Source: Bdellovibrionales bacterium (GTDB lineage: Bacteria > Bdellovibrionota > Bdellovibrionia > Bdellovibrionales > UBA1609). From it: a DNA stretch of 64,000 nt. The stretch lies in the NCBI GenBank assembly GCA_965204055.1, contig OZ241967.1, positions 834,144-898,143 of the forward strand. The letters run 5' to 3'. A program made the position numbers and the translations under genes. Shown piece by piece: positions 1-64,000 of the stretch. Positions within the stretch are counted from its first letter, which is position 1, and the number at the start of each line of letters is the position of its first letter. Below the pieces are notes generated by a model. The model was given only the letters and a program-made list of their open reading frames with translations, was not told where the DNA came from and ran no database searches.

Positions 1-32
1 AAAGATTTATTTACGGACTACTATACACACCT

Positions 33-806
33 TTAAATTTGTAAATTTATTTTTTTAAAATAAGAGATAAGGGTTTCAGAGGATAATGTTTGCAAAAAAG
101 GCAGTTCTAAAAGCACAGGAGCTTTGGCGGAAATATCTTTTTTATTCAAGGGATGAGGGGGGCCGACCATGATTACTCCCATTACAGAAATTTTTTTTAC
201 CTTTAAAGCAGAAAGAGTGAGAAAGGTATGGTTAAGAGTTCCCAATCCGCTTCGGGCTACCACAATAACAGGGCAGTCCCATTTTTTCATTAAATTGGTC
301 ATGTCTTCTTTATCATTAAAAGGAACTAACGCGCCCCCCGCTCCCTCTATTACTAAACGAGTGGGGCCTTTCGGTAGTGTGATATTTTGGCTGTTGATAT
401 AAATATTTTCTATATTTCCTGCTTGATTTGGAGAGAGAGGGTTTTTAAGCGTGTAAGCAGAGGGATAAATATTTTTTACTGGGATAAATTGGCTAAGTAC
501 TTCATTGTCTGTTTTTGGTAGAATATGGTTATTTTCTTTTAGATCTGAAAGAGTTTCATTCTCCTTGTTTATTTTTGGCAAAATAGGGATTTTTAGATTG
601 GCTTTGTTTGTTTTTTTGTATTTAAGAGTTGAATGGGTAGTTCTATAAGAAGCTCCAGGAGGAGGCAAACTTTTCTCATCCTCCTTATAATGATAACCAG
701 CTTGAATGGGTTTCCAATAGTGGGCTGGCCAGGTTAAGCATAATCCTACCGAGACAATGGTTTTTCCTACATCAGTGTCTGTTCCTGTTATAAATATTTT
801 TTTCAT
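33..806 (-). CDS. bioD: dethiobiotin synthase
   Basis: N-terminal P-loop MKKIFITGTDTDVGKT and the EGAGGALVP motif. It is the last gene of a bioB-bioF-bioD string on the minus strand. It carries a ~60-aa K/N/P-rich insertion after WKPIQAG. Confidence 0.85.
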   Translation of the reverse strand: MKKIFITGTDTDVGKTIVSVGLCLTWPAHYWKPIQAGYHYKEDEKSLPPPGASYRTTHSTLKYKKTNKANLKIPILPKINKENETLSDLKENNHILPKTDNEVLSQFIPVKNIYPSAYTLKNPLSPNQAGNIENIYINSQNITLPKGPTRLVIEGAGGALVPFNDKEDMTNLMKKWDCPVIVVARSGLGTLNHTFLTLSALKVKKISVMGVIMVGPPHPLNKKDISAKAPVLLELPFLQTLSSETLISYFKKINLQI

Positions 807-846
807 TGTTTTTTTATCTGTGAAAGTTTTTTATCCCTAAAAACCT

Positions 847-1977
847 TTATTTTACAATTTGTTTTAAAATTCCAGTTAGTTGTTCTAACTGTTTCAAGGT
901 GTGGTTATAGTGAATGCAAATTCTAAGTCTTTCTTTTCCTCGTGGGACAGTGGGGTAGCGGATAGCTCTTATGTCATAGCCTGCTTTTTGCAATTTTTTT
1001 TCCATTTGTAAAGCAGAGTTTGTATGGCCTGTGATAATAGGAAAGATAGCACTTTCTGAGTCTCCTGTGTCAGCAAAGCCTTTAATTTTATCTCTAAAAA
1101 ATGTTACTTTTTTTTTTAACAATAACCGGCGGTTAGATTCTTTTTTTAAAGTGTTTAACACACATTGAATATGAAAAAGCAAAATAGGGGAGGGGGCTGT
1201 GGTGTAAATAAAAGCCCGGCATTTATTGATAAGATATTTTTTAAGAAGCATTGGTCCAGCTATAAAAGCCCCATTGCTGGCCAGAGCTTTTCCACAGGGA
1301 TGAACACTAATAATATGCTCTTTTTTTTTTAATGCTCCACAAAGGCCCACTCCTTTTGGGCCGTAAACACCTGTAGCATGCGCTTCATCCACTATGAGCA
1401 AAGCTTGGTATTTTAAAGCTAAATGAGATATTTCTTCCAGAGGTGCAAAGTCTCCATCCATACTAAAAAGGCTTTCTGTAATAATTACTTTTTTTTTATG
1501 TTTTTCTTTTTTTAACAGTTTTTCTAGCTTATTTATGTTTTTATGTGGATAAATATGACAGGGATTTTTACTAAACTGGCAGGCATCAATTAAGCTTGCA
1601 TGATTAAGTTGATCCGAAAACAAAACAGAATTTTTACAAACTGTTCCGATAAGGCTTATATTAGCCAAATAGCCTGAACTAAAGAACAAAGCAGAAGGGC
1701 GGTTGATCCATTGTTGAAATTGCTTTTCTGTTTCTTCGTGCCAAGGAGTATTTCCTCTAATGAGCCTGGAAGCATTGGCACTTAAAGGGAGATTGTTTTT
1801 TAAAGCTTGCATAAGGGATTTTCTTATGCCGGCATGTTTAGAAAGAGAAAGATAATCGTTGGAGCTAAAATCTAAGCCAGAATCATGTTTTAATTTTCTT
1901 GTTAAATTTTGTTCTTTAAAATTTTTTAATTCGTTATCCCATTCAGAAAAAAAATAATTTTGCGGTTTCTTTTTCAT
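847..1977 (-). CDS. bioF: 8-amino-7-oxononanoate synthase (PLP-dependent)
   Basis: 376-aa class-II aminotransferase-like protein with DEAHATG and FSMDGD motifs and a candidate PLP-lysine in HPCGKALAS. It sits between bioB and bioD. Confidence 0.85.
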   Translation of the reverse strand: MKKKPQNYFFSEWDNELKNFKEQNLTRKLKHDSGLDFSSNDYLSLSKHAGIRKSLMQALKNNLPLSANASRLIRGNTPWHEETEKQFQQWINRPSALFFSSGYLANISLIGTVCKNSVLFSDQLNHASLIDACQFSKNPCHIYPHKNINKLEKLLKKEKHKKKVIITESLFSMDGDFAPLEEISHLALKYQALLIVDEAHATGVYGPKGVGLCGALKKKEHIISVHPCGKALASNGAFIAGPMLLKKYLINKCRAFIYTTAPSPILLFHIQCVLNTLKKESNRRLLLKKKVTFFRDKIKGFADTGDSESAIFPIITGHTNSALQMEKKLQKAGYDIRAIRYPTVPRGKERLRICIHYNHTLKQLEQLTGILKQIVK

Positions 1978-2084
1978 TAGTATTTTGCCTTTGTTTCATA
2001 CAACATCATTAGTTTTTTTATTTTTGTTGTGTGTAGTTTATAACAACTTAAATACATTCTTTTTAAAAATTTCTGAATTTTAGT

Positions 2085-3059
2085 CTATGCCAATTCTTTT
2101 TGAGGGGAGGCGGTAAAACCCCATCGCTTTAGTAGTTTTTGATCGGTTGACAAATCAGGATTAGAAGAAGTAAGAAGTTTTTCTCCAATAAAAATAGAAT
2201 TGGCTCCGGCAAAAAAACAAAGAAACTGATCAGATTCTGACATACCTGTTCTACCTGCACTAAGGCGAATCATAGATCGAGGCATAATAATGCGGGCTGT
2301 GGCAATAACACGCACTACCTCTATAGTAGATATAGGCTTTTGTTTTTCCAAGGGAGTGCCAGGGATAGGGATTAATTTGTTAATCGTCACACTTTCTGGT
2401 TGAGGATCAAAAATCGCAAGTTGATGTAAAAACTCAATTCTATCCTGATCAGATTCTCCCATTCCCAATATGCCACCTGTGCAAACAGTAAGACCGGCCC
2501 CGCGCACATTGTGAATAGTTTGAATGCGATCTTGATATTTTCGGGTGGTGATAATGTTAGGATAAAAATTTTCGGAACAATCTATATTATGGTTATAAGC
2601 ATATAGCCCCGCCTGTTTAAGCCTTTTGGCTTGTGATTTTGTAAGCAAGCCCAAGGTGCAACATACCTCCATGTTAAGCTTTTGCACTTCAGAAACCATT
2701 TCTAAAACTCGATCAAATAAAGGGCCGTCTCTAACCTCTCGCCAGGCGGCTCCCATGCAAAAACGAGTGGCCCCTTTAGCTTTCGCAGACTTAGCAGAAG
2801 ACACCACTGTGTCTATGTCCATCAGTTTTTCTTTTTTTACATTAGTTTGATAATGAGCTGATTGAGGGCAGTAAGCGCAGTTTTCAGAACATCCCCCGGT
2901 TTTTATGGAAAGAAGCATACTGGTTTGCACTTTATTGGGGTTAAAGTGTTTTCGATGTATGGCGTGAGCTTTGTATAAAAGGTCGGTTACAGGAAGTTGA
3001 TAAATATTTTTTATTTCTTCCACAGAAAGGGGGGTAGGGGATAAGGACATAAGACACAC
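2085..3059 (-). CDS. bioB: biotin synthase (radical SAM)
   Basis: CxxxCxxC cluster motif in GGCSENCAYCPQ, plus YNHNIDCS and GGILGMGES motifs typical of BioB. Confidence 0.95.
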   Translation of the reverse strand: MCLMSLSPTPLSVEEIKNIYQLPVTDLLYKAHAIHRKHFNPNKVQTSMLLSIKTGGCSENCAYCPQSAHYQTNVKKEKLMDIDTVVSSAKSAKAKGATRFCMGAAWREVRDGPLFDRVLEMVSEVQKLNMEVCCTLGLLTKSQAKRLKQAGLYAYNHNIDCSENFYPNIITTRKYQDRIQTIHNVRGAGLTVCTGGILGMGESDQDRIEFLHQLAIFDPQPESVTINKLIPIPGTPLEKQKPISTIEVVRVIATARIIMPRSMIRLSAGRTGMSESDQFLCFFAGANSIFIGEKLLTSSNPDLSTDQKLLKRWGFTASPQKELA

Positions 3060-3327
3060 TCCTATTTAAAAGCAGTAAAGTATTTCATTAGGAGATGTCA
3101 AGTGAAAAACATATATCTTATCCCCTTTTTTACCCATAAGGAGTTTTGCTCAAGAGTCTGGTCCAAGAATCTTGCGCAGGAGTTTTGCTCAGGAGCGATT
3201 TAATAAGGTTTCTTTAGTCTAAGATGAGGGATTAGGAGCAAAAAACTCCAAAAATATATAAAAAATGGAGTTTTTGACTCCTATATTTTATTGCATTTTT
3301 CATTAAAATCTTTATACTATCAAGACT

Positions 3328-3635
3328 ATGTATCGCAGAAAATTCACTTCTCCTTCTGAGCAAAGTTATTTCCTGTTAGGTCCCAGAGGAACAGGAAAGT
3401 CCTTTTTTGTGAGGTGGATTTTATTCTCTATGGAGAAAGGGGAATAAAAGCGATTGAGGTTAAGCTGTCTGAAAGAATTAGGCCAGCAGACTGCAAAGGC
3501 CTCCTGGAATTTATGAAAGATTATCCTCAAGCTAAGTCTTTTTTGCTTTACACTGGCCAAAAAAGTTATATTTTAAACGATATTTTAGTTTTACCTGTCG
3601 AAAGATTTTTAAAAAAAATATCCGCTGTCTTATAA
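3328..3635 (+). pseudogene. remnant of an AAA+ ATPase (DUF4143-type) with internal deletion and frameshift
   Basis: The ATG at 3328 gives MYRRKFTSPSEQSYFLLGPRGTGKS (Walker A) and stops after ~39 codons. A second frame from 3414 encodes the family C-terminus VDFILYGERGIKAIEVKLSE...LLYTGQ. The ~300 aa normally lying between these two parts are absent. Confidence 0.6.
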
Positions 3636-3817
3636 AATAGTTTCACCAATTTGTGCTTGACATGAAAAATAAATAAAGGGAGTGTTACCCATTATGATTC
3701 GTAGGAATAGGGAAAAAATAGGGAGGGAATAGAAAACAAATATAAAGTAAGAGGATAACAATGAACTGCCGACTATTAAAAATAAACTGCAAAGAACATA
3801 ATAAATAAGAGGACATA

Positions 3818-4141
3818 ATGAACCGCCGACTATTAAAAATAAACCGGAATCTGCAAAAAATTCTGATGGAATATTTTTTGACAAAGAAAAAACATTCTTA
3901 CCCAGGTTTTATTTCTGTAAAAGAAACAGCGGTAGCGGGGGATATGAAATCGGCCAAAGTGTTTTTGTCGGTTATGAGCGAAAAAGATTACTCTGAACAG
4001 ATATATACTACCTTAGAGCAAGAAAGGTATTTTATTCAGAAGGCAGTCTCTCGTGCTTTGCGGGTAAAATTTTGCCCTCGTTTAAATTTTTTTGTAAACC
4101 ATGTTCCCTATACCTTAAGCCAAGTAGTAAAAGAAGAATAA
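3818..4141 (+). CDS. rbfA: ribosome-binding factor A
   Basis: 107 aa with the RbfA layout: N-terminal R..K.N..LQK, then ISVKETAVAGDMKSAKVFLSV, then a C-terminal LRVKFCPRLNFFVNH (cf. LR..PEL.F). Not in the usual nusA-infB context. Confidence 0.7.
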   Translation: MNRRLLKINRNLQKILMEYFLTKKKHSYPGFISVKETAVAGDMKSAKVFLSVMSEKDYSEQIYTTLEQERYFIQKAVSRALRVKFCPRLNFFVNHVPYTLSQVVKEE

Positions 4142-4365
4142 AAAATGAGTTTATTTTATAACCTTCTTTGATAAATTAGCTCATTTTTTCCTATTGCACT
4201 CATAATAAAAGTAGGTAATTTTTACACCTTTTTTTGAAATATCATTTACCAATAAGTTATATATATAAAAAATCAGTTTATTGTATAATTCTCTTTGACA
4301 AATTAAAAAATATTAAGCAGATGAAACTCATTATGTGTAATATATTTCTTCGAATTTCAAAACAG

Positions 4366-5145
4366 ATGAGTAAAGTTTTTCTTTTCGGTATTATGGTGTA
4401 TTCTTTTTCCTCTCGTGCTGATATGGTTGATGTTTGTCGCCAGGCCTTTAGAGTAACAGCCCCTTTTACAGTTAGAAAAAATGTAGTAAAGAGTCTGATG
4501 AAATTATCAAGACACGAAAGGTTGAAACCGATAGTGGAAGTTTTAAGTGGAGTAAATACTGTTAGCACAGATCACATAAAACCAGATATTGAGATTAGAA
4601 AAATTACAGATATAAAACCTATTACTCCAGAATTAGGTTATATTGGTCCCTTTTTTTCATATACAAACTTTTTTAAGATTGGCTTTTTGAAAGGAGAAAA
4701 AATTTTTCTAAAACCAATAGTTTTAAAAAGACACCTGTTGGAGCTTTCTGCCATTCGTCTCTTGGTTGAATTAGGAGTACCTGTTTTATTTAAAGGGGTT
4801 ACGCAGGCAGAGGATGGTACTCTCTACATGGTTAGTCACTTTCAAGAAGGTGTATTGGTGAAAGTTCAACAAAATCAAATTTTAGGTTTGTATAAAAACC
4901 ATAATGTTAGCTATGCTACTTACAATCAGTTAAATCAAATTAAAAAAATGTTTCTTGAAAATGGGATATTGCCTCTTGACTTTCAGTTTTTGATTTCAAA
5001 AGAAGGAGATATTTATCTTATTGATTTTGATCAATATATAATTTCTGGAAAAAGCAGTATCTTATATAGGATGTTTATGTATCAACTTACCCAAAAAATT
5101 TTTGAAAAAACAGAAGAAATGCTTAAAATAAGGCTTTGGGAGTAG
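4366..5145 (+). CDS. hypothetical secreted protein with faint protein-kinase-like motifs
   Basis: The ORF is open from a TTG at 4234. I prefer the ATG at 4366 because MSKVFLFGIMVYSFSSRA looks like a signal peptide. Kinase-like landmarks are GEKIFLKP, a hinge-like YMVSHFQEG, and ILPLDFQFLISKEGDIYLIDFD. Function is uncertain. Confidence 0.45.
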   Translation: MSKVFLFGIMVYSFSSRADMVDVCRQAFRVTAPFTVRKNVVKSLMKLSRHERLKPIVEVLSGVNTVSTDHIKPDIEIRKITDIKPITPELGYIGPFFSYTNFFKIGFLKGEKIFLKPIVLKRHLLELSAIRLLVELGVPVLFKGVTQAEDGTLYMVSHFQEGVLVKVQQNQILGLYKNHNVSYATYNQLNQIKKMFLENGILPLDFQFLISKEGDIYLIDFDQYIISGKSSILYRMFMYQLTQKIFEKTEEMLKIRLWE

Positions 5146-5247
5146 TGTTACAATTATTTTGAGCAGTAAGTGAATAATAGTTTTTTATTTGCTTGAAAGA
5201 TAACTCAAAAAGGGACGAGATTAATAATTAAATTTTGTTCCATAATC

Positions 5248-7902
5248 TTAATCTGGCTTAAAAATCCTGTTCAAAGCGTTTCGCCATTTATCCTGTAGAA
5301 TGAGATCAAAGGTCATTTTTTGATCCTGTATTTCAATGGTTCCGGCATCTATGGATTTATGGGAATATTCTGTAAAAAGCTCAAAGAGCTTTTTCTTGTA
5401 TTCTGTGTCGGGGTTTCCCATAAGATGCTGTCCCTTTGTTTCCAGAATGGAGAAAGAGGCATTGCCAGTTTTAGATGACTCGACACAAACCAAAAAATCA
5501 GGATAGATTTTATTTTTTTGCCAGCCTTGCAAATGCCAGTCTTGCCTTTCAATAATCCTATGCCACCATTTTATGGCTGAATCCTCATCTAAATACCAAG
5601 CCACTTTTTTTTCTAAATCATTAAACTTAAATTTCTCAGTCCAAATATTTTCAAACAGGGATAGTTGCAAATTTTCGTTACTTTTCCTTCTCAATAATGT
5701 ATCTTCTCCTGATACGGAGAGATTTAAAGTTTTTGCCATTTCCCAATTCAAATCCGGATCTCCTGCGCTTACAAGTTTAAATATAATCTCATGGTTTTTC
5801 AGCTTCTCTCTGAAAATCTTTTCTGTTTTTTGGCTTATTTGATTTTGAAGATCATTTCTCAAACAATCCAGAATATGGAACCGGCTCAAATAAACTTTTT
5901 CCTTTCCGTACTTCCTCTTTAAAGAAGAGAGAGCTTTATCCACTATCTTACTTGCATCCCAAAGGTTAGGGATAATATCAGAGAGTCTTTGACACATAAA
6001 ACCAAAATCCATAGCAAAATCTTCAGGCACCTTTCCTTTTTCTCTTCCATGAAAAGAGGAAATCAGTTCTAACTGCTCTTTTATATCAACTTGTGTATGG
6101 GATATGTCCGGAACTTTTTCATTCAAATACGGATCTTGATTTAATTTCAGTTTTGACCAGTCAATAGGAAAAAGCAAATCTCTTTCATAGCTTAACTCTT
6201 TTAAGCTCTTCCCGTCTCTATGCAAAACTTTTGGCAAAAAGATTTTTAAACTCCTAAACGGCTTTCTTCTTCGGACAACAACTTCTCGAGTTAAAGGCTT
6301 ATCAATGCCTGAACTTTTTATATCTCCGGCTAAGCCATCCATTCCTTCGCCTTCCAATCCTTTTCGTATGCCTTCCACGGCTCCAGCTGTGTCCTGATCC
6401 ATACAAATCACATAACATTGATTTAAAGATTCTATACTGGTTTTTTTTGTTTCTGGCTGTCTTAAAACTCTTCCTATCATTTGCTCTATAGCCACAGGGG
6501 CTTTTGTCTTGGATAAAATGGTTAGAATATAGGCAAAAGGGCAGTCCCAGCCCTCTTTCAGAGCTTCTTTGGTTATAATATACCGGACCCTTGAATATTC
6601 AGATAGCAAATCTTCATTTTTTAGCTCGTCGTTTGTTGCGGATTTGACTTTTATCTCATCTGGATCTACGCTAAAATTATTTATAAGATATTCCCGAACA
6701 TCCTCTGCATGGATAAACTTCTTCTCTCTTTGATCTTTTCCTGTTCTTTCAACTCTTATTAACTGTATAGGGCGGACATAGCGGTTTCCTTTTTTTTGGA
6801 GCCTTTGCGTATCTTCTGATAGGCTTTCCAAGGTTTCATGGCCTTTGGCCAGAGCTTTTTTCCAGTCTTTGCTTTTTAAGTTGTAAATATTAATAGGAAG
6901 TTTGATCATTTCCTCTTTTTTTAACAACTCTCCTGAAACAGAAACCAAAACATTGCTGTGATGTTCTTTTTTATTAGGAGTGGCGGAAAGTTCCAAAATA
7001 AATCGGGGATTAAAATCCATTAAGACCCTCTTTGCTTTTTCTGTATAAGCCCGGTGGCCTTCATCAATGACAACTAAAGGTTGTATCAGCTTTAAAACAT
7101 TGCCTAAACTGTGTTTTAAGGGAATCTTTTTTAAGCCTCCGGCAAGGCTGGAGTCTATACAACTATAAGTGTCAAGATTGGGGCAGGTTTCAAGAAGTTT
7201 TTGATTGGTATGATAATCATCAATTTCCGGAAAAAAATAAGGAAATTTTCCAGAATCCCTGAATATTCTCAAGGTCTCCTTTGACTGCCTTCCAGCACTT
7301 TGAAGCATCAACAACATAATGCATAAAAAATTATCTGTGTCTTGAGGATGAAAGCTGTCGGTTTTTTGAAGGATTTTAACTTTTCGGGCGGAAGCACGAT
7401 CCAGAATTTGCCTGTAAAGGCTTTCTCGATTAGTAAGAGCTTTCAGAGTTTGTTTATAAATGGAATCGCTTGGAACTACCCATAACACAAAACCACTATT
7501 TCTTTCGAAAAAATCTGTATTGATTCTCTCAATACCTGAAGTGCCAAGCAGTGTTTTCCCTCCCCCTGTGGGAACTTTAAAGCATATATTTGGAACAGGG
7601 CGATCCATACCACTTAATCGATCTTTATGGGGGGCCGGGATCAGCTCTTTTTCTTTAGGAATAAATAAATCTTCTGTTTTAGGGATAATTTTTCTGGAAA
7701 TCAAAGGTAAAAAATTTTTTTCATTCAATTCATCCCATGCTCTTTTGCAAAAGTTAAAATCACCAGAAGTCCACGGGGAGGGCAACTGTCTTTTTTTTCT
7801 AATTCCCACCAAATCCAAAGCGTCTTGTTTTTTTTCCTTAAGAACCTTAAGGTAAGCGGACAGTTTGTCAAGAACAGCTTGTTGATAATCTTTTAACTCC
7901 AC
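5248..7902 (-). CDS. res: type III restriction enzyme, Res subunit
   Basis: SF2 helicase motifs (FKVPTGGGKT as motif I, VVIDEGHRA as motif II, SATP). C-terminal PD-(D/E)xK-like YPDFLV...ILETKG. Lies immediately downstream of mod on the same strand. Confidence 0.9.
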   Translation of the reverse strand: MELKDYQQAVLDKLSAYLKVLKEKKQDALDLVGIRKKRQLPSPWTSGDFNFCKRAWDELNEKNFLPLISRKIIPKTEDLFIPKEKELIPAPHKDRLSGMDRPVPNICFKVPTGGGKTLLGTSGIERINTDFFERNSGFVLWVVPSDSIYKQTLKALTNRESLYRQILDRASARKVKILQKTDSFHPQDTDNFLCIMLLMLQSAGRQSKETLRIFRDSGKFPYFFPEIDDYHTNQKLLETCPNLDTYSCIDSSLAGGLKKIPLKHSLGNVLKLIQPLVVIDEGHRAYTEKAKRVLMDFNPRFILELSATPNKKEHHSNVLVSVSGELLKKEEMIKLPINIYNLKSKDWKKALAKGHETLESLSEDTQRLQKKGNRYVRPIQLIRVERTGKDQREKKFIHAEDVREYLINNFSVDPDEIKVKSATNDELKNEDLLSEYSRVRYIITKEALKEGWDCPFAYILTILSKTKAPVAIEQMIGRVLRQPETKKTSIESLNQCYVICMDQDTAGAVEGIRKGLEGEGMDGLAGDIKSSGIDKPLTREVVVRRRKPFRSLKIFLPKVLHRDGKSLKELSYERDLLFPIDWSKLKLNQDPYLNEKVPDISHTQVDIKEQLELISSFHGREKGKVPEDFAMDFGFMCQRLSDIIPNLWDASKIVDKALSSLKRKYGKEKVYLSRFHILDCLRNDLQNQISQKTEKIFREKLKNHEIIFKLVSAGDPDLNWEMAKTLNLSVSGEDTLLRRKSNENLQLSLFENIWTEKFKFNDLEKKVAWYLDEDSAIKWWHRIIERQDWHLQGWQKNKIYPDFLVCVESSKTGNASFSILETKGQHLMGNPDTEYKKKLFELFTEYSHKSIDAGTIEIQDQKMTFDLILQDKWRNALNRIFKPD

Positions 7903-7964
7903 TTAAAAATCCCTTGATTTTTCATTCTGAGAAGAATAAAGGACAATTCCTTTTTAGTCATTCT

Positions 7965-9635
7965 CTAAACCCCTATAATTTTATGAATGGCAGTTGGAAG
8001 TTGGCAAAACTGAATATTGTAATCTTTTAATAGCTCTTTTTGTGTTATATAGCTTGCCGGAGCAAAAACCAAACTGATTTTTTTTGAACCTTTACTAAAG
8101 TTTTTTACTTTTTCCGCCAAATCTAAATGCAAAGCACTTTCCTTGCTTTTTAAAAATTCCAAATTGGATTTATAAACAAGATGAAACTTATAAATTTCTG
8201 TTTCACCAATAAACCATGATGGATTGGGTTTGGAAATCATATTGAGACTTTTTCCCGTCGCTGTGTAAAAGATATATTCCGCAAGTTGTTTGTATTCTGG
8301 AAGTTTGCCTAGCAACATATTTTCTGCGTTGATCTCATCTCCCAAGGAGCAATAAGTGAAAGAACCACCTAAGCCTTTCTTTAGCTTTTCATCTTTGGCT
8401 TTTGGTCTGCCCTTTATGACCCGGCGGATCCGCTCTGCTGTAATTTTGTCCGCATAATTCTCACACTCAATAAGGATGAATTTGCGGTGGCCTCCATCCT
8501 CTTTATTCAAGTTCAAGACAGCATGGGCTGTTGTGCCGGAACCGGCAAAGGAATCCAAGATAATGGCGTCTTTTCCACCTCCAATTTTAAACAAGCGAAA
8601 CAACAGGCTTGATGGCTTGCTGTTATCGAATTTTTTTCCGCCAAATATGTCTTTTTGCTCATTTGTAGCATCAGTTGTTGTCGCTAAATCATAAAAAATG
8701 GTTCGCTCTTTGATGATTTTTAGCTGTCCGTTCAACTCATCAAGATATTTAACCTCAAAAGGAGTCCATCGGCCACTTCGCTTTTCCCAGTGAATATGTT
8801 GCTTGTCCAAGTTTAAAGGCCGTGTCCGCCAATTCCCATCTTTGCCGTCAGGGGCTTTAGGGTAAAAATCCGCGCCGTCAGGAGCTTTAATAGGATAAAA
8901 CATTGTTGGTCGATCTTCACGATAAGCGTTTGACCCCCATTTTTCTAATTTTATAAATCGGCATTTTCTTTTATTTTTTTCTTTATTAAAAAAGCTCTCT
9001 TGAATCTCTGTTTTTCGAAAATTCATGCGATATTTTTCTGTTTTTCGATAACATAGAATATAATCATGCTCTCCGGCAAAATACTCACTGTCCTGCCCTC
9101 CCCCGGCTTTTTTTCTCCATATAATCACATTGATAAAATTCTCTTCTCCAAAAATTTCATTCATTATCATTCGCAAATGATGTTGCTCATTATCATCGCA
9201 ACTAATGAAAATCACTCCATCATCAGCAAGTAATTCTCTTAATAACTGTAGCCTGGGCCACATCATGCAAAGCCATTTATCATGTCTTTCCAAATCATCT
9301 ATTCCAATGCCGTTTTGTTTCAACCATTCCTTTATTATGGGGCTGTTCACCCTATCGTTGTATTTCCAGCCCTCATTTCCGGTATTATAGGGTGGATCGA
9401 TATAAATACATTTGACTTTCCCTGAATACCTGGGCAAAAGGGCCTTCAGGGCATGAAGGTTGTCCCCATAAATGATTAGATTGTCATCTAAACTTGATGC
9501 GTGCTGTTTCCCTTTGGGTTTTCCTCGTCCAGCCGGGGAGAGTGATTTTTTTTCATCTATTTTTAACGTTCGGAAAGGAACGCCTAAATGGTGCGAATAG
9601 ATGACAGACTTCCCTTTAAAATGTAGAAACGGCAT
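7965..9635 (-). CDS. mod: type III R-M DNA methyltransferase, Mod subunit (N6-adenine, beta class)
   Basis: Motif IV DPPYNTG precedes motif I FAGSGTTAHAV, with a central variable region between them. Gene order mod-res. Confidence 0.9.
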   Translation of the reverse strand: MPFLHFKGKSVIYSHHLGVPFRTLKIDEKKSLSPAGRGKPKGKQHASSLDDNLIIYGDNLHALKALLPRYSGKVKCIYIDPPYNTGNEGWKYNDRVNSPIIKEWLKQNGIGIDDLERHDKWLCMMWPRLQLLRELLADDGVIFISCDDNEQHHLRMIMNEIFGEENFINVIIWRKKAGGGQDSEYFAGEHDYILCYRKTEKYRMNFRKTEIQESFFNKEKNKRKCRFIKLEKWGSNAYREDRPTMFYPIKAPDGADFYPKAPDGKDGNWRTRPLNLDKQHIHWEKRSGRWTPFEVKYLDELNGQLKIIKERTIFYDLATTTDATNEQKDIFGGKKFDNSKPSSLLFRLFKIGGGKDAIILDSFAGSGTTAHAVLNLNKEDGGHRKFILIECENYADKITAERIRRVIKGRPKAKDEKLKKGLGGSFTYCSLGDEINAENMLLGKLPEYKQLAEYIFYTATGKSLNMISKPNPSWFIGETEIYKFHLVYKSNLEFLKSKESALHLDLAEKVKNFSKGSKKISLVFAPASYITQKELLKDYNIQFCQLPTAIHKIIGV

Positions 9636-10114
9636 AAGCTTCTCCTGTTTTATTACCCCATTAAATTATTATATTTCCCTGCAATTTTTTACGGTGACTT
9701 TACCAAATGGGTTACAATCCATAGACTTTAAGTAAAAGTTGTTCCAGTAGGCATTCAAAGACTTCTGATTACACTCCTGAAAGATGGGAAATCTGAAAAC
9801 TAAAATGGGAGACTTTCGGGAGGATTATACTCCTTATAGTTAACCTTCAACAAATTAACTGAAACTGGCCTTTAATGGCAAGAGAAAAACTAGTCGTCCA
9901 GACGGTTTTTAATAATTTTCCTGACGATTATCTTCAAATCCTTTTTCGTCCCCTTTTTCGTAAAAATCCAATAATAACAAGGTGTTAACAGTTTTTTTTC
10001 GGATGACTGTTTAATCTAAAAAAAACTGTTGACATTTACCCCCCCCCATTAGTCTGGGAGCTGGGCTTGTTTTTCAAGTGCCATAATAAAAACAAAAATT
10101 AAGGAGGTGTAGTT

Positions 10115-10546
10115 ATGAAATATGTAGTTGGGATTTTTATGCTTTTAGGCTGTGGTTTAGCTGGAGCTGTGTCTCCCTTCAATCATGGATCGAGGTGTTT
10201 AGAACATGCGTATATTGGGGGACAGGTTACCTGTGTTGAGTCTTATATTTGTCGTCCAGCAAAGGGGGGTGAGGTAGCCACAGTGCAATGTGTTTGTGAA
10301 TTAGATAGAGGACAGACGCTGGAAGGTTTTAACAGTACTGGGGAGAATTTGTCTGCTCAATTAGCAGAAGAAGAGGCCAGGGCAATTTGTAACTTTATTT
10401 TGGATGAAGAGTTAGCAAAAAAGAAAAACCCTCAATCTTGGACAAAAAATATAACTTGTAGTGAACCAAGTTATTGTTTTTATTGCGATCCAGACCAAGA
10501 TCTGGACTGTTCTGCTGAAGCTACAGACGGTTCTGGAGGGGAATGA
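10115..10546 (+). CDS. small secreted Cys-rich protein
   Basis: Strong SD (AAGGAGG) upstream. Signal peptide MKYVVGIFMLLGCGLAGA. Many Cys residues. Shares a TVxCxC...SAQ...C motif with the next gene. Confidence 0.6.
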   Translation: MKYVVGIFMLLGCGLAGAVSPFNHGSRCLEHAYIGGQVTCVESYICRPAKGGEVATVQCVCELDRGQTLEGFNSTGENLSAQLAEEEARAICNFILDEELAKKKNPQSWTKNITCSEPSYCFYCDPDQDLDCSAEATDGSGGE

Positions 10547-10601
10547 TTATGAGAAAGGTTTGTATTACCTGTGTCGTGCAAAAACCAAACTCTGAAGGGG
10601 A

Positions 10602-10916
10602 ATGATTATGAGAGTTTATATAAAATATCTGCTTTTTATAGGGCTTTTTAGTTTTTTGTTTATTTCCTGTGGAGAGGGAGAGAAAACAAAAGACTCTAAT
10701 AATAAAACCACCAGTGGAAAAACTAATAGTTCAATAAAGAAGGAAACTCCAGCAACTAATATTAAGGTTGAGGGGCAATCTGTGACTGTGCTTTGCCAGT
10801 GCGATAATAAGAGCTTTGTTCGAGGATCGGGGGATGATCAAAATTCAGCTCAAGAAAATGCTAAAAGTAAATGTTCTGATAAAACCGCATCTGTTAAAAA
10901 TTGTAGAAGCTTTTAA
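10602..10916 (+). CDS. small secreted protein or possible lipoprotein, paralog of the preceding gene
   Basis: Signal peptide ending FLFISCGEG (lipobox-like). VTVLCQCDN...NSAQENAKSKC parallels ATVQCVCEL...LSAQLAEEEARAIC in the upstream protein. Confidence 0.6.
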   Translation: MIMRVYIKYLLFIGLFSFLFISCGEGEKTKDSNNKTTSGKTNSSIKKETPATNIKVEGQSVTVLCQCDNKSFVRGSGDDQNSAQENAKSKCSDKTASVKNCRSF

Positions 10917-11013
10917 GACAGTCAAAGAAAAGCTGTTAAGAATGGTAGAAGCTTTTAAGATAGCCAAAGTAGTATAGGAATAATTTGTTTTTCGTATCCT
11001 TTACAGGTTTTTA

Positions 11014-11040
11014 CCCCTCGCTTAAAAGGCGAGGGGTTTT
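11014..11040 (+). terminator. intrinsic terminator hairpin
   Basis: CCCCTCGC-TTAAAAG-GCGAGGGG followed by TTTT. Sits between convergent genes 10602-10916 (+) and ahcY (-). Confidence 0.55.
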
Positions 11041-11058
11041 ATTTGGTGCAAAAAAATT

Positions 11059-12408
11059 TTAATATTTATAATCATTTGGTTTGTAGGGGCCGTTCACACT
11101 TAAGCCTAAGTATTCTGCTTGGGTAGGGGTAAGCTTAGTGAGCTTGGCGTTTATATGATCTAAATGCAAATGAGCTACTTTTTCATCCAAGGTTTTAGGT
11201 AGACGGTAAACTCCGGGTGTATAGTTACCTTTATTTTTCCATAAATCCATCTGAGCCAGTGCTTGGTTACAAAAAGAGTTACTCATTACAAAAGAGGGAT
11301 GACCAGTAGCACACCCTAAGTTTACTAAACGGCCTTCTGCTAAAATAATAATCTCCCGCCCGTCTAAAAAGCGATGCAGATCCACTTGGGGTTTTAAGGT
11401 TGTTTTTTTACTGTTTTGGTTCAACCACTTCATATCTACTTCTAAATCAAAATGACCAATGTTGCAGACAATGGCCCCACTTTTCATTTTCAAAAAATGC
11501 TGTTGTGTAATGATGTCTCTACACCCTGTGGCTGTAACAAAAATATCTATCTGATCCGCTACATCGTCTATACGAACCACGCTATAACCTTCCATACCAG
11601 CCTGTAAAGCACAGATAGGATCCACTTCAGAAATAAGGACACGCGCCCCATAAGAGCGAAGGCTTTGAGCAGATCCTTTTCCCACATCTCCATAGCCCGC
11701 CACTAAGGTGGTTTTTCCGGCCAGCATAATGTCGGTGGCTCGCTTTATGCCATCTACTAAAGACTCTCTACACCCGTAAAGGTTATCGAACTTGGACTTG
11801 GTTACAGAATCATTAACATTAATAGCCGGTGCTTTTAGTTTTCCTTCCCTGTGCAGTCTTTCCAGATTTCTTACACCTGTGGTAGTTTCTTCAGAAATGC
11901 CCACTATTTTTTTCATAAGGTGGTTATATTCTGGTTTGTGCATGACATTGGTTAGATCTCCCCCATCATCTAAAATAAGATCAAAGCCCTCCGACCCCCA
12001 ACCTTTAAGGGTTTGTTGGATACACCACCAGTATTCTTCTTCTGTTTCTCCCTTCCAAGCAAAAACAGGAACTCCCGCTTGCGCCATAGCCACTGCCGCG
12101 TGATCTTGGGTGGAATAAATATTGCAAGAACTCCACCGAACTTTAGCACCTAATTCTATCAGAGTTTCTATCAGAACGGCTGTTTGAATGGTGAGGTGCA
12201 GGCAACCTGTTATGCGCGCGCCTTGTAAAGGCTTTGATTTTGCATATTCTTTTCTTAAGGACATCAATCCGGGCATTTCGTTTTCAGCCAGGCGAATCTC
12301 CTCTCGCCCATATTGGTTAAGGGCTTTCATTTTTTCTGGATTATCCATAGCGGTTTGGCAAACTCGATAATCTTGTTTTTCGTTTTCTTTTCTTTTTAAC
12401 TCTCCCAT
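11059..12408 (-). CDS. ahcY: adenosylhomocysteinase
   Basis: 449 aa with the NAD-binding GYGDVGKG motif and conserved SAHH blocks (DDGGD, EETTTGV, HFD.E). Confidence 0.95.
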
Positions 12409-12760
12409 TGATCTGGTCTCCTTTTTAATTAAGTGTGTTTTTGCTTTTTAACCTCTAAAAAAATAAAAATCCAATATAGACTGTAAAAAAACTGGTTCTT
12501 TACTTCTCTAAAGGACTTCTTCTTACAGCCGTATGTGTTCCTGACCAAGGTGGAGCAGGTCAGGGATGTCAATATTGTCAATAAAATGTAACACCATATA
12601 TCCTGAAAATCAACTAAAGTGCATATTTTATAATTGTTTTTAGAATAAAATACTGTATTATTTAGAGATCAGTAGTAGTTGGATATTTATACGCGGAAAC
12701 GTATAGAAGAAAATACTATATTATTAAGGGGAAGTAATAGTCCGTATAAAGGAGGACAAT

Positions 12761-14911
12761 ATGGGAAGTAAAAAGCAGAGCAGTAAAAATCAAAATGTGG
12801 GTGTTTTTATATTTATATTTGTTTTTTTGACAATAAACTGCACCGGAAAAAAAGATGTTGTTGTAAAACCATTAACCGCAGATGATGTAAAACGCGCGCC
12901 TTTAGAAAACAAACAATTAGAAGGTGAAGTGTCTCAGAACAATAAAGCTACCTCCGCTGGAATGGCGACAAAGGAACAAAAAACAGATGGAACAACAGAA
13001 GCGAAGGGAATAAAACAGACAGGTAGTAGGGCATGGATAACAGGCAGAGTAACCGAAACAAAAGAAAATAATGATAACAAAGCAGATGAACCACAACAAG
13101 TTGCAAAAGAAGGTGAAGACGATCTAAAGAAGCAGGTTGTTGCAAAAAAAGATGAAGACGAACCAAAAATCGCAAAAAAAGTGGATGATTGGCAGTTTAC
13201 TCCCTCTTTAGCTTTATCTGATGGGTTAGGAGTAGTCACGCAGAAGGGGGGTGTTAGACGCAGAACTTTGCAGGTAGATTCCCTTGCCAGTTCTTCTATA
13301 GCCTCTGCTTCATTAGGGTTTTCTGTTGGTGGAGCTAAAAGTATTAACTCTTTTCGAGAAAATATTAAAAATAACTTTTTACCTCTTCTAACAGACATAA
13401 CTTATGAAGGCTTGTTTTACGATTACTTTTTTGATACTTCCGTTAAAAAACCTATTTCCTGTGATAAGCTTTTTTGCCCTTCCTATACCACGGCAATATC
13501 TAAAGATCCTTTTTCCAAAAAATCTGAGTATTTTTTATCCGTAGGGCTTAATTCTAATATTAAAAAAAGCGATTTTTCTCGCAAAACATTAAACTTGATT
13601 ATTGTCCTGGATATTTCCAGCTCCATGTCATCCCCCTTTAATCGCTATTATTATGATCAACTTAGTGCTGTTGTCCATCCAAGAGCCCCTGTCCATCCAG
13701 GAGAACAACCTAAAAAGCCAAGCTTTGATGAGGAAAAAGAATGGAATAAAACAAAAATGCAAGTAGCTAAGGAATCAGTAGTAGGTTTGCTGAAACACCT
13801 TAAACCGGAAGATAGTTTGGGAGTGGTATTATTCGACGATCAAGCTTACCTGGCTAAACCTCTTCGAAAAGTAGTAGAAACGGATATGAAAGCCATAGAA
13901 GGACATATTATGGAGCTTGAATCCCAAGGAGGAACAAATATGTCTGCTGGTTTGCAAAGGGCTGGTGATTTGTTTAAACAACTGGGATTTAACAATAGTG
14001 ACAAAGTAGAAAATCGTATTATTTTTTTGACAGATGCCCAGCCTAACCAAGGGGATTTGAGTGAAAAAGGCCTGGCCGGCTTAGCTAAATCCTTAGCTCA
14101 AAATCAGGTTTACACTACTTTTATAGGTGTGGGGGTGGATTTTAACACGCAGTTAATTGAATCCATTACAAAACTCAGAGGGGCTAATTATTATTCTGTT
14201 CATTCTCCTAAGGAGTTTAAAGATCGAATGGATAAAAACTTTGATTACATGGTTACCCCTTTGGTGTTTAACTTGAAATTGCAAGTGGAGACGGAGGGGT
14301 TTGAAATTCAAAAAGTGTATGGTTCACCAGAGGCGAACCAGGTGGAAGGGGAAATTATGACAGTCAACACGCTTTTTCCCTCTGAAAGTGTAGAGGGTAA
14401 AACACGTGGCGGGTTGGTGTTGCTTCACTTAAAGAAAACAGGGGATAAAGAAGAAAACCACATTCAGTTAAAGGTCAGCTATGAGAACAGGCAAGGGAAT
14501 AAAGACACTGACACCACTGAAATTGAATTTGAGAAACAAGAGGATTATTATGCTAATACTGGAGTGCAAAAAGGGATTTTGTTGGTTCGTTATGCCAATT
14601 TATTGAGAGATTGGATAGTATTCGAAAGATTAGACAAAACAGGCTGGGAGGTGGAGGATTCGGGGGGGCAAAATTCTTTTGTTATTCAGGAGTGGTATAA
14701 GGAGTTAGGTATTCCATCTAACACAGATAGACATTTTGGTTCGTCCACTCGGTGGGAGAGGAAGTCTAAACCTTTAGTGGTTTCTCCTGAGTATAAAAAA
14801 ATATTTACGCAATTTTTACTTTATTTGGAACAAGAGATAAAAGCCATAGGTGACCAAACTATAAAACAGGAAGCAGAAATTTTAAGGACTTTAATCGACT
14901 TGGATAGGTAA
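12761..14911 (+). CDS. secreted von Willebrand factor type A domain protein (YfbK-like architecture)
   Basis: SD AAGGAGG upstream and an N-terminal signal peptide. MIDAS motif in IIVLDISSSMS, with later GGTNM and FLTDAQPN. K/E/D-rich linker near the N-terminus. Confidence 0.8.
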   Translation: MGSKKQSSKNQNVGVFIFIFVFLTINCTGKKDVVVKPLTADDVKRAPLENKQLEGEVSQNNKATSAGMATKEQKTDGTTEAKGIKQTGSRAWITGRVTETKENNDNKADEPQQVAKEGEDDLKKQVVAKKDEDEPKIAKKVDDWQFTPSLALSDGLGVVTQKGGVRRRTLQVDSLASSSIASASLGFSVGGAKSINSFRENIKNNFLPLLTDITYEGLFYDYFFDTSVKKPISCDKLFCPSYTTAISKDPFSKKSEYFLSVGLNSNIKKSDFSRKTLNLIIVLDISSSMSSPFNRYYYDQLSAVVHPRAPVHPGEQPKKPSFDEEKEWNKTKMQVAKESVVGLLKHLKPEDSLGVVLFDDQAYLAKPLRKVVETDMKAIEGHIMELESQGGTNMSAGLQRAGDLFKQLGFNNSDKVENRIIFLTDAQPNQGDLSEKGLAGLAKSLAQNQVYTTFIGVGVDFNTQLIESITKLRGANYYSVHSPKEFKDRMDKNFDYMVTPLVFNLKLQVETEGFEIQKVYGSPEANQVEGEIMTVNTLFPSESVEGKTRGGLVLLHLKKTGDKEENHIQLKVSYENRQGNKDTDTTEIEFEKQEDYYANTGVQKGILLVRYANLLRDWIVFERLDKTGWEVEDSGGQNSFVIQEWYKELGIPSNTDRHFGSSTRWERKSKPLVVSPEYKKIFTQFLLYLEQEIKAIGDQTIKQEAEILRTLIDLDR

Positions 14912-14937
14912 AAATCTAAAAAAACTGATAAAATGTT

Positions 14938-15005
14938 ATTTGGATAAGTAAAAATTCGGATAAAAATTCGGATAAATTCGGATAAAATTCGGAATCCGAA
15001 TTTTT
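14938..15005. repeat. TTCGGA(TA) short tandem repeats ending in a palindrome
   Basis: TTCGGA occurs at 14955, 14967, 14977 and 14988, with inverted TCCGAA at 14995. The last pair forms AAAATTCGG-AAT-CCGAATTTT, which may also be the terminator of the vWA gene. Confidence 0.8.
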
Positions 15006-15061
15006 ACAGATCAAAACCGCGTTTTTTTTAAGTTTTCAGGTATCTGGACTTTGCTGATATA

Positions 15062-16507
15062 TTGAGTATGAAAATTTTTTCTTTTACTCAAGATGGAAAT
15101 AAAATCATTCCTGTAGAGGTGCAATTAAGCTTGATTCCGGGTTTGCCTCAGGTGCAATTTACGGGATTGCCGGATATGGCTATTAAAGAAAGCGTTATGC
15201 GGATTAAATCTGCTATTCGTGCTCAAGGGTTTGAGTGGCCTAAAACCCGGCAAATGATAATCAATCTAAGACCTGCTCATTTAAAGAAAAGCTCGCAAGG
15301 TGTGGAGTTGGCTATTGCTTGTGCTTTACTGTGGAAAACAGGGCAATTAAAACCTCCGCCTGATATGTCTTCTCCTTTTTATGTTTATGGAGAGCTATCC
15401 TTGGATGGGACTGTATCCGCGCCCGATGATTGGGAGAGCTTGCCCTCAAGAAAAGAAGGAATATTGACGGGCAGAATAGAAAAAGAAAATTATCTGTGTC
15501 CTTTGTTTCAAGTTAGTTGTTTAAAGGAGTTAGAAAACCCAGGTTTTGTTCCTGCACAGCCTTTAAGCCAGCTTTTGCAAAAACCTCCTATTCCTGATAT
15601 TTGTTTTTCCGAGAAATCAGCTTTTATTTTAGCTGTTACAGCTGTAGGTGCGCACCCTCTTTTACTGGCTGGGGAGGCGGGATCTGGAAAGAGTACATTA
15701 TCAGAACACTTGCCATATCTTCTACCCCCTCCTTCGTTATCTGAATTTCAGCAAGCTCGGCGAATTTGGTCTCGGACCGGGCAACAGTTAACATGGCGAC
15801 CATTTGTAAATCCTCATCATAGCATTACCGCGCTTTCTATGATAGGGGGAGGTTATCCTTTGTTTTTTGGAGAAATTACAAAGGCACATGGTGGGGTTTT
15901 GTTTATGGACGAATACCTGGAATTTCATCCCAGGGTGCAGGAGGCTCTTAGAGAACCTATAGAAAAAGGAGAAATTTGCATTTCCCGCAGAGGGCAAAGT
16001 GAGAAGTTTCCAGCTCGTTTTTTATTAGTGGCGGCAACCAATCTTTGCCCTTGTGGGGATTTAGTGCCAGGAAAATCCAATTCCTGTTCTTATTCTCTTA
16101 GGAGATGTTTTTCTGTTATGGATAGACTGAACGGCCCCATGTTGGATCGATTTGATATTTTGGCTTTTTCCACTCAATGGAAAAAGGGTGCACTGTCCGT
16201 TTCTTTAAAGGATATATACAAAAGGGTAATAAAAGCCTCAGAATTTCGCCAAAAAAGGAAACAAGAAAAAGTTAATGCTCAGCTTACTCTTCAGGAGTTA
16301 GAGTCTTCCTTGAGCACGTTTTTAAAGGAGACTCAGCTGGCCTCCAGTGTATCTTCTAAAAGGAGGAAAAAGGCTGTACTTAAAGTGGCACGCACTTTAG
16401 CGGATTTGAATGAGGAAAGTGAGATAAAAGCAGAGCATATTGAGCAAGCTAAGGAGTTAAGTTATTTACCCTTTGTGCAACTAAAAAATAGAGGCTTATT
16501 CCCTTGA
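15062..16507 (+). CDS. comM: Mg-chelatase-like AAA+ ATPase (YifB/ComM family)
   Basis: Lon-like N-terminal domain, Walker A GEAGSGKST, and FMDEYLEFHPRVQEALREPIEKGEICISR typical of the family. The ORF opens at a TTG at 15062; ATG at 15068 is an alternative start. Confidence 0.85.
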   Translation: MSMKIFSFTQDGNKIIPVEVQLSLIPGLPQVQFTGLPDMAIKESVMRIKSAIRAQGFEWPKTRQMIINLRPAHLKKSSQGVELAIACALLWKTGQLKPPPDMSSPFYVYGELSLDGTVSAPDDWESLPSRKEGILTGRIEKENYLCPLFQVSCLKELENPGFVPAQPLSQLLQKPPIPDICFSEKSAFILAVTAVGAHPLLLAGEAGSGKSTLSEHLPYLLPPPSLSEFQQARRIWSRTGQQLTWRPFVNPHHSITALSMIGGGYPLFFGEITKAHGGVLFMDEYLEFHPRVQEALREPIEKGEICISRRGQSEKFPARFLLVAATNLCPCGDLVPGKSNSCSYSLRRCFSVMDRLNGPMLDRFDILAFSTQWKKGALSVSLKDIYKRVIKASEFRQKRKQEKVNAQLTLQELESSLSTFLKETQLASSVSSKRRKKAVLKVARTLADLNEESEIKAEHIEQAKELSYLPFVQLKNRGLFP

Positions 16508-16608
16508 AGTGTATAATATAATCTTGGGTGTGACTTGTTTAGTGGATCAATAAAAATAAAACCAAAACTTTTAACTTGAAGTGTGTTCAAATTTTAGGTC
16601 TAAGCTGT

Positions 16609-17625
16609 TTAGTATCTAAGTAAAACTGCTCCGCTTGTCATACCCCCTCCCACCGCGAGCATTAAAATATTTTGTCCTCTTTTGATTTTTCCTTTTTCCA
16701 CGGCGCGAGCCATAGACAAAGGGATGGAAGCAGAAGAAGTATTGCCTGTCTCTTTAATATCAAAAATCACTTTTTCCTCAGGAAAGTTAACTAATTTAGA
16801 AAATTTTTTTAAAATTCTTTCGTTAGCCTGGTGAGGGACTATCCAATCAATTTGTTCTGGGGAAAATGAAGTTTTATTTAAGGCATTTTTATAGGATTCG
16901 CACATAATCTGGACTGCTTTTTTAAATACGGTTTGTCCATCCATTTGGATATAGGGTTCTGCTTTGTCTTCTGAAGAGGTGTCTTCTGAAGAGGAATAAT
17001 TATCTTTCTTTGCTGAATGTTTTGCCCCTGGTGCAGATATAAAAAGGGCTGACCCTAACTCTCCGTAGGCTTTTAATTCCTGGTAAAACACGCGCCCTCC
17101 TGTTTTAGGATCTTTGTTTTGGGATAGCACAAAAGCTCCTGCTCCGTCTCCAAACAAAATACAAGTGGAGCGATCTTTATAATCGGTTACATGGTGTAAG
17201 GTTTCTGTTCCCACTAAAAGAATATTTTTATAAGTTCCCGTTTGGATATATTGATCAGCTATACTCAGTCCATACATAAAACCACTGCAAGCTGAGGAAA
17301 TATCTAAACAGGGGATATGAGAGATATTCAGTTTTTTTTGTAATTTACAGGCCGTGTTGGGCATTATTTGATCGGGATAGAGGGTGGCGATCAAAATAAA
17401 ATCTAAATCTTCTGGCTTAAGTTGGCTTTGTTCAAAAGCTTTTAAAGAGGCTTTTAGAGCCATATCACTGGGCAATTCATTTTCATTAGAGATATGTCTT
17501 CTTTCGATACCGGTCCTTTGTTTAATCCATTTATCAGAGGTGTCTACCATTTTTTCCAGATCCTGGTTGGTTAGTATTTTTTTTGGCAGGTAGTATCCCA
17601 TTCCACTAATATGGCAATAATTCAT
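16609..17625 (-). CDS. fabH: 3-oxoacyl-ACP synthase III
   Basis: Active-site context ISSACSGF, plus HQAN and GNTSSASIP motifs. Contains a Ser/Asp/Glu-rich insertion that includes a 15-bp tandem duplication (16966-16995). Confidence 0.9.
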   Translation of the reverse strand: MNYCHISGMGYYLPKKILTNQDLEKMVDTSDKWIKQRTGIERRHISNENELPSDMALKASLKAFEQSQLKPEDLDFILIATLYPDQIMPNTACKLQKKLNISHIPCLDISSACSGFMYGLSIADQYIQTGTYKNILLVGTETLHHVTDYKDRSTCILFGDGAGAFVLSQNKDPKTGGRVFYQELKAYGELGSALFISAPGAKHSAKKDNYSSSEDTSSEDKAEPYIQMDGQTVFKKAVQIMCESYKNALNKTSFSPEQIDWIVPHQANERILKKFSKLVNFPEEKVIFDIKETGNTSSASIPLSMARAVEKGKIKRGQNILMLAVGGGMTSGAVLLRY

Positions 17626-18002
17626 TTTTTATATTCCTGTTGTTGTTTCGTTGTTTCTTCAAAAATGAGACGGGTTTTTGGGACCCGCCTAAAGGCGCAA
17701 ATCATATTGATTTAAGCCGGGCTATCACCTTATATTTACATGATGTGGGTTATGTTACAATTCTTTTATGCTTGAGGCTTTTCCTAAAGAGATGTTTTGT
17801 TTTAATGCTTTTATGTTGTTATGAGTGCATTGGTGATATTATTTACAGGAATAGGCTTAATTTTGAATCTAAAATTTCTGTAAAAAAGCGGGTTAAAGGC
17901 TTGTTTCGTCAAATTTGTCAAAAAAACCTTTTTTATTATGAGTGTTTTTGTGTTAAAATAGCTTTTTATAGTTTTTTCTGCTTTAAAATATGTGGAGATT
18001 TT

Positions 18003-18359
18003 ATGAGTTTTGACGCTTTAAAATATGTGGAAAATTTAAGAAAAGCAGGTGTTCCAGACAGGCAGGCAGAAGCTCAGGTGCGTATCCTGAATGAAACCAT
18101 TGACTCCAACTTAGCTACTAAAAGAGATATGAAGGAGATGGAACAGAAGCTGACCAGAGATATGAAGGAGATGGAACAGAAGCTGACCAGAGATATAAAG
18201 GAGATGGAACAGAAGCTGACCAGAGATATAAAGGAGATGGAACAGAAGCTGACCAGAGATATGAAAGAGATGGAACAAAGAATTGTAATCAAACTGGGAT
18301 CTCTGCTTACAGCTGGTCTTGTAGCTCTTGTGGCTTTATCTAAACTGAACTTAATTTGA
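18003..18359 (+). CDS. DUF1640-like coiled-coil protein with C-terminal membrane anchor
   Basis: MSFDALKYVENLRKAGVPDRQAEAQV... matches the DUF1640 N-terminus as I recall it. Five RDMKEMEQKLT repeats follow. C-terminal hydrophobic helix LGSLLTAGLVALVAL. The 239-aa ORF opening at 17640 looks like a spurious 5' extension. Confidence 0.65.
   Translation: MSFDALKYVENLRKAGVPDRQAEAQVRILNETIDSNLATKRDMKEMEQKLTRDMKEMEQKLTRDIKEMEQKLTRDIKEMEQKLTRDMKEMEQRIVIKLGSLLTAGLVALVALSKLNLI
18123..18281 (+). repeat. 33-bp in-frame tandem repeat, ~4.8 copies
   Basis: AGAGATATGAAGGAGATGGAACAGAAGCTGACC is repeated head-to-tail starting at 18123, 18156, 18189, 18222 and 18255, with 1-2 substitutions. Confidence 0.95.
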
Positions 18360-19637
18360 TAAGAAAGGAAAAGCTTTTTTTCCTAAAAATTTGGCTTTGG
18401 AGCTTAATTTCTCCTCTATCCTCAACAGGCGATTGTATTTTGCTGTTCTTTCTCCTCTACAAACAGATCCCGCTTTTATTTGCTCCGCTCCCCATGTCAC
18501 TGTTAGATCGGCTATACTGGTGTCTTCAGTTTCTCCACTGCGATGAGATACAGAACGGGTGTAACCCGCTTTGCCTGCCATCTGAATGGCTGAGTAAGTT
18601 TCTGTAATTGTGCCTACTTGGTTTATTTTAGCTAACAGGCCATTTCCAGCCTGGCAATCAATGCCTTTTTTTAAACGAACTATATCAGTGACAAATAAAT
18701 CATCCCCCATGAGTTGGGTGTTTTTTCCCATTTCCTTTGTGAGCTTAACCCATCCGGTCCAATCTTCTTCTGCCAAACCATCTTCTATACTAATAAGAGG
18801 GTAGAGTGTGCGCCAGTCTTTGTAGATGTTAATTAGTTCTTCTGCTGTTAGAAAATCTTTTTCCCATTTATATCCTTTTTCTGGGTGGTAAAATTCCGAG
18901 GCCGCTATGTCTAAAGCCAAGGCTATTTGCTTTTCAGGTGCGTATCCTGCTTTTTCAATAGCTTGCAGTAAAAGCTTAAGGGCGACTTCATTATTAGAAA
19001 GAAGGGGAGCAAACCCTCCTTCATCTCCTACGGTAATACTTAAGTTTTGTTGTTTTAAAATTTGTCGAAGACAATAAAAAACTTCTGCTCCAGCGCGTAA
19101 AGCCTCTTTTAGAGAACTAAAACCATAAGGAACTATCATAAACTCCTGAACAGATAAACCATTGTGGGCGTGTACTCCTCCGTTTAAAATATTAATAAGA
19201 GGGACGGGCAAGGTATAGTTTTTATTAGGTATATTTTCAAAAGATTCAAACAGATCTTGATCTTGGTTCAAGGCACGCGCTTTAGAATAGGCTAAAGAGA
19301 TCGCCAATAAAGTGTTAGCTCCTAAACGGGACTTATTTTGGGAGCCGTCTAATTTTTTTAATAAAGAGTCTACTTCATATTGATTTTTCAAACTGTATTT
19401 TTTTAACTCTTTAGATAGGGTATTTATGTGGGATAGGGCTGTTAATAGTCCTTTTCCGTGAAATCGTTTAAGATCTTGATCTCTTAATTCCAGGGCTTCG
19501 TGTGTGCCTGTGGAGGCACCAGAGGGAACGCTGGCCCGCGCTGTAATGGCATTATTTAAAGTTAACTCCACTTCCAGGGCTGGCAATCCTCGGCTGTCTA
19601 AAATTTCCCTGCCGTAAATATGAGAAATAACTGACAT
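18351..19637 (-). CDS. eno: enolase
   Basis: 428 aa with SRGLPALEVE, SHRSGETED and IKAGSVCRGERTAKYN motifs. Confidence 0.95.
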   Translation of the reverse strand: MSVISHIYGREILDSRGLPALEVELTLNNAITARASVPSGASTGTHEALELRDQDLKRFHGKGLLTALSHINTLSKELKKYSLKNQYEVDSLLKKLDGSQNKSRLGANTLLAISLAYSKARALNQDQDLFESFENIPNKNYTLPVPLINILNGGVHAHNGLSVQEFMIVPYGFSSLKEALRAGAEVFYCLRQILKQQNLSITVGDEGGFAPLLSNNEVALKLLLQAIEKAGYAPEKQIALALDIAASEFYHPEKGYKWEKDFLTAEELINIYKDWRTLYPLISIEDGLAEEDWTGWVKLTKEMGKNTQLMGDDLFVTDIVRLKKGIDCQAGNGLLAKINQVGTITETYSAIQMAGKAGYTRSVSHRSGETEDTSIADLTVTWGAEQIKAGSVCRGERTAKYNRLLRIEEKLSSKAKFLGKKAFPFLSN

Positions 19638-19725
19638 TATGATTCCCTTTTTTGTATTTAATTAGGGTGACATGTTCTATGTAATGGTATATTATTAAGA
19701 TAAAGTCAAGGTTTGTTGCAGAGGC

Positions 19726-19848
19726 TAACTAATCATCCGTGAATAATATATTTTCTGAAAAAAATCAGTGGTATATTCCTGCCTTTTAAGGAGATGTATA
19801 AAGTAGTTTCCTTAATTAAATACACTTTTTCACGGGTAATTAACTAAT
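19726..19848. mobile_element. MITE copy (CGTGA-type terminal inverted repeats)
   Basis: Left end TAACTAATCATCCGTGAATAA and right end TTTTCACGGGTAATTAACTAA are inverted repeats (~16/21 match). ~123 bp with no ORF. Same TIR type as the copies at 37899, 48987 and 57028. Confidence 0.5.
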
Positions 19849-19872
19849 AGGGATATAAGAAAGGTATAAGTT

Positions 19873-20142
19873 ATGATGATTGTGGGAGTTAAAATTTTAC
19901 CTAAGAAAGAAGTGTTGGATGTGCAAGGTCGCGCTATAGCAGACACTTTAAAACGGCAAGGTTATGCTATTGAAGATTGTCAGTATGGGAAGGTTATCAG
20001 ATTAAAAATTCAGACGAATGATCAAAAAACGGCTTTAGATCAGGCAAAAAAAATAGCAGAGTCAGTATTATGCAGTGCTCTTGTAGAAACCTACCAATTA
20101 GAAGTTTTATCCCACACACTCGATGATGATACGAGTCTATAA
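19873..20142 (+). CDS. purS: phosphoribosylformylglycinamidine synthase subunit PurS
   Basis: 89 aa; KILPKKEVLDVQGRAIADTLKRQGY is typical of PurS. Lies upstream of purQ. Confidence 0.85.
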   Translation: MMIVGVKILPKKEVLDVQGRAIADTLKRQGYAIEDCQYGKVIRLKIQTNDQKTALDQAKKIAESVLCSALVETYQLEVLSHTLDDDTSL

Positions 20143-20267
20143 AAAACCTGTCCTCGTGGAGGTGGGGATATATTATTTCTCTGGGTTGCCGTTTTTCAAG
20201 GGGCAGGAAGGCAACACAACACAGTTTTTTTTTACAGAGGATTAATTAAGAGAGAAAGTCAGGAATA

Positions 20268-20942
20268 ATGAAAATGAACTATAGTAAAATAAGAAAGAAG
20301 CCCATTGGGGTGCTGGTTTTTCCAGGTACTCAATGTGATCAAGATGTTATCCAAGCCCTAAAAGGTTTAAACTATCCTGTCCGCAAAATGTGGTATACAG
20401 AATTTTTTGCTCCAAAGGATTATTCTGCTTTTATTTTGCCTGGGGGGTTTTCCTACGGGGATTATTTGCGCGCGGGAGCTTTAGCAGGACATTCTCCAGC
20501 TATGAGAGATATCCATAAGGCGGCTAAACAGGGTTGGCCTATCTTAGGGATATGTAATGGCTTTCAAATTTTATGTGAAGCGGGTCTTTTAGAGGGAGTG
20601 TTAAGAATCAATAAAAGCCTTCGGTTTATTGATGATTGGGTAGAACTTGAGCTTTGTCATTCTTGTCGAGTGTGGGGAGGAGATGAAATGGCTAAAGTGG
20701 TTTGCATCCCTATTGCTCATAAGGAAGGTTCTTTTTACATAGATTCAGATGGGGTAAAAAAGCTGGAGGATAGGGGACAAATTTGGTGGAGATATAGAAA
20801 TAACCCCAATGGTTCTGTGGGAAATATAGCAGGTATAATGAATGAAAAGAAAAATGTGGCGGGTTTGATGCCTCACCCGGAAAGGGCTATGGCAGAATGG
20901 ATGGGAAGCTCTGATGGGGCTCTTTTCTTTAATTTTTTATAG
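20268..20942 (+). CDS. purQ: phosphoribosylformylglycinamidine synthase glutaminase subunit PurQ
   Basis: Class I glutamine amidotransferase with nucleophile context GICNGFQIL and the MPHPER motif. Confidence 0.9.
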   Translation: MKMNYSKIRKKPIGVLVFPGTQCDQDVIQALKGLNYPVRKMWYTEFFAPKDYSAFILPGGFSYGDYLRAGALAGHSPAMRDIHKAAKQGWPILGICNGFQILCEAGLLEGVLRINKSLRFIDDWVELELCHSCRVWGGDEMAKVVCIPIAHKEGSFYIDSDGVKKLEDRGQIWWRYRNNPNGSVGNIAGIMNEKKNVAGLMPHPERAMAEWMGSSDGALFFNFL

Positions 20943-20959
20943 TCAATCAGGGTGATGGA

Positions 20960-21292
20960 TTAGTGTGTTGAACCTAAAATTTTTTTTTGATATTCATGGT
21001 AAGAAATACGATCTTGATCCTGCCCCACTATACCTATGACTGGGCGATTAAACTGTTGTAATTCTTTTTGAGCTTTTTCATATTCACTGGCTCCAAGGCG
21101 ACTGTGGTTTAAGTATTGGAAAGTCGTTTTAGTGACTAACTTTTGATCACTAACTGATAAATGAGTGTATAGACCATCTTCCGCACCCTGGGGGTTAATA
21201 GTGCCTTTTGTGCCCTGAAAGTTAAAGTTAGAGTATAGGGAAGGGGTAATGACAAAAATAAAAAAACAAAAAATAATTTTATATAGTTTCAT
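20960..21292 (-). CDS. hypothetical small secreted protein
   Basis: Signal peptide MKLYKIIFCFFIFVITPSLYS. No recognisable domain. Confidence 0.5.
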   Translation of the reverse strand: MKLYKIIFCFFIFVITPSLYSNFNFQGTKGTINPQGAEDGLYTHLSVSDQKLVTKTTFQYLNHSRLGASEYEKAQKELQQFNRPVIGIVGQDQDRISYHEYQKKILGSTH

Positions 21293-21792
21293 AATATACT
21301 GTTTTCCTAATCTAAAACTGCCGTTTTAGAAATGGGGGTTAAAACATTAGGATAGAGGATAAAATAATTTTTTTTATTGTTCGTCAATGGATTAATTTTT
21401 TTATTTTTAGAGTTGATTTTTTGGAATAATATTGAAACATCGCGTCAAAAAATTTTAAGTGAGATATTTTAAACTTACATTGAAGTTATGAATACAATTA
21501 AATAATTTTAACAAACGGGTTTTAAAAAAGAGGCACTTTTAGAGACTTTTCCTACTGAGGACCCATTATTTAATGGTTATGTGGCTTTATTTATGATATG
21601 TTTAAAATTTGTAATCCATAATTTTGACACTTTTAAAATCATTTTCTTAACTTATATTACATCTGTTTAAAGTTTGTAGCTCACAATTTAGACAGTATAT
21701 AAACAAAGCAAGAATTATTAGTTATTTGCTTTTATTTTAAAAATGGTTTTTAAGGGCAATGTATCTTAAATAAGTTTGGTAAGGGGGGCACT

Positions 21793-23097
21793 TTGAGAAT
21801 ATTAGATCCAGTGCATAAGTATATTGTTTTTTCTGAGCAGGAACGTCCTCTTGTGGATTCTATAATTTTTCAGCGACTTCGCTATATTCGACAGTTAGGG
21901 TTTGCGGAGTTGGCTTTTCCTGGAGCAGTTCATAATCGTTTTTTGCATTCTTTAGGGGTTTGTCATTTGGCAGGTAAAGCTTTTGACTCCCTTTTGCTTT
22001 TAGATAATTTTTTAACCCCCTCTAAAAAAAAAGATTTTCGAAAGCTTGTTAGACTGTCCGCTCTTTTGCATGACATAGGTCACGGACCTTTATCTCATAT
22101 TTCTGAAACAGCTATGCCTTTGTTGTCAGATTTGTCTCTTCCTTTCTGTAATATAGACAAAAAAGATGATAATAAAAAAAAAGCCACCCATGAGCACTAT
22201 ACAATTAAACTCATTTTGGAATCAGAAATCAAAAGCCTTATTTCTGCTATGGATGTGTCTGCCCAATGTGTAGCGCATTTGATTGACGATCGGGTGCCTT
22301 TTTCTGATACGGATTTTTTTATTTCTGCAGGGGTAAATTTTAAACCTTTGTTAAAACAAATTATCAGTTCTGATTTGGATATGGATCGTGTTGACTACAC
22401 TCGAAGGGATGCTTTTTTCTGTGGAGCAGATTATGGGTTTTGTGATCATGAATGGATACTGAATAATTTGCGTGTTCATATCCAAGAGGGGCAGGCTTTC
22501 TTAGGTATTGGACAAAAGGCGGTATACAGTGTGGAAAGCTTTTTTCTGGGTAGGAGGCATTTAGGGTTGGCTATTTACTTTCATAATAAAATGGTGGCAA
22601 TGGATGAGATGCTTTATCATTATTTTGTTAGTCCTAACTGTAATTTTCATATTCCGGCTGATTTAGATGGTTATCTCAAATGTACAGACACTTCCCTTTT
22701 TGAAAACTTAAGGGAAGCGTCTTCTAAAAATGAATGGGCACGTCGAATCACCGAAAAAAAACCTTATGAAAAACTATATGAAATTCAATACACCTTAATT
22801 GAGAAAGAAAAAAAACTGGACCACTTGCAAAAAGTAAAACAATTATTGAAAAAACAAGGTATTTCTTTTATCCATACTAATTCTTTAAATCATGTTAAAA
22901 GATTTTATTTTCAGGATACGGACCAACATTTACCTTTATATATTGTGGATGAGTCCACAGGGAAAGCTGTAACTTTGAGGGCAAGAATGAAAATGTTTAA
23001 TCAAAAGGAGTTTATGCTTTTGATGGATCGGATATATGTTTCTCCTGAGAATAAACAAGAGGTCAGTAATTTGCTAAAATTGTGTAATAATGAGTGA
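21793..23097 (+). CDS. HD-domain phosphohydrolase (dNTP triphosphohydrolase-like)
   Basis: HNRFLHSLGV...LLHDIGHGPLSH...DLDMDRVDY is the HD metal-binding pattern of the dGTPase/SAMHD1-like group. TTG start. Confidence 0.75.
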   Translation: MRILDPVHKYIVFSEQERPLVDSIIFQRLRYIRQLGFAELAFPGAVHNRFLHSLGVCHLAGKAFDSLLLLDNFLTPSKKKDFRKLVRLSALLHDIGHGPLSHISETAMPLLSDLSLPFCNIDKKDDNKKKATHEHYTIKLILESEIKSLISAMDVSAQCVAHLIDDRVPFSDTDFFISAGVNFKPLLKQIISSDLDMDRVDYTRRDAFFCGADYGFCDHEWILNNLRVHIQEGQAFLGIGQKAVYSVESFFLGRRHLGLAIYFHNKMVAMDEMLYHYFVSPNCNFHIPADLDGYLKCTDTSLFENLREASSKNEWARRITEKKPYEKLYEIQYTLIEKEKKLDHLQKVKQLLKKQGISFIHTNSLNHVKRFYFQDTDQHLPLYIVDESTGKAVTLRARMKMFNQKEFMLLMDRIYVSPENKQEVSNLLKLCNNE

Positions 23098-23134
23098 GAA
23101 AGGAAGTATAATAGTCAAAGAGAGGGGATATGAT

Positions 23135-24976
23135 ATGTGTGGTATTATGGGGTATATGGGTTTTCGTGATTCAAAAGAGGTTTTGCTGAACGGGCTGGAA
23201 AAAATTCAGTATCGCGGTTACGACAGCATGGGGTTAGTGGTGGCCACAAAAAACGGATTTAAAAGAATTCGATCTGTGGGTGATATTAAACAACTTAGAA
23301 AAAAAGTAGTTAGTACAGGTGATATTTCCCATTCCTCTTACGGGCTGGCTCACAGTCGATGGGCCACGCATGGCGCGCCTTCTGAAGCCAATGCGCACCC
23401 TCATAAGGCAGAACATATTTATATTGTTCATAACGGGATTATCGAAAATGCCCAAGAATTAAAAAAAACTCTTCCTTATTTTTTTTCCTCTGAAACGGAT
23501 TCGGAGGTAATAGCTTATAGTTTGTTGGATCTTTATAAAAAAACAGGTTCTCTAAAAGAGGCTTTGTTTGATACCTTCTCCAAGATAAAAGGTGAGTATG
23601 CTTGCGCAGTTATGTCTGAAAAACATCCTAAAGAATTTTTTGCTTTTAAAAAAGGACCTTCTTTGTTGATAGGGGTAGGGGAAAGGGAAATATTTTTATG
23701 TAGTGATGCTCAAGGAATCCTGCCTTATACGAATAAAATATTTTTTTTAAAAGACGGAGAAGTAGCACACATTAAAGATGGAAAAGAGCTTTCTTTTTAC
23801 TCTTCTGAAAACTCTGAAAAAAAAATTAAAAAAAATATCACAACATTAAAATCTCAGGAGGATCGGACAGATAAGCAAGGCCACCCTCATTATATGCTGA
23901 AAGAAATTTATGAGCAACCAGGTTGCGTTTCTCGACTAATTCAGCAGAATATTAACAATAAAAATCACTTGGTAAAGATAAACGAAGGTGGAAAATATAA
24001 CCTTTTAGATCAAATTGTTCAAGAGGGAAGGCTTAGCATTGTGGCCTGTGGTAGTAGCTATTACTCAGCTCTTTATGGAAAATACACCATCGAACAACTT
24101 AGTCGTATTGCAGTGGAAGTGGATATGGCCAGTGAGTTTCGTTATCGAGCCCCTGTGTTACCGGATCGTACTCCCATTATGTTGATTTCTCAAAGTGGAG
24201 AGACCGCAGACACCCTGGCTGTTTTGAAAATGGCAAAGGAGCTAAACTGGCCTGTTTTAAGCTTGTGCAATGTGGAGCACTCTTCTTTAGATAGAGGTTC
24301 TACTACCCAACTTTATATGTGTTCAGGGGTGGAAAAAGGAGTAGCCAGTACTAAGGCTTTTGTGTCAACTTTAACAATGTTGTTTTTGTTGGCCCTGTTT
24401 TTAGGGAGACAAAACAAATATATTAATTCCTCTACAGAAAAAAAATATATTCAATCTTTACTCACTCTTCCCTCTCTTATGGAGGAGGTTTTATCTTGTG
24501 AGCGGGAATACACAGCTTTAGCTCATTTGGCAAAGCCACTTAAAAGTTTTATTTACTTAGGTAGAAATATCTATTACCCCCTGGCTTTAGAGGGGGCTTT
24601 AAAAATGAAAGAGTTAACTTACAAGCACGGGTCGGCTTATCCGGCGGGGGAAATGAAACATGGGCCCTTAGCTTTAGTGGATAAGGATATGTTAGTGGTA
24701 GGAATTGCACCTAAGTCTTCTGTTCGTCAAAAAACGCTGACCAACTTAGAGGAGGTGCGCTCGCGAGGGGGGAAGTTGATTGTGCTTGGGACTCAAGGGG
24801 ATAAGGAGGTAAAAGGGCTTGCCAAACATTTTTTATCTGTTCCTGCTTGCAATGAATATCTATCCGCCATTTTATGCGCTTTACCTCTTCAGTTAATGGC
24901 TTATCGGACGGCTTGTACTCTTGGGCACAATGTGGATCAGCCCAGAAATTTGGCCAAATCTGTTACTGTGGAATAA
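23135..24976 (+). CDS. glmS: glutamine--fructose-6-phosphate aminotransferase
   Basis: The start was chosen at MCGIMGY, because the Ntn amidotransferase needs Cys2; an SD AGAGGGGA lies upstream. Two SIS domains (SQSGETADT). C-terminal KSVTVE. The ORF is open from 23090. Confidence 0.95.
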   Translation: MCGIMGYMGFRDSKEVLLNGLEKIQYRGYDSMGLVVATKNGFKRIRSVGDIKQLRKKVVSTGDISHSSYGLAHSRWATHGAPSEANAHPHKAEHIYIVHNGIIENAQELKKTLPYFFSSETDSEVIAYSLLDLYKKTGSLKEALFDTFSKIKGEYACAVMSEKHPKEFFAFKKGPSLLIGVGEREIFLCSDAQGILPYTNKIFFLKDGEVAHIKDGKELSFYSSENSEKKIKKNITTLKSQEDRTDKQGHPHYMLKEIYEQPGCVSRLIQQNINNKNHLVKINEGGKYNLLDQIVQEGRLSIVACGSSYYSALYGKYTIEQLSRIAVEVDMASEFRYRAPVLPDRTPIMLISQSGETADTLAVLKMAKELNWPVLSLCNVEHSSLDRGSTTQLYMCSGVEKGVASTKAFVSTLTMLFLLALFLGRQNKYINSSTEKKYIQSLLTLPSLMEEVLSCEREYTALAHLAKPLKSFIYLGRNIYYPLALEGALKMKELTYKHGSAYPAGEMKHGPLALVDKDMLVVGIAPKSSVRQKTLTNLEEVRSRGGKLIVLGTQGDKEVKGLAKHFLSVPACNEYLSAILCALPLQLMAYRTACTLGHNVDQPRNLAKSVTVE

Positions 24977-25037
24977 CCTTGTTACTGTGGAATAACCTTG
25001 TTACTGTGGAATAACCTTGTTACTGTGGAATAACCTT
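24962..25037 (+). repeat. 19-bp exact tandem repeat x4 containing the glmS stop codon
   Basis: GTTACTGTGGAATAACCTT occurs at 24962, 24981, 25000 and 25019. Copy 1 encodes the last glmS codons (VTVE) plus the TAA stop. Confidence 0.95.
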
Positions 25038-25040
25038 GGT

Positions 25041-26021
25041 ATGAAAAAAATAGATTTTTTATTAATTATTGGAATTTTGATCTTGTGTTTCGGATATTAT
25101 TTGTGGCAGGAGCAAAGTCATCCAGATCAGCAAAAACAACAAGGGCAAAAAATGTTCCGAAGACACCAGAAAGACATAAAACCTTGGAAAAAAAATGTGC
25201 CAGTTCGTTCTGAACGCCTTGAACAAGAAATAACAGATCCTTATGAAAAGGCCCTTCAAATTTATTTATCAATAAATGAGGGGATAAAAATATCTGCTAA
25301 CCAATATGAAATGAAACAGCGCAAATATTCAGAAGACTTAACACAGGCAAAAGAATCTCTTGCACAATACCTGGAGGTCACTAAAAAGAGTTCTGTAGAA
25401 GGAGAGGTTGTTAAGGAAATGGTGCGAAAAAATTATGAAGTGGCTTTTAAGGAACTTTATATCATAGTTCAAAGTTCTGCAATGGGTATGCAGTCTATTA
25501 GTGGAGTGGGTGAAAAACTTAAAAAATCTGTTGAGTTTTATAAAAAGTCAGGTCGTCCCTGGAGAAAAGGTTCAGAGGTTTTTTTTATTAAATCTGTAAG
25601 CGATCATTTATACCATAGAGAAAAAATGAAAGAAATTTTTCAGAATATGGAAAACTCATTGAATGAATATGGTGAATCTATACAGAAACTAATTTCACTT
25701 TCTTCTTCCTCAGTAGATTTGTCTAAAGAGCTTAAAGGGTATTACAGATTAAAAGAAACAGACCCTGATAAAGCTAAAAAACTTTTTAAAGAAAATAAGG
25801 GTAAACTGGTTATAAAACAAAAAGATATTAAAGAGTCGATGACTGCTCTGGAAAAAACAGTGGAGCTTAAAATAGATGAATTTACAAAAATGGTTCCTGA
25901 TTTTATTTATCATATGGAATTGTCTTTAAGGGCACTTGAAAAAGTAAGTAAATATTCCCCAATACAGAGAGGGCTTTCTAATTCCATAAAACATCTTTCT
26001 ACTGCAATATTAAAACAGTAG
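25041..26021 (+). CDS. hypothetical membrane-anchored coiled-coil protein
   Basis: ATG at 25041 gives MKKIDFLLIIGILILCFGYYLW (N-terminal TM helix), followed by a K/E-rich helical region. The track ORF start at 25017 lies inside the 19-bp repeat. Confidence 0.55.
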   Translation: MKKIDFLLIIGILILCFGYYLWQEQSHPDQQKQQGQKMFRRHQKDIKPWKKNVPVRSERLEQEITDPYEKALQIYLSINEGIKISANQYEMKQRKYSEDLTQAKESLAQYLEVTKKSSVEGEVVKEMVRKNYEVAFKELYIIVQSSAMGMQSISGVGEKLKKSVEFYKKSGRPWRKGSEVFFIKSVSDHLYHREKMKEIFQNMENSLNEYGESIQKLISLSSSSVDLSKELKGYYRLKETDPDKAKKLFKENKGKLVIKQKDIKESMTALEKTVELKIDEFTKMVPDFIYHMELSLRALEKVSKYSPIQRGLSNSIKHLSTAILKQ

Positions 26022-26032
26022 CTTTACTTCTT

Positions 26033-26069
26033 CCCGCGGTGTCACTAAACAATAATAACACACGCGGGG
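26033..26069. terminator. possible bidirectional terminator hairpin between convergent genes
   Basis: CCCGCGGTGT ... ACACGCGGGG is an imperfect inverted repeat with a ~17-nt loop. No clear T-run. Confidence 0.35.
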
Positions 26070-26085
26070 GCAATAAATAACCCAA

Positions 26086-26553
26086 TTAACGACAGAGTTT
26101 AAACTTAAGTTGCATTTTAGTGATAAGCTGTATGGCCATTTTTTCGTGAATTTTACACATTTTCAGCTCATCTTTGCGATGAGTTTTTTGGCTGGTAGTC
26201 AAAGAACTGGTTTCTAACTCCATTTCATAATCTAATTTATTAGATCGGATAGCTTCTAACTCTTTAGCCTGTTGCTTGAACAGCTTGTTTACTTTATGCA
26301 CAGGGGCCACATCTAACCAGTCCTTTTTAGCTTTATACCATATCAGCTTTTTTTTAAACCGAGCTTTATTTTTAGCCAGGACAAACGAAGGGTATTGAGA
26401 CTCATCCACATCCAAGATGTTTTTGATTTTGTCTAAATTGGCAATATCTTCATCTTCCATAATAGAAGAAAACGCACTTACGGGCGGTTGGGTTGTATTG
26501 GCCTGAGGTGATTGATTGGTTTGCGATAACGCAGAATTTACGGGAACACTCAC
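26086..26553 (-). CDS. hypothetical protein
   Basis: GTG start preceded by GGAGGA at good spacing. Q/T/P-rich N-terminus and K-rich helical C-terminus. No recognisable motif. Confidence 0.5.
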   Translation of the reverse strand: MSVPVNSALSQTNQSPQANTTQPPVSAFSSIMEDEDIANLDKIKNILDVDESQYPSFVLAKNKARFKKKLIWYKAKKDWLDVAPVHKVNKLFKQQAKELEAIRSNKLDYEMELETSSLTTSQKTHRKDELKMCKIHEKMAIQLITKMQLKFKLCR

Positions 26554-26814
26554 TTTGATCCTCCTTATTTTATTTTATGTTGTAACTGATTTTATATTTA
26601 TATAAGAACACGCCTTCTAACACTCATTGACGAGATTAAATCTAACAAATATTTTTCTTTTTGTCAAATTATGCATAAAAACCGTTTTTTTGAGGATAAT
26701 TCAAAGAATAACGCACCGCAAAAAAGTGAATATTGGCGTAAAAGAGCTTTTTTATTGAGAATTAGCCTCTATTTTTTATTTGTGCTCTGCTTTTTTTGAA
26801 GATAGTATCAGCTC

Positions 26815-28137
26815 ATGTCTGCTAAAACCTCCTCCAGTGTTTTATCCAGCTGGGGAATTTTTGCTGGTCTCATAGTGGGGACCCTGATTGGTTTTCTATT
26901 CCACGAATGGGGAGCAAACCCTGTTCGGGACTGGCTCTTGGTAAATCTTGTTGCTCCCTTAGGGGATGTGTTTCTTTTTTCTCTTAAAATGATTATTGTT
27001 CCCCTGGTAGCGGGTTCTCTCTTGGTGGGTGTGGTGAACTTAGGAACAGGAAAATTGCTAAAAACCCTGGGTTGGAAAGTTATTTTGTTCTATATGACCA
27101 CTACTTTTTGTGCCATTTTGGTTGGGCAATCCATGATTAACACTTTTAAACCCGGAGTGGGGTTTTCTGAGGAAGTAGCAGAACAGCTGGTTGAGTCTGA
27201 AAAAGACAAGGTGGAAACCTATAAAGAAAAAAGTTCATGGGTGGGTAAATCGCTTTGGCCAGGCATTGTGAGTAAAATTATCCCACAAAATATTCTGCGG
27301 GAATATGCTAATACTAATATGCTGGCTATTATCTTTGTATCCATTTTATTTGGAATGGCCTTGTTGGGAATGCAAACAGGCCCTCCTAAAGAGGCTTTTG
27401 TGGGCTTTTTTTCTGCTTTAGCGGATATTTCTGTCAAAGTGGTGGGATGGATCATGAAAATAGCTCCTTATGCCGTGGCCGCCCTCATGATTAAAGTGGT
27501 TGCTAATTTTGGCATAGAGGTCATGTTTAAAGTAATCAAATATGTTTTAGTGGTTGCAGGTGCTCTTCTATTGCAGTTTTTTGTTGTATATGGCTGTATT
27601 CTTAAGTTTTTGCTGAAAATTTCTCCCTTTCAATTTTATAAAAAAGCTATGCCTATTTTTCTAACGGCTTTCAGCACCAGTTCTTCTGCCGCTACCATGC
27701 CCGTCACCATACGTACTTTAGAAAAATCATTTGGAGTTCCAGACAGTATTACCACTTTTAGTGTCCCCATTGGTGTTACAGTCAATATGGACGGCACAGC
27801 CATGTTTGAGGTTGTGGCGGCTCTTTTTATAGCCCAGGTGTTTGGAGTAGATCTTTCCCTTATGGAACACTTTACGCTTATTTTTTTGGTTTTAATCACT
27901 TCTATTGGAGTAGCTGGGGTGCCCGGAGGTTCAATTCCCATTTTAGTAGCCGCTATGGTGTCTATGGGTATACCGGCAGAAGGCATAGCCTTGATTATAG
28001 GTGTGGATCGCCTCTTGGATATGTGTAGAACTGTTACCAATGTTACTGGGGACTCTGTAGCCGCTTTATTCCTGGCCCGCTCAGAAAAAGTCCAGCTTAA
28101 CTTGGACTCCTCTTTTCATTCTAACCATTCCGTATAA
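26815..28137 (+). CDS. dicarboxylate/amino acid:cation symporter (GltP/DctA, SLC1-like)
   Basis: Polytopic membrane protein with FSTSSSAATMP, NMDGTA and VDRLLDMCRTVTNVTGD motifs. Confidence 0.9.
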   Translation: MSAKTSSSVLSSWGIFAGLIVGTLIGFLFHEWGANPVRDWLLVNLVAPLGDVFLFSLKMIIVPLVAGSLLVGVVNLGTGKLLKTLGWKVILFYMTTTFCAILVGQSMINTFKPGVGFSEEVAEQLVESEKDKVETYKEKSSWVGKSLWPGIVSKIIPQNILREYANTNMLAIIFVSILFGMALLGMQTGPPKEAFVGFFSALADISVKVVGWIMKIAPYAVAALMIKVVANFGIEVMFKVIKYVLVVAGALLLQFFVVYGCILKFLLKISPFQFYKKAMPIFLTAFSTSSSAATMPVTIRTLEKSFGVPDSITTFSVPIGVTVNMDGTAMFEVVAALFIAQVFGVDLSLMEHFTLIFLVLITSIGVAGVPGGSIPILVAAMVSMGIPAEGIALIIGVDRLLDMCRTVTNVTGDSVAALFLARSEKVQLNLDSSFHSNHSV

Positions 28138-28146
28138 TATATATAT

Positions 28147-31100
28147 ATGCGAAATGGCTCTCTGTTTATTTTTTTTCTATTGTTTTTCTCATCTGGACGC
28201 GTTTTCTCTATGAATAAGGTCCAACCCTCCGATGTGGATTACTACATACATAAAAACCCCTCCTTTTCTTTGATTTTTAATAAGGATTTCTTAAAAAATA
28301 ACAAAAGGGATTTGATATATATTCATAAAAAGCTTTCCTATTACGATGATATTTACCGAGAAATATTTACTAAAAAACTAAAAGAAACCCCTATTTATAT
28401 TTTTGCTTCTTCAAATAATCAAATTTCAAATGCAGTTACCTCAGGTATACCTTTTTTAAAGGTGTTATTTTTCCCAACAGGAGTGGAAAAAATGACACAT
28501 ATAGCTACTACTTCGTGGGAGGACACTGTAATAGCACATGAATTGGCTCACACCTTTCAGTTGGGGCAAATGTCAGACAGCTTGAAATACATAAAGCCCG
28601 TTTTTAAAAATTCAGAAGTTATCTTTCTGCCTATCCCTATTTTTTTAAATGTCAATTTAACTATGCCTCTTTTTTTATTGGAAGGTCATGCCGTTCTTAG
28701 TGAATCTCTTTTTGCTCCAGGGGGTAGGCTTTACAGTGGATCGGCTCGCGCTATGGTTTTTTCTCAAATAAAAAACAAATTTCAAACAACCAATCAGTTT
28801 ATAAAACATTATTTGATAAACAGAACAAGAGACTCCTTTTCCGTCCAGCAACAATACACTCACGGAGGGTATTTTTTTAATTCTTTATTGCAAAAATATG
28901 ATATAAAAACTATTAACAACATTTTTAAAAAACATGCAGAACATTTTATTGCCCCTTTTTCTTTTATTTCTGTTAAATCTACTTTTGAAAGTGTTTTTGG
29001 TGCCAGTTTTGAAAGTCTGGTTAATCATTATATCCAAAAATATCTCCTTCTATCTGAACAGCAAAAAAAATCTCCTGAAAAAACTTTATTTAAAAGTGCT
29101 ATTTGCCCCCCTTTTAATAGAACTCAAAAAGAGATTTTTTTTCTTACTTCAAATTTAAAAAGCACACCCACCTTAAGAATCTTAAATCTTTCTACAAAAA
29201 AATGGAGAAAAAGAAAAAAAGTTTTTTCAGTAGGAAAAGTTTTTAAAATTAAAAATCGCTACTATGTTTCTACTTCTGCAAAAATTAGCTCAAAAAAGAT
29301 AATTTACGGATTATTTTCTGAAGGTATGGGCAGTATGTATTTTAAAAAATATAAATCACAGAATATGCAAGATATATATAAAGATCAGACACTTTCTATT
29401 GATACAAGTAATAATATGCACGGCTTTAACCTTATGTTAAATGGCAAATTTTACGATACAACCCATTCTCCTGCTCTATTTGGCCCAGAAGGGGATATAT
29501 ATTACTTTAAACAAGAAGGGGACCAAAGAGTTATGCACAAAAACAAAATCCCTTTGTTTCAATTTAGGGGGTTTTATGGAAAACCTGTGGGAGTGGATTT
29601 AGGTGGCATTGTTTATTTTATATCTGCTTCTCTTTTTGGTTCTTCTTTATACGCATGGATTCCTGAAGTGGGTATTCAGAGGGTATCCCCGTCTGATGTG
29701 ATAATAGATGCTGTTCCAGGGCCAAACCATCAGTTTCTGGTCTGTGAAGTGGAGCCAGAGTCTTATGCTTATAAAATAATACCTATAAGAGCCTCTAATG
29801 AACAACCGGTTTTTTATGAATATCCTTTTGAAACTGTTTCGAACTCTTTGTCTACTCTACCTTCTTTATCTCACATTAAAACGGAGCAATCTCGTAAAAT
29901 GTTAACAGAAAATCCAGATCCTTTTCAAGAAGATGCTTCGTATCTGGAAGAGCTAAAAAAAATAGATCAAACAGAAGACGCAACATATAAGTCTAAAGAA
30001 GAAACGGAAGGGGTAGGAGGGGCAGATCCATTAAGCTCTCCCGTATCTCCTCACTTTGATTTGTCTTATTCTTCATCTGTAAAACCTCATTCCCATAATA
30101 TTCCCTATTCCCGTTATAATTCCCTGATGAATATTAGTTTTAGTGGCATAGAGTTAGGGGCGTTTCGTGATCCTATTACGGAATATAATAGCCTGGTAAA
30201 AGCTCATTTTCAGGATCCTTTGGAATACAATTCTTTTCACTTTGCTTATCAGCAATCCCTTGAAAACTGGATAAATGTTAAAAGTTGGGCACCAAAAAAT
30301 TGGATGTTTCAAACAAAATACATGAATAGGGCTTATATTTTATCATGGGATGTCCAATACACTTACAAACAAGGACCGGAAAACTTTTCTGGTTCCAGAG
30401 CTTACTCTTATATCCATGAATTTAGTCAAGGGTTTTTATTTCCGATATTTGAATTTGGTTATTGGAACTCGGCCTTTTCCGTTAAAAATAGTCTTTCTTC
30501 TCTGGAAATAAAAGACAGATCAGACACCTCTTATTATTTTAGCACAGAACCAACCCTTCAGCTTCAATATAGAAGAAAATACAAAAAAAACTTTGATTTT
30601 TATAGAAAATTTTTATTAAAAACCGGATTACAGTATCGTTTAAAACTCTCCCCGGATAGTGAGTCTAACTATAAAATAAAAGCGCAATCTTATTATCTTT
30701 TTAATTGGGGGTGGGAATTTTACACTCAACCTTTCTTTAATTATCAAACAGCTTTAAAACCAAAGTCTGTTCCTTTTCGTTATTTAAAACCATTAGATAT
30801 AGTGGGCGCGCCTACTTTAAATCTTTTTTTAGAAAAAAGACTACTGGAAGAAACTAATGAATATCTTTCTACAGGGATAAATTTTCAAAAATTTATTGAA
30901 ACCCCAGTTTACTTTTCACGATACCCTCTTTCTTTAAGAGGGATAGCCCCTTTATTTAAAGGCAAGTATTTTTCTTTTTTGGACAATGACGATAATAAAT
31001 ATTTGCATTTTGCGGAATGGACTTTTGGTATCAAAACAGAATTGTTGTTTCACCATAAAGTGAAGGTGACACTCAATTTTTATACAGGTTATAGCCATCC

Positions 31101-31242
31101 TCTGAATTTTAATTTTTTAGATAAGGATATAAAAAAGAAAAGGGGAAACCAGGCAAAAAAACCAGGAAAAACCTCTCGAACCTTAAAAGCAGGTTTAAGC
31201 CATAATTTTCAATTTGGTATTCAACTTAAGTCCCACTTTTAA
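28147..31242 (+). CDS. large secreted protein with an HExxH motif and an OMP-like C-terminus
   Basis: Signal peptide. HELAH at 28537-28551 (VIAHELAHTFQLG), followed by LLEGHAV. C-terminal third is rich in alternating aromatic/polar residues and ends ...FQFGIQLKSHF (terminal Phe). Confidence 0.6.
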   Translation: MRNGSLFIFFLLFFSSGRVFSMNKVQPSDVDYYIHKNPSFSLIFNKDFLKNNKRDLIYIHKKLSYYDDIYREIFTKKLKETPIYIFASSNNQISNAVTSGIPFLKVLFFPTGVEKMTHIATTSWEDTVIAHELAHTFQLGQMSDSLKYIKPVFKNSEVIFLPIPIFLNVNLTMPLFLLEGHAVLSESLFAPGGRLYSGSARAMVFSQIKNKFQTTNQFIKHYLINRTRDSFSVQQQYTHGGYFFNSLLQKYDIKTINNIFKKHAEHFIAPFSFISVKSTFESVFGASFESLVNHYIQKYLLLSEQQKKSPEKTLFKSAICPPFNRTQKEIFFLTSNLKSTPTLRILNLSTKKWRKRKKVFSVGKVFKIKNRYYVSTSAKISSKKIIYGLFSEGMGSMYFKKYKSQNMQDIYKDQTLSIDTSNNMHGFNLMLNGKFYDTTHSPALFGPEGDIYYFKQEGDQRVMHKNKIPLFQFRGFYGKPVGVDLGGIVYFISASLFGSSLYAWIPEVGIQRVSPSDVIIDAVPGPNHQFLVCEVEPESYAYKIIPIRASNEQPVFYEYPFETVSNSLSTLPSLSHIKTEQSRKMLTENPDPFQEDASYLEELKKIDQTEDATYKSKEETEGVGGADPLSSPVSPHFDLSYSSSVKPHSHNIPYSRYNSLMNISFSGIELGAFRDPITEYNSLVKAHFQDPLEYNSFHFAYQQSLENWINVKSWAPKNWMFQTKYMNRAYILSWDVQYTYKQGPENFSGSRAYSYIHEFSQGFLFPIFEFGYWNSAFSVKNSLSSLEIKDRSDTSYYFSTEPTLQLQYRRKYKKNFDFYRKFLLKTGLQYRLKLSPDSESNYKIKAQSYYLFNWGWEFYTQPFFNYQTALKPKSVPFRYLKPLDIVGAPTLNLFLEKRLLEETNEYLSTGINFQKFIETPVYFSRYPLSLRGIAPLFKGKYFSFLDNDDNKYLHFAEWTFGIKTELLFHHKVKVTLNFYTGYSHPLNFNFLDKDIKKKRGNQAKKPGKTSRTLKAGLSHNFQFGIQLKSHF

Positions 31243-31255
31243 ATTAAACAGAGGA

Positions 31256-31412
31256 TTAACTGAGTCACCTGTGCAAAACCCTGCTCATCCTTGTTAAACT
31301 AAAAATCCAAGTTGTTGGCTCTGCAAAGCCAAATCATTGGCTTTGCAGTCCCTTGAGGAGCTGGAATCTTGCTGGTTTTAAGAGGATGTGACTCAAGCCA
31401 TTTACTTAACTG
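31256..31412. mobile_element. MITE-like repeat module (variant TIR) with CTGCAAAGCC hairpin
   Basis: TTAACTGAGTCACCTGTGCAAAAC ... GATGTGACTCAAGCCATTTACTTAACTG. Internal perfect hairpin CTGCAAAGCC-N8-GGCTTTGCAG (31321-31348), followed by the CCCTTGAGGAGCTGGAATCTTGCTGG module that is also seen at 37815-37850. Confidence 0.45.
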
Positions 31413-31483
31413 AACGGATTTATTCAGGATTGGTTCATTTTTCTTGCAATTATTTTCAAAACTTTTTATACAAACATTAGATT

Positions 31484-32500
31484 ATGGAATTAAAAAATAA
31501 AAAAAAACTTAAAGTGGGTATTAATGGTTTTGGCCGGATTGGCCGTTGCCTGTTTCGCCTCAGTTTTAAAGATCTGGATATTGTAGCTATAAACAGTCGC
31601 TCTTCTGTTCAGATGGCGGGGCATTTATTAAAATACGACAGTGTTCACGGGATATACCCTCATCCGATTTCTATTGTAGACAATCATCAGCTAAAGGTGG
31701 GAGATAAAAAGATCGCGTATAGCTCTTATCCTCATCCTTCTGAAATTCCTTGGGATAAGTGGGAGGTGGATTGGGTATTGGAATGTTCTGGGTTTTTTAA
31801 AAAAAGGGAAGATTTAAAAGGGCATTTTAAAGAAGGTGCAAAACGGGTTTTTGTATCCGCACCCGCAGAAGGGGAAGATTTTACTCTCATATACGGAGTA
31901 AACCACAAAAGCTTTCAGCCGGAAAAACATAAAATCATCAGTAACGGTTCTTGCACTACCAACTGTTTAGCTCCTCTGATAAAAGTGTTGGACAAAAATT
32001 TTAAGCTTCAAGATTTAATATTTACAACTGTGCATGCCTATACTCAGGATCAAAAGCTTTTAGATTCTTCACACAAAAAAGATTTGCGACGGGCGCGCTC
32101 TGCCCCTCTTTCTATGATTCCCACTACGACGGGTGCAGTTAAAACATTAACCCGTGTGTTTCCGAACTTAAAAGGCCGGATTAACGGGATGGCCGTTCGT
32201 GTCCCTACCGCTAATGTGAGTTTGATAGATTTGGTATTTCGATCTCAGGTTAAAACCAGTGTGCAGGCTGTAAACTCTGCTTTTTTATCCGCTGAAAAAT
32301 CAGATTTAAAAGGGGTGCTGGCTTGTGAAGAAAAAGAACTGGTGAGTATGGATTTTAATGGGAGTCTTTATAGTGCTATTTTGGATCTTTCCTGCACAAT
32401 GCAGACGGAAGAAGGGTTGGTAAAAGTGTTGGCTTGGTATGACAATGAAATGGGTTTTTCCCAAAGAATGATCGATTTTATAAAATGTGTGCCTGTTTAA
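31484..32500 (+). CDS. gap: glyceraldehyde-3-phosphate dehydrogenase
   Basis: NGFGRIGR Rossmann motif, active site SNGSCTTNCLAP, and WYDNE near the C-terminus. Confidence 0.95.
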   Translation: MELKNKKKLKVGINGFGRIGRCLFRLSFKDLDIVAINSRSSVQMAGHLLKYDSVHGIYPHPISIVDNHQLKVGDKKIAYSSYPHPSEIPWDKWEVDWVLECSGFFKKREDLKGHFKEGAKRVFVSAPAEGEDFTLIYGVNHKSFQPEKHKIISNGSCTTNCLAPLIKVLDKNFKLQDLIFTTVHAYTQDQKLLDSSHKKDLRRARSAPLSMIPTTTGAVKTLTRVFPNLKGRINGMAVRVPTANVSLIDLVFRSQVKTSVQAVNSAFLSAEKSDLKGVLACEEKELVSMDFNGSLYSAILDLSCTMQTEEGLVKVLAWYDNEMGFSQRMIDFIKCVPV

Positions 32501-32507
32501 TTTATAG

Positions 32508-33748
32508 ATGAGTAGCCTTTTTATGTCTAATTCAAAATTATATTCTATTGATGACTTTGATTTAAAAAATAAAACCGTTTTTATTCGAACAGATTTTAAT
32601 ATTCCTGTTAAAGATGGAAAGGTAGAAGATCATATTCGTCTTAAACGGTCCTTGCCCACTCTCCAATACGGTTTAGAGCAAAAAGCTAAAATTATTATTG
32701 GGAGTCACCGAGGACGCCCTACAGCAACTAATAAACAGAAATTAAGTTTAGAACCTTTTGGCTATTATCTATGCAAAAAATTAAACTGTGAGATCCTGTT
32801 TATTGAGGACCTAAGCGAGGCTTTGCCATCTCCTTTGCTTTCCTCTTTAAGTGAAAAAAAAATTATTTTGTTAGAAAATTTGCGCTTTCATCCTGGCGAA
32901 GAAAAGGGGGATGAAGATTGGGCAGAGCAAATTTCTTCTTATGTGGATGTTTACATTAATGAGGCTTTTAGCGTTTGTCATAGGCACCATGCCAGCGTGG
33001 GAGTCCTTCCTCGGAAGGTGAAAATGAGAGGGCAAGGTTTTTCCATGAGAAAAGAAAGAGAGACATTGGATTACCTGCGTAACCACTCTTTATCTCCTTT
33101 TTTGTTGTTAGTAGGGGGGGTGAAGGTGGGTGATAAGATAAAAGCTATTAGCCGTTTAATGGATCGTGTGGATTCGGTTTTAATAGGGGGGGTGATGCTT
33201 ATATGGCTTATACTTTTTTAAAAGCGAAAGGGATGTTTACAGGAGAGGCTTTTGCACAAGAAGAAAATCTAAAGCTTGCAGAAGAGTTTATGAATCGTCT
33301 CCAGGTTCGAGGGAAAAAGTTATTATTGCCTGTGGATCATATTGTGTCGCCGGTTAACGGAGATAAAAATCAAGCACGAGTTGTTCCTATTGCTGAAATG
33401 CCAAAAGGATTTTGTCATAAAGATATAGGGCCTGAGACTGTTAAACTTTTTTCAGAGGCTTTAAGCACAGCTCGCACAATATTTTGGAACGGCCCTCTTG
33501 GCCAGTTTGAAGATCCATTATTTGCAAGTGGCACTTTTTCTATATGCGAGGCCATATCTAATGCAAAAAAAGCTTTTCGGGTGGTAGGAGGAGGAGATTC
33601 CCTATCCGCTGTTTTAAAGTCCGGCCAACAAGATGGTTTTGATTATATCTCTACAGGAGGTGGGGCGAGTTTAAAATACTTAGAACAAGGGAGCCTCCCT
33701 GGCATTCAAAGTTTAATAACCCATTTCTCAAACAAAAAGCCCACCTAA
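32508..33748 (+). pseudogene. pgk: phosphoglycerate kinase, split into two ORFs by an 8-nt duplication
   Basis: ORF 32508-33221 is the Pgk N-domain (FIRTDFNIP, GSHRGRP) and ends ...LIGGVMLIWLILF*. ORF 33203-33748 starts MAYTFLKAKG and holds the C-domain (WNGPLGQFE, GGGDS, STGGGASL). The DNA reads GTG ATG CTTAT ATG GCT TAT. Deleting the 8 nt at 33198-33205 joins both ORFs as ...LIGGVMAYTFLKAKG. Confidence 0.9.
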
Positions 33749-33768
33749 AAGATGGGCTAATGTTTTTT
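33738..33768 (+). terminator. possible intrinsic terminator after pgk
   Basis: AGCCCA-CCTAAAAGA-TGGGCT, then AATGTTTTTTT. The stem is short (6 bp). Confidence 0.4.
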
Positions 33769-33803
33769 TCAGTAAGATTTCTGTGTTACTTTCTTGCAAT
33801 TTT

Positions 33804-34886
33804 TTATTTGGCTCCCATTACAGTTTGTGCATGTTTGGCCCAGTCTCCTGAGGGATAAGGGAGGAACCTTTGTGTCATATAAGGCACAACACCAACAAGT
33901 GTAGTCATTATCAATCCAGCATATCCAATGGGAGCTGTTGGCGGAAAAACACTTAGTATAACACTAACCGCCATCGCTCCTAATACTGTCATTGTAAGGA
34001 TCTCACAAGTTTGACGATTCATATCTCCACAGATAAGGCTTACTGTTCGGTTTTCATTTTCTTTCGAAAAATACTCTCCAAAGATTTTAGTACTAATTCC
34101 AACGGCACCTAATCCACCAGCTACCAACAAAAAACCCGCTCCCATTCCAGTTATGGGCGTAAAGCTGAGAATACCCCCTATAATAGCAAAAACAGTAGCT
34201 ATTTTTAGTACGATACATTTTTCATCGTCTCCACAGGCAAAATCCATAAACCAGCTTTTTTCTTCACTCATCGAAGCCTCAAGGTGACTTAATACCTCTA
34301 ACTCTTCTGAAGAAATATTGTTTAAGGCTTCAATTCCACCTGTTTCTATTAAAGTGTTAGCTTTATCTATTACACCTTTGTTTACACCTTCCAGAACAGA
34401 TTCTGTAGAAGAGGTAACTCTTTCTTTTAAATTGTCATTGGCTTGTTGTGCCTTCTTAAGAGCCAGTTCTTCCCGCTGAGCTTGAAAATCGCTCGCTTCC
34501 TTTGAACTGCATTCTGCAGTGATTGACGGTATACCTTGTTTAACATACTTTAAGCATTTTCCTTCAGTGTTTAAAAACACCACTACTTCCCGACCGGAAA
34601 TATCACCTTCCTCCAGGTTAGGACCCGCATACAGAACACCCGTGTTATCCACTGGTATTTTCTTAAGCAGGAGATCAAGTCCTGCCAGTATAATATAACC
34701 TTTATGCTCTTCCAGCTCTTGCTCAGTAAAGACTTGTGTAGTTATGTCATCTGTTAAGTTTGCAGGGTTCTGTTTTGTTGTTGATTCTTCAACAGGGTGA
34801 GGTCCTACTGAAAATCCACTTACTGGCAATAAAGACAGGGAAAGCCCTATCAAACAAGTGATGGTTTGGTTATGAGATTTTTTCAT
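33804..34886 (-). CDS. hypothetical exported protein with C-terminal Gly-rich TM helices
   Basis: Signal peptide MKKSHNQTITCLIGLSLSLLPVSG. The C-terminal third has hydrophobic Gly-zipper-like segments (GMGAGFLLVAGGLGAVGIS). Confidence 0.55.
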   Translation of the reverse strand: MKKSHNQTITCLIGLSLSLLPVSGFSVGPHPVEESTTKQNPANLTDDITTQVFTEQELEEHKGYIILAGLDLLLKKIPVDNTGVLYAGPNLEEGDISGREVVVFLNTEGKCLKYVKQGIPSITAECSSKEASDFQAQREELALKKAQQANDNLKERVTSSTESVLEGVNKGVIDKANTLIETGGIEALNNISSEELEVLSHLEASMSEEKSWFMDFACGDDEKCIVLKIATVFAIIGGILSFTPITGMGAGFLLVAGGLGAVGISTKIFGEYFSKENENRTVSLICGDMNRQTCEILTMTVLGAMAVSVILSVFPPTAPIGYAGLIMTTLVGVVPYMTQRFLPYPSGDWAKHAQTVMGAK

Positions 34887-34953
34887 TTTATTACTCCTTT
34901 ATTTATAATTTGTTTATGTTTATTTTATTCATTTTTTTGTTGTTTTTTTATTT

Positions 34954-36618
34954 TTAGTTGTAAAGCTGTTCTAAAAAAGTTTTTTTATCTTTTGTAAAAA
35001 CAGCTTGTATCAGATCTTCAAATATAGGATCTAAAAATACACCAATATGGCCTCCATATTTAGGATTAAACACAGTGATAGCAGGATTCTTTCCGGCAGA
35101 CTTTAAAATTTCTGTAATCGCTTGGGGCTGGCCTCCCGCATTGTAAGATGAAAGCACAGGATCATCCTGAGAGAGATAAATAGTTAAGGGGCGGTCTATT
35201 TGATCCAAGGCTGGTTTTATGTTTGTTTCTTTATCGTAAAGGGTATCTAATTCCCCTTCAGGTAAAACCATCCCACCCAAGTTGACTGGTTTACCTTGAT
35301 AAGCTTCTATTTCAGTCTGAAGGGCACTGTGTAATGTTTCCCTAAAACCAGTGTTAACATAAGCGTTGTAATAACTTAGCTCACCATTAATATTTAATGG
35401 ATCCACTCCTACTGCCTTTAAAGTATCTGCTAAGTCAACATGGGTAAATTCATTAAAAGCTCTTTCTAAAAAGTCCTGAGGATCGTATTCATAATAATCA
35501 ATAATATCTTCCCAGTTCATTTTGAGGTCTCTATGCGCCAGAGCCATAAACACTATATTTTTAAACCCTATTGTGGTAAGGGCTTTGGTGTGTTCAATCT
35601 CGCTAATGGCAGTGTCTAAATTATGGAATATAACTCTCCCGTGCAAAGTAGGGCTAAAAACAGCTCCACCTAAGCCAAAAAGCCTGTTTTCTTTTGTTTG
35701 GGATTCTAACTCTGCATGAAGTGTATTTCTTTGATCCATTTGTGTTTGGCTATCTGTGGCCAATAATTCAATAGCTAAACCTCCGCCTCCTGAAAATCCA
35801 ATAACGCCAGTTTTGAAAGGGTTAGAGTTTATTGTGTTCAAATAAACTCTTAGTCTGGAATATAAATCCCTGGCAATGGATAAGGCGTCCCAAGGGATTT
35901 CGTCACACACTCCTTCTAAAAAGGCAGGAGACAGATAACCTGCAAAAGAGATAATATTAGGATCGTTAAAATGGTTTTCTAAAGCCGATATGGTTTGGTT
36001 GTTAAAAGAACCTCTTTTCCAGGTGGCATAAGCTCCGGGCAATAAGATAAAGGTATGGGGATTTTTTTGTTTAGAAAGCTTTACAAAAGCCTTAATGGGG
36101 TTGGGGCAAACATCAGAATACTTCATAACTTTTCTATAATTTGAATCAGAAATAGGAGGAAGATTAACTTGGTTGTATTGGCTATCGTCCCGCTCTGGTA
36201 AACGGGAATACATACTGGAGACAATAGCCAAATACATAGGATCGTAAGTGGTGACTTGCCCATTGGCTAAAGATTGAGGAGGGGTATCGTTCCCAAAAAC
36301 ACTTTCTTTTAGAACATTTAAAACAGTGCTTCTTTTTTCTTTGTAAGGAGTTTGTATATATGGATAAGTTGTTATCTTTGGGAGCTGGTTCTTTGTTTGT
36401 GGCAAGATAAGGGTATCATCAGTCTTTGGGTTCTGTGGCAGGCCCTTCTTTGGGGTCAGGTCCTTCTTTAGGGGCAGGTCTGGGATATCAGCTAAAGTTT
36501 GAGAAGTGAAAGTGAGTAGAAATAAGCCAATGATCCATGTTAAAAAATGTTTTTTCATTTTTTTAGCATGGGTTGATAATGTTATGTATGTAAGAGTATT
36601 GTCTAAAATTTTTTTCAT
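34954..36618 (-). CDS. secreted alpha/beta-hydrolase-like protein
   Basis: SD AAGGAGA before the 36618 start. Hydrophobic signal segment FLTWIIGLFLLTFTSQTLA. GxSxG-type elbow in VIGFSGGGGLA. Candidate catalytic His in YGGHIGVF near the C-terminus. Confidence 0.5.
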   Translation of the reverse strand: MKKILDNTLTYITLSTHAKKMKKHFLTWIIGLFLLTFTSQTLADIPDLPLKKDLTPKKGLPQNPKTDDTLILPQTKNQLPKITTYPYIQTPYKEKRSTVLNVLKESVFGNDTPPQSLANGQVTTYDPMYLAIVSSMYSRLPERDDSQYNQVNLPPISDSNYRKVMKYSDVCPNPIKAFVKLSKQKNPHTFILLPGAYATWKRGSFNNQTISALENHFNDPNIISFAGYLSPAFLEGVCDEIPWDALSIARDLYSRLRVYLNTINSNPFKTGVIGFSGGGGLAIELLATDSQTQMDQRNTLHAELESQTKENRLFGLGGAVFSPTLHGRVIFHNLDTAISEIEHTKALTTIGFKNIVFMALAHRDLKMNWEDIIDYYEYDPQDFLERAFNEFTHVDLADTLKAVGVDPLNINGELSYYNAYVNTGFRETLHSALQTEIEAYQGKPVNLGGMVLPEGELDTLYDKETNIKPALDQIDRPLTIYLSQDDPVLSSYNAGGQPQAITEILKSAGKNPAITVFNPKYGGHIGVFLDPIFEDLIQAVFTKDKKTFLEQLYN

Positions 36619-36682
36619 CAGAAGTCTCCTTATTTTTAGTTTATAATTCCAAAATTGGTTTAAAGTTCTTTATATTTTATTT

Positions 36683-37050
36683 ATTCCTCTGTAAAGCCAA
36701 GTACTTGGCTTTACAGTCTCGCGCTTCAGTGGGAATCTCTTGACTCTAAAACCGCAAAAAAGCTTTTTTTCAAAATCAATATCTTACTATATGCAAGATA
36801 GAGAGCATATTAGAAGATATTTTTATAACATACTGGAATCACTAAAACTTTTTATTTTACTAAAGTAAAGAAAAAAAGGTGGAGATTGTATTTTTTTTAA
36901 ATAGGTGTGAATTTTTTACATACCCTCATATAAATATTTTACAGGAATTATTCCTCCGTGCAAAATCTTTATTATTTTCTCTAAACTGAAAAGTCCAACT
37001 GCTTACTTTTTAGTTCTGCCTTGAGCTGGAGTTTTGCCGGTTTGGAGCAA
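36683..37050. repeat. degenerate MITE-derived modules downstream of lipB
   Basis: Hairpin CTGTAAAGCC-AAGTACTT-GGCTTTACAG (36689-36716). TTCAGTGGGAATCTC module. A TIR-like AATTATTCCTCCGTGCAAAATC at 36947, followed by a decayed copy of the hairpin and the GAGCTGGAGTTTTGCCGG module. Confidence 0.4.
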
Positions 37051-37100
37051 AATAAGTTCTGTGTTACTTTGTTATAACAATTTTTTTCACTTTCCACAGA

Positions 37101-37793
37101 TTATTTGTTAAGGTGGGAATGAAAAAAAGATTTTGCAGTTTTACACCAAAAAGAAAACACTTCTTTTAGATTTGCAGACACACCTTGATTTTTAAAAGAG
37201 TCGTGTGGGCGATTAAGCACACCACAACTTCTGATTAACTGAAATAGTTTAAGATCATTTTGTATATTGATAGCCAGTCCATGTTGGCTTACCCCACCTG
37301 AAATATGAATACCGAAAAAAGCAATTTTTCCTTTGTTTGTCCAAAGCCCAGCTGAAGTTTCTTTTTTTACAGCAAAGATTCCATATTCTTTTAAAGTAAT
37401 GATGGTGATTTTCTCTAACATAGATAAAAAATCTCTAAGGCGAATTTTCCACTTTAAAAGCTCCATGATGGGGTAAATGACTAATTGTCCTGGGGAGTGT
37501 AAAGTGGCTTGTCCTCCTCTTTTTATAGGCACAATTTCTATTTGTTTTTTTTTGTATTCCTCAATATTGGCACTAAGATCTTTTTCCTTTGTTCCTCTTA
37601 ACCCCAATGTGATGCAGGCAGGGCATTCAAAGCCCAGCAAGAAAGCTTGTCTGTTTTTACTTGCGGATTCTTTTAATTTTTCCTGTAAAGTAAGGCTTTC
37701 TCGATAAGGTAGTCTATCCTTCCAGATAAACTGAATATCTGAACAGTTATTAAAACTTTCTGATGAAAAAGAATTAACAATAGATTTTTCCAT
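37101..37793 (-). CDS. lipB: octanoyltransferase (lipoyl(octanoyl) transferase)
   Basis: RGGQATLHSPGQLVIYPI and KIAFFGIHISGGVSQHGLAINI motifs. The start was set at MEKSIV (37793) because the upstream 25 codons of the track ORF run into a MITE module. Confidence 0.9.
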   Translation of the reverse strand: MEKSIVNSFSSESFNNCSDIQFIWKDRLPYRESLTLQEKLKESASKNRQAFLLGFECPACITLGLRGTKEKDLSANIEEYKKKQIEIVPIKRGGQATLHSPGQLVIYPIMELLKWKIRLRDFLSMLEKITIITLKEYGIFAVKKETSAGLWTNKGKIAFFGIHISGGVSQHGLAINIQNDLKLFQLIRSCGVLNRPHDSFKNQGVSANLKEVFSFWCKTAKSFFHSHLNK

Positions 37794-37804
37794 ATTGTCC
37801 TTTC

Positions 37805-38074
37805 CAGTCGTCATTCTTGCTGAGGAGCTGGAATCTCTGGGTTTTTTAAAAAGATACGCCCCAAGCAATTTATTTAACTAAACACATCACAGTCGACCAA
37901 TTAGTCCTCCGTGATAAACCTTTTTCATCTCTAAACTGCAAAGCCAAGTACTTAGCTTTGCAGACCCTTGAAAGCGGGTATCCAAGACCTAAACTGAAAG
38001 CCTAAAAGTCTTTCAGCCTTTTTCAAGTGGGAATCTAGTTAAAAAAACAATCTTTTTCACGAGGCACTAATTAG
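37805..38074. mobile_element. MITE nest: a partial module followed by a full ~176-bp MITE
   Basis: 37815-37850 CTTGCTGAGGAGCTGGAATCTCTGGG is a module. The full element at 37899-38074 has TIRs AATTAGTCCTCCGTGATAAAC and CTTTTTCACGAGGCACTAATTAG, with internal hairpin CTGCAAAGCC-AAGTACTT-AGCTTTGCAG (37936-37963). Confidence 0.55.
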
Positions 38075-38205
38075 TTGAACTGGTAGTTTAGCATATTTTT
38101 TAAAAATGGAACAGGAATTTTATCAAAAAATGGCTCCTATTTTGTCATGGAAAAGAGCCTATAAAATGGAGCAAAACCCTTCAGGAAGAGGATTTTTCAG
38201 AAAAT

Positions 38206-38601
38206 TTGTCTAAAATTCCTGTTGAATTTCGAAAACTCATGTTAAACTATGGGATAAAGATATTGGACGCTCATTCGCCTCGCATTCAAAGAGCTTATAA
38301 AAGGCTTAAGAGCCGTGGAGCTATAAAACTACTTTCAGAGATATGGAGTATAAAAAAACCTGATCCGGAAAAGGTTCGAGACATTTTTATTGAGTTTAAA
38401 GATCTTTTAAAGAAAGCCAAGGGGCAAGAAAAAAAGAACACAGTTTTAAAGATATTGGAGTATTTGACAGACAATACTGGTTTGGATTTAAAAACATGGA
38501 AAAAAGCGGAAGAGTTAATTGTGGAAGAGGGAATTTTAACCAAAGGAGGGATTATGGATATAAGAGAGCATATTAAAGAAAAAGGTCGTTGGGAAGATTA
38601 A
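38206..38601 (+). CDS. hypothetical protein (possibly frameshifted)
   Basis: TTG-initiated 131-aa ORF. A 35-codon ATG ORF (38106-38213) overlaps its start in another frame, so a single gene broken by a frameshift is possible. No recognisable domain. Confidence 0.35.
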   Translation: MSKIPVEFRKLMLNYGIKILDAHSPRIQRAYKRLKSRGAIKLLSEIWSIKKPDPEKVRDIFIEFKDLLKKAKGQEKKNTVLKILEYLTDNTGLDLKTWKKAEELIVEEGILTKGGIMDIREHIKEKGRWED

Positions 38602-38641
38602 ATTAAGACATTTAACCCATAAAATTAGAATTAAAAATAGG

Positions 38642-39316
38642 TTAAGAAAAGATTTTGGGTTTAAAATTTTCCTTATTTTGAATAATAACATCGCCTGTAG
38701 CCTCAATAACGAAAAAACCCTGCTTCTCAGCTAAACTGTTTGCTTGCCTGTTGGCCTTTATTAAAAAAGCCATCGCTCCATAAATGGTTTTGTTTTTAAA
38801 TTCTGGCCACCATACTTTAAAGTTCTTAATATCCTCTGTAAACTCCCTTACATCGGCAGGGTCTAAAGTGGCTTTAACTTCCACAACCACAACTTCTTTC
38901 CCATTAACAGCAATAATATCAAACTCTGTTTTAGCATTTTTTGCATTGGTAATCACTCTTTCTACTTCGATTCCTCTTTCTTTTAATCGTTGAACCAGAC
39001 TACCTTTGACCAGGTTTTCACCCAGTTTACCCCAACGATTTCCAAAATCTCCGATAATAGCATTGATTTTTTTATCAGTTTCTTTCATTTGTTGACCAGT
39101 TTCTTTTTGGTTTTCTTGAAGTTCTTTTTGACTTTCCTGAAGTTCTTTTTGACCAGTTCTCAACTCAGCTGAAAGATTTTTTAAATATCTATCAGTTTCT
39201 TTTTGGCTTTCTTGAAGTTCTTTTTGGCCGGCAGAAAATGCTTTTAAGTTTTTTTGTGTTTCCTTTATCATTCTCCAGATTTCATCTGAAACAGGTAAGG
39301 CTGACGGGCGACTCAT
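38642..39316 (-). CDS. coiled-coil plus PD-(D/E)xK-like protein (DUF3782-like)
   Basis: N-terminal repeats GQKELQESQKE. The C-terminal EFDIIAVNGKEVVVVEVKATL pattern (D...EVK) is typical of the restriction-endonuclease-like fold. The overall layout matches the DUF3782 family as I recall it. Confidence 0.55.
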   Translation of the reverse strand: MSRPSALPVSDEIWRMIKETQKNLKAFSAGQKELQESQKETDRYLKNLSAELRTGQKELQESQKELQENQKETGQQMKETDKKINAIIGDFGNRWGKLGENLVKGSLVQRLKERGIEVERVITNAKNAKTEFDIIAVNGKEVVVVEVKATLDPADVREFTEDIKNFKVWWPEFKNKTIYGAMAFLIKANRQANSLAEKQGFFVIEATGDVIIQNKENFKPKIFS

Positions 39317-39705
39317 TATAGACTCCTTATGATTATTGGCTTTATAATATTATAAATTTTACTGAAAATCAATTCAAAAAGGTGATATGGTTGCCCAGTT
39401 TATCATTTATGCTGTTTACTTTTATAACCATAAAAATCATAAGAATAAGTAGAACCCAGGAAATAGGGACTTTTTTATCTAAAGAATTAAAAAGGTTTGC
39501 TAAAGATTCTATACTCCTATTATGCCACAGAGCTTAACTTTTGTCAAAAAAGGCCAGCTGGTGCTCTTTTAGGTGGTCTATTTTTTAGTACGGGGAAAAG
39601 GGCAATCCGTATTGTGCTGAAGTTAGGACAAAATCTTCTTGACTATTATGCAATGTATCAAAATAATCAAAAGTATGTCAAAAACTAAAATTTAAGGAGG
39701 TAATT

Positions 39706-40419
39706 ATGCAAAGGCAAGGGATAATAAGCAGAAACATAGGTTTTGTGGTGGTTTTGTTTTGCCTGGGGACAACATTTGCATACGCTCATAAGGGGGGCAA
39801 AAAAGGTTCGAAATGTCCATCGGCCAATTTGTCTGAGGAGCAAAAAGCTAGTAAGCAGGCAATGTGGCAAGCGTTTAGATCTGAAGCTGAGGGTATGAGT
39901 AAAGCCGAGAGGCGCGAAGCCAGGGCAGAGTTAAGGCAAAGGATTTTAGACATAATCCCTGAGACGGAGGAACAAAGGAACGCGCTTGAAAAATGTATGA
40001 ATCGGCACCGCAGAGATTGGTGTTCATCGATAAATTTATCTGAGGCGCAGAAAGCTCGTAAGCGGGCGATGATACAAGCATATAGAGCTGAAGTTAGGGA
40101 TATGAGTAATAAAAACGATAGGCGCAAGGCCAGGACAGAATTAGATCAAAGGATTTTAGACACAATTCCTGAGACAGAAGAACAAAGGAGAGCAATTGAA
40201 GAATGTATAAATCGTAGTCGAAGCTGGTGTCCACCGGCAAATTTATCTGAGGAGCAGAAAGCTCGTGAGCAGGCAATGATACAAGCACATGAAGCTGAAA
40301 TTAAGGGTATGACTAAAGCTGAGAGGCATAAAGCTGGTAAAAGATTAATGCAAAGGATTTTAGACACAATCCCTGAGACAGAGGAACAAAGGAGCGTGCT
40401 TGAAGGATGTATACTTTGA
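39706..40419 (+). CDS. secreted triple-repeat protein, Spy/CpxP-like (LTxxQ-type) motif
   Basis: SD AAGGAGG and a signal peptide. Three 69-aa repeats, each C-x3-NLSE(E/A)QKA...ER..A...L.QRILD.IPETEEQR...E.C. Confidence 0.6.
   Translation: MQRQGIISRNIGFVVVLFCLGTTFAYAHKGGKKGSKCPSANLSEEQKASKQAMWQAFRSEAEGMSKAERREARAELRQRILDIIPETEEQRNALEKCMNRHRRDWCSSINLSEAQKARKRAMIQAYRAEVRDMSNKNDRRKARTELDQRILDTIPETEEQRRAIEECINRSRSWCPPANLSEEQKAREQAMIQAHEAEIKGMTKAERHKAGKRLMQRILDTIPETEEQRSVLEGCIL
39814..40419 (+). repeat. 207-bp in-frame tandem repeat, ~2.9 copies
   Basis: Repeat units start at the TGT codons at 39814, 40021 and 40228. Confidence 0.9.
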
Positions 40420-40632
40420 AACAAAAAGAGCAATGAATTTTTTTTTTTAGAAAAATGAGATAATTTTTTTAAGTTTTGCGTCCAAAAAGCATGTAAAAAA
40501 AGCAGTATAACTTAAAAATAGTCCAATTATTTTTTTAACTCATAGCATTGAGTTAAAATTAGGGTAAAATAACAAGGAAGACAGCTCAAACTAACTTTGC
40601 TATAGTGAGCCAATTAAACAAAGGCAAAATAT

Positions 40633-43600
40633 ATGAGCACTGTCCTAACCCTTAAAAAAGAAGAAAAGGCTTTATCGCCACAGGTGCTAAAAAACGCCCC
40701 CACTATGGCTACTAAAGCAGAAAAAGAAGAAAATTTATCGGCAAAGACGATAAAAGACGCATCTGCTACTGCAACTAAAGATTCCTCAACCCATAACGCA
40801 AAAACACAAAGCAAGAATCAGGAGAATGTCGCCGAATCTACTATTCATAACCCTATTCATAATACCAGCCACAGCACAAAATCGCCACACAGTAAGAGTC
40901 AGGAGAGTAGCCTGAACCCAAATAAACCAGCCTCGTTTGTGCATCTTCATGTGCACACCCATTACTCCCTTTTAAAGTCTTCTTGCACAGTTTCAGGTGT
41001 GGTAAATAAATGTGTAGAATACTCCCAACCCGCTGTGGCCATTACGGACTATGGCAATATGTTTGGTGTATTAGATCTGTATTTTAAAGCTAAGGAAAAA
41101 GGTATTAAACCTATTTTAGGGTTGGAAATTTATCTCACTCCAGGCCATCGCTCAGAGAAAAAAAGTTATTCTTTATCTGGCCCCACTCCCTCTGTTTCTT
41201 CTGTTTCTTCTGCCTTTCAAGTTAGAAACCCCTCTTTAATTTTGTTGGCACAAAATGTGGAAGGTTATAGAAACCTTTGCCGTATTAGCACCATTGCTTA
41301 TCAAGAAGGCTTTTATTATGTCCCCAGAGTGGATTATGAAACTTTAAAAAAATATAATAATGCAATTATTGCACTATCCGGGGGGTTTAATGGGGAGATT
41401 CCTCAAATTTTCTTAAAAAAAGGACCTGATAGAGCTTTGGAAACTATTAAAAAACTAAAAAATATTTATCACGATCGCTTTTATCTTCAGCTTAACCGCA
41501 CAGGGCTTTTAGAGTGGGATAAGGTAAATAATTTTTTGCAATCGGCGGGAAAAATAACCCAAACAACCCTCACGGCTGGCAATGATGTGCATTACCTTGA
41601 TAAGAAAGATCATCTGGCACAAGATGTGTTATTTTGCATTGGATCTAATAGAACTTTAAGGGATCAAGAGCGATTTAAGTTAAAATCAGATCAATTTTAT
41701 TTTAGAGATTCTAATGAGATGAGAGAATTATTTAAAGATATTCCTGAAGTATGTGACAGCACTTTAGAAATCAGCTCTCGTTGTCAGGTTCAGTTTCAAC
41801 TAAAAAGAGATGGCCGGCCTATTTATCATCTTCCCAAATTAAACCGCACTGGATTTGAAGATGAATCTTTGAAACAACTAAAGATGGAGAAAGCAGAAGA
41901 AGAAGGCCCACAAAGAGATCAGGAGAAAAGTCCATCAACGAAAGTCCAAACATTAAGTTCACAAAACCAAAAAGTTACAGCCAAAGGTCCACAACAAATA
42001 GATCAGGAGAAATCAGTTTCAGAGGACTTATCAGCAGAAACTCAAACATTAAATTCGCAAAACAGGAAAGTTGAAGAAAAACAGGAAAAAGAGTCAACAA
42101 AAACATTAAGAGATTTAAGTTTTTCAGGATTGGAAAAAAGATGTAGGGAATTTAAGAAAAGTTTAACAGAAGAAGAAAAACAAAAATATAAAAAGAGGTT
42201 GGAAGAAGAATTAAGAATTATTATAGATATGGGTTTTGCGGATTATTTCTTAATTGTTTATGATTTTGTTCATTGGGCAAAAAAAGAAGACATTCCCGTA
42301 GGGCCTGGGCGAGGTTCAGGGGCCAGCTCCTTGGCGGCTTATTGTTTAGAAATCACAGACTTAGATCCTATGCCTTATAATCTTTTGTTTGAAAGATTTT
42401 TAAACCCGGAAAGGATTTCTCTTCCTGATTTTGATATTGATTTTTGTCAAGAAAACAGGAACCGTGTTATTGAATATGTAAGTAAAAAATATGGCAAAGA
42501 TTATGTAGCTCAAGTGATGACTTACGGAAGGTTACAGGCGCGTGCGGCTATTCGGGATGTAGGGCGTGTGTTGGGAATGAGCTATGCAGAAGTGGATCAG
42601 ATTGCCAAGCTGATACCAGAGAAATTAGGCATCACCTTAGAGTCAGCTATAAAAGACAATCAAAGACTTAATGAGCTAATAGAGGCTGATCCTCAAATTG
42701 AAACTCTGATCAGCCTGGCTCGTCAGATTGAAGGTCTTATCCGCCATGTCAGCATTCATGCGGCAGGGGTGATTATTGCAGATCATCCTATTATTAACTA
42801 TGCTCCTCTTTATAGAGGGACAGAGGGAGAAAATATTATTCAATGTGACTTAAATCTTTCTAAAAAAATAGGTTTAGTTAAATTTGATTTCTTGGGATTA
42901 AAAACTCTAACTCAGGTGCGTTCTGCTTTTCAGATGATTACTCAAAATAAAAACAAACTACTTTCTGTTAAAGATATTTCTTTAGAAGATAAGGGTATTT
43001 ATGAAATTATGCGAGAAGGTGATACTAAAGGTGTGTTTCAGTTTGAGGGAGAGGGAATCACAGATCTAATCATTAAAGCAGAGCCTTCTTGTTTCGAAGA
43101 TATTGTGGCTATTAACGCGCTTTTTCGTCCGGGCCCTATGGATATGATTCCCTCTTATTTGAACAGAAAAAAAGGGAAAGTAAAAGTAGATTATTTATTT
43201 CCTGAGTTAGAACCTATATTAAAGGAAACTTATGGAATTATCGTGTATCAAGAGCAAGTCCAGCTTATTGCCGCAAAAATTGCAGGCTATAGCTATGGGG
43301 AGGCTGATGTTTTACGAAGAGCAATGGGAGAGAAAAAGCCCGCTGTGATGAAAAAACAAAAGAGCCGTTTCCTGAAGGGAGCAAGAGAAAATGGATATGA
43401 CAAAAAAAAATCAGAAAGGCTTTTTGATCTGGTGGAGGAGTTTGCTAAGTACGGGTTTAACAAATCTCATGCCGCGGCTTATTGTGTGTTGGCGGCTCAA
43501 ACTGCCTGGCTTAAAAAATATTATCCTGTGGAGTTTTTTGCCTCTCTTCTTTATATGGAAATCAACAACACGGATAAAATAGTTCGTTATGTTCAAGATG

Positions 43601-44661
43601 CAAAAAAACATAATATAAAATTGTTGCCACCTCATATTAATCATTCTAAGTATTTTTTTACTCCTGTTAAAAATAAAATTTATTTTTCTCTGGGAGCAAT
43701 AAAAGGGGTGGGACATTCTGCTGTAAACCATATTATTCAGGTTAGGGAACAGTTAAAAGAGGGTGGTTTTGTATCTGTTCAGCAGTTTTTTGAAAAAGTA
43801 GATATAAAAAAAGTAATAAATAAAAAATGTATAGAATCTCTTGTAAAAGCAGGAGCTTTTGATGGCATGGAGTTAAACAGAAATGAAATACTTTCTAACT
43901 ATGAAAGTTTTATAGAACAAGTGGAGAAGAAAAAAGAAGAAGAGGAATCTGGGCAAATAAATTTATTTTCTACTCAAGCAAAGTCTCAAAATTTTGTATA
44001 TAAACGGCAACCAGAGTGGAGTTTTTCAGTTCGATTGGATAATGAAAAATCTGTAATTGGATTTTATTTAAGTGGTCATCCGATGGACTATTTAAAGCCT
44101 TTTAGAAAGATCTGTGGTTGTGGGCCTATTTCGTCTCTTGATGAGAAAGAGCATAAAACGGAAGTTTGTGTTTGGGGCCTATTAAATGGGTTTCGAGAAG
44201 TCACCACCAGAAAAGGAACGCGGATGGCTTTTGGTAGATTGGAAGATGGCACAGGGGTTTTGGAAGTTGTGTTTTTCTCGGATGTGTATTTAAAGTTTGA
44301 AACACAGATCCGCCGGACAGAAGAACCTTTAGTAATTAAAGGGAGTCTTGTAAAAGACAAAGATAAGTATACAAGATTATTTGTTCAAGAAGTGTTATCA
44401 ATAAGGGCACAGATGAGTAACCACGCGCGCGGAATGATTTTGCTGTTAGGGGAGCATGAAAAACAGAAACTCCCAGTGTTAAAAAAACTATTAGAGCAAT
44501 ATACCGGTCCAGTGCCTGTGTATTTTAATGTTCAGCTGGAAGCCCCCCCCAGAACAGTATGTTTAAAGCCCAGTTCTCTTTTAGGTGTAACTCTTAGCCC
44601 GCACTTTTTAGAGCAAATACAGAAAACAATGGGTGGGAAAAATAAAGTACAAATTTATTGA
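40633..44661 (+). CDS. dnaE: DNA polymerase III alpha subunit
   Basis: PHP motif FVHLHVHTHYSLL, PDFDIDF catalytic aspartates, and finger/OB-fold regions. Has a ~100-aa low-complexity N-terminal extension and a ~75-aa Q/K/E/S-rich insertion (about 41880-42110). Confidence 0.95.
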   Translation: MSTVLTLKKEEKALSPQVLKNAPTMATKAEKEENLSAKTIKDASATATKDSSTHNAKTQSKNQENVAESTIHNPIHNTSHSTKSPHSKSQESSLNPNKPASFVHLHVHTHYSLLKSSCTVSGVVNKCVEYSQPAVAITDYGNMFGVLDLYFKAKEKGIKPILGLEIYLTPGHRSEKKSYSLSGPTPSVSSVSSAFQVRNPSLILLAQNVEGYRNLCRISTIAYQEGFYYVPRVDYETLKKYNNAIIALSGGFNGEIPQIFLKKGPDRALETIKKLKNIYHDRFYLQLNRTGLLEWDKVNNFLQSAGKITQTTLTAGNDVHYLDKKDHLAQDVLFCIGSNRTLRDQERFKLKSDQFYFRDSNEMRELFKDIPEVCDSTLEISSRCQVQFQLKRDGRPIYHLPKLNRTGFEDESLKQLKMEKAEEEGPQRDQEKSPSTKVQTLSSQNQKVTAKGPQQIDQEKSVSEDLSAETQTLNSQNRKVEEKQEKESTKTLRDLSFSGLEKRCREFKKSLTEEEKQKYKKRLEEELRIIIDMGFADYFLIVYDFVHWAKKEDIPVGPGRGSGASSLAAYCLEITDLDPMPYNLLFERFLNPERISLPDFDIDFCQENRNRVIEYVSKKYGKDYVAQVMTYGRLQARAAIRDVGRVLGMSYAEVDQIAKLIPEKLGITLESAIKDNQRLNELIEADPQIETLISLARQIEGLIRHVSIHAAGVIIADHPIINYAPLYRGTEGENIIQCDLNLSKKIGLVKFDFLGLKTLTQVRSAFQMITQNKNKLLSVKDISLEDKGIYEIMREGDTKGVFQFEGEGITDLIIKAEPSCFEDIVAINALFRPGPMDMIPSYLNRKKGKVKVDYLFPELEPILKETYGIIVYQEQVQLIAAKIAGYSYGEADVLRRAMGEKKPAVMKKQKSRFLKGARENGYDKKKSERLFDLVEEFAKYGFNKSHAAAYCVLAAQTAWLKKYYPVEFFASLLYMEINNTDKIVRYVQDAKKHNIKLLPPHINHSKYFFTPVKNKIYFSLGAIKGVGHSAVNHIIQVREQLKEGGFVSVQQFFEKVDIKKVINKKCIESLVKAGAFDGMELNRNEILSNYESFIEQVEKKKEEEESGQINLFSTQAKSQNFVYKRQPEWSFSVRLDNEKSVIGFYLSGHPMDYLKPFRKICGCGPISSLDEKEHKTEVCVWGLLNGFREVTTRKGTRMAFGRLEDGTGVLEVVFFSDVYLKFETQIRRTEEPLVIKGSLVKDKDKYTRLFVQEVLSIRAQMSNHARGMILLLGEHEKQKLPVLKKLLEQYTGPVPVYFNVQLEAPPRTVCLKPSSLLGVTLSPHFLEQIQKTMGGKNKVQIY

Positions 44662-44781
44662 TTTTTTTGTTAGTTATTGAGAATTTACTGCTTGTTAAAG
44701 CAACATTTCAGAAATTTTTGTTTGTAAGTTTACTCTGGTCAGGTTCAAGGTTTTTGTCGAAAGCAAATTTTAGGGGTTTTT

Positions 44782-45930
44782 ATGTGGTGGGGCGTTTTAT
44801 ATTATTTGTTTTTTTTAGTTCCGTTTGCTTATGGTGGAGAAATCTCTATGGAAATAGAACAGGATTCTCCAAACTCAAAAAAAGCCGTTCAAACTGCTAT
44901 TAAAGAGGTGTCCAACAACTTAATGGAGCAATTTATTGAGCCAACAAAATTAAAGGAACAAAAAAAACAAATACAAAAAATAATATCAACATATTCTAAC
45001 CGTTATATTTTACATACACAGACAGATCCTCCTGTTAAAAAGGAGGATAATTCTTTTGTTATCAATGTAACTATCGGATTTTCCGAAGAAAATTTAAAAA
45101 AAATTTTACTGGAAGAGGATCTTTTTTACTCAGGAGCTTCGCAGTTAAGAATTTTACCACTTATTTTGTTTGAAGATTTAGTTCATAAGGAAAGTTACGG
45201 TTGGTGGAAAAAGAAAAAAGCTTCTTCTGAAGACATAAAACGGCAAATAAATGCACTTTTAAGTGAGATGCAGTCTGTGCTTCTCATTTATGGTTTTTTT
45301 CTTATCCATCCAGAACAAGCGGGTCTATCTTACTTTATCCCAGAAGATTTAGAGTTTAAAACTCCCAAAAAAAAGAGTGTATTTAAGTTGGCTCAGTTTT
45401 TTAGGTCTCATTTAGCTCTTATTGGCTCTGTAAAAATTAGAGAATCCGACACAGATTCTATTTTAAATTTAAAATTATATTTAACAGTTTATCACACGAA
45501 AAGCGGTCGATTGTTGTCTGAGACAGAGCGATTGGCAAATATTCAGGTGGAAAAAGGGAAAAAAGTTATGCCTGTTGCTGTTTTTTTGAAAAAAAACAAA
45601 AATTTTGCAAAAAGCCTGGGAGCACAACTTAAATCTATTTATTCGGCAGGTCAGATTTCAGCTAATTTACTTAAATTGACTTTAAAGGGTGATTTGAGCT
45701 ATAGAGCTTCCAATCAATTTCAACAGCTATTAATTGCTAAAATCAGTGCTATAAAAAATTTAACAGAAAATATTATAAGGTCTGATTCCATTACCTACAC
45801 AGCTAACACAAGTGCCGATATTAAAAATATTTCACAAAAAATTAAAGACACCTTATTTCCTGGTTTTAAAGTGAGAGTTTCTAAGGTCAAAAAAAACGAA
45901 ATCATTTTAAAAGTGGCTATTAAAGAATAA
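44782..45930 (+). CDS. hypothetical exported protein
   Basis: N-terminal hydrophobic segment MWWGVLYYLFFLVPFAYG. No recognisable catalytic motif. Confidence 0.5.
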   Translation: MWWGVLYYLFFLVPFAYGGEISMEIEQDSPNSKKAVQTAIKEVSNNLMEQFIEPTKLKEQKKQIQKIISTYSNRYILHTQTDPPVKKEDNSFVINVTIGFSEENLKKILLEEDLFYSGASQLRILPLILFEDLVHKESYGWWKKKKASSEDIKRQINALLSEMQSVLLIYGFFLIHPEQAGLSYFIPEDLEFKTPKKKSVFKLAQFFRSHLALIGSVKIRESDTDSILNLKLYLTVYHTKSGRLLSETERLANIQVEKGKKVMPVAVFLKKNKNFAKSLGAQLKSIYSAGQISANLLKLTLKGDLSYRASNQFQQLLIAKISAIKNLTENIIRSDSITYTANTSADIKNISQKIKDTLFPGFKVRVSKVKKNEIILKVAIKE

Positions 45931-45945
45931 AAGATTTTTTTGTAA

Positions 45946-46539
45946 CTATTTAACAATTACTTTAATAGAGCTAATTTTTGCATCTGGTGGGTTATCCTCG
46001 CCTGTTATGGGTGGAAAATTATCTGGGTTAAAAATATGGTATTCCAGGTCTTTGTAATTTTTAATAAGATAATCTAAAATTTCTTTTGGCCGGGCATTAG
46101 CATTGATATTAAGATATAAAGTGAGAGTTGTTGAACTATAAGACCCGACAGGAGTGTGAGAAGTGCCGGAACCTAATAAAGCCCAAAAAAGGGAATCTCC
46201 TTTTTCAGGATCGGCATTATGAGAAACCAGGTCCATTCGATGTGTTTTTTTTGTTTTTCTGTTAAAAAAATATCCCACAGGGCTGTTATTGATATAACGA
46301 AACTTTTTTTTCTTATCCTTTGTATTAAGTAAAACTACAGAACCTGCATCTACAGAGTAACTTTTTGTAAAATCAAAAGTGACCTCAGAAGGTACACTAT
46401 ATTGATATTCAAAAGAATAACGAGTGTCATCTACACAAGCGGAGTTTGCACTGAATAAAAAAGCATAGAGGAAGAGCAACTTCCATAGCAAATTATTTAG
46501 CTTGTTCTCTGGCTTATTTTTTGTTTTTCCATTCATTTT
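45946..46539 (-). CDS. hypothetical exported protein, possible lipoprotein
   Basis: The start was set at MNGKTKNK (46539). The signal segment LLWKLLFLYAFLFSANSAC has a lipobox-like Cys. The track ORF start at 46590 reads through the neighbouring gene's repeats in another frame. Confidence 0.5.
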   Translation of the reverse strand, partial: KMNGKTKNKPENKLNNLLWKLLFLYAFLFSANSACVDDTRYSFEYQYSVPSEVTFDFTKSYSVDAGSVVLLNTKDKKKKFRYINNSPVGYFFNRKTKKTHRMDLVSHNADPEKGDSLFWALLGSGTSHTPVGSYSSTTLTLYLNINANARPKEILDYLIKNYKDLEYHIFNPDNFPPITGEDNPPDAKISSIKVIVK

Positions 46540-47137
46540 GTTTACTCCATTCCGGTTGTTTACTCCATTCTGGTTGTTTGCTCCAGTCATTTTGTTTGCT
46601 CCATTCTGGTTGTTTTTCCAGCTCTTTTGTGTGTTCCTTCTCTAACTTTGTTTTCTCCTGTTTTTTTGATTGTGCGGGTTGGTTTGCTAACTCCGTGCTT
46701 GTTTTAAGAGGGTCTGCTCCATATTTATTAACACCTTTTGTTCCTTTTTTTAATAACAATACACCTTCAAAAATTGAAAACATCCCTGTGCAAATTTTGG
46801 ATAAAGCAGGTATATCAGTTATAAAATCAATATGGGTTATAATCATTATTAACCAATAAACCCAACCTGGCAAGCCTAAATCATGCAGTCTTTTTATACT
46901 GGGAAAAGAGAATAAAAAACAAAGAGGGATTATAAGAAAAATAAAGGTTGTTACATCTGATTCCCCCTCTGACAGTTCTCTATCTATTAGTGACTCTATT
47001 CCAATACTTATAATTGCGAACAATAGCAAAAAAAGACCTCCTCCTATAAGTAATATTATTAAGTGTTGAAAGAAATATTTTTTTCGGCCTATTCTGCCTT
47101 TGTAACCGAATAAAGAAGTTTTATTTTTTATAGACAT
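46514..47137 (-). CDS. DUF805-family inner membrane protein with C-terminal W-S-K-Q repeat tail
   Basis: N-terminus SLFGYKGRIGRKKYFFQHL plus KRLHDLGLPGW are DUF805 hallmarks. The C-terminus is KQPEWSKQNDWSKQPEWSKQPEWSKQNEW. Confidence 0.7.
   Translation of the reverse strand: MSIKNKTSLFGYKGRIGRKKYFFQHLIILLIGGGLFLLLFAIISIGIESLIDRELSEGESDVTTFIFLIIPLCFLFSFPSIKRLHDLGLPGWVYWLIMIITHIDFITDIPALSKICTGMFSIFEGVLLLKKGTKGVNKYGADPLKTSTELANQPAQSKKQEKTKLEKEHTKELEKQPEWSKQNDWSKQPEWSKQPEWSKQNEWKNKK
46524..46619. repeat. 18-bp in-frame tandem repeat, ~5 copies
   Basis: Plus-strand units TTACTCCATTCCGGTTGT, TTACTCCATTCTGGTTGT, TTGCTCCAGTCATTTTGT and TTGCTCCATTCTGGTTGT. Confidence 0.9.
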
Positions 47138-47196
47138 TTTTCATTAATTCCTTTCTATTACTATTATATAGAATAGGGGTTAATTAAAATCAACCA

Positions 47197-48561
47197 TTAA
47201 TCAAATATTTTTCCTATGTTTAAGATATTTTTTGGATCAAAAACTTTTTTTATAGCTTTCATATATCTTAACTCTTCTTCAGAACAGGAGTAAAGCAGAT
47301 AAGGTTTTTTTAAAAGTCCCACTCCATGTTCTGCAGAAATAGAGCCTTTATATTTTTTTATAACAGTAAATAAAATGTTATTTACTGCTTCGCATTTCTT
47401 TATAAACAGGGCTTTTTTCATGTTTTCTGGTTTTAAAATATTAATATGCAGGTTTCCATCTCCTATATGGCCAAACCAAATTACTTTAAAATCAGGATAT
47501 TCTTTCTTTAAAACTTGATTCATTTCAGATAAAAAGTGAGGAAGGCAGGAGATACGAACCGATATATCATTTTTATAAGGAGAATAGGGAGAAAGAGATT
47601 CACTAATGTTTTCTCTAATAGTCCAAAGCTCTTTAACTTGGCGCGAATTTTCGCTTACTACCCCATCTGCAACATAACCTTTTTCTAAAGCAGACTCAAA
47701 AAGAGAGAGTGCTTTTTCCTGATCGCTTTGGTTGCATTCTATAAGGGCATAATATTCTTCTTTTTCTTTTAAAGGGAAGGAAACAGAAGAGTTTTTTTGC
47801 ACGTACTCTAAAGCAAGGCTGGTAAACATTTCAAAGGCTCTTAAAGTAAGCTTTGTTTTAAACAAATAATAAAGCTTCATTAATGAGTCTGTTCCCGGAA
47901 CAGAGAATAAAAACACGCAAGGGGATTCTGGTTTTTTTGTAAGCTGTAAGGTGATCTCTGTAATTAAACCTAAAGAACCTTCCGAACCAATAAAAAGATT
48001 AAGTAAATCATAACCGGCTGTGTTTTTAATCAACCCTCTTCCTAAAGTTAATGTTTTTCCTTCTCCTGTAACCACTTTTAGGCTTGTGATCCACTTTCTA
48101 AGAGAACCATAATTTATAACATGTACTCCGCCTGCGTTGGTGGCTACATTGCCTCCAATTTGGCTTGAACCTTCCGAGGCAAAAGAAATAGGAAAATAAA
48201 AAGATTTTTCTTTAGCTTTTTCTTGAACAGTTTGGGTGATAACTCCGGGTTGAACTGTCAAGGTTTGTTCTATTTCATTAAACTCCAGGATTTGGTTCAT
48301 ACGTTCAAACGATAAAACCGCTTCTTGATTTTGAGCCACAGCTGATCCGCTAAGCCCTGTGCGTCCTCCTGAGGCCACCAGGGGGGTATGGGTTTGAAGG
48401 GCCCACTTAACAATATCTTCTACATTTTTATGGGATTCAGGAAAAAGAACCATAGAAGGGGAGGGATTATATAGCTCTAACCAGTCACTCCCGTATTTTT
48501 GCAAGACATCTGGGTTTGTGCTCACTTGATCTTCTTTAAGAATTTTTTTTAAGCTTTCCAT
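47197..48561 (-). CDS. FAD-linked oxidase (GlcD / D-lactate dehydrogenase family)
   Basis: FAD_binding_4-type N-domain (VASGGRTGLSGSAV, ATNAGG) and a C-terminal SAEHGVG motif. Confidence 0.85.
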   Translation of the reverse strand: MESLKKILKEDQVSTNPDVLQKYGSDWLELYNPSPSMVLFPESHKNVEDIVKWALQTHTPLVASGGRTGLSGSAVAQNQEAVLSFERMNQILEFNEIEQTLTVQPGVITQTVQEKAKEKSFYFPISFASEGSSQIGGNVATNAGGVHVINYGSLRKWITSLKVVTGEGKTLTLGRGLIKNTAGYDLLNLFIGSEGSLGLITEITLQLTKKPESPCVFLFSVPGTDSLMKLYYLFKTKLTLRAFEMFTSLALEYVQKNSSVSFPLKEKEEYYALIECNQSDQEKALSLFESALEKGYVADGVVSENSRQVKELWTIRENISESLSPYSPYKNDISVRISCLPHFLSEMNQVLKKEYPDFKVIWFGHIGDGNLHINILKPENMKKALFIKKCEAVNNILFTVIKKYKGSISAEHGVGLLKKPYLLYSCSEEELRYMKAIKKVFDPKNILNIGKIFD

Positions 48562-48575
48562 AGTGATATTGAGAT

Positions 48576-48809
48576 TTATATTTTGCCATTGTGTTTAAGT
48601 GTTTGAACAAAATCACTAAAGCTTACTGAAGGTTCTTTTTTTCTCCTTTTGATGGTTTTTATATCTTCCTTATCCTCTTCCAAAGATTCTTTTATCATTT
48701 CTTCAGCTAAATCAGACATAGAGCACCTTCTAAGAGTGGATTGCAGTTTTAGAGCTTTATGTGTTTCCGGGTAAAAATAAATTGTAGCTGGCTTTCTTTT
48801 TGTTTTCAT
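48576..48809 (-). CDS. ribbon-helix-helix (CopG/ParD-like) antitoxin-type protein, orphan
   Basis: 77 aa. ATIYFYPETHKALKLQSTLRRCSMSDLAEEMIKESL is the RHH beta-strand plus two helices. No toxin-sized ORF follows; the next gene, 14 bp downstream, is the FAD oxidase. Confidence 0.5.
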   Translation of the reverse strand: MKTKRKPATIYFYPETHKALKLQSTLRRCSMSDLAEEMIKESLEEDKEDIKTIKRRKKEPSVSFSDFVQTLKHNGKI

Positions 48810-48970
48810 AATAGCTATTTTCTAATATTTTAATAGTGTGATGTCAAATAATAATTCAAGAATATATTTGTTAGAAAGACAGGTGTTCTGAGAGCCTCAT
48901 TCTGGCTTTTAATAAGTCAGTTTAGTTAAGTCAAATTCTTGGTACATCTCCTTAAAAGTCAAAAAAAACT

Positions 48971-49115
48971 TTATCACGGGTGACTAATTAGTTGCCCGTG
49001 ATAAAATATGTTTTCTTAAGAAAAAAACTTGCTTTGCTTCAAAACAAGCGTGGATTCCCGCTTACGCGGGAATGACAGCGAGGACGAACAAGCTTTTTCA
49101 CGGGCGATTAATTAG
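48971..49115. mobile_element. MITE (129 bp) with an abutting solo TIR
   Basis: The full element at 48987-49115 has TIRs AATTAGTTGCCCGTGATAAAA and CTTTTTCACGGGCGATTAATTAG, with internal palindrome ATTCCCGCTTACGCGGGAAT (49054-49073). An extra inverted TIR, TTATCACGGGTGACTAATT (48971-48989), abuts it. Confidence 0.6.
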
Positions 49116-49362
49116 TTAAAGCGATTTGTAAGACCATAGTCCTATTTATGAAATATAGATCTGTTAAACAGTATTTTTATTTGCTGATTGTGGGCTGTTC
49201 AATAGTCTTATTTATGAAGTGCAGACCTATCAAAAATCTGCATATATGGGACAATTTACAAGACTTTATTAGCGATTCCTGCGTGTTCTAATAGTCAAAC
49301 ATCTGCATATATGGGACAATTTACAAAACAACTTAAAAACTACTTCTATGAGGTCAAAATAA

Positions 49363-49803
49363 ATGAGTGATAATAAAATAGTCAGTTTTATCTGGCAAGT
49401 GGCTGAGCTTTTGCGTGGCCCTTATCGTCCCAATCAATATAAAAAAGTTATACTTCCTCTTATAGTTTTAAGAAGGCTGGATTGTGTATTAGAGCCAACA
49501 AAAGAGAAGGTCTTAACAAAAGAAAAAAGTTTAAAAAAAAGCAAAATGAGAAACATAGAATCTATTTTAAATAGAGTAGCTGGTCAAAAATTTTATAACA
49601 AAAGCCATTTTACTTTTGAAAAGTTGAAAGCTGATCCAGATAACATTTCAGCTAATCTTACAAATTTTATAAAAGGTTTTTCTGAAAGAGCCAGGAAAAT
49701 TATTGAACATTTTAATCTTGAAAAAGAGATTGCGGAAATTGAGGCAGATTTAAAAGAGATTGAGGAAGAGATTACAGAGATATTATTGGAGACAGTGGGA
49801 TGA
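49363..49803 (+). pseudogene. hsdM: type I R-M methyltransferase HsdM, in-frame internal deletion remnant
   Basis: The N-terminal HsdM_N domain is present (IVSFIWQVAELLRGPYRPNQYKKVILPLIVLRRLDCVL). It joins directly to a short coiled C-terminal tail. At 146 aa it lacks any SAM-binding or NPPF/Y catalytic motifs. Confidence 0.75.
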
Positions 49804-50858
49804 GTAAAAAAAGAAGTGTGGGAAGCAGTATGATGGAGTTTCTTATTTTTAAAGAGCCATCCGATGGGCCTCAAATTGAAGTCCGCTATGAAAAGGGCAC
49901 TATATGGCTCACACAAAAGCTTATGGCAGAGTTATTTTCTGTGGAAAGATCAGTTATTACAAAGCATTTGGCCAATATTTTTAGCGAAGGGGAGCTGAAC
50001 AAAAATTCAGTATGTGCAAAATTTGCACATACTGCCCCAGATGAAAAAAGCTATAACACCCTGTTTTATAGCTTGGATGCTATTATTTCTGTAGGTTATC
50101 GAGTTAATTCTCACCGGGCGACCCAATTTCGCCAATGGGCCACCCATATTTTAAGAGAATTTGCCATTAAAGGTTATATTTTAGACAAAAAAAGAATGGA
50201 AAACGGCTATTTTCTGGGAGAGGACTATTTTGAACAGTTACTTTCTGAAATCCGGGAAATCCGTCTGAGTGAAAGGCGTTTTTATCAAAAAATCACTGAT
50301 ATTTACACAACCAGCATAGACTACGATAAGGATGCGCCTACCACCCGTGAATTTTTTGCCAAAGTGCAAAATAAGCTTCATTTTGCTGTTCATGGCAAGA
50401 CTTCTGCGGAGCTTATCAGGCAGAGGGCGGGCAGCAAAAAACAAAATATGGGCCTCACAAATTGGGCTAAAAGTCCTGATGGCAAGATTTTAAAAACGGA
50501 TGTTTCTATCGCCAAGAATTATCTTAATTCAGAAGAATTATCAGCTTTAGGTAGAATTGTAAGTGCTTATCTGGACCTGGCAGAAGAAAGAGCTAAGCGC
50601 AAGATTCCTATGACTATGGAGGATTGGGCTAATAGGTTAGATCGTTTTTTGGAGTTTGACGAAAGAGAAATTTTAAAAGATTCTGGAAAAATCAGCCATG
50701 AGTTGGCAAAAAGCTTTGCAGAAAGTGAGTTTGAAAAATATCGTATCATTCAGGACAAGCTTTTTGAATCTGATTTTGATCAGGAAGTTGGGAAATTGGA
50801 AAAGCAGTTAAGAGAAAAACAGAGCGTTGTTAGTCAAAAAACAGATAGAAAAAAATAA
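49800..50858 (+). CDS. rhuM: RhuM-family protein
   Basis: IEVRYEKGTIWLTQKLMAELF...SVCAKF...DAIISVGYRVNSHRATQFRQWATHILREFAIKGY is characteristic of RhuM. The ATGA at 49800-49803 overlaps the hsdM remnant stop. Confidence 0.85.
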   Translation: MSKKRSVGSSMMEFLIFKEPSDGPQIEVRYEKGTIWLTQKLMAELFSVERSVITKHLANIFSEGELNKNSVCAKFAHTAPDEKSYNTLFYSLDAIISVGYRVNSHRATQFRQWATHILREFAIKGYILDKKRMENGYFLGEDYFEQLLSEIREIRLSERRFYQKITDIYTTSIDYDKDAPTTREFFAKVQNKLHFAVHGKTSAELIRQRAGSKKQNMGLTNWAKSPDGKILKTDVSIAKNYLNSEELSALGRIVSAYLDLAEERAKRKIPMTMEDWANRLDRFLEFDEREILKDSGKISHELAKSFAESEFEKYRIIQDKLFESDFDQEVGKLEKQLREKQSVVSQKTDRKK

Positions 50859-50934
50859 AGAAAATGGTTTATCCAAAATCCAGAAGAGTATTGGCCAATG
50901 AAAATTAAAGGCAAATGGGCCATGAGGCGGTGAA

Positions 50935-52521
50935 ATGAAAAAAATATCTTATACAAAGTATAAAGATTCTGGTATAGAATGGCTTGGGAAAATCCCAGAA
51001 CATTGGAAAATAAAAAGGTTAAAATTTTTATTATCTAAACCATTAAAATATGGTGCAAATGAATCTGCTGAATATGACGAGCCTTCATGGCCAAGATATG
51101 TGAGGATTACTGATATAGATGAAAATGGTATGTTAAAAAAAGAAACTTTTAAATCTATTCCTAAAGAAATAGCATACCAATATTTATTGAAAGATGATGA
51201 CATATTGTTTGCTCGTAGTGGTGCTACTGTTGGAAAAACTTTTCTTTATCAAAAGTGTTATGGGCAAATTGCATTTGCTGGATATCTAATTCGTGCAAGA
51301 TTTGAAATGTCGGATAATATCCCAAAATTTATTTACTATTTTTGTCAGTCGCAAGTTTATTGGAAATGGATTAAAAATAATTCTATACAAGCTACCATTC
51401 AAAATATTAGTGCTGAAAAATATTCTAACTTATATATATCCTTGCCTGATATATATGAACAAAAATCTATTACTATCTTCCTGAATAAAGCAACTTCTTG
51501 GATTGATTCCTTGATAGAAAAAATTAAAAAATCTATCACTCTTTTAAAAGAATACCGCTTGGCTTTAATCACTTCCGCAGTCACTGGACAAATTGATGTT
51601 CGTAAATCCCAAGCACAAGAAATAACAGTTCAAGCCCAAAAGACAGAAAGACAAAAACTTGCCAACTCTTTAAAAGTTCTGGATTTCCGCTTTCGCGAGA
51701 ATAACCGCCATGTCGGCGGTGACAAAGTTGCTCTGGCTCTTGTGTCTGATCATGAATTTGCAACCAAGCTACAAAGAGATTCCCGCTTTCGCGGGAATGA
51801 CCGCCGTGTCGGCGGTGACAAAGTCGCTGTAGCTCTTGTATCTGATCGTGACTCTATGTCTAAGTCACAAAAAGATTCCCGTTTTTGCGGGAATAACAAG
51901 CTTGTTGCTAAAAAAAGATCAAAAAAGTTAGCTTCACCTATATTTAAAAAAGCTGTTTTTGGAGCAGAAATTGTTGCTCAGTTAAAAGATGATCCTCATT
52001 TTGGCAGAACAAAATTTATGAAAACCCTTTATTTGTGTGAAGCTCATTTGCAAATCCCTCTAAAAGGAGAATACAAAAGAGAAGCCGCAGGACCTTTAGA
52101 TAGTTCTATTTATACAATAGAAGGGATTATGAAAAGAAACAAATGGTTTGAGGTTGTTAAAACAGGTTCTATGTTCAAATACAAACCTTTTAAAAACCCT
52201 GATGGACATAAGCAGTATTTTAATAAATACTGGGGAGATTATACAAAGGAATTAAACCGGCTTTTATCTATTATGAAGAATTTTACAACGGAACAATCAG
52301 AAATTGTAGATACCATTTATGCCGTATGGAATGATTTTTTATTGGAAGGGAAAAAACCCTCAGTTAGTGAAATTGTTTATGAAGTAAAAAACAACTGGCA
52401 TAAAAGAAAAAAAAGATTTTCTGATAATCAACTGCAAAAAGCCATTCAGTGGATGAAACAGCAAAATCTTGTTCCTAAAGGTTATGGACCTAAAACTAAA
52501 ACTTTAGAGGAAACAAAATGA
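50935..52521 (+). CDS. hsdS: chimeric ORF: half-size HsdS, a repeat-derived linker, and a Panacea(DUF4065)-like C-terminal module
   Basis: The N-terminus (YKDSGIEWLGKIPEHWKIKRLKFLL, DDILFARSGATVGKTFLY, LLKEYRLALITSAVTGQIDVRK) is one HsdS TRD plus a conserved helix. Then 96-bp GC-rich repeats are translated as DSRFRGNDRRVGGDKVA.ALVSD. Then comes GRTKFMKTLYLCEAH...AAGPLDSSIY. The Panacea assignment is tentative. Confidence 0.65.
   Translation: MKKISYTKYKDSGIEWLGKIPEHWKIKRLKFLLSKPLKYGANESAEYDEPSWPRYVRITDIDENGMLKKETFKSIPKEIAYQYLLKDDDILFARSGATVGKTFLYQKCYGQIAFAGYLIRARFEMSDNIPKFIYYFCQSQVYWKWIKNNSIQATIQNISAEKYSNLYISLPDIYEQKSITIFLNKATSWIDSLIEKIKKSITLLKEYRLALITSAVTGQIDVRKSQAQEITVQAQKTERQKLANSLKVLDFRFRENNRHVGGDKVALALVSDHEFATKLQRDSRFRGNDRRVGGDKVAVALVSDRDSMSKSQKDSRFCGNNKLVAKKRSKKLASPIFKKAVFGAEIVAQLKDDPHFGRTKFMKTLYLCEAHLQIPLKGEYKREAAGPLDSSIYTIEGIMKRNKWFEVVKTGSMFKYKPFKNPDGHKQYFNKYWGDYTKELNRLLSIMKNFTTEQSEIVDTIYAVWNDFLLEGKKPSVSEIVYEVKNNWHKRKKRFSDNQLQKAIQWMKQQNLVPKGYGPKTKTLEETK
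51683..51894. repeat. 96-bp tandem repeat (~2.2 copies) built from GC-rich palindromes
   Basis: ATTTCCGCTTTCGCGAGAAT at 51683, ATTCCCGCTTTCGCGGGAAT at 51779 and ATTCCCGTTTTTGCGGGAAT at 51875. The first two are followed by ACCGCC-N5-GGCGGT. The same ATTCCCGC...GCGGGAATGAC core is present in the MITEs at 49054 and 57095. Confidence 0.9.
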
Positions 52522-53624
52522 AAACAAAGTTTTTACCAAAATTTAAAATTACAAAGTCCCTACTCAACCATTTAATGGAAATTGAGCAGGCCAGAGGTTT
52601 TTTGAAAGCCGCCCATTTATCCCCTCAATGGATCAAAAAAATGAGTCAAAAAAGCTTTTTATTGGAAGCGCACCACACTACCCATATAGAAGGAACACAG
52701 CTTACTTTTGAACAATCAAAAAGAATTTTAGCTGGTAAAAAACTTATATCCGATGCCAATAAAGAGGATATAAAAGAAGTTCAAAACTATAAAGATGCCT
52801 TTAACCTTATATCTTCTCTAAGTAGCAATAAATCAACAAAACTTGGAGAACCACCAATTACAGAAACTCTTATTAAACAGATTCATAAAGAACTGGTTAA
52901 AGGAGTGCGGGGAGGGAGTGCTCAACCCGGAAGATACAGGAGCATACAAAATTATATTGGCAACTCTGTCACCAAAGAGATTATTTACATACCTCCTAAG
53001 CCAAAGGAAGTGCCAGCTCTTATGAAAGATTTTGCGAAATGGATCAATCAAGAATCGGATATTCATCCTGTTTTAAAAAGTGGTATTATTCAATTTCAGT
53101 TTGTGCATATTCATCCCTTTGTGGATGGCAATGGACGCACATCGCGATTGCTTTGCACAGCTTTTCTTTATCAAAAAGACTATGATTTTAAAAAGCTTTT
53201 TTCTATTAGTGAGTATTACGACAAAGACAGACAAAATTTTTACAAGGCCATTCAGTCTGTCAGAAATAATAATATGGATATGACGGGTTGGTTAGAGTAT
53301 TTTGTTAAAGGTTTTTTATTTCAAATGAATTTAGTTATGGATATTGGAAAAAAAGTTATTTTTAAAGATGCTTTAATACAAGACTACAATTTATCTCAAA
53401 GGCAAGGTGTTATTATTGAGCATATTTTAGAGAACGGAAAACTCTTTCCAAAAGATTTTGAAGAATTGAAAAAGGAAATGCAAAAAGTGAGTAAAACAGC
53501 CACCGGTAAAAAAGTAACAATCACTAAAAGAACTCTGCAAAGAGATTTGAAAGATATGGTAGATAAAAAAATTATTAAGGTAGAAGGAAAGACCAATCGA
53601 CAATTTTACCGCCTTTTAAAATAG
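52518..53624 (+). CDS. Fic family protein (Fic_N plus Fic core plus C-terminal wHTH-like region)
   Basis: Fic motif HPFVDGNGRTSR. N-terminal inhibitory-type motif TTHIEG ([ST]xxxE[GN]). The start overlaps the upstream stop (ATGA). Confidence 0.9.
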   Translation: MKTKFLPKFKITKSLLNHLMEIEQARGFLKAAHLSPQWIKKMSQKSFLLEAHHTTHIEGTQLTFEQSKRILAGKKLISDANKEDIKEVQNYKDAFNLISSLSSNKSTKLGEPPITETLIKQIHKELVKGVRGGSAQPGRYRSIQNYIGNSVTKEIIYIPPKPKEVPALMKDFAKWINQESDIHPVLKSGIIQFQFVHIHPFVDGNGRTSRLLCTAFLYQKDYDFKKLFSISEYYDKDRQNFYKAIQSVRNNNMDMTGWLEYFVKGFLFQMNLVMDIGKKVIFKDALIQDYNLSQRQGVIIEHILENGKLFPKDFEELKKEMQKVSKTATGKKVTITKRTLQRDLKDMVDKKIIKVEGKTNRQFYRLLK

Positions 53625-53629
53625 GGTTA

Positions 53630-53707
53630 AACTTGCGACAAACTTGCGACAAGCTTGCGACAAACTTGCGACAAGCTTGCGACAAACTTGCGACAAACTT
53701 TGCGACA
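53630..53707. repeat. 11-bp tandem repeat x7 (A[A/G]CTTGCGACA)
   Basis: Units start at 53630, 53641, 53652, 53663, 53674, 53685 and 53696; the last has one extra T. Lies between the fic stop (53624) and the SD/GTG of the hsdR remnant (53733). Confidence 0.95.
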
Positions 53708-53861
53708 TATTGTAACACAAGGAGGTGTCTAAGTGTCTGATAATACTAAAGAAATCGCCTTTGAGAAGGCTATAGAATGGCACTTATTAAATAAAGGTGG
53801 ATATAGTAAAGGAAAAAGAGAACAATTTGACCCCGTTCGAGGGATGGATCCTGAATTTTAA

Positions 53862-54432
53862 TCTTCACGGGTTTAATTCCCCGTGGCTTGCCACGCTCCT
53901 TATAAGGCGTTAGCCTTATTATATGGGGAAGTATATTTATAAAAGTCACAATGTATCGATTTTGCTTTATCATTTAGTATGTCCGATAAAGTATAGAAAG
54001 CTTGTGTTGTCGGATAAAGTTTCGCTGGAATTAAAGTGGATATGTAAAGAGATTAGTCAGCGTTATGAGATGGAGTTTATAGAGATAGGTTTAGATGGGG
54101 ATCATGTTCATTTTTTGATTCAGTCTGTGCCGATGTATAGTCCTACACGGATTTGTCGGATAGTGAAGAGTTTAACGGCTCGTGAGTTATTTAGGCGGTG
54201 TCCTGATGTGAAGAAGTTTTTGTGGGGTGGTGAGTTTTGGACGAAGGGATATTTTATAAGCACGGTGGGTCATCATGGTGATGAGCAGAAGATCAGTGAT
54301 TATGTGAAGAATCAAGGTAATAAGTCAGGTTATAAGAAGATTTACAGTCAGCAACTGCGGTTGTTTTGAGAGCACAGATATTGGCGATAGACAACAGTGA
54401 TACCCCGTGGCTTGCCACGGGGAGGCTTCATT
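53862..54432 (+). mobile_element. IS200/IS605-family element (tnpA only)
   Basis: Subterminal hairpins CCCCGTGGCTTGCCACG (53879-53895) and CCCCGTGGCTTGCCACGGGG (54403-54422) flank a Y1 transposase gene. No terminal inverted repeats, as expected for this family. Boundaries are approximate. Confidence 0.8.
53923..54369 (+). CDS. tnpA: IS200/IS605 family Y1 (HUH) transposase TnpA
   Basis: 148 aa with YHLVCPIKYRK, HUH motif in GDHVHFLIQ, and catalytic Tyr region TKGYFISTVG. Confidence 0.9.
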   Translation: MGKYIYKSHNVSILLYHLVCPIKYRKLVLSDKVSLELKWICKEISQRYEMEFIEIGLDGDHVHFLIQSVPMYSPTRICRIVKSLTARELFRRCPDVKKFLWGGEFWTKGYFISTVGHHGDEQKISDYVKNQGNKSGYKKIYSQQLRLF

Positions 54433-54519
54433 TGATTTTATTAAAGAAACTACCAAGAAGAGACTCAGGTCCTTCTTATTATTTTGATGATGATGTTACT
54501 CTTCAGTATTACCGCCTCC

Positions 54520-54784
54520 AGAGAATAAGCGAAAGTTCTATCTCTCTTGAGAGTGGGATAGAAAGTGAAGTATCTGGGCCTACCTCTGTAGGAACAGGAG
54601 TATCAATAGATGAAACCATTGAACTTTCTCATCTGATAGATATTTTAAATGAGCGGTTTGGAACAAGCTTTACACCGGCAGATCAACTGTTCTTGGATTC
54701 CATTAAGGAAGATGCGGTTGCTGATTCTAATTTAAGAGAGGTAGCAATGGCTAATCCGATGGAAAATTTTGGATATATTTTTTT
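54520..54784. repeat. 265-bp direct repeat, copy 1 (target-site duplication of the IS1634-like element)
   Basis: AGAGAATAAGCGAAAG...GGATATATTTTTTT reads identically to 56736-57000 by eye. It ends exactly at the left IR. Confidence 0.95.
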
Positions 54785-56735
54785 CCTGACTTCAGCACAA
54801 CGCAATGCAATAAATGAGTGATTTCCGATATTTACAAATTTTTGGGGGAACACATTTTTAAGATTTAGTTCAAGAAGTGGAGATAAATTTAGACACTCTT
54901 TTAAGACCTAAGGCCTCGTATATGGATCTTATCTCTTGTGTGCTTTTAGAGGGCATACGATAAAGATTTTTGTTTGCGTCCTCTATAAGGCTATATTGAT
55001 CTCTTTTTAAAATCTCTCTCATCTGCCTTATGCTGAAGTTTAATCCTCTTTGTTCCATCCGATACTTCATAGTATAGGAAAGAGAGTAAGCTAAGAAGCA
55101 TATAGCTATATGGGACTCTATTCTTTTCCTCTTCCAATGGTAAATGGGTCTCATCTTAAGGTTGTGTTTGCACACACGAAAAGCCTCTTCTATCTTCCAA
55201 AGTCTCCTGTATCGGGTCAGTATCTCTTGAGGGGTTTGCTCTGTTCTTATGTTGGTTATTACTCCATGCAGACCATCCCACTGACTATCTTCTTTTATCT
55301 TTTGTTCGTTTAATGTAGCTTTTGTCTTTTGAACTGTGACATACTTTTTTGTTCCATAATTAGAGATAAGGCTTTTTATAGGAATTTGGTTTTTCTTTAC
55401 TTTTTTCATCAGTCTTTCAATGAGTCTTAGTCTATCGGACTTGTTCTTCTTGGCTCTCTTCTTAGAGTAGCTGACAATCAGTCTTCTTTCCTTATGCTCA
55501 AACTCCTTTATCCAATGAAACTCATTGGCCACAACAGCGGGTTTAAAGTCTTGGTTTAATATCTCCTCTTTTTTAGTTTTAGAAAGAGTTTTTAGTTTAC
55601 AGGCCACTACATACTGAATACCCTCTTCTTCCATAAGCTTAAGGTTTTTTTCATTAAACATAGCTCTATCAGCGACTAATACCGCCTTTTTAACAGTGAA
55701 TCTTTGTTTTAGCTTTTTCACTGTGGAGATAAGGGTAGAACCTTCGCTTGTGCTTCCTGGAAAAAGCTCATAGCTTAGAGGGTGGCCTTCTTGGTTGGTG
55801 ATAAGGGCTAAGACGACTTGAGTCTCTTTAAACTTTAAGTCTTTGCTAAAGCCGAACTGTCTTAGGTCATCTTCTTCAAAGCTTTCAAAGTAAAGGGTGG
55901 TGACATCAAAGAAGAGGACATCTACTTCTTGGTTAAAGAGGCTGAGGGTGTTTTTAGCTACTGTGTCTTTTACTTGGTCTATTCGGGGGTGAAGTCTATC
56001 CATCATTCGATACATCTGATCTAAGTGCACCTGTTCGTTAAAGTCTTCTTTTAAAGTCTCTACAGTTTTTCTTTTAGAATCAGGATGAGCTACACGAGAA
56101 AGGACGCAGTATTTTAAAATATCGTTCCACTGCTTATCTTTTTTAGTGTTTTGTATGAGAGTGTGGAAGCCTAACTGTTCATAGACAGCCCCACATACTC
56201 CTTTAATGCCATGATGAACACGTGCTTTTTCGTATGGTTTTTTAAGAGAGAAAAGGGAAGGAGACTTGGACTTTTTCTTTTGGTTCTGGTTCTTAGTTTT
56301 TTTGTTTAAAGGATCTTTGCTGTAGATGATCTCAGCCATACCGGGTAAAGCGGGTTGGCGATCATTGCAGAGCTTTATAATCATTCTTTGTGATATTTTT
56401 TCTAAAGAGGAAATGACTTCTGGTTTTGAAGAAGAGCCCACAAAATGTATTGTTTTATGTTTTGTTTTTAAACCTTCTCGGACAGACTCCACAATCCGAA
56501 AGGATTTAATTTTACGGTCTTTGTTTTTCCCTGAGATTTTTGTAGTAACTTTTACAAACATATTTTTACAGTGCCAGAAGAGATATAGGGTGTAAAGGTC
56601 TGGGAGTGGACTACAAGTGGTGTTTTTAGTATATTTTACCCTTCAAAACTACATGAAAACAGCCTGGCGGTGCATCAAAAACCCTAAAAAACATCAAAAT
56701 ATTTTTTTAACACATAGCGTTGTGCTGAAGTCGGG
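54785..56735 (-). mobile_element. IS1634-like (IS4 superfamily) insertion sequence, 1951 bp
   Basis: Terminal IRs CCTGACTTCAGCACAACGCAATG (54785-54807) and the reverse complement of 56713-56735, CCCGACTTCAGCACAACGCTATG (21/23 match). Single transposase ORF. Flanked by the 265-bp direct repeats. Confidence 0.85.
54870..56561 (-). CDS. IS1634/IS4-family DDE transposase
   Basis: 563 aa. N-terminus MFVKVTTKISGKNKDRKIKSFRIVESVREG resembles the IS1634-type start. DDE regions are VLFFDVTTLYFES, VLVADRAM and LWKIEEAFRVCKH. Confidence 0.85.
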   Translation of the reverse strand: MFVKVTTKISGKNKDRKIKSFRIVESVREGLKTKHKTIHFVGSSSKPEVISSLEKISQRMIIKLCNDRQPALPGMAEIIYSKDPLNKKTKNQNQKKKSKSPSLFSLKKPYEKARVHHGIKGVCGAVYEQLGFHTLIQNTKKDKQWNDILKYCVLSRVAHPDSKRKTVETLKEDFNEQVHLDQMYRMMDRLHPRIDQVKDTVAKNTLSLFNQEVDVLFFDVTTLYFESFEEDDLRQFGFSKDLKFKETQVVLALITNQEGHPLSYELFPGSTSEGSTLISTVKKLKQRFTVKKAVLVADRAMFNEKNLKLMEEEGIQYVVACKLKTLSKTKKEEILNQDFKPAVVANEFHWIKEFEHKERRLIVSYSKKRAKKNKSDRLRLIERLMKKVKKNQIPIKSLISNYGTKKYVTVQKTKATLNEQKIKEDSQWDGLHGVITNIRTEQTPQEILTRYRRLWKIEEAFRVCKHNLKMRPIYHWKRKRIESHIAICFLAYSLSYTMKYRMEQRGLNFSIRQMREILKRDQYSLIEDANKNLYRMPSKSTQEIRSIYEALGLKRVSKFISTS

Positions 56736-57000
56736 AGAGAATAAGCGAAAGTTCTATCTCTCTTGAGAGTGGGATAGAAAGTGAAGTATCTGGGCCTACC
56801 TCTGTAGGAACAGGAGTATCAATAGATGAAACCATTGAACTTTCTCATCTGATAGATATTTTAAATGAGCGGTTTGGAACAAGCTTTACACCGGCAGATC
56901 AACTGTTCTTGGATTCCATTAAGGAAGATGCGGTTGCTGATTCTAATTTAAGAGAGGTAGCAATGGCTAATCCGATGGAAAATTTTGGATATATTTTTTT
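56736..57000. repeat. 265-bp direct repeat, copy 2
   Basis: Starts immediately after the right IR and reads identically to 54520-54784. Confidence 0.95.
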
Positions 57001-57027
57001 TAAAAAGCTTGAAGATTTGTTTATAGA

Positions 57028-57151
57028 TAGTCGGTCGTGAAAAAGTATGTTGCAACAAAGTAAACATGGCTTACTTTGTCCTAAAACAGGCGAGATTCCC
57101 GCTCAAGGCGGGAATGACAGCAGGGGTGACAGGGTTTATCACGGGCCACTA
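57028..57151. mobile_element. MITE (124 bp) inserted in the hsdR 3' region
   Basis: TIRs TAGTCGGTCGTGAAAAAG and TTTATCACGGGCCACTA. Internal ATTCCCGCTCAAGGCGGGAATGACAGC (57095-). Removing exactly 57028-57151 rejoins the hsdR frame as ...LEDLFIENRMEQNEDII. Confidence 0.65.
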
Positions 57152-57363
57152 GAATAGAATGGAACAAAACGAAGATATAATAGCTAAGTTTATGAATGAA
57201 AGACAGTTCAAAGATATAGTTGGAAAGCATCTTTTAAAGAAAGTATATGAGCAAATTAGAAAGGAAAATTGCTCTTGATCTTCATATAAAAATGGTCAAA
57301 ACTGCGGTATTTCGCTGTTTTGAAACTTTTTGACAGACTTTAATCTTATGTTATAGTAGGAGT

Positions 57364-57621
57364 ATGGAAAATTTAGAAATTTTATGGCCAGCGGTCACTT
57401 TTCTTGTTCTGTATACAGGTTTTCTTTTTGCAGGTTTTAGCTGGATGCTTAAGTCTCAAATTGATCCTGTTAAAGAATTATTGACTAATCATATCACTGA
57501 TACTAACAAAAAGATCGATGATACTAACAAAAAGATCGATGATACCAACAAAAGGATCGATGTTCTTAGCCAAGAAATGAAAGAAGGTTTTAAAGAAATA
57601 AAAGAGATAGTAAAGAAATAG
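57364..57621 (+). CDS. small membrane-anchored coiled-coil protein with 7-aa repeats
   Basis: N-terminal TM helix WPAVTFLVLYTGFLFAGFSWML, then TDTNKKID DTNKKID DTNKRID. Confidence 0.5.
   Translation: MENLEILWPAVTFLVLYTGFLFAGFSWMLKSQIDPVKELLTNHITDTNKKIDDTNKKIDDTNKRIDVLSQEMKEGFKEIKEIVKK
57499..57561 (+). repeat. 21-bp in-frame tandem repeat x3
   Basis: GATACTAACAAAAAGATCGAT at 57499 and 57520, then GATACCAACAAAAGGATCGAT at 57541. Confidence 0.95.
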
Positions 57622-57662
57622 ACAACAAAACAAAATCAAAATTCCAGTTACAGATTAAAAGC

Positions 57663-58361
57663 TTAAATAACAGGAAGGGTGAATGTAAAAACAGCCCCTT
57701 TTTTATTAGGGTGGTTTTGAGCATAAACTTTTCCGCCATGCGCTTGGATAATTTCCTGGACAATAGTTAATCCTAATCCAGTAGATTTTATTATTTTGTT
57801 CTTTTTTTTCTTTTCTTTGTAAAAAGGCTTAAATATTTTATCTTTATCTTTTGGACTAAGACCTGGTCCTTCATCTATTACTTGTGTTTCAAGATAGCCG
57901 TTTTTTATCTTCCATAAAACTTCTATTGTGCTGTTTTTAGGAGAGTATTCAATGGCGTTTAAAATTAGATTCCACAAAGCTTGTTTGATGTAAAAAGGAT
58001 CAATAGATACTTCTATTTCCTGCTTGGTGGAATAGAACTTTAATATTCTATCTAAAAGGCTTGCTTTTTTTTGCATATCTCCCTTTATGGTTTGAAACCA
58101 TTTGTTCCATTTATGTTGACTTATGTTTAAAGTAGCTTTTGTGCCGACTTTGCTTAAATCCAAAGTGTTAGAAATAAATTGGATCATCCAGTCTACTTCC
58201 TCATCCATAATTTCTATTAGTCTTTTTTCTTTAGGAGATACAACGGTTTTTAACATCTCCACATTGAGTTTAAGAGTAGAAAGAGGGGTCTTAAGCTCGT
58301 GGCTAACGAAACTTAATAGATCCAAGTTAAGGTGTTTTTTTTTACTTATATTTTTATTCAT
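57663..58361 (-). CDS. sensor-less histidine kinase core (HisKA plus HATPase_c)
   Basis: H-box SFVSHELKTPLS, N-box LILNAIEYSP, G-boxes DEGPGL and GLGLTIV. Only 232 aa, with no TM or sensor domain. No response regulator nearby. Confidence 0.8.
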   Translation of the reverse strand: MNKNISKKKHLNLDLLSFVSHELKTPLSTLKLNVEMLKTVVSPKEKRLIEIMDEEVDWMIQFISNTLDLSKVGTKATLNISQHKWNKWFQTIKGDMQKKASLLDRILKFYSTKQEIEVSIDPFYIKQALWNLILNAIEYSPKNSTIEVLWKIKNGYLETQVIDEGPGLSPKDKDKIFKPFYKEKKKKNKIIKSTGLGLTIVQEIIQAHGGKVYAQNHPNKKGAVFTFTLPVI

Positions 58362-58388
58362 TAAAATTCTTTATCATAGGATACTAAA

Positions 58389-60380
58389 TTAAATATTTTT
58401 TTGTATATACTCTAAAACCCTTGGATTAAATTCAAATACAGCTTCTACTTTAAAACCAGAGGAGTAGTTTGGCCTGTCCCTACAGTAGTCACTGCAAAAA
58501 CAAGCTTGATTTTTATCAGGTCCGCAGGTTTTTTTATTGGTTTTTATTTCCACATGGCCATGCTTGCTTCCTGATTGCATAACCACAATAGCTCCTTCTG
58601 GGATCTGAGTTGTGTCATCTTGAAATTTTTTAGCTTGTTCTTCTGATATTTTATTAAACAAGGGAATGTTTTCGATACTGCCATCGTCTTTTTTAATAGG
58701 AAAGGAAGTTAAAGACTGATTTAAAAGATCCCATGCTTCACATTTTTTCCGGACAGATGGGTCTTCAATGTTTTTAAAGCTTTCTTTGTTTTGGCCGTCT
58801 AAGTTAAGAGCACATAGGGCAGAAGGAAATACAAAACTGTTTTTACAAATATTGTTTTTCTCAGAAGGAGAAGTGAATTTGTTCACACATTGGCCGTAAC
58901 TGTCTTTACTTTCGTTTTTTTGGGTGTCTTCACAGTATTTTGTTAAGTATTTATGCACTGTATTCATAATAGCACTTGTTACATGGCGCATACAGTTAGC
59001 TGTAGAATTTCCTATCTCCTTTTTACCAGAGCATTTATTAACAGGAGGGGATTCACTTTTTTTTACCTCACCCCTGGGTTTACACCCTCTTTTGCAGGCA
59101 TCATTGCTCTGGCATTTACAAGTAGAATTATCAAAAACAGTTTCTGAAAAATAATTTATCATGTCTTTGTATGCTGGATTTGGTTCTAAAAGTGTTTGTA
59201 TATTTATTATTTCCTTGAAAGTGGATCCTGTGTTGGTATCGGGGCAGTTATTTTCGTCGCAAACAGGAGCACTGGCCTCCGTTTGCGCAGGTGGGGGCAA
59301 AGAAACTACAGGAGACGGGGTAGAAGTTGTGCTTTTTGCTGACCTTGGAGGTGTATCATCTGCTGTTTGATTTAGCTCTAATTGGGTAGAATTAATTTCC
59401 TTTACTCTGTTCCTAACATTAATACATCCCGCCCAGGACTTCCTTTTTCCTTTACAATATTGGTTGATAATATTTTCTAAAGATTTTTTGTAAGACGCGT
59501 AATCTGCTGGGTTAATAGAAGTTCCTTGGGAAGCCTGATAACATCGTTTAGATAAGGATCGCACTGGGTTAATAGAAATACATTTGTTGTTAAAAACCAC
59601 TCCACATTGAAAGGTGTTTTCGCGGTTTTCGCAATTTCTGCCATAAACTGGACAAACTTTTCTTTTTAATTTTGAAGAATAAGCTGTATCCCTTATTACC
59701 CCTCCAATTAAACATTTTCCAGAGGTAGAGGCTAAGGCAGATGGGATAAGAAAGTTAAAAATCGTAGTTTTTGCTTGAAGAGGGAATAATCCTTCATCAA
59801 CATTTCTTTCAAATTGGAGATAACTTTGTTTTATCTTTTTAATATAGTTTTCACGGGAAGAAGGAGAAAAAGAGCTATAATCACTTGAAGAAAGCAGTTG
59901 GACAGGTTTCCATATTATTTTTGCTTGGAATTTTTTTGAGTTGTCGCCATTTCCTGTTTTTTGCTCCTTATCACATAACTTCAGCATTCTTTTAAACTTT
60001 TTTTGTTTTTTTTTGGAAAGTATTTTTTTACTTAGATTCAAAATCTCTGTTGGTTCAGCAGATTCGTAATAATTATATACACAATACATTATAAAATGCT
60101 CGCCTGAAAAATCCAATACTTTATCGTAAATTTTTACTACTTCTTTTAAAAACTTTTTTCGATTTGTTTGACTGATTTTATTTTTTGACTCTAAAGATTT
60201 TAATTCCTTCATATAATGGCAAATTTTTTGATAAACTGTGTTTTCGTAATTGTTATAGTTTAGGCTTTGCCTTGAAGTTTTTAAATCTGTGATATAAAAA
60301 TCAGGTTTTTTATAAACAGCAGAGTGCGTAGTAGGAAGGAATAGCCCATAGAAAAATAGAATAATACTTAAAAGTTGCAT
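58389..60380 (-). CDS. large secreted Cys-rich protein; C-terminal region possibly a papain-fold amidase
   Basis: Signal peptide MQLLSIILFFYGLFLPTTHSA and more than 35 Cys residues. The C-terminal ~200 aa contain STANCMRHV / SALCALN and PEGAIVVMQSGSKHGHVEI, a Cys...GHV pattern reminiscent of NlpC/P60, CHAP or Tae4-type enzymes. This domain assignment is speculative. Confidence 0.55.
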   Translation of the reverse strand: MQLLSIILFFYGLFLPTTHSAVYKKPDFYITDLKTSRQSLNYNNYENTVYQKICHYMKELKSLESKNKISQTNRKKFLKEVVKIYDKVLDFSGEHFIMYCVYNYYESAEPTEILNLSKKILSKKKQKKFKRMLKLCDKEQKTGNGDNSKKFQAKIIWKPVQLLSSSDYSSFSPSSRENYIKKIKQSYLQFERNVDEGLFPLQAKTTIFNFLIPSALASTSGKCLIGGVIRDTAYSSKLKRKVCPVYGRNCENRENTFQCGVVFNNKCISINPVRSLSKRCYQASQGTSINPADYASYKKSLENIINQYCKGKRKSWAGCINVRNRVKEINSTQLELNQTADDTPPRSAKSTTSTPSPVVSLPPPAQTEASAPVCDENNCPDTNTGSTFKEIINIQTLLEPNPAYKDMINYFSETVFDNSTCKCQSNDACKRGCKPRGEVKKSESPPVNKCSGKKEIGNSTANCMRHVTSAIMNTVHKYLTKYCEDTQKNESKDSYGQCVNKFTSPSEKNNICKNSFVFPSALCALNLDGQNKESFKNIEDPSVRKKCEAWDLLNQSLTSFPIKKDDGSIENIPLFNKISEEQAKKFQDDTTQIPEGAIVVMQSGSKHGHVEIKTNKKTCGPDKNQACFCSDYCRDRPNYSSGFKVEAVFEFNPRVLEYIQKNI

Positions 60381-60466
60381 TTTATAATATTAACATTTTT
60401 TTATATTTTCAGGGTATTTTACAGGTTAATGGATAAAATAAGTAAAGAAATAAAACTAAAGTCTTA

Positions 60467-60915
60467 GTGCTAAATGCTCTTTTTGGTCGCATTCATCACA
60501 GGTCGCTTCTTCCCTTCGAATCCTGCATTATTGAATTAATTTATGGGGTGGCAGGATGTCGCCTACTTTGTTCGTTCGCATCCAGCTCACTCACTGCGCA
60601 GGCCCCCCTCAGTCGCTCAAAAAATCGTCAATGATTTTTTGTCCTGTGCTAAATGCTCTTTTTGGTCGCATTCATCACAGGTCGCTTCTTCCCTTCGAAT
60701 CCTGCATTATTGAATTAATTTATGGGGTGGCAGGATGTCGCCTACTTTGTTCGTTCGCATCCAGCTCACTCACTGCGCAGGCCCCCCTCAGTCGCTCAAA
60801 AAATCGTCAATGATTTTTTGTCCTGTGCTAAATGCTCTTTTTGGTCGCATTCATCACAGGTCGCTTCTTCCCTTCGAATCCTGCATTATTGAATTAATTT
60901 ATGGGGTGGCAGGAT
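60467..60915. repeat. 179-bp perfect tandem repeat, 2.5 copies, each carrying the last 15 nt of tRNA-Gln
   Basis: Units start at 60467, 60646 and 60825 and look identical by eye. ATGGGGTGGCAGGAT (complement of the tRNA 3' end) occurs at 60543, 60722 and 60901. Only the last copy continues into the tRNA body. Confidence 0.95.
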
Positions 60916-60972
60916 TCGAACCTGCGAATGACAGAACCAAAATCTGTTGGCTTACCACTTGCCGACACCCCA
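60901..60972 (-). tRNA. tRNA-Gln (anticodon UUG)
   Basis: Reverse complement is TGGGGTG TC GGCAAGTGGTAAGCC A ACAGA TTTTGGT TCTGT CATTC GCAGG TTCGAAT CCTGC CACCCCA T. The cloverleaf folds by hand and closely parallels the E. coli tRNA-Gln layout. CCA is not encoded. Confidence 0.9.
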
Positions 60973-61088
60973 TTAAGGAAAATATCTGTGATTTTAAAGA
61001 AAAAATCAAGCTTTTTTGCTGTTATTGTCTAAAGGGCAAAAAAGGAGGGGATTAAAACCTCGTTTTATTTCAGAACTTCATTTCAAAA

Positions 61089-61394
61089 TCATATTTCTGG
61101 TTCATTTTTTTTTAAGACCGATCTAGCCTCTAATTGAAATTGATTCAGTTTTTTTTTGTAGGTTTCAAAAACCGCCTCTTGAATCATAGATCTGGTTTTT
61201 TGGTCTAAAGGATGGGCAATATCACGAAAAATATTTTTATATTTTTTGCTGGGCATGGCAATAAACAGTTTATTATCTGTTCGTATTATTTTTAAGTCAT
61301 TCACTATAAAACAGTTGTCAAAAACGATGCTGGCGTAAGCCTTCAATCGCTCTTCATTGGGGACAATAGTGATTCTAACTTCTGTAATTTTCAT
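61089..61394 (-). CDS. spoVG: SpoVG family protein
   Basis: MKITEVRITIVPNEERLKAYASIVFDNCFIVNDLKIIRTDNKLFIAMPS is the classic SpoVG N-terminal domain. Confidence 0.9.
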   Translation of the reverse strand: MKITEVRITIVPNEERLKAYASIVFDNCFIVNDLKIIRTDNKLFIAMPSKKYKNIFRDIAHPLDQKTRSMIQEAVFETYKKKLNQFQLEARSVLKKNEPEI

Positions 61395-61506
61395 TTTTTG
61401 TATTCCTTGATAATGGTCTAATTTATAAAATATTGTTACACTTATCGGAAAGAAATCCAGGAAATTTTACTTTTTTATTCTCACCTTCCCCTAACCTAAA
61501 GGCGGG

Positions 61507-62844
61507 TTATTGTTGAAAAGAGTAAATACAGTCTAATTTTAACATTCTGCTTAGCTCATCTAAAGCGGTCCTGCTTTCTGATATTAAAAGAGGATCTAAA
61601 AGATCATCGGCCTTAAGATGATCGCGATAGTGCTTTTTAATCCATGCTTTAATTTGCTCATATAAATTTAGGCTTAAGAAAACCCCTTTATTTGTAGCTT
61701 TTTCTTCTTCCGGGCGGAGTACTACTCTTAGCCTCAGACAGGCCGGTCCCCCCCCGTTTTGCATACTTTGTCGAATAGGAATAAAACACACCTTTTTAAT
61801 TACAGTGGTTTTGGTAAGAGAATCTAAATACTCTTTAACGATAGGGTTTTTTTCGCATTCCCTGGGGGCTAACAGCATCCATTGGTTTTTTCCCTTGGGT
61901 AACAGCTGGGAGTTAAATAAATAAGAAGATACAGACTCCTTTAAGGAGATTTCTTTATTTTGAACAGAAATTTCTATTAAAGGCGTGGGAGAGAGGGCTT
62001 GTTTTATTTCTTTTAAAACTTTTTTTGTATTAGTAAATGCCAGCTCATGGTAAAAAATAAGGTTTTGATCAGCGACACAAATCACATCATTATGAAAGAC
62101 CCCCGTGTCAATAGCAGAGGGATTTTGTTCAGCCATTATGGTTTTTTGTGGCTTAAGCTGGTGTCGGAGGGCAATTATTTCTGAAGCCAATCGGCTTTGT
62201 CTACTGTAAAATTTTTTGGTGTTGTGGGTGGTGGAAAAACCACTATGGCCATAGACAAATACTTCTACCCCTCTTGAACCATAATTTAGGCCAAGGCGAT
62301 TGTGGTTGGCTGATCCTTCATCCGACAAAGCAGGGGAAGAGGGAAGGGGGGGATGATGAGTAAAATAAGCAGGATTGGGAAAGATTTTTTTTAAAATTCG
62401 GTGGGTTTGTTCTGCCTCCAAAGCGCGATGGAGAAAAGACTGTAAATTAGCAGGGGTAAAGTGAACTTTATTATCTTTTGTGTCTGCACTGGGAGAAACA
62501 GTGGCACTGTTGGCGGTCCACATAGCAGAGGCAGAATAACAGCTGGCCAGTAAAACAGGGGAGGTTTTTCCAACAGATTGCACAAGGTCTTTGTCTGAAC
62601 CAGTAAAGCCTAATTTTCTTAAAAAGTTTAAGTTTGGTCTTTCTTGAGGGGGTAAAAGAGCTTGTTTATAGCCTTTTTCCATTAGGAATTTCATTTTTTC
62701 TAAACCTTCTAAGCCGGCTTTTTTAGGGTAGGATATTTTATCTTTGTGCTTCATAGAGGCCCTGTTGCCAATAGAAAGCCCTGCATAGTTATGGGTAGGG
62801 CCTATTAGTCCGTCAAAATTATATTCTTGTGTTTGAAATGTCAT
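61507..62844 (-). CDS. astB: N-succinylarginine dihydrolase
   Basis: 445 aa with FDGLIGPTHNYAGLSIGNRAS, FHNDVI and NGGGPACLRLRVV (catalytic Cys context). Confidence 0.9.
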   Translation of the reverse strand: MTFQTQEYNFDGLIGPTHNYAGLSIGNRASMKHKDKISYPKKAGLEGLEKMKFLMEKGYKQALLPPQERPNLNFLRKLGFTGSDKDLVQSVGKTSPVLLASCYSASAMWTANSATVSPSADTKDNKVHFTPANLQSFLHRALEAEQTHRILKKIFPNPAYFTHHPPLPSSPALSDEGSANHNRLGLNYGSRGVEVFVYGHSGFSTTHNTKKFYSRQSRLASEIIALRHQLKPQKTIMAEQNPSAIDTGVFHNDVICVADQNLIFYHELAFTNTKKVLKEIKQALSPTPLIEISVQNKEISLKESVSSYLFNSQLLPKGKNQWMLLAPRECEKNPIVKEYLDSLTKTTVIKKVCFIPIRQSMQNGGGPACLRLRVVLRPEEEKATNKGVFLSLNLYEQIKAWIKKHYRDHLKADDLLDPLLISESRTALDELSRMLKLDCIYSFQQ

Positions 62845-62884
62845 AATAGATCTATTGCATTTTAGATATTGTGGTATAAATACA

Positions 62885-64000
62885 TTAACGGGTTCTAAGT
62901 TGAAAAATCATATTAACATATTGGCGAGAATAAAAGCGGTATCTCAAAACATTTAATGTATTGATTCTGTTTTTAGAAAGCCGTCTTTGCACATCCCGTG
63001 CGGATTGCACCTGCCACCCATTGACCTTTAGGATAATATCTTTTTTTCTGAATCCAGCAAAACCAGCCGGAGAGCCTGGTTTTACTTCTGTTACTACAGG
63101 ATGATTGCGGTTTAAAGGGGGTAACCCCAGAGACTGCATAACCTCTTTAGTTCCCGTGACCATTACCAGACCTAGGTTAAAAGGAGCTTTCTTTTTGTGG
63201 CCAGGAGAGGGAGAGGATTGCATATTTTTTGCCAATATTTCTTTTCTTTCCGCGACAGTGATATCTATTTGCATAGTGTTTCCAGCTCTCTTAATTTTCA
63301 TTGGGACAGTTTGATTTACAGGGGTAGAAAACACAGCTTTAAAAAGATCTCTATAGGTTTTAATTTTTTTTTCGTTAAAAGAGGTAATAATATCTTGTGG
63401 TTTTATGCCCGCTTTTTCTGCTGGAGAGTTTGGTATAACTTCTAAAATAAGAGCTCCAGCTTGTGTTTTTTCTGGATTTTGAGCCATCTGCACACCAATA
63501 AAACCTCCTCTTACTCGCCCATACTTTTCTAAATCCTTTAATACCACTTTAACATTGTCAATAGGAATGGCAAAGCTAATTCCCTGTGTGCGCATAGCTG
63601 TATTAACGCCAATGACTTCTCCTCTTGTGTTCACTAAAGGTCCGCCGGAGTTACCAGGATTGATAATAGCATCTGTTTGCAAAAAAGGAAATAAGTTAAG
63701 CTCATCAATTTCACGATTGATAGCGGAGATAATCCCTTTTGTCATGGTGTGTCCGTGTCCATAAGGATTTCCAAAAGCAGACACCCATTCTCCTACTTGC
63801 AACTCACTGCTATTACCTAAGTGGGCTGTAGGTAAGGGCTTATCGGCCTTAATTTTTATAATGGCAATATCTGTGTGCTCATCTTTCCCTATAACTTTAG
63901 CTGTATATAGCTTGGGATTGTCCTTCAGCTGAACCTGAATGGTGTCGGCCTTATTGATAACATGGGTGTTAGTGAGAATTAAGCCACTGGAGCGAATAAT
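62885..64000 (-). CDS. htrA: HtrA/DegP-family serine protease with two PDZ domains (5' end beyond the window)
   Basis: The frame is open to the window edge. It translates ...LTNTHVI...EHTDIAIIKI...GNSGGPL (His/Asp/Ser triad), followed by two PDZ-like segments. Confidence 0.9.
   Translation of the reverse strand: MIRSSGLILTNTHVINKADTIQVQLKDNPKLYTAKVIGKDEHTDIAIIKIKADKPLPTAHLGNSSELQVGEWVSAFGNPYGHGHTMTKGIISAINREIDELNLFPFLQTDAIINPGNSGGPLVNTRGEVIGVNTAMRTQGISFAIPIDNVKVVLKDLEKYGRVRGGFIGVQMAQNPEKTQAGALILEVIPNSPAEKAGIKPQDIITSFNEKKIKTYRDLFKAVFSTPVNQTVPMKIKRAGNTMQIDITVAERKEILAKNMQSSPSPGHKKKAPFNLGLVMVTGTKEVMQSLGLPPLNRNHPVVTEVKPGSPAGFAGFRKKDIILKVNGWQVQSARDVQRRLSKNRINTLNVLRYRFYSRQYVNMIFQLRTR

Follow-up and report, generated by a model that had tools for sequence, protein, structure and literature searches.

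The tRNA-linked repeats (TLRs) of Escherichia coli were first described by Egan and Landy in 1978 (PMC8144298). Strain K-12 contains 22 TLRs, which are spread as one to five copies over each of ten loci in tRNA or rRNA operons, and the final 18–19 bp of every TLR are identical to those that end the gene directly preceding it (PMC8144298). No function is known for TLRs except that three 5S-linked members bind Hfq and CsrA; for the 5S-linked TLRs, the repeated 3′ end has been proposed as an RNase E processing signal, and both transcription and processing have been demonstrated by experiment (PMC8144298). The origin and function of TLRs have no accepted account, and the term is rare in the literature searched.

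In E. coli MG1655, a 178-bp array of 3.1 copies with 95% identity is found downstream of tyrV, where every unit closes with AATCCTTCCCCCACCACCA, a copy of the terminal 19 nt of tRNA-Tyr that starts in the T-loop. The 3′ terminus of the annotated rttR RNA coincides exactly with the CCA of the first such copy. Within the E. coli unit, GGGGAAGGAT is complementary to the copied end, and a closing stem, in which GGGGAAGGAU is paired with AUCCUUCCCC, surrounds three hairpins. The tyrT/tyrV distal repeats, the RttR/RtT RNA, and the 5S-linked RrA/B/F are reportedly also treated by Rudd (1999) and by Bosl & Kersten (1991).

Analysis of the window, a stretch of 64,000 nucleotides from a Bdellovibrionales genome, revealed a perfect tandem array directly downstream of a tRNA-Gln gene. 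The locus is probably a tandem array of a TLR-type unit that folds like an RNA, was amplified by unequal recombination, and is transcribed together with tRNA-Gln; the scar of an integrated mobile element is not the best reading of the array. The unit is of a known kind, the TLR, in a new, sequence-unrelated form and in a distant phylum, and not a new principle.

Anatomy and surroundings of the array

The tRNA-Gln(UUG/ttg) gene is located on the minus strand at 60900–60973 (ARAGORN), where the Rfam tRNA model RF00005 matches 60901–60972 with 61.4 bits, and its last 15 nt (60901–60915) constitute the first of three copies of a core. The 15-mer ATGGGGTGGCAGGAT, the reverse complement of this 3′ end, occurs at exactly three sites, 60543, 60722, and 60901, compared with an expectation of 0.05. 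A single array spans 60467–60915, with a period of 179 bp and 2.5 copies at 100% matches and zero indels in Tandem Repeats Finder, as counted in this assembly alone. Read along the tRNA strand, the locus comprises the 5′ part of the tRNA, core, D (76 nt), E (88 nt), core, D, E, core, and D, followed by unique DNA, and the 179-bp period is the sum of core (15), D (76), and E (88). The 61-nt GC-rich core of segment E occurs exactly twice, with no occurrence elsewhere in the 64-kb window. The anatomy given in the original prediction, a perfect 179-bp array with three copies of the last 15 nt of tRNA-Gln and core, D, and E in this order, was therefore confirmed.

Repeat unit 1 (60722–60900, minus strand; 179 nt) is the tRNA-proximal one and begins at the base directly after tRNA-Gln, on the same strand. 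It was delimited with Tandem Repeats Finder and with R1, a covariance model built from five units, which matches 60722–60886 with 183.5 bits (E 8e-55). The unit opens with a 16-nt AT-rich spacer and the D-start, GCAGGAUUC (60876–60884), which forms the 5′ strand of a closing stem, P0, and continues with hairpin P1 (60822–60860), hairpin P2 (60797–60820), a conserved G-run linker, and hairpin P3 (60740–60782), all on the minus strand. It is completed by core copy 2 (60722–60736), which provides the 3′ strand of P0 and an unpaired CACCCCAU tail. Unit 2 (60543–60721, minus strand) is identical to unit 1 (100% in Tandem Repeats Finder; R1 match at 60543–60707, 183.5 bits), with the 5′ strand of P0 at 60697–60705, P1 at 60643–60681, P2 at 60618–60641, P3 at 60561–60603, and core copy 3 at 60543–60557. 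A truncated unit 3 of 76 nt (60467–60542, minus strand), delimited from the sequence and by comparison with a related genome (L015), consists of the spacer, the D-start, and P1 minus its last 3 nt. It ends in ...GCAC, with TAAGAC following across a junction common to the single D of L015, and R1 gave a weak match overlapping it (60401–60528, 32 bits).

On the 5′ side of tRNA-Gln, TTGATT and GATATT are separated by 17 nt (60981–61009, minus strand; read from the sequence and unscored by the consensus scan). This motif, the putative promoter of tRNA-Gln, is kept at all related loci, and nothing comparable is present before the repeat units. No terminator-like site was found on the tRNA strand within the array.

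The neighbours of the array are SpoVG, AstB, a histidine kinase, and a 663-aa ORF (58389–60380), the last co-oriented with tRNA-Gln and matching no family. There is no integrase around the array (Pfam, NCBIfam, and precomputed annotations of the flanks). The only recombinases around are those of an IS1634 element and an IS200 element, 4–6 kb from the array, of which the IS1634-family element (54785–56735) is bounded by a perfect 265-bp target duplication.

The ORFs on the plus strand over the array are antisense to the tRNA and made of repeat sequence, and it appears reasonable to regard them, as had been proposed, as artefacts. Minus-strand ORFs within the units reach at most 20 aa, and one 27-aa ORF overlaps the truncated unit and the flank. 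When the 20-aa minus-strand ORF was compared by eye with the locus of a related genome (L001), neither a counterpart nor a start codon was present there, and a conserved small peptide like tpr was dropped as a candidate.

Distribution and fold of the repeat unit

A 20-mer of E was scanned against one genome per species, covering 185,579 species, and matched three genomes, all of them Bdellovibrionales MAGs with a single locus each. The match is directly downstream of tRNA-Gln in L001 and L002 and downstream of tRNA-Ser(GGA) in L003. None of these loci is the window locus, and SpoVG and AstB of the window had no exact-sequence match in the collections searched. More loci, fetched via SpoVG homologues, added L022, with one full unit after tRNA-Gln, and L027 and L028, two independent assemblies of one species from different samples, each with a perfect 181-bp array of 2.1 copies after tRNA-Gln. 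The unit is thus found after tRNA-Gln in at least four other Bdellovibrionales genomes (L001, L002, L022, and L027/L028), and it directly follows the tRNA on the same strand in L001, L002, L022, L027, and L003 as well. The flanks of the related loci contain uvrB, spoVG, pgk, a thiolase, a peptidase, and similar genes, with no integrase within about 2.5–6 kb at the loci examined, and what lies downstream of the array varies by genome (uvrB, a REP-like element, or the 663-aa ORF).

The unit is ~165–180 nt long and its parts occur in the same order in every genome: a variable AT-rich spacer, the D-start (GCAGGATTCGAAGCGAAGGAGCGACC), P1, P2, a G-rich linker (GAGCGACTGAGGGGGG), P3, and a copy of the 3′ end of the local, upstream tRNA that starts in the T-loop. 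P3 is formed by GCCUGCGCAGUGAGUGAGC, a 5-nt loop, and GCGAACGAACGUAGUAGGC and includes tandem G.A pairs. Linker and P3, together 60 nt, are near-invariant and are the most conserved part of the unit, rather than the D-start; across the first four genomes, a stretch of 30 nt is invariant. R1 scores every full unit at 163–199 bits and also detects truncated copies. Identity is 100% within arrays and 70–93% between units of different genomes.

The copied 3′ end of tRNA-Gln is 15 nt long in the window and 18 nt (CGAATCCTGCCACCCCAT) in L001, L002, and L027. The terminal copy in L003 is CGAATCCCTCTCTCTCCGCCA, the 3′ end of tRNA-Ser and not that of tRNA-Gln; here 12 nt (CCCTCTCTCTCC) match the adjacent tRNA-Ser gene and the 21-nt repeat end reads as a canonical Ser 3′ end, with the tRNA-proximal 3′-end copy being non-canonical and the distal copy canonical with CCA. 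The unit takes the 3′ end of whichever tRNA precedes it, Gln or Ser, and its presence at tRNA-Ser in one genome, with a Ser-type end, means that it has been moved or copied between tRNA loci. The tRNA-Gln locus of the same MAG (L020) has the D-start only. The D-start, GCAGGATTCG, is the exact complement of CGAATCCTGC in the T-arm of tRNA-Gln and is kept after tRNA-Gln even in genomes without the rest of the unit.

A closing stem, P0, was revealed by RNAalifold and single-sequence folds; here the D-start is paired with the downstream core at its T-loop/T-stem part, with P1, P2, and P3 inside P0 and the acceptor-strand tail unpaired. The unit of the window folds at −52.6 kcal/mol, with a z value of −3.5 on the tRNA strand versus −1.7 on the opposite strand. 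Pairs were counted in six distinct full units, from which the structure had itself been partly derived. Standard pairs are found in 94.6% of cells, compared with 32–48% when the partner column is slid, both-side changes occur in five pairs (reached in 1 of 500 shuffles), and the covariation score is 0.112 compared with 0.062 (0 of 500 shuffles). Two compensatory pairs are located in P1 and two in P2; the Watson-Crick pairs of P3 and most of P0 never vary, so the covariation rests on four to five pairs in P1, P2, and P0. In L022, both G's of one tandem G.A pair are changed to A, and in the Ser-linked copy of L003, P0 fails to form at the corresponding columns. On the tRNA strand, G:U or U:G pairs are present in P0, P1, and P3, which favours an RNA of this strand, as the opposite strand would have A.C mismatches at these positions. 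The evidence for an RNA made in the direction of the tRNA is good but, with a small sample, an invariant P3, and a structure taken from the same sequences, not conclusive.

Relationship to the E. coli repeats and a proposed route of expression

The Bdellovibrionales unit resembles the E. coli TLRs in its position directly behind a co-oriented tRNA gene, in its length of about 180 bp (178 there and 179–181 here), and in its occurrence as one to five tandem copies per locus. Its 3′ end is a copy of that of the upstream gene beginning in the T-loop, with 19 nt (AATCC...CCA) in E. coli and, at tRNA-Gln, 15 nt in the window and 18 nt in other genomes, besides the 12-nt match at tRNA-Ser in L003. 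In both systems one shared body is joined to different 3′ ends at different tRNA loci, and a closing stem involving the copied end surrounds three hairpins and leaves the acceptor-strand tail unpaired.

The two differ in host phylum, and there is no similarity in sequence or by covariance model in either direction. The RtT model (Rfam RF00391) gave four matches of 133–138 bits in the E. coli locus (L014), which served as positive control, and none in the window (E ≤ 5) or in L001 (E ≤ 10), and R1 found nothing in the E. coli locus. The Bdellovibrionales unit is thus a TLR by architecture but, with both of these searches empty, not a member of the E. coli sequence family. Rfam at permissive E-values returned only the tRNA and chance miRNA-level noise for the array and L001. 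Other differences are that the copy of the tRNA-Gln 3′ end in Bdellovibrionales is without CCA, since the gene itself encodes no CCA, that a conserved small ORF like tpr is absent from the unit, and that the copies are 100% identical as opposed to 95% in E. coli. In addition, K-12 has TLRs at ten loci, whereas the E 20-mer is found at one locus in each of the three GTDB genomes.

Several other identities were set aside. ARAGORN was negative for a tmRNA or permuted tmRNA; no pairing suitable for a remnant of group II intron domain V was seen in P3, nor was there an Rfam match; RNase P-like and SRP-like motifs were discarded on reading the sequence, again with no Rfam match; and for a retron msr/msd there was neither a neighbouring RT gene nor an Rfam match. 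A derivation of P3 and the unit end from the variable arm of tRNA-Ser (CGTAGTAGGCGA compared with GCGTGTAGGCGGGA) was a resemblance by eye only and was dropped.

Most likely, transcription from the putative tRNA-Gln promoter continues through the array and the tRNA is excised from the transcript; such read-through is inferred because no terminator was found. Each unit would then present a tRNA-like 3′ end on the P0 stem, with the CACCCCAU tail unpaired, and this end could act as a signal to the tRNA 3′-end processing machinery, which would set the 3′ end of the unit there. The product would be a discrete structured RNA of about 165–180 nt per unit, a release proposed by its likeness to the annotated E. 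coli RttR, which ends at the CCA of a tRNA-Tyr-derived repeat. The number of units would change by unequal recombination. The near-invariance of the 60-nt linker and P3 suggests a specific protein or RNA partner. RNAs from tRNA 3′ external transcribed spacers, such as 3′ETS-leuZ, are likewise tRNA-trailer RNAs that depend on the promoter and processing of the tRNA, but they are short, unstructured, and unrepeated, base-pair with sRNAs, and have no copy of the tRNA 3′ end at their own end.

The TLR architecture recurs outside the enterobacteria. Because an unrelated unit shares the defining features (unit length, the T-loop breakpoint, a 3′ end matching the local tRNA, pairing of the copied end in a closing stem, and a variable tandem copy number), this architecture would be selected or arise from a common mechanism and not be an enterobacterial accident. 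It is a tempting but doubtful extension that TLR-type units form a general class of RNAs mimicking tRNA ends, independently evolved or anciently shared, and built and spread by dedicated copying of 3′ ends. Such copying would take in the adjacent tRNA gene from its T-loop onward and may, for example, proceed by recombination or by templated repair with the universal T-loop sequence as anchor, or depend on mobilisation in trans. In this view the Bdellovibrionales unit, through its near-invariant linker and P3, would be a functional RNA that has a specific partner rather than inert repeat DNA. The Bdellovibrionales family adds comparative data absent for E. coli, namely helices that covary, a hairpin that hardly varies, and loci with 0, 1, 1.5, 2, and 2.5 copies, and offers a structured, comparatively tractable family for finding out what TLRs are.

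Copy-number states and origin of the array

The loci compared range from no unit sequence at all (L019 and L023), through the D-start only (L017, L018, L020, and L024, with a degenerate form in L016) and D with a truncated P1 and no E (L015), to one unit (L022 and L003), one unit with a partial second of differing end points (L001 and L002), two units (L027 and L028), and the two units with a 76-nt partial of the window. The closest relative is L015, with a SpoVG 92% identical to that of the window and the same gene order, HtrA-AstB-SpoVG-tRNAGln-664aa-kinase. Only one D stands between its tRNA-Gln and the unique flank, TAAGACTTTAGTTTTATTTC..., which is common to the window, and this D equals that of the window except for TTT in place of GC in the D-start. 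With a single D and the same flank in L015, the window is longer by exactly 2 × 179 bp (358 bp), and the absence of E from the closest relative places the gain or loss of E in the recent past.

The simplest account of both loci would be an ancestor with 1.5 copies, of the type seen in L001 and L002, in which unequal homologous recombination took place between its two 91-bp core+D repeats. The opposite products of such an event would be an array with two E segments, as in the window, and a locus with none, as in L015. A recent amplification, one of the origins put forward in the original prediction, is supported; copies within arrays are perfectly identical, set against 70–93% between genomes, and the copy number varies from 0 to 2.5.

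The other origins in that prediction, in which E would be the arm of an attP, were a scar of serial integration and deletion and the integration of multimers of a 179-bp circle; these fared less well, as the unit is conserved after tRNA-Gln without an integrase. Thus, the anatomy and the recent amplification stood, and the reading of the cores as att sites did not. In the relatives, E was found as a conserved flank of tRNA-Gln, in single copy and with no mobile element, which is essentially the pattern named beforehand as speaking against integration. In the searches made, E never adjoined an integrase, as in an attP, and was absent from the viral, phage, and plasmid collections, with true matches confined to tRNA-linked sites. 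By blastn, the unit had no match in the phage and plasmid collections or only a 30-nt AT-rich chance match, the E 20-mer had 0 matches in viral contigs, and an E 18-mer matched 10 loci in metagenome contigs, all by chance, with neither flanking similarity nor a tRNA. The unit does not behave as a MITE or small transposon, being present at one locus per genome in the three GTDB genomes and having no other copies in the 64 kb. An IS200/IS605 PATE was also considered and dropped, as such elements do not duplicate their target. The sequence of the array in the window is also what tandem integration of a 179-bp circle would leave behind.

The att-site interpretation is accordingly largely not supported, and its rejection is only partial because of L015, which is without E, and the tRNA-Ser-linked copy in L003. 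In its remaining form the unit would be a miniature, non-autonomous, att-flanked, CIME-like element that recombines at the core of tRNA genes between T-loop and 3′ end and is served by an integrase in trans, with the array arising by tandem integration of a 179-bp circle or of a multimer, and we regard this as unlikely. Like the attL and attR sites of integrative elements that target tRNA genes (tyrosine integrases, T-loop sublocation) and their CIME remnants, the unit is bounded by direct repeats of a tRNA 3′ end from the T-loop and is present or absent between close relatives, and tandem accretion of such elements is possible in principle. The patchy distribution, the "empty" site in L015, the perfect identity of the tandem copies, and the Ser-specific repeats of L003, where the proximal copy differs from the canonical distal one as with 3′ ends supplied by an element, are all consistent with this origin. 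However, an integrase is present neither in or next to the bounded DNA nor within about 2.5–6 kb of any locus examined, there is no cargo and no copy in mobile-element collections, and the E 20-mer occurs in only 3 of 185,579 species genomes, each time at one tRNA-linked locus, with no true matches in viral contigs, phages, plasmids, or metagenome contigs. Moreover, ~165 nt of the unit form conserved, covarying hairpins that, with the strand-specific G:U pairs, point to an RNA and not to the arm sites of a recombinase. The sequence of the unit also resumes after the last core, with D present again in the Gln arrays, where simple core-by-core integration predicts otherwise, and tRNA-Gln is widely followed by the D-start as a native trailer, also at loci that lack the remainder of the unit. 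For annotation, a duplicated tRNA 3′ end alone is insufficient to mark an integration site.

A function in cis is somewhat less probable still. The unit would then be a trailer that tunes maturation or termination of tRNA-Gln through the D-start and T-arm, or the array would bind a protein that controls the 663-aa gene. The exact complementarity of the D-start GCAGGATTCG to CGAATCCTGC in the tRNA, kept where the rest of the unit is absent, is in line with the first possibility, and the position of the array, which separates the tRNA from a gene of the same orientation and has no terminator, with the second. Control of the downstream gene is difficult to reconcile with the change of this gene from genome to genome (uvrB, a REP-like element, or the 663-aa ORF), and in a trailer acting through the D-start the most conserved part would not be expected to be P3 and the linker. 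In addition, the annotation of the E. coli analogue describes a discrete RNA whose end is the repeated core, and the 5S-linked TLRs are transcribed and processed in experiments (PMC8144298), in better agreement with a TLR-type unit that is released as an RNA.

We consider it quite improbable that the unit is real but its copy number in the window was miscounted in a perfect 179-bp repeat. In favour of such an error are the 100% identity of the copies and the lack of a match to this locus in the collections searched, by exact sequence of SpoVG and AstB or by the E 20-mer. An equivalent perfect two-copy array is nevertheless present in both independent assemblies of another species (L027/L028), which makes a pure assembly artefact unlikely in general, 1.5-copy states occur in two further genomes (L001 and L002), and L015 differs in length by exactly a whole number of periods.

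Least probable is a step from 1.5 to 2.5 copies by insertion of an IS1634-type element with a 179-bp target duplication and subsequent loss of the element, with no unequal crossing-over: an IS1634-family element with its perfect 265-bp duplication does lie 4 kb away, but clean loss of an IS is rare, no IS remnant is present at any unit junction, and recombination between the 91-bp repeats covers both the gain in the window and the loss in L015.

Genes and insertion sequences flanking the array

Directly downstream of the array of 179-bp tRNA-linked units, and on the same strand, lies an open reading frame of 663 amino acids (58389-60380), which is Cys-rich with a hydrophobic N terminus and has no match in Pfam or NCBIfam. 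Its counterpart in L015, the closest syntenic relative of the window, comprises 664 amino acids, and its position beside the locus is conserved.

An IS1634-family insertion sequence, with its transposase encoded on the minus strand at 54870-56561 (NCBIfam NF033559, 366 bits), is bounded by perfect 265-bp direct repeats at 54520-54784 and 56736-57000, which are an unusually long target duplication. The insertion splits an open reading frame, the C-terminal residues of which are present on both sides. Directly adjoining it is an IS200/IS605-family TnpA (Y1 transposase; 53923-54369) that also weakly matches the REP-associated tyrosine transposase.

REP-like hairpins

Hairpin units resembling REP elements, of the form GGATTCCCGC-TTTC-GCGGGAATGAC, are repeated at 51682-51873 of the window, and in several relatives a hairpin of this type is inserted beside tRNA-Gln or the repeat unit. 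Such hairpins are located at 4462-4490 in L016, 4440-4470 in L017, 3685-3712 in L022 and about 8905-8935 in L027. In L002, which carries the repeat unit after tRNA-Gln, they occupy 2240-2275 and 2436-2470 and are found in both copies of D, the downstream flank of the tRNA, implying homogenisation or recent duplication.

Variation at the tRNA loci of relatives

The tRNA-Ser locus of L003 (4164-4340, minus strand), where the unit follows tRNA-Ser, is a mosaic, with a truncated 5' fragment of tRNA-Ser just upstream. ARAGORN calls a tRNA-Ser whose T-loop and 3' end, GAGGCTTCGTTTTCCCTCTCTCTCCA, lacking CCA, are non-canonical, and the canonical end, CGAATCCCTCTCTCTCCGCCA, is a copy displaced past the repeat unit. 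The end of that unit, CGTAGTAGGCGA, is also similar to the sequence with which the variable arm of tRNA-Ser begins.

The tRNA-Gln of L028 (7335-7406, equivalent to L026 4835-4906; a 5.5x long-read assembly) has an anticodon-loop T-run of three rather than the expected four and is reported by ARAGORN as tRNA-???. The missing T is probably a homopolymer error, since the gene is intact (L027 8466-8538) in the other assembly of this species.

Just upstream of tRNA-Gln in L022, the stretch 3395-3425 carries a partial duplicate of its anticodon-arm segment (ATTTTGATTCTGTCATTCGCA) together with one of the promoter-like motif. L015 (4307-4380) contains approximately 75 bp more between spoVG and the tRNA than the window (61020-61088), the extra segment being a duplicate of a hairpin/terminator-like GAGGG..TTAATCC..CCCTTTTTGCCCTTTAGGCAAT sequence.

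Other tandem repeats in the window

A 66-nt repeat is present in five overlapping copies with 33-bp spacing at 18090-18287, and several repeat families, of 21 bp and roughly 207 bp, occupy 39076-40418.
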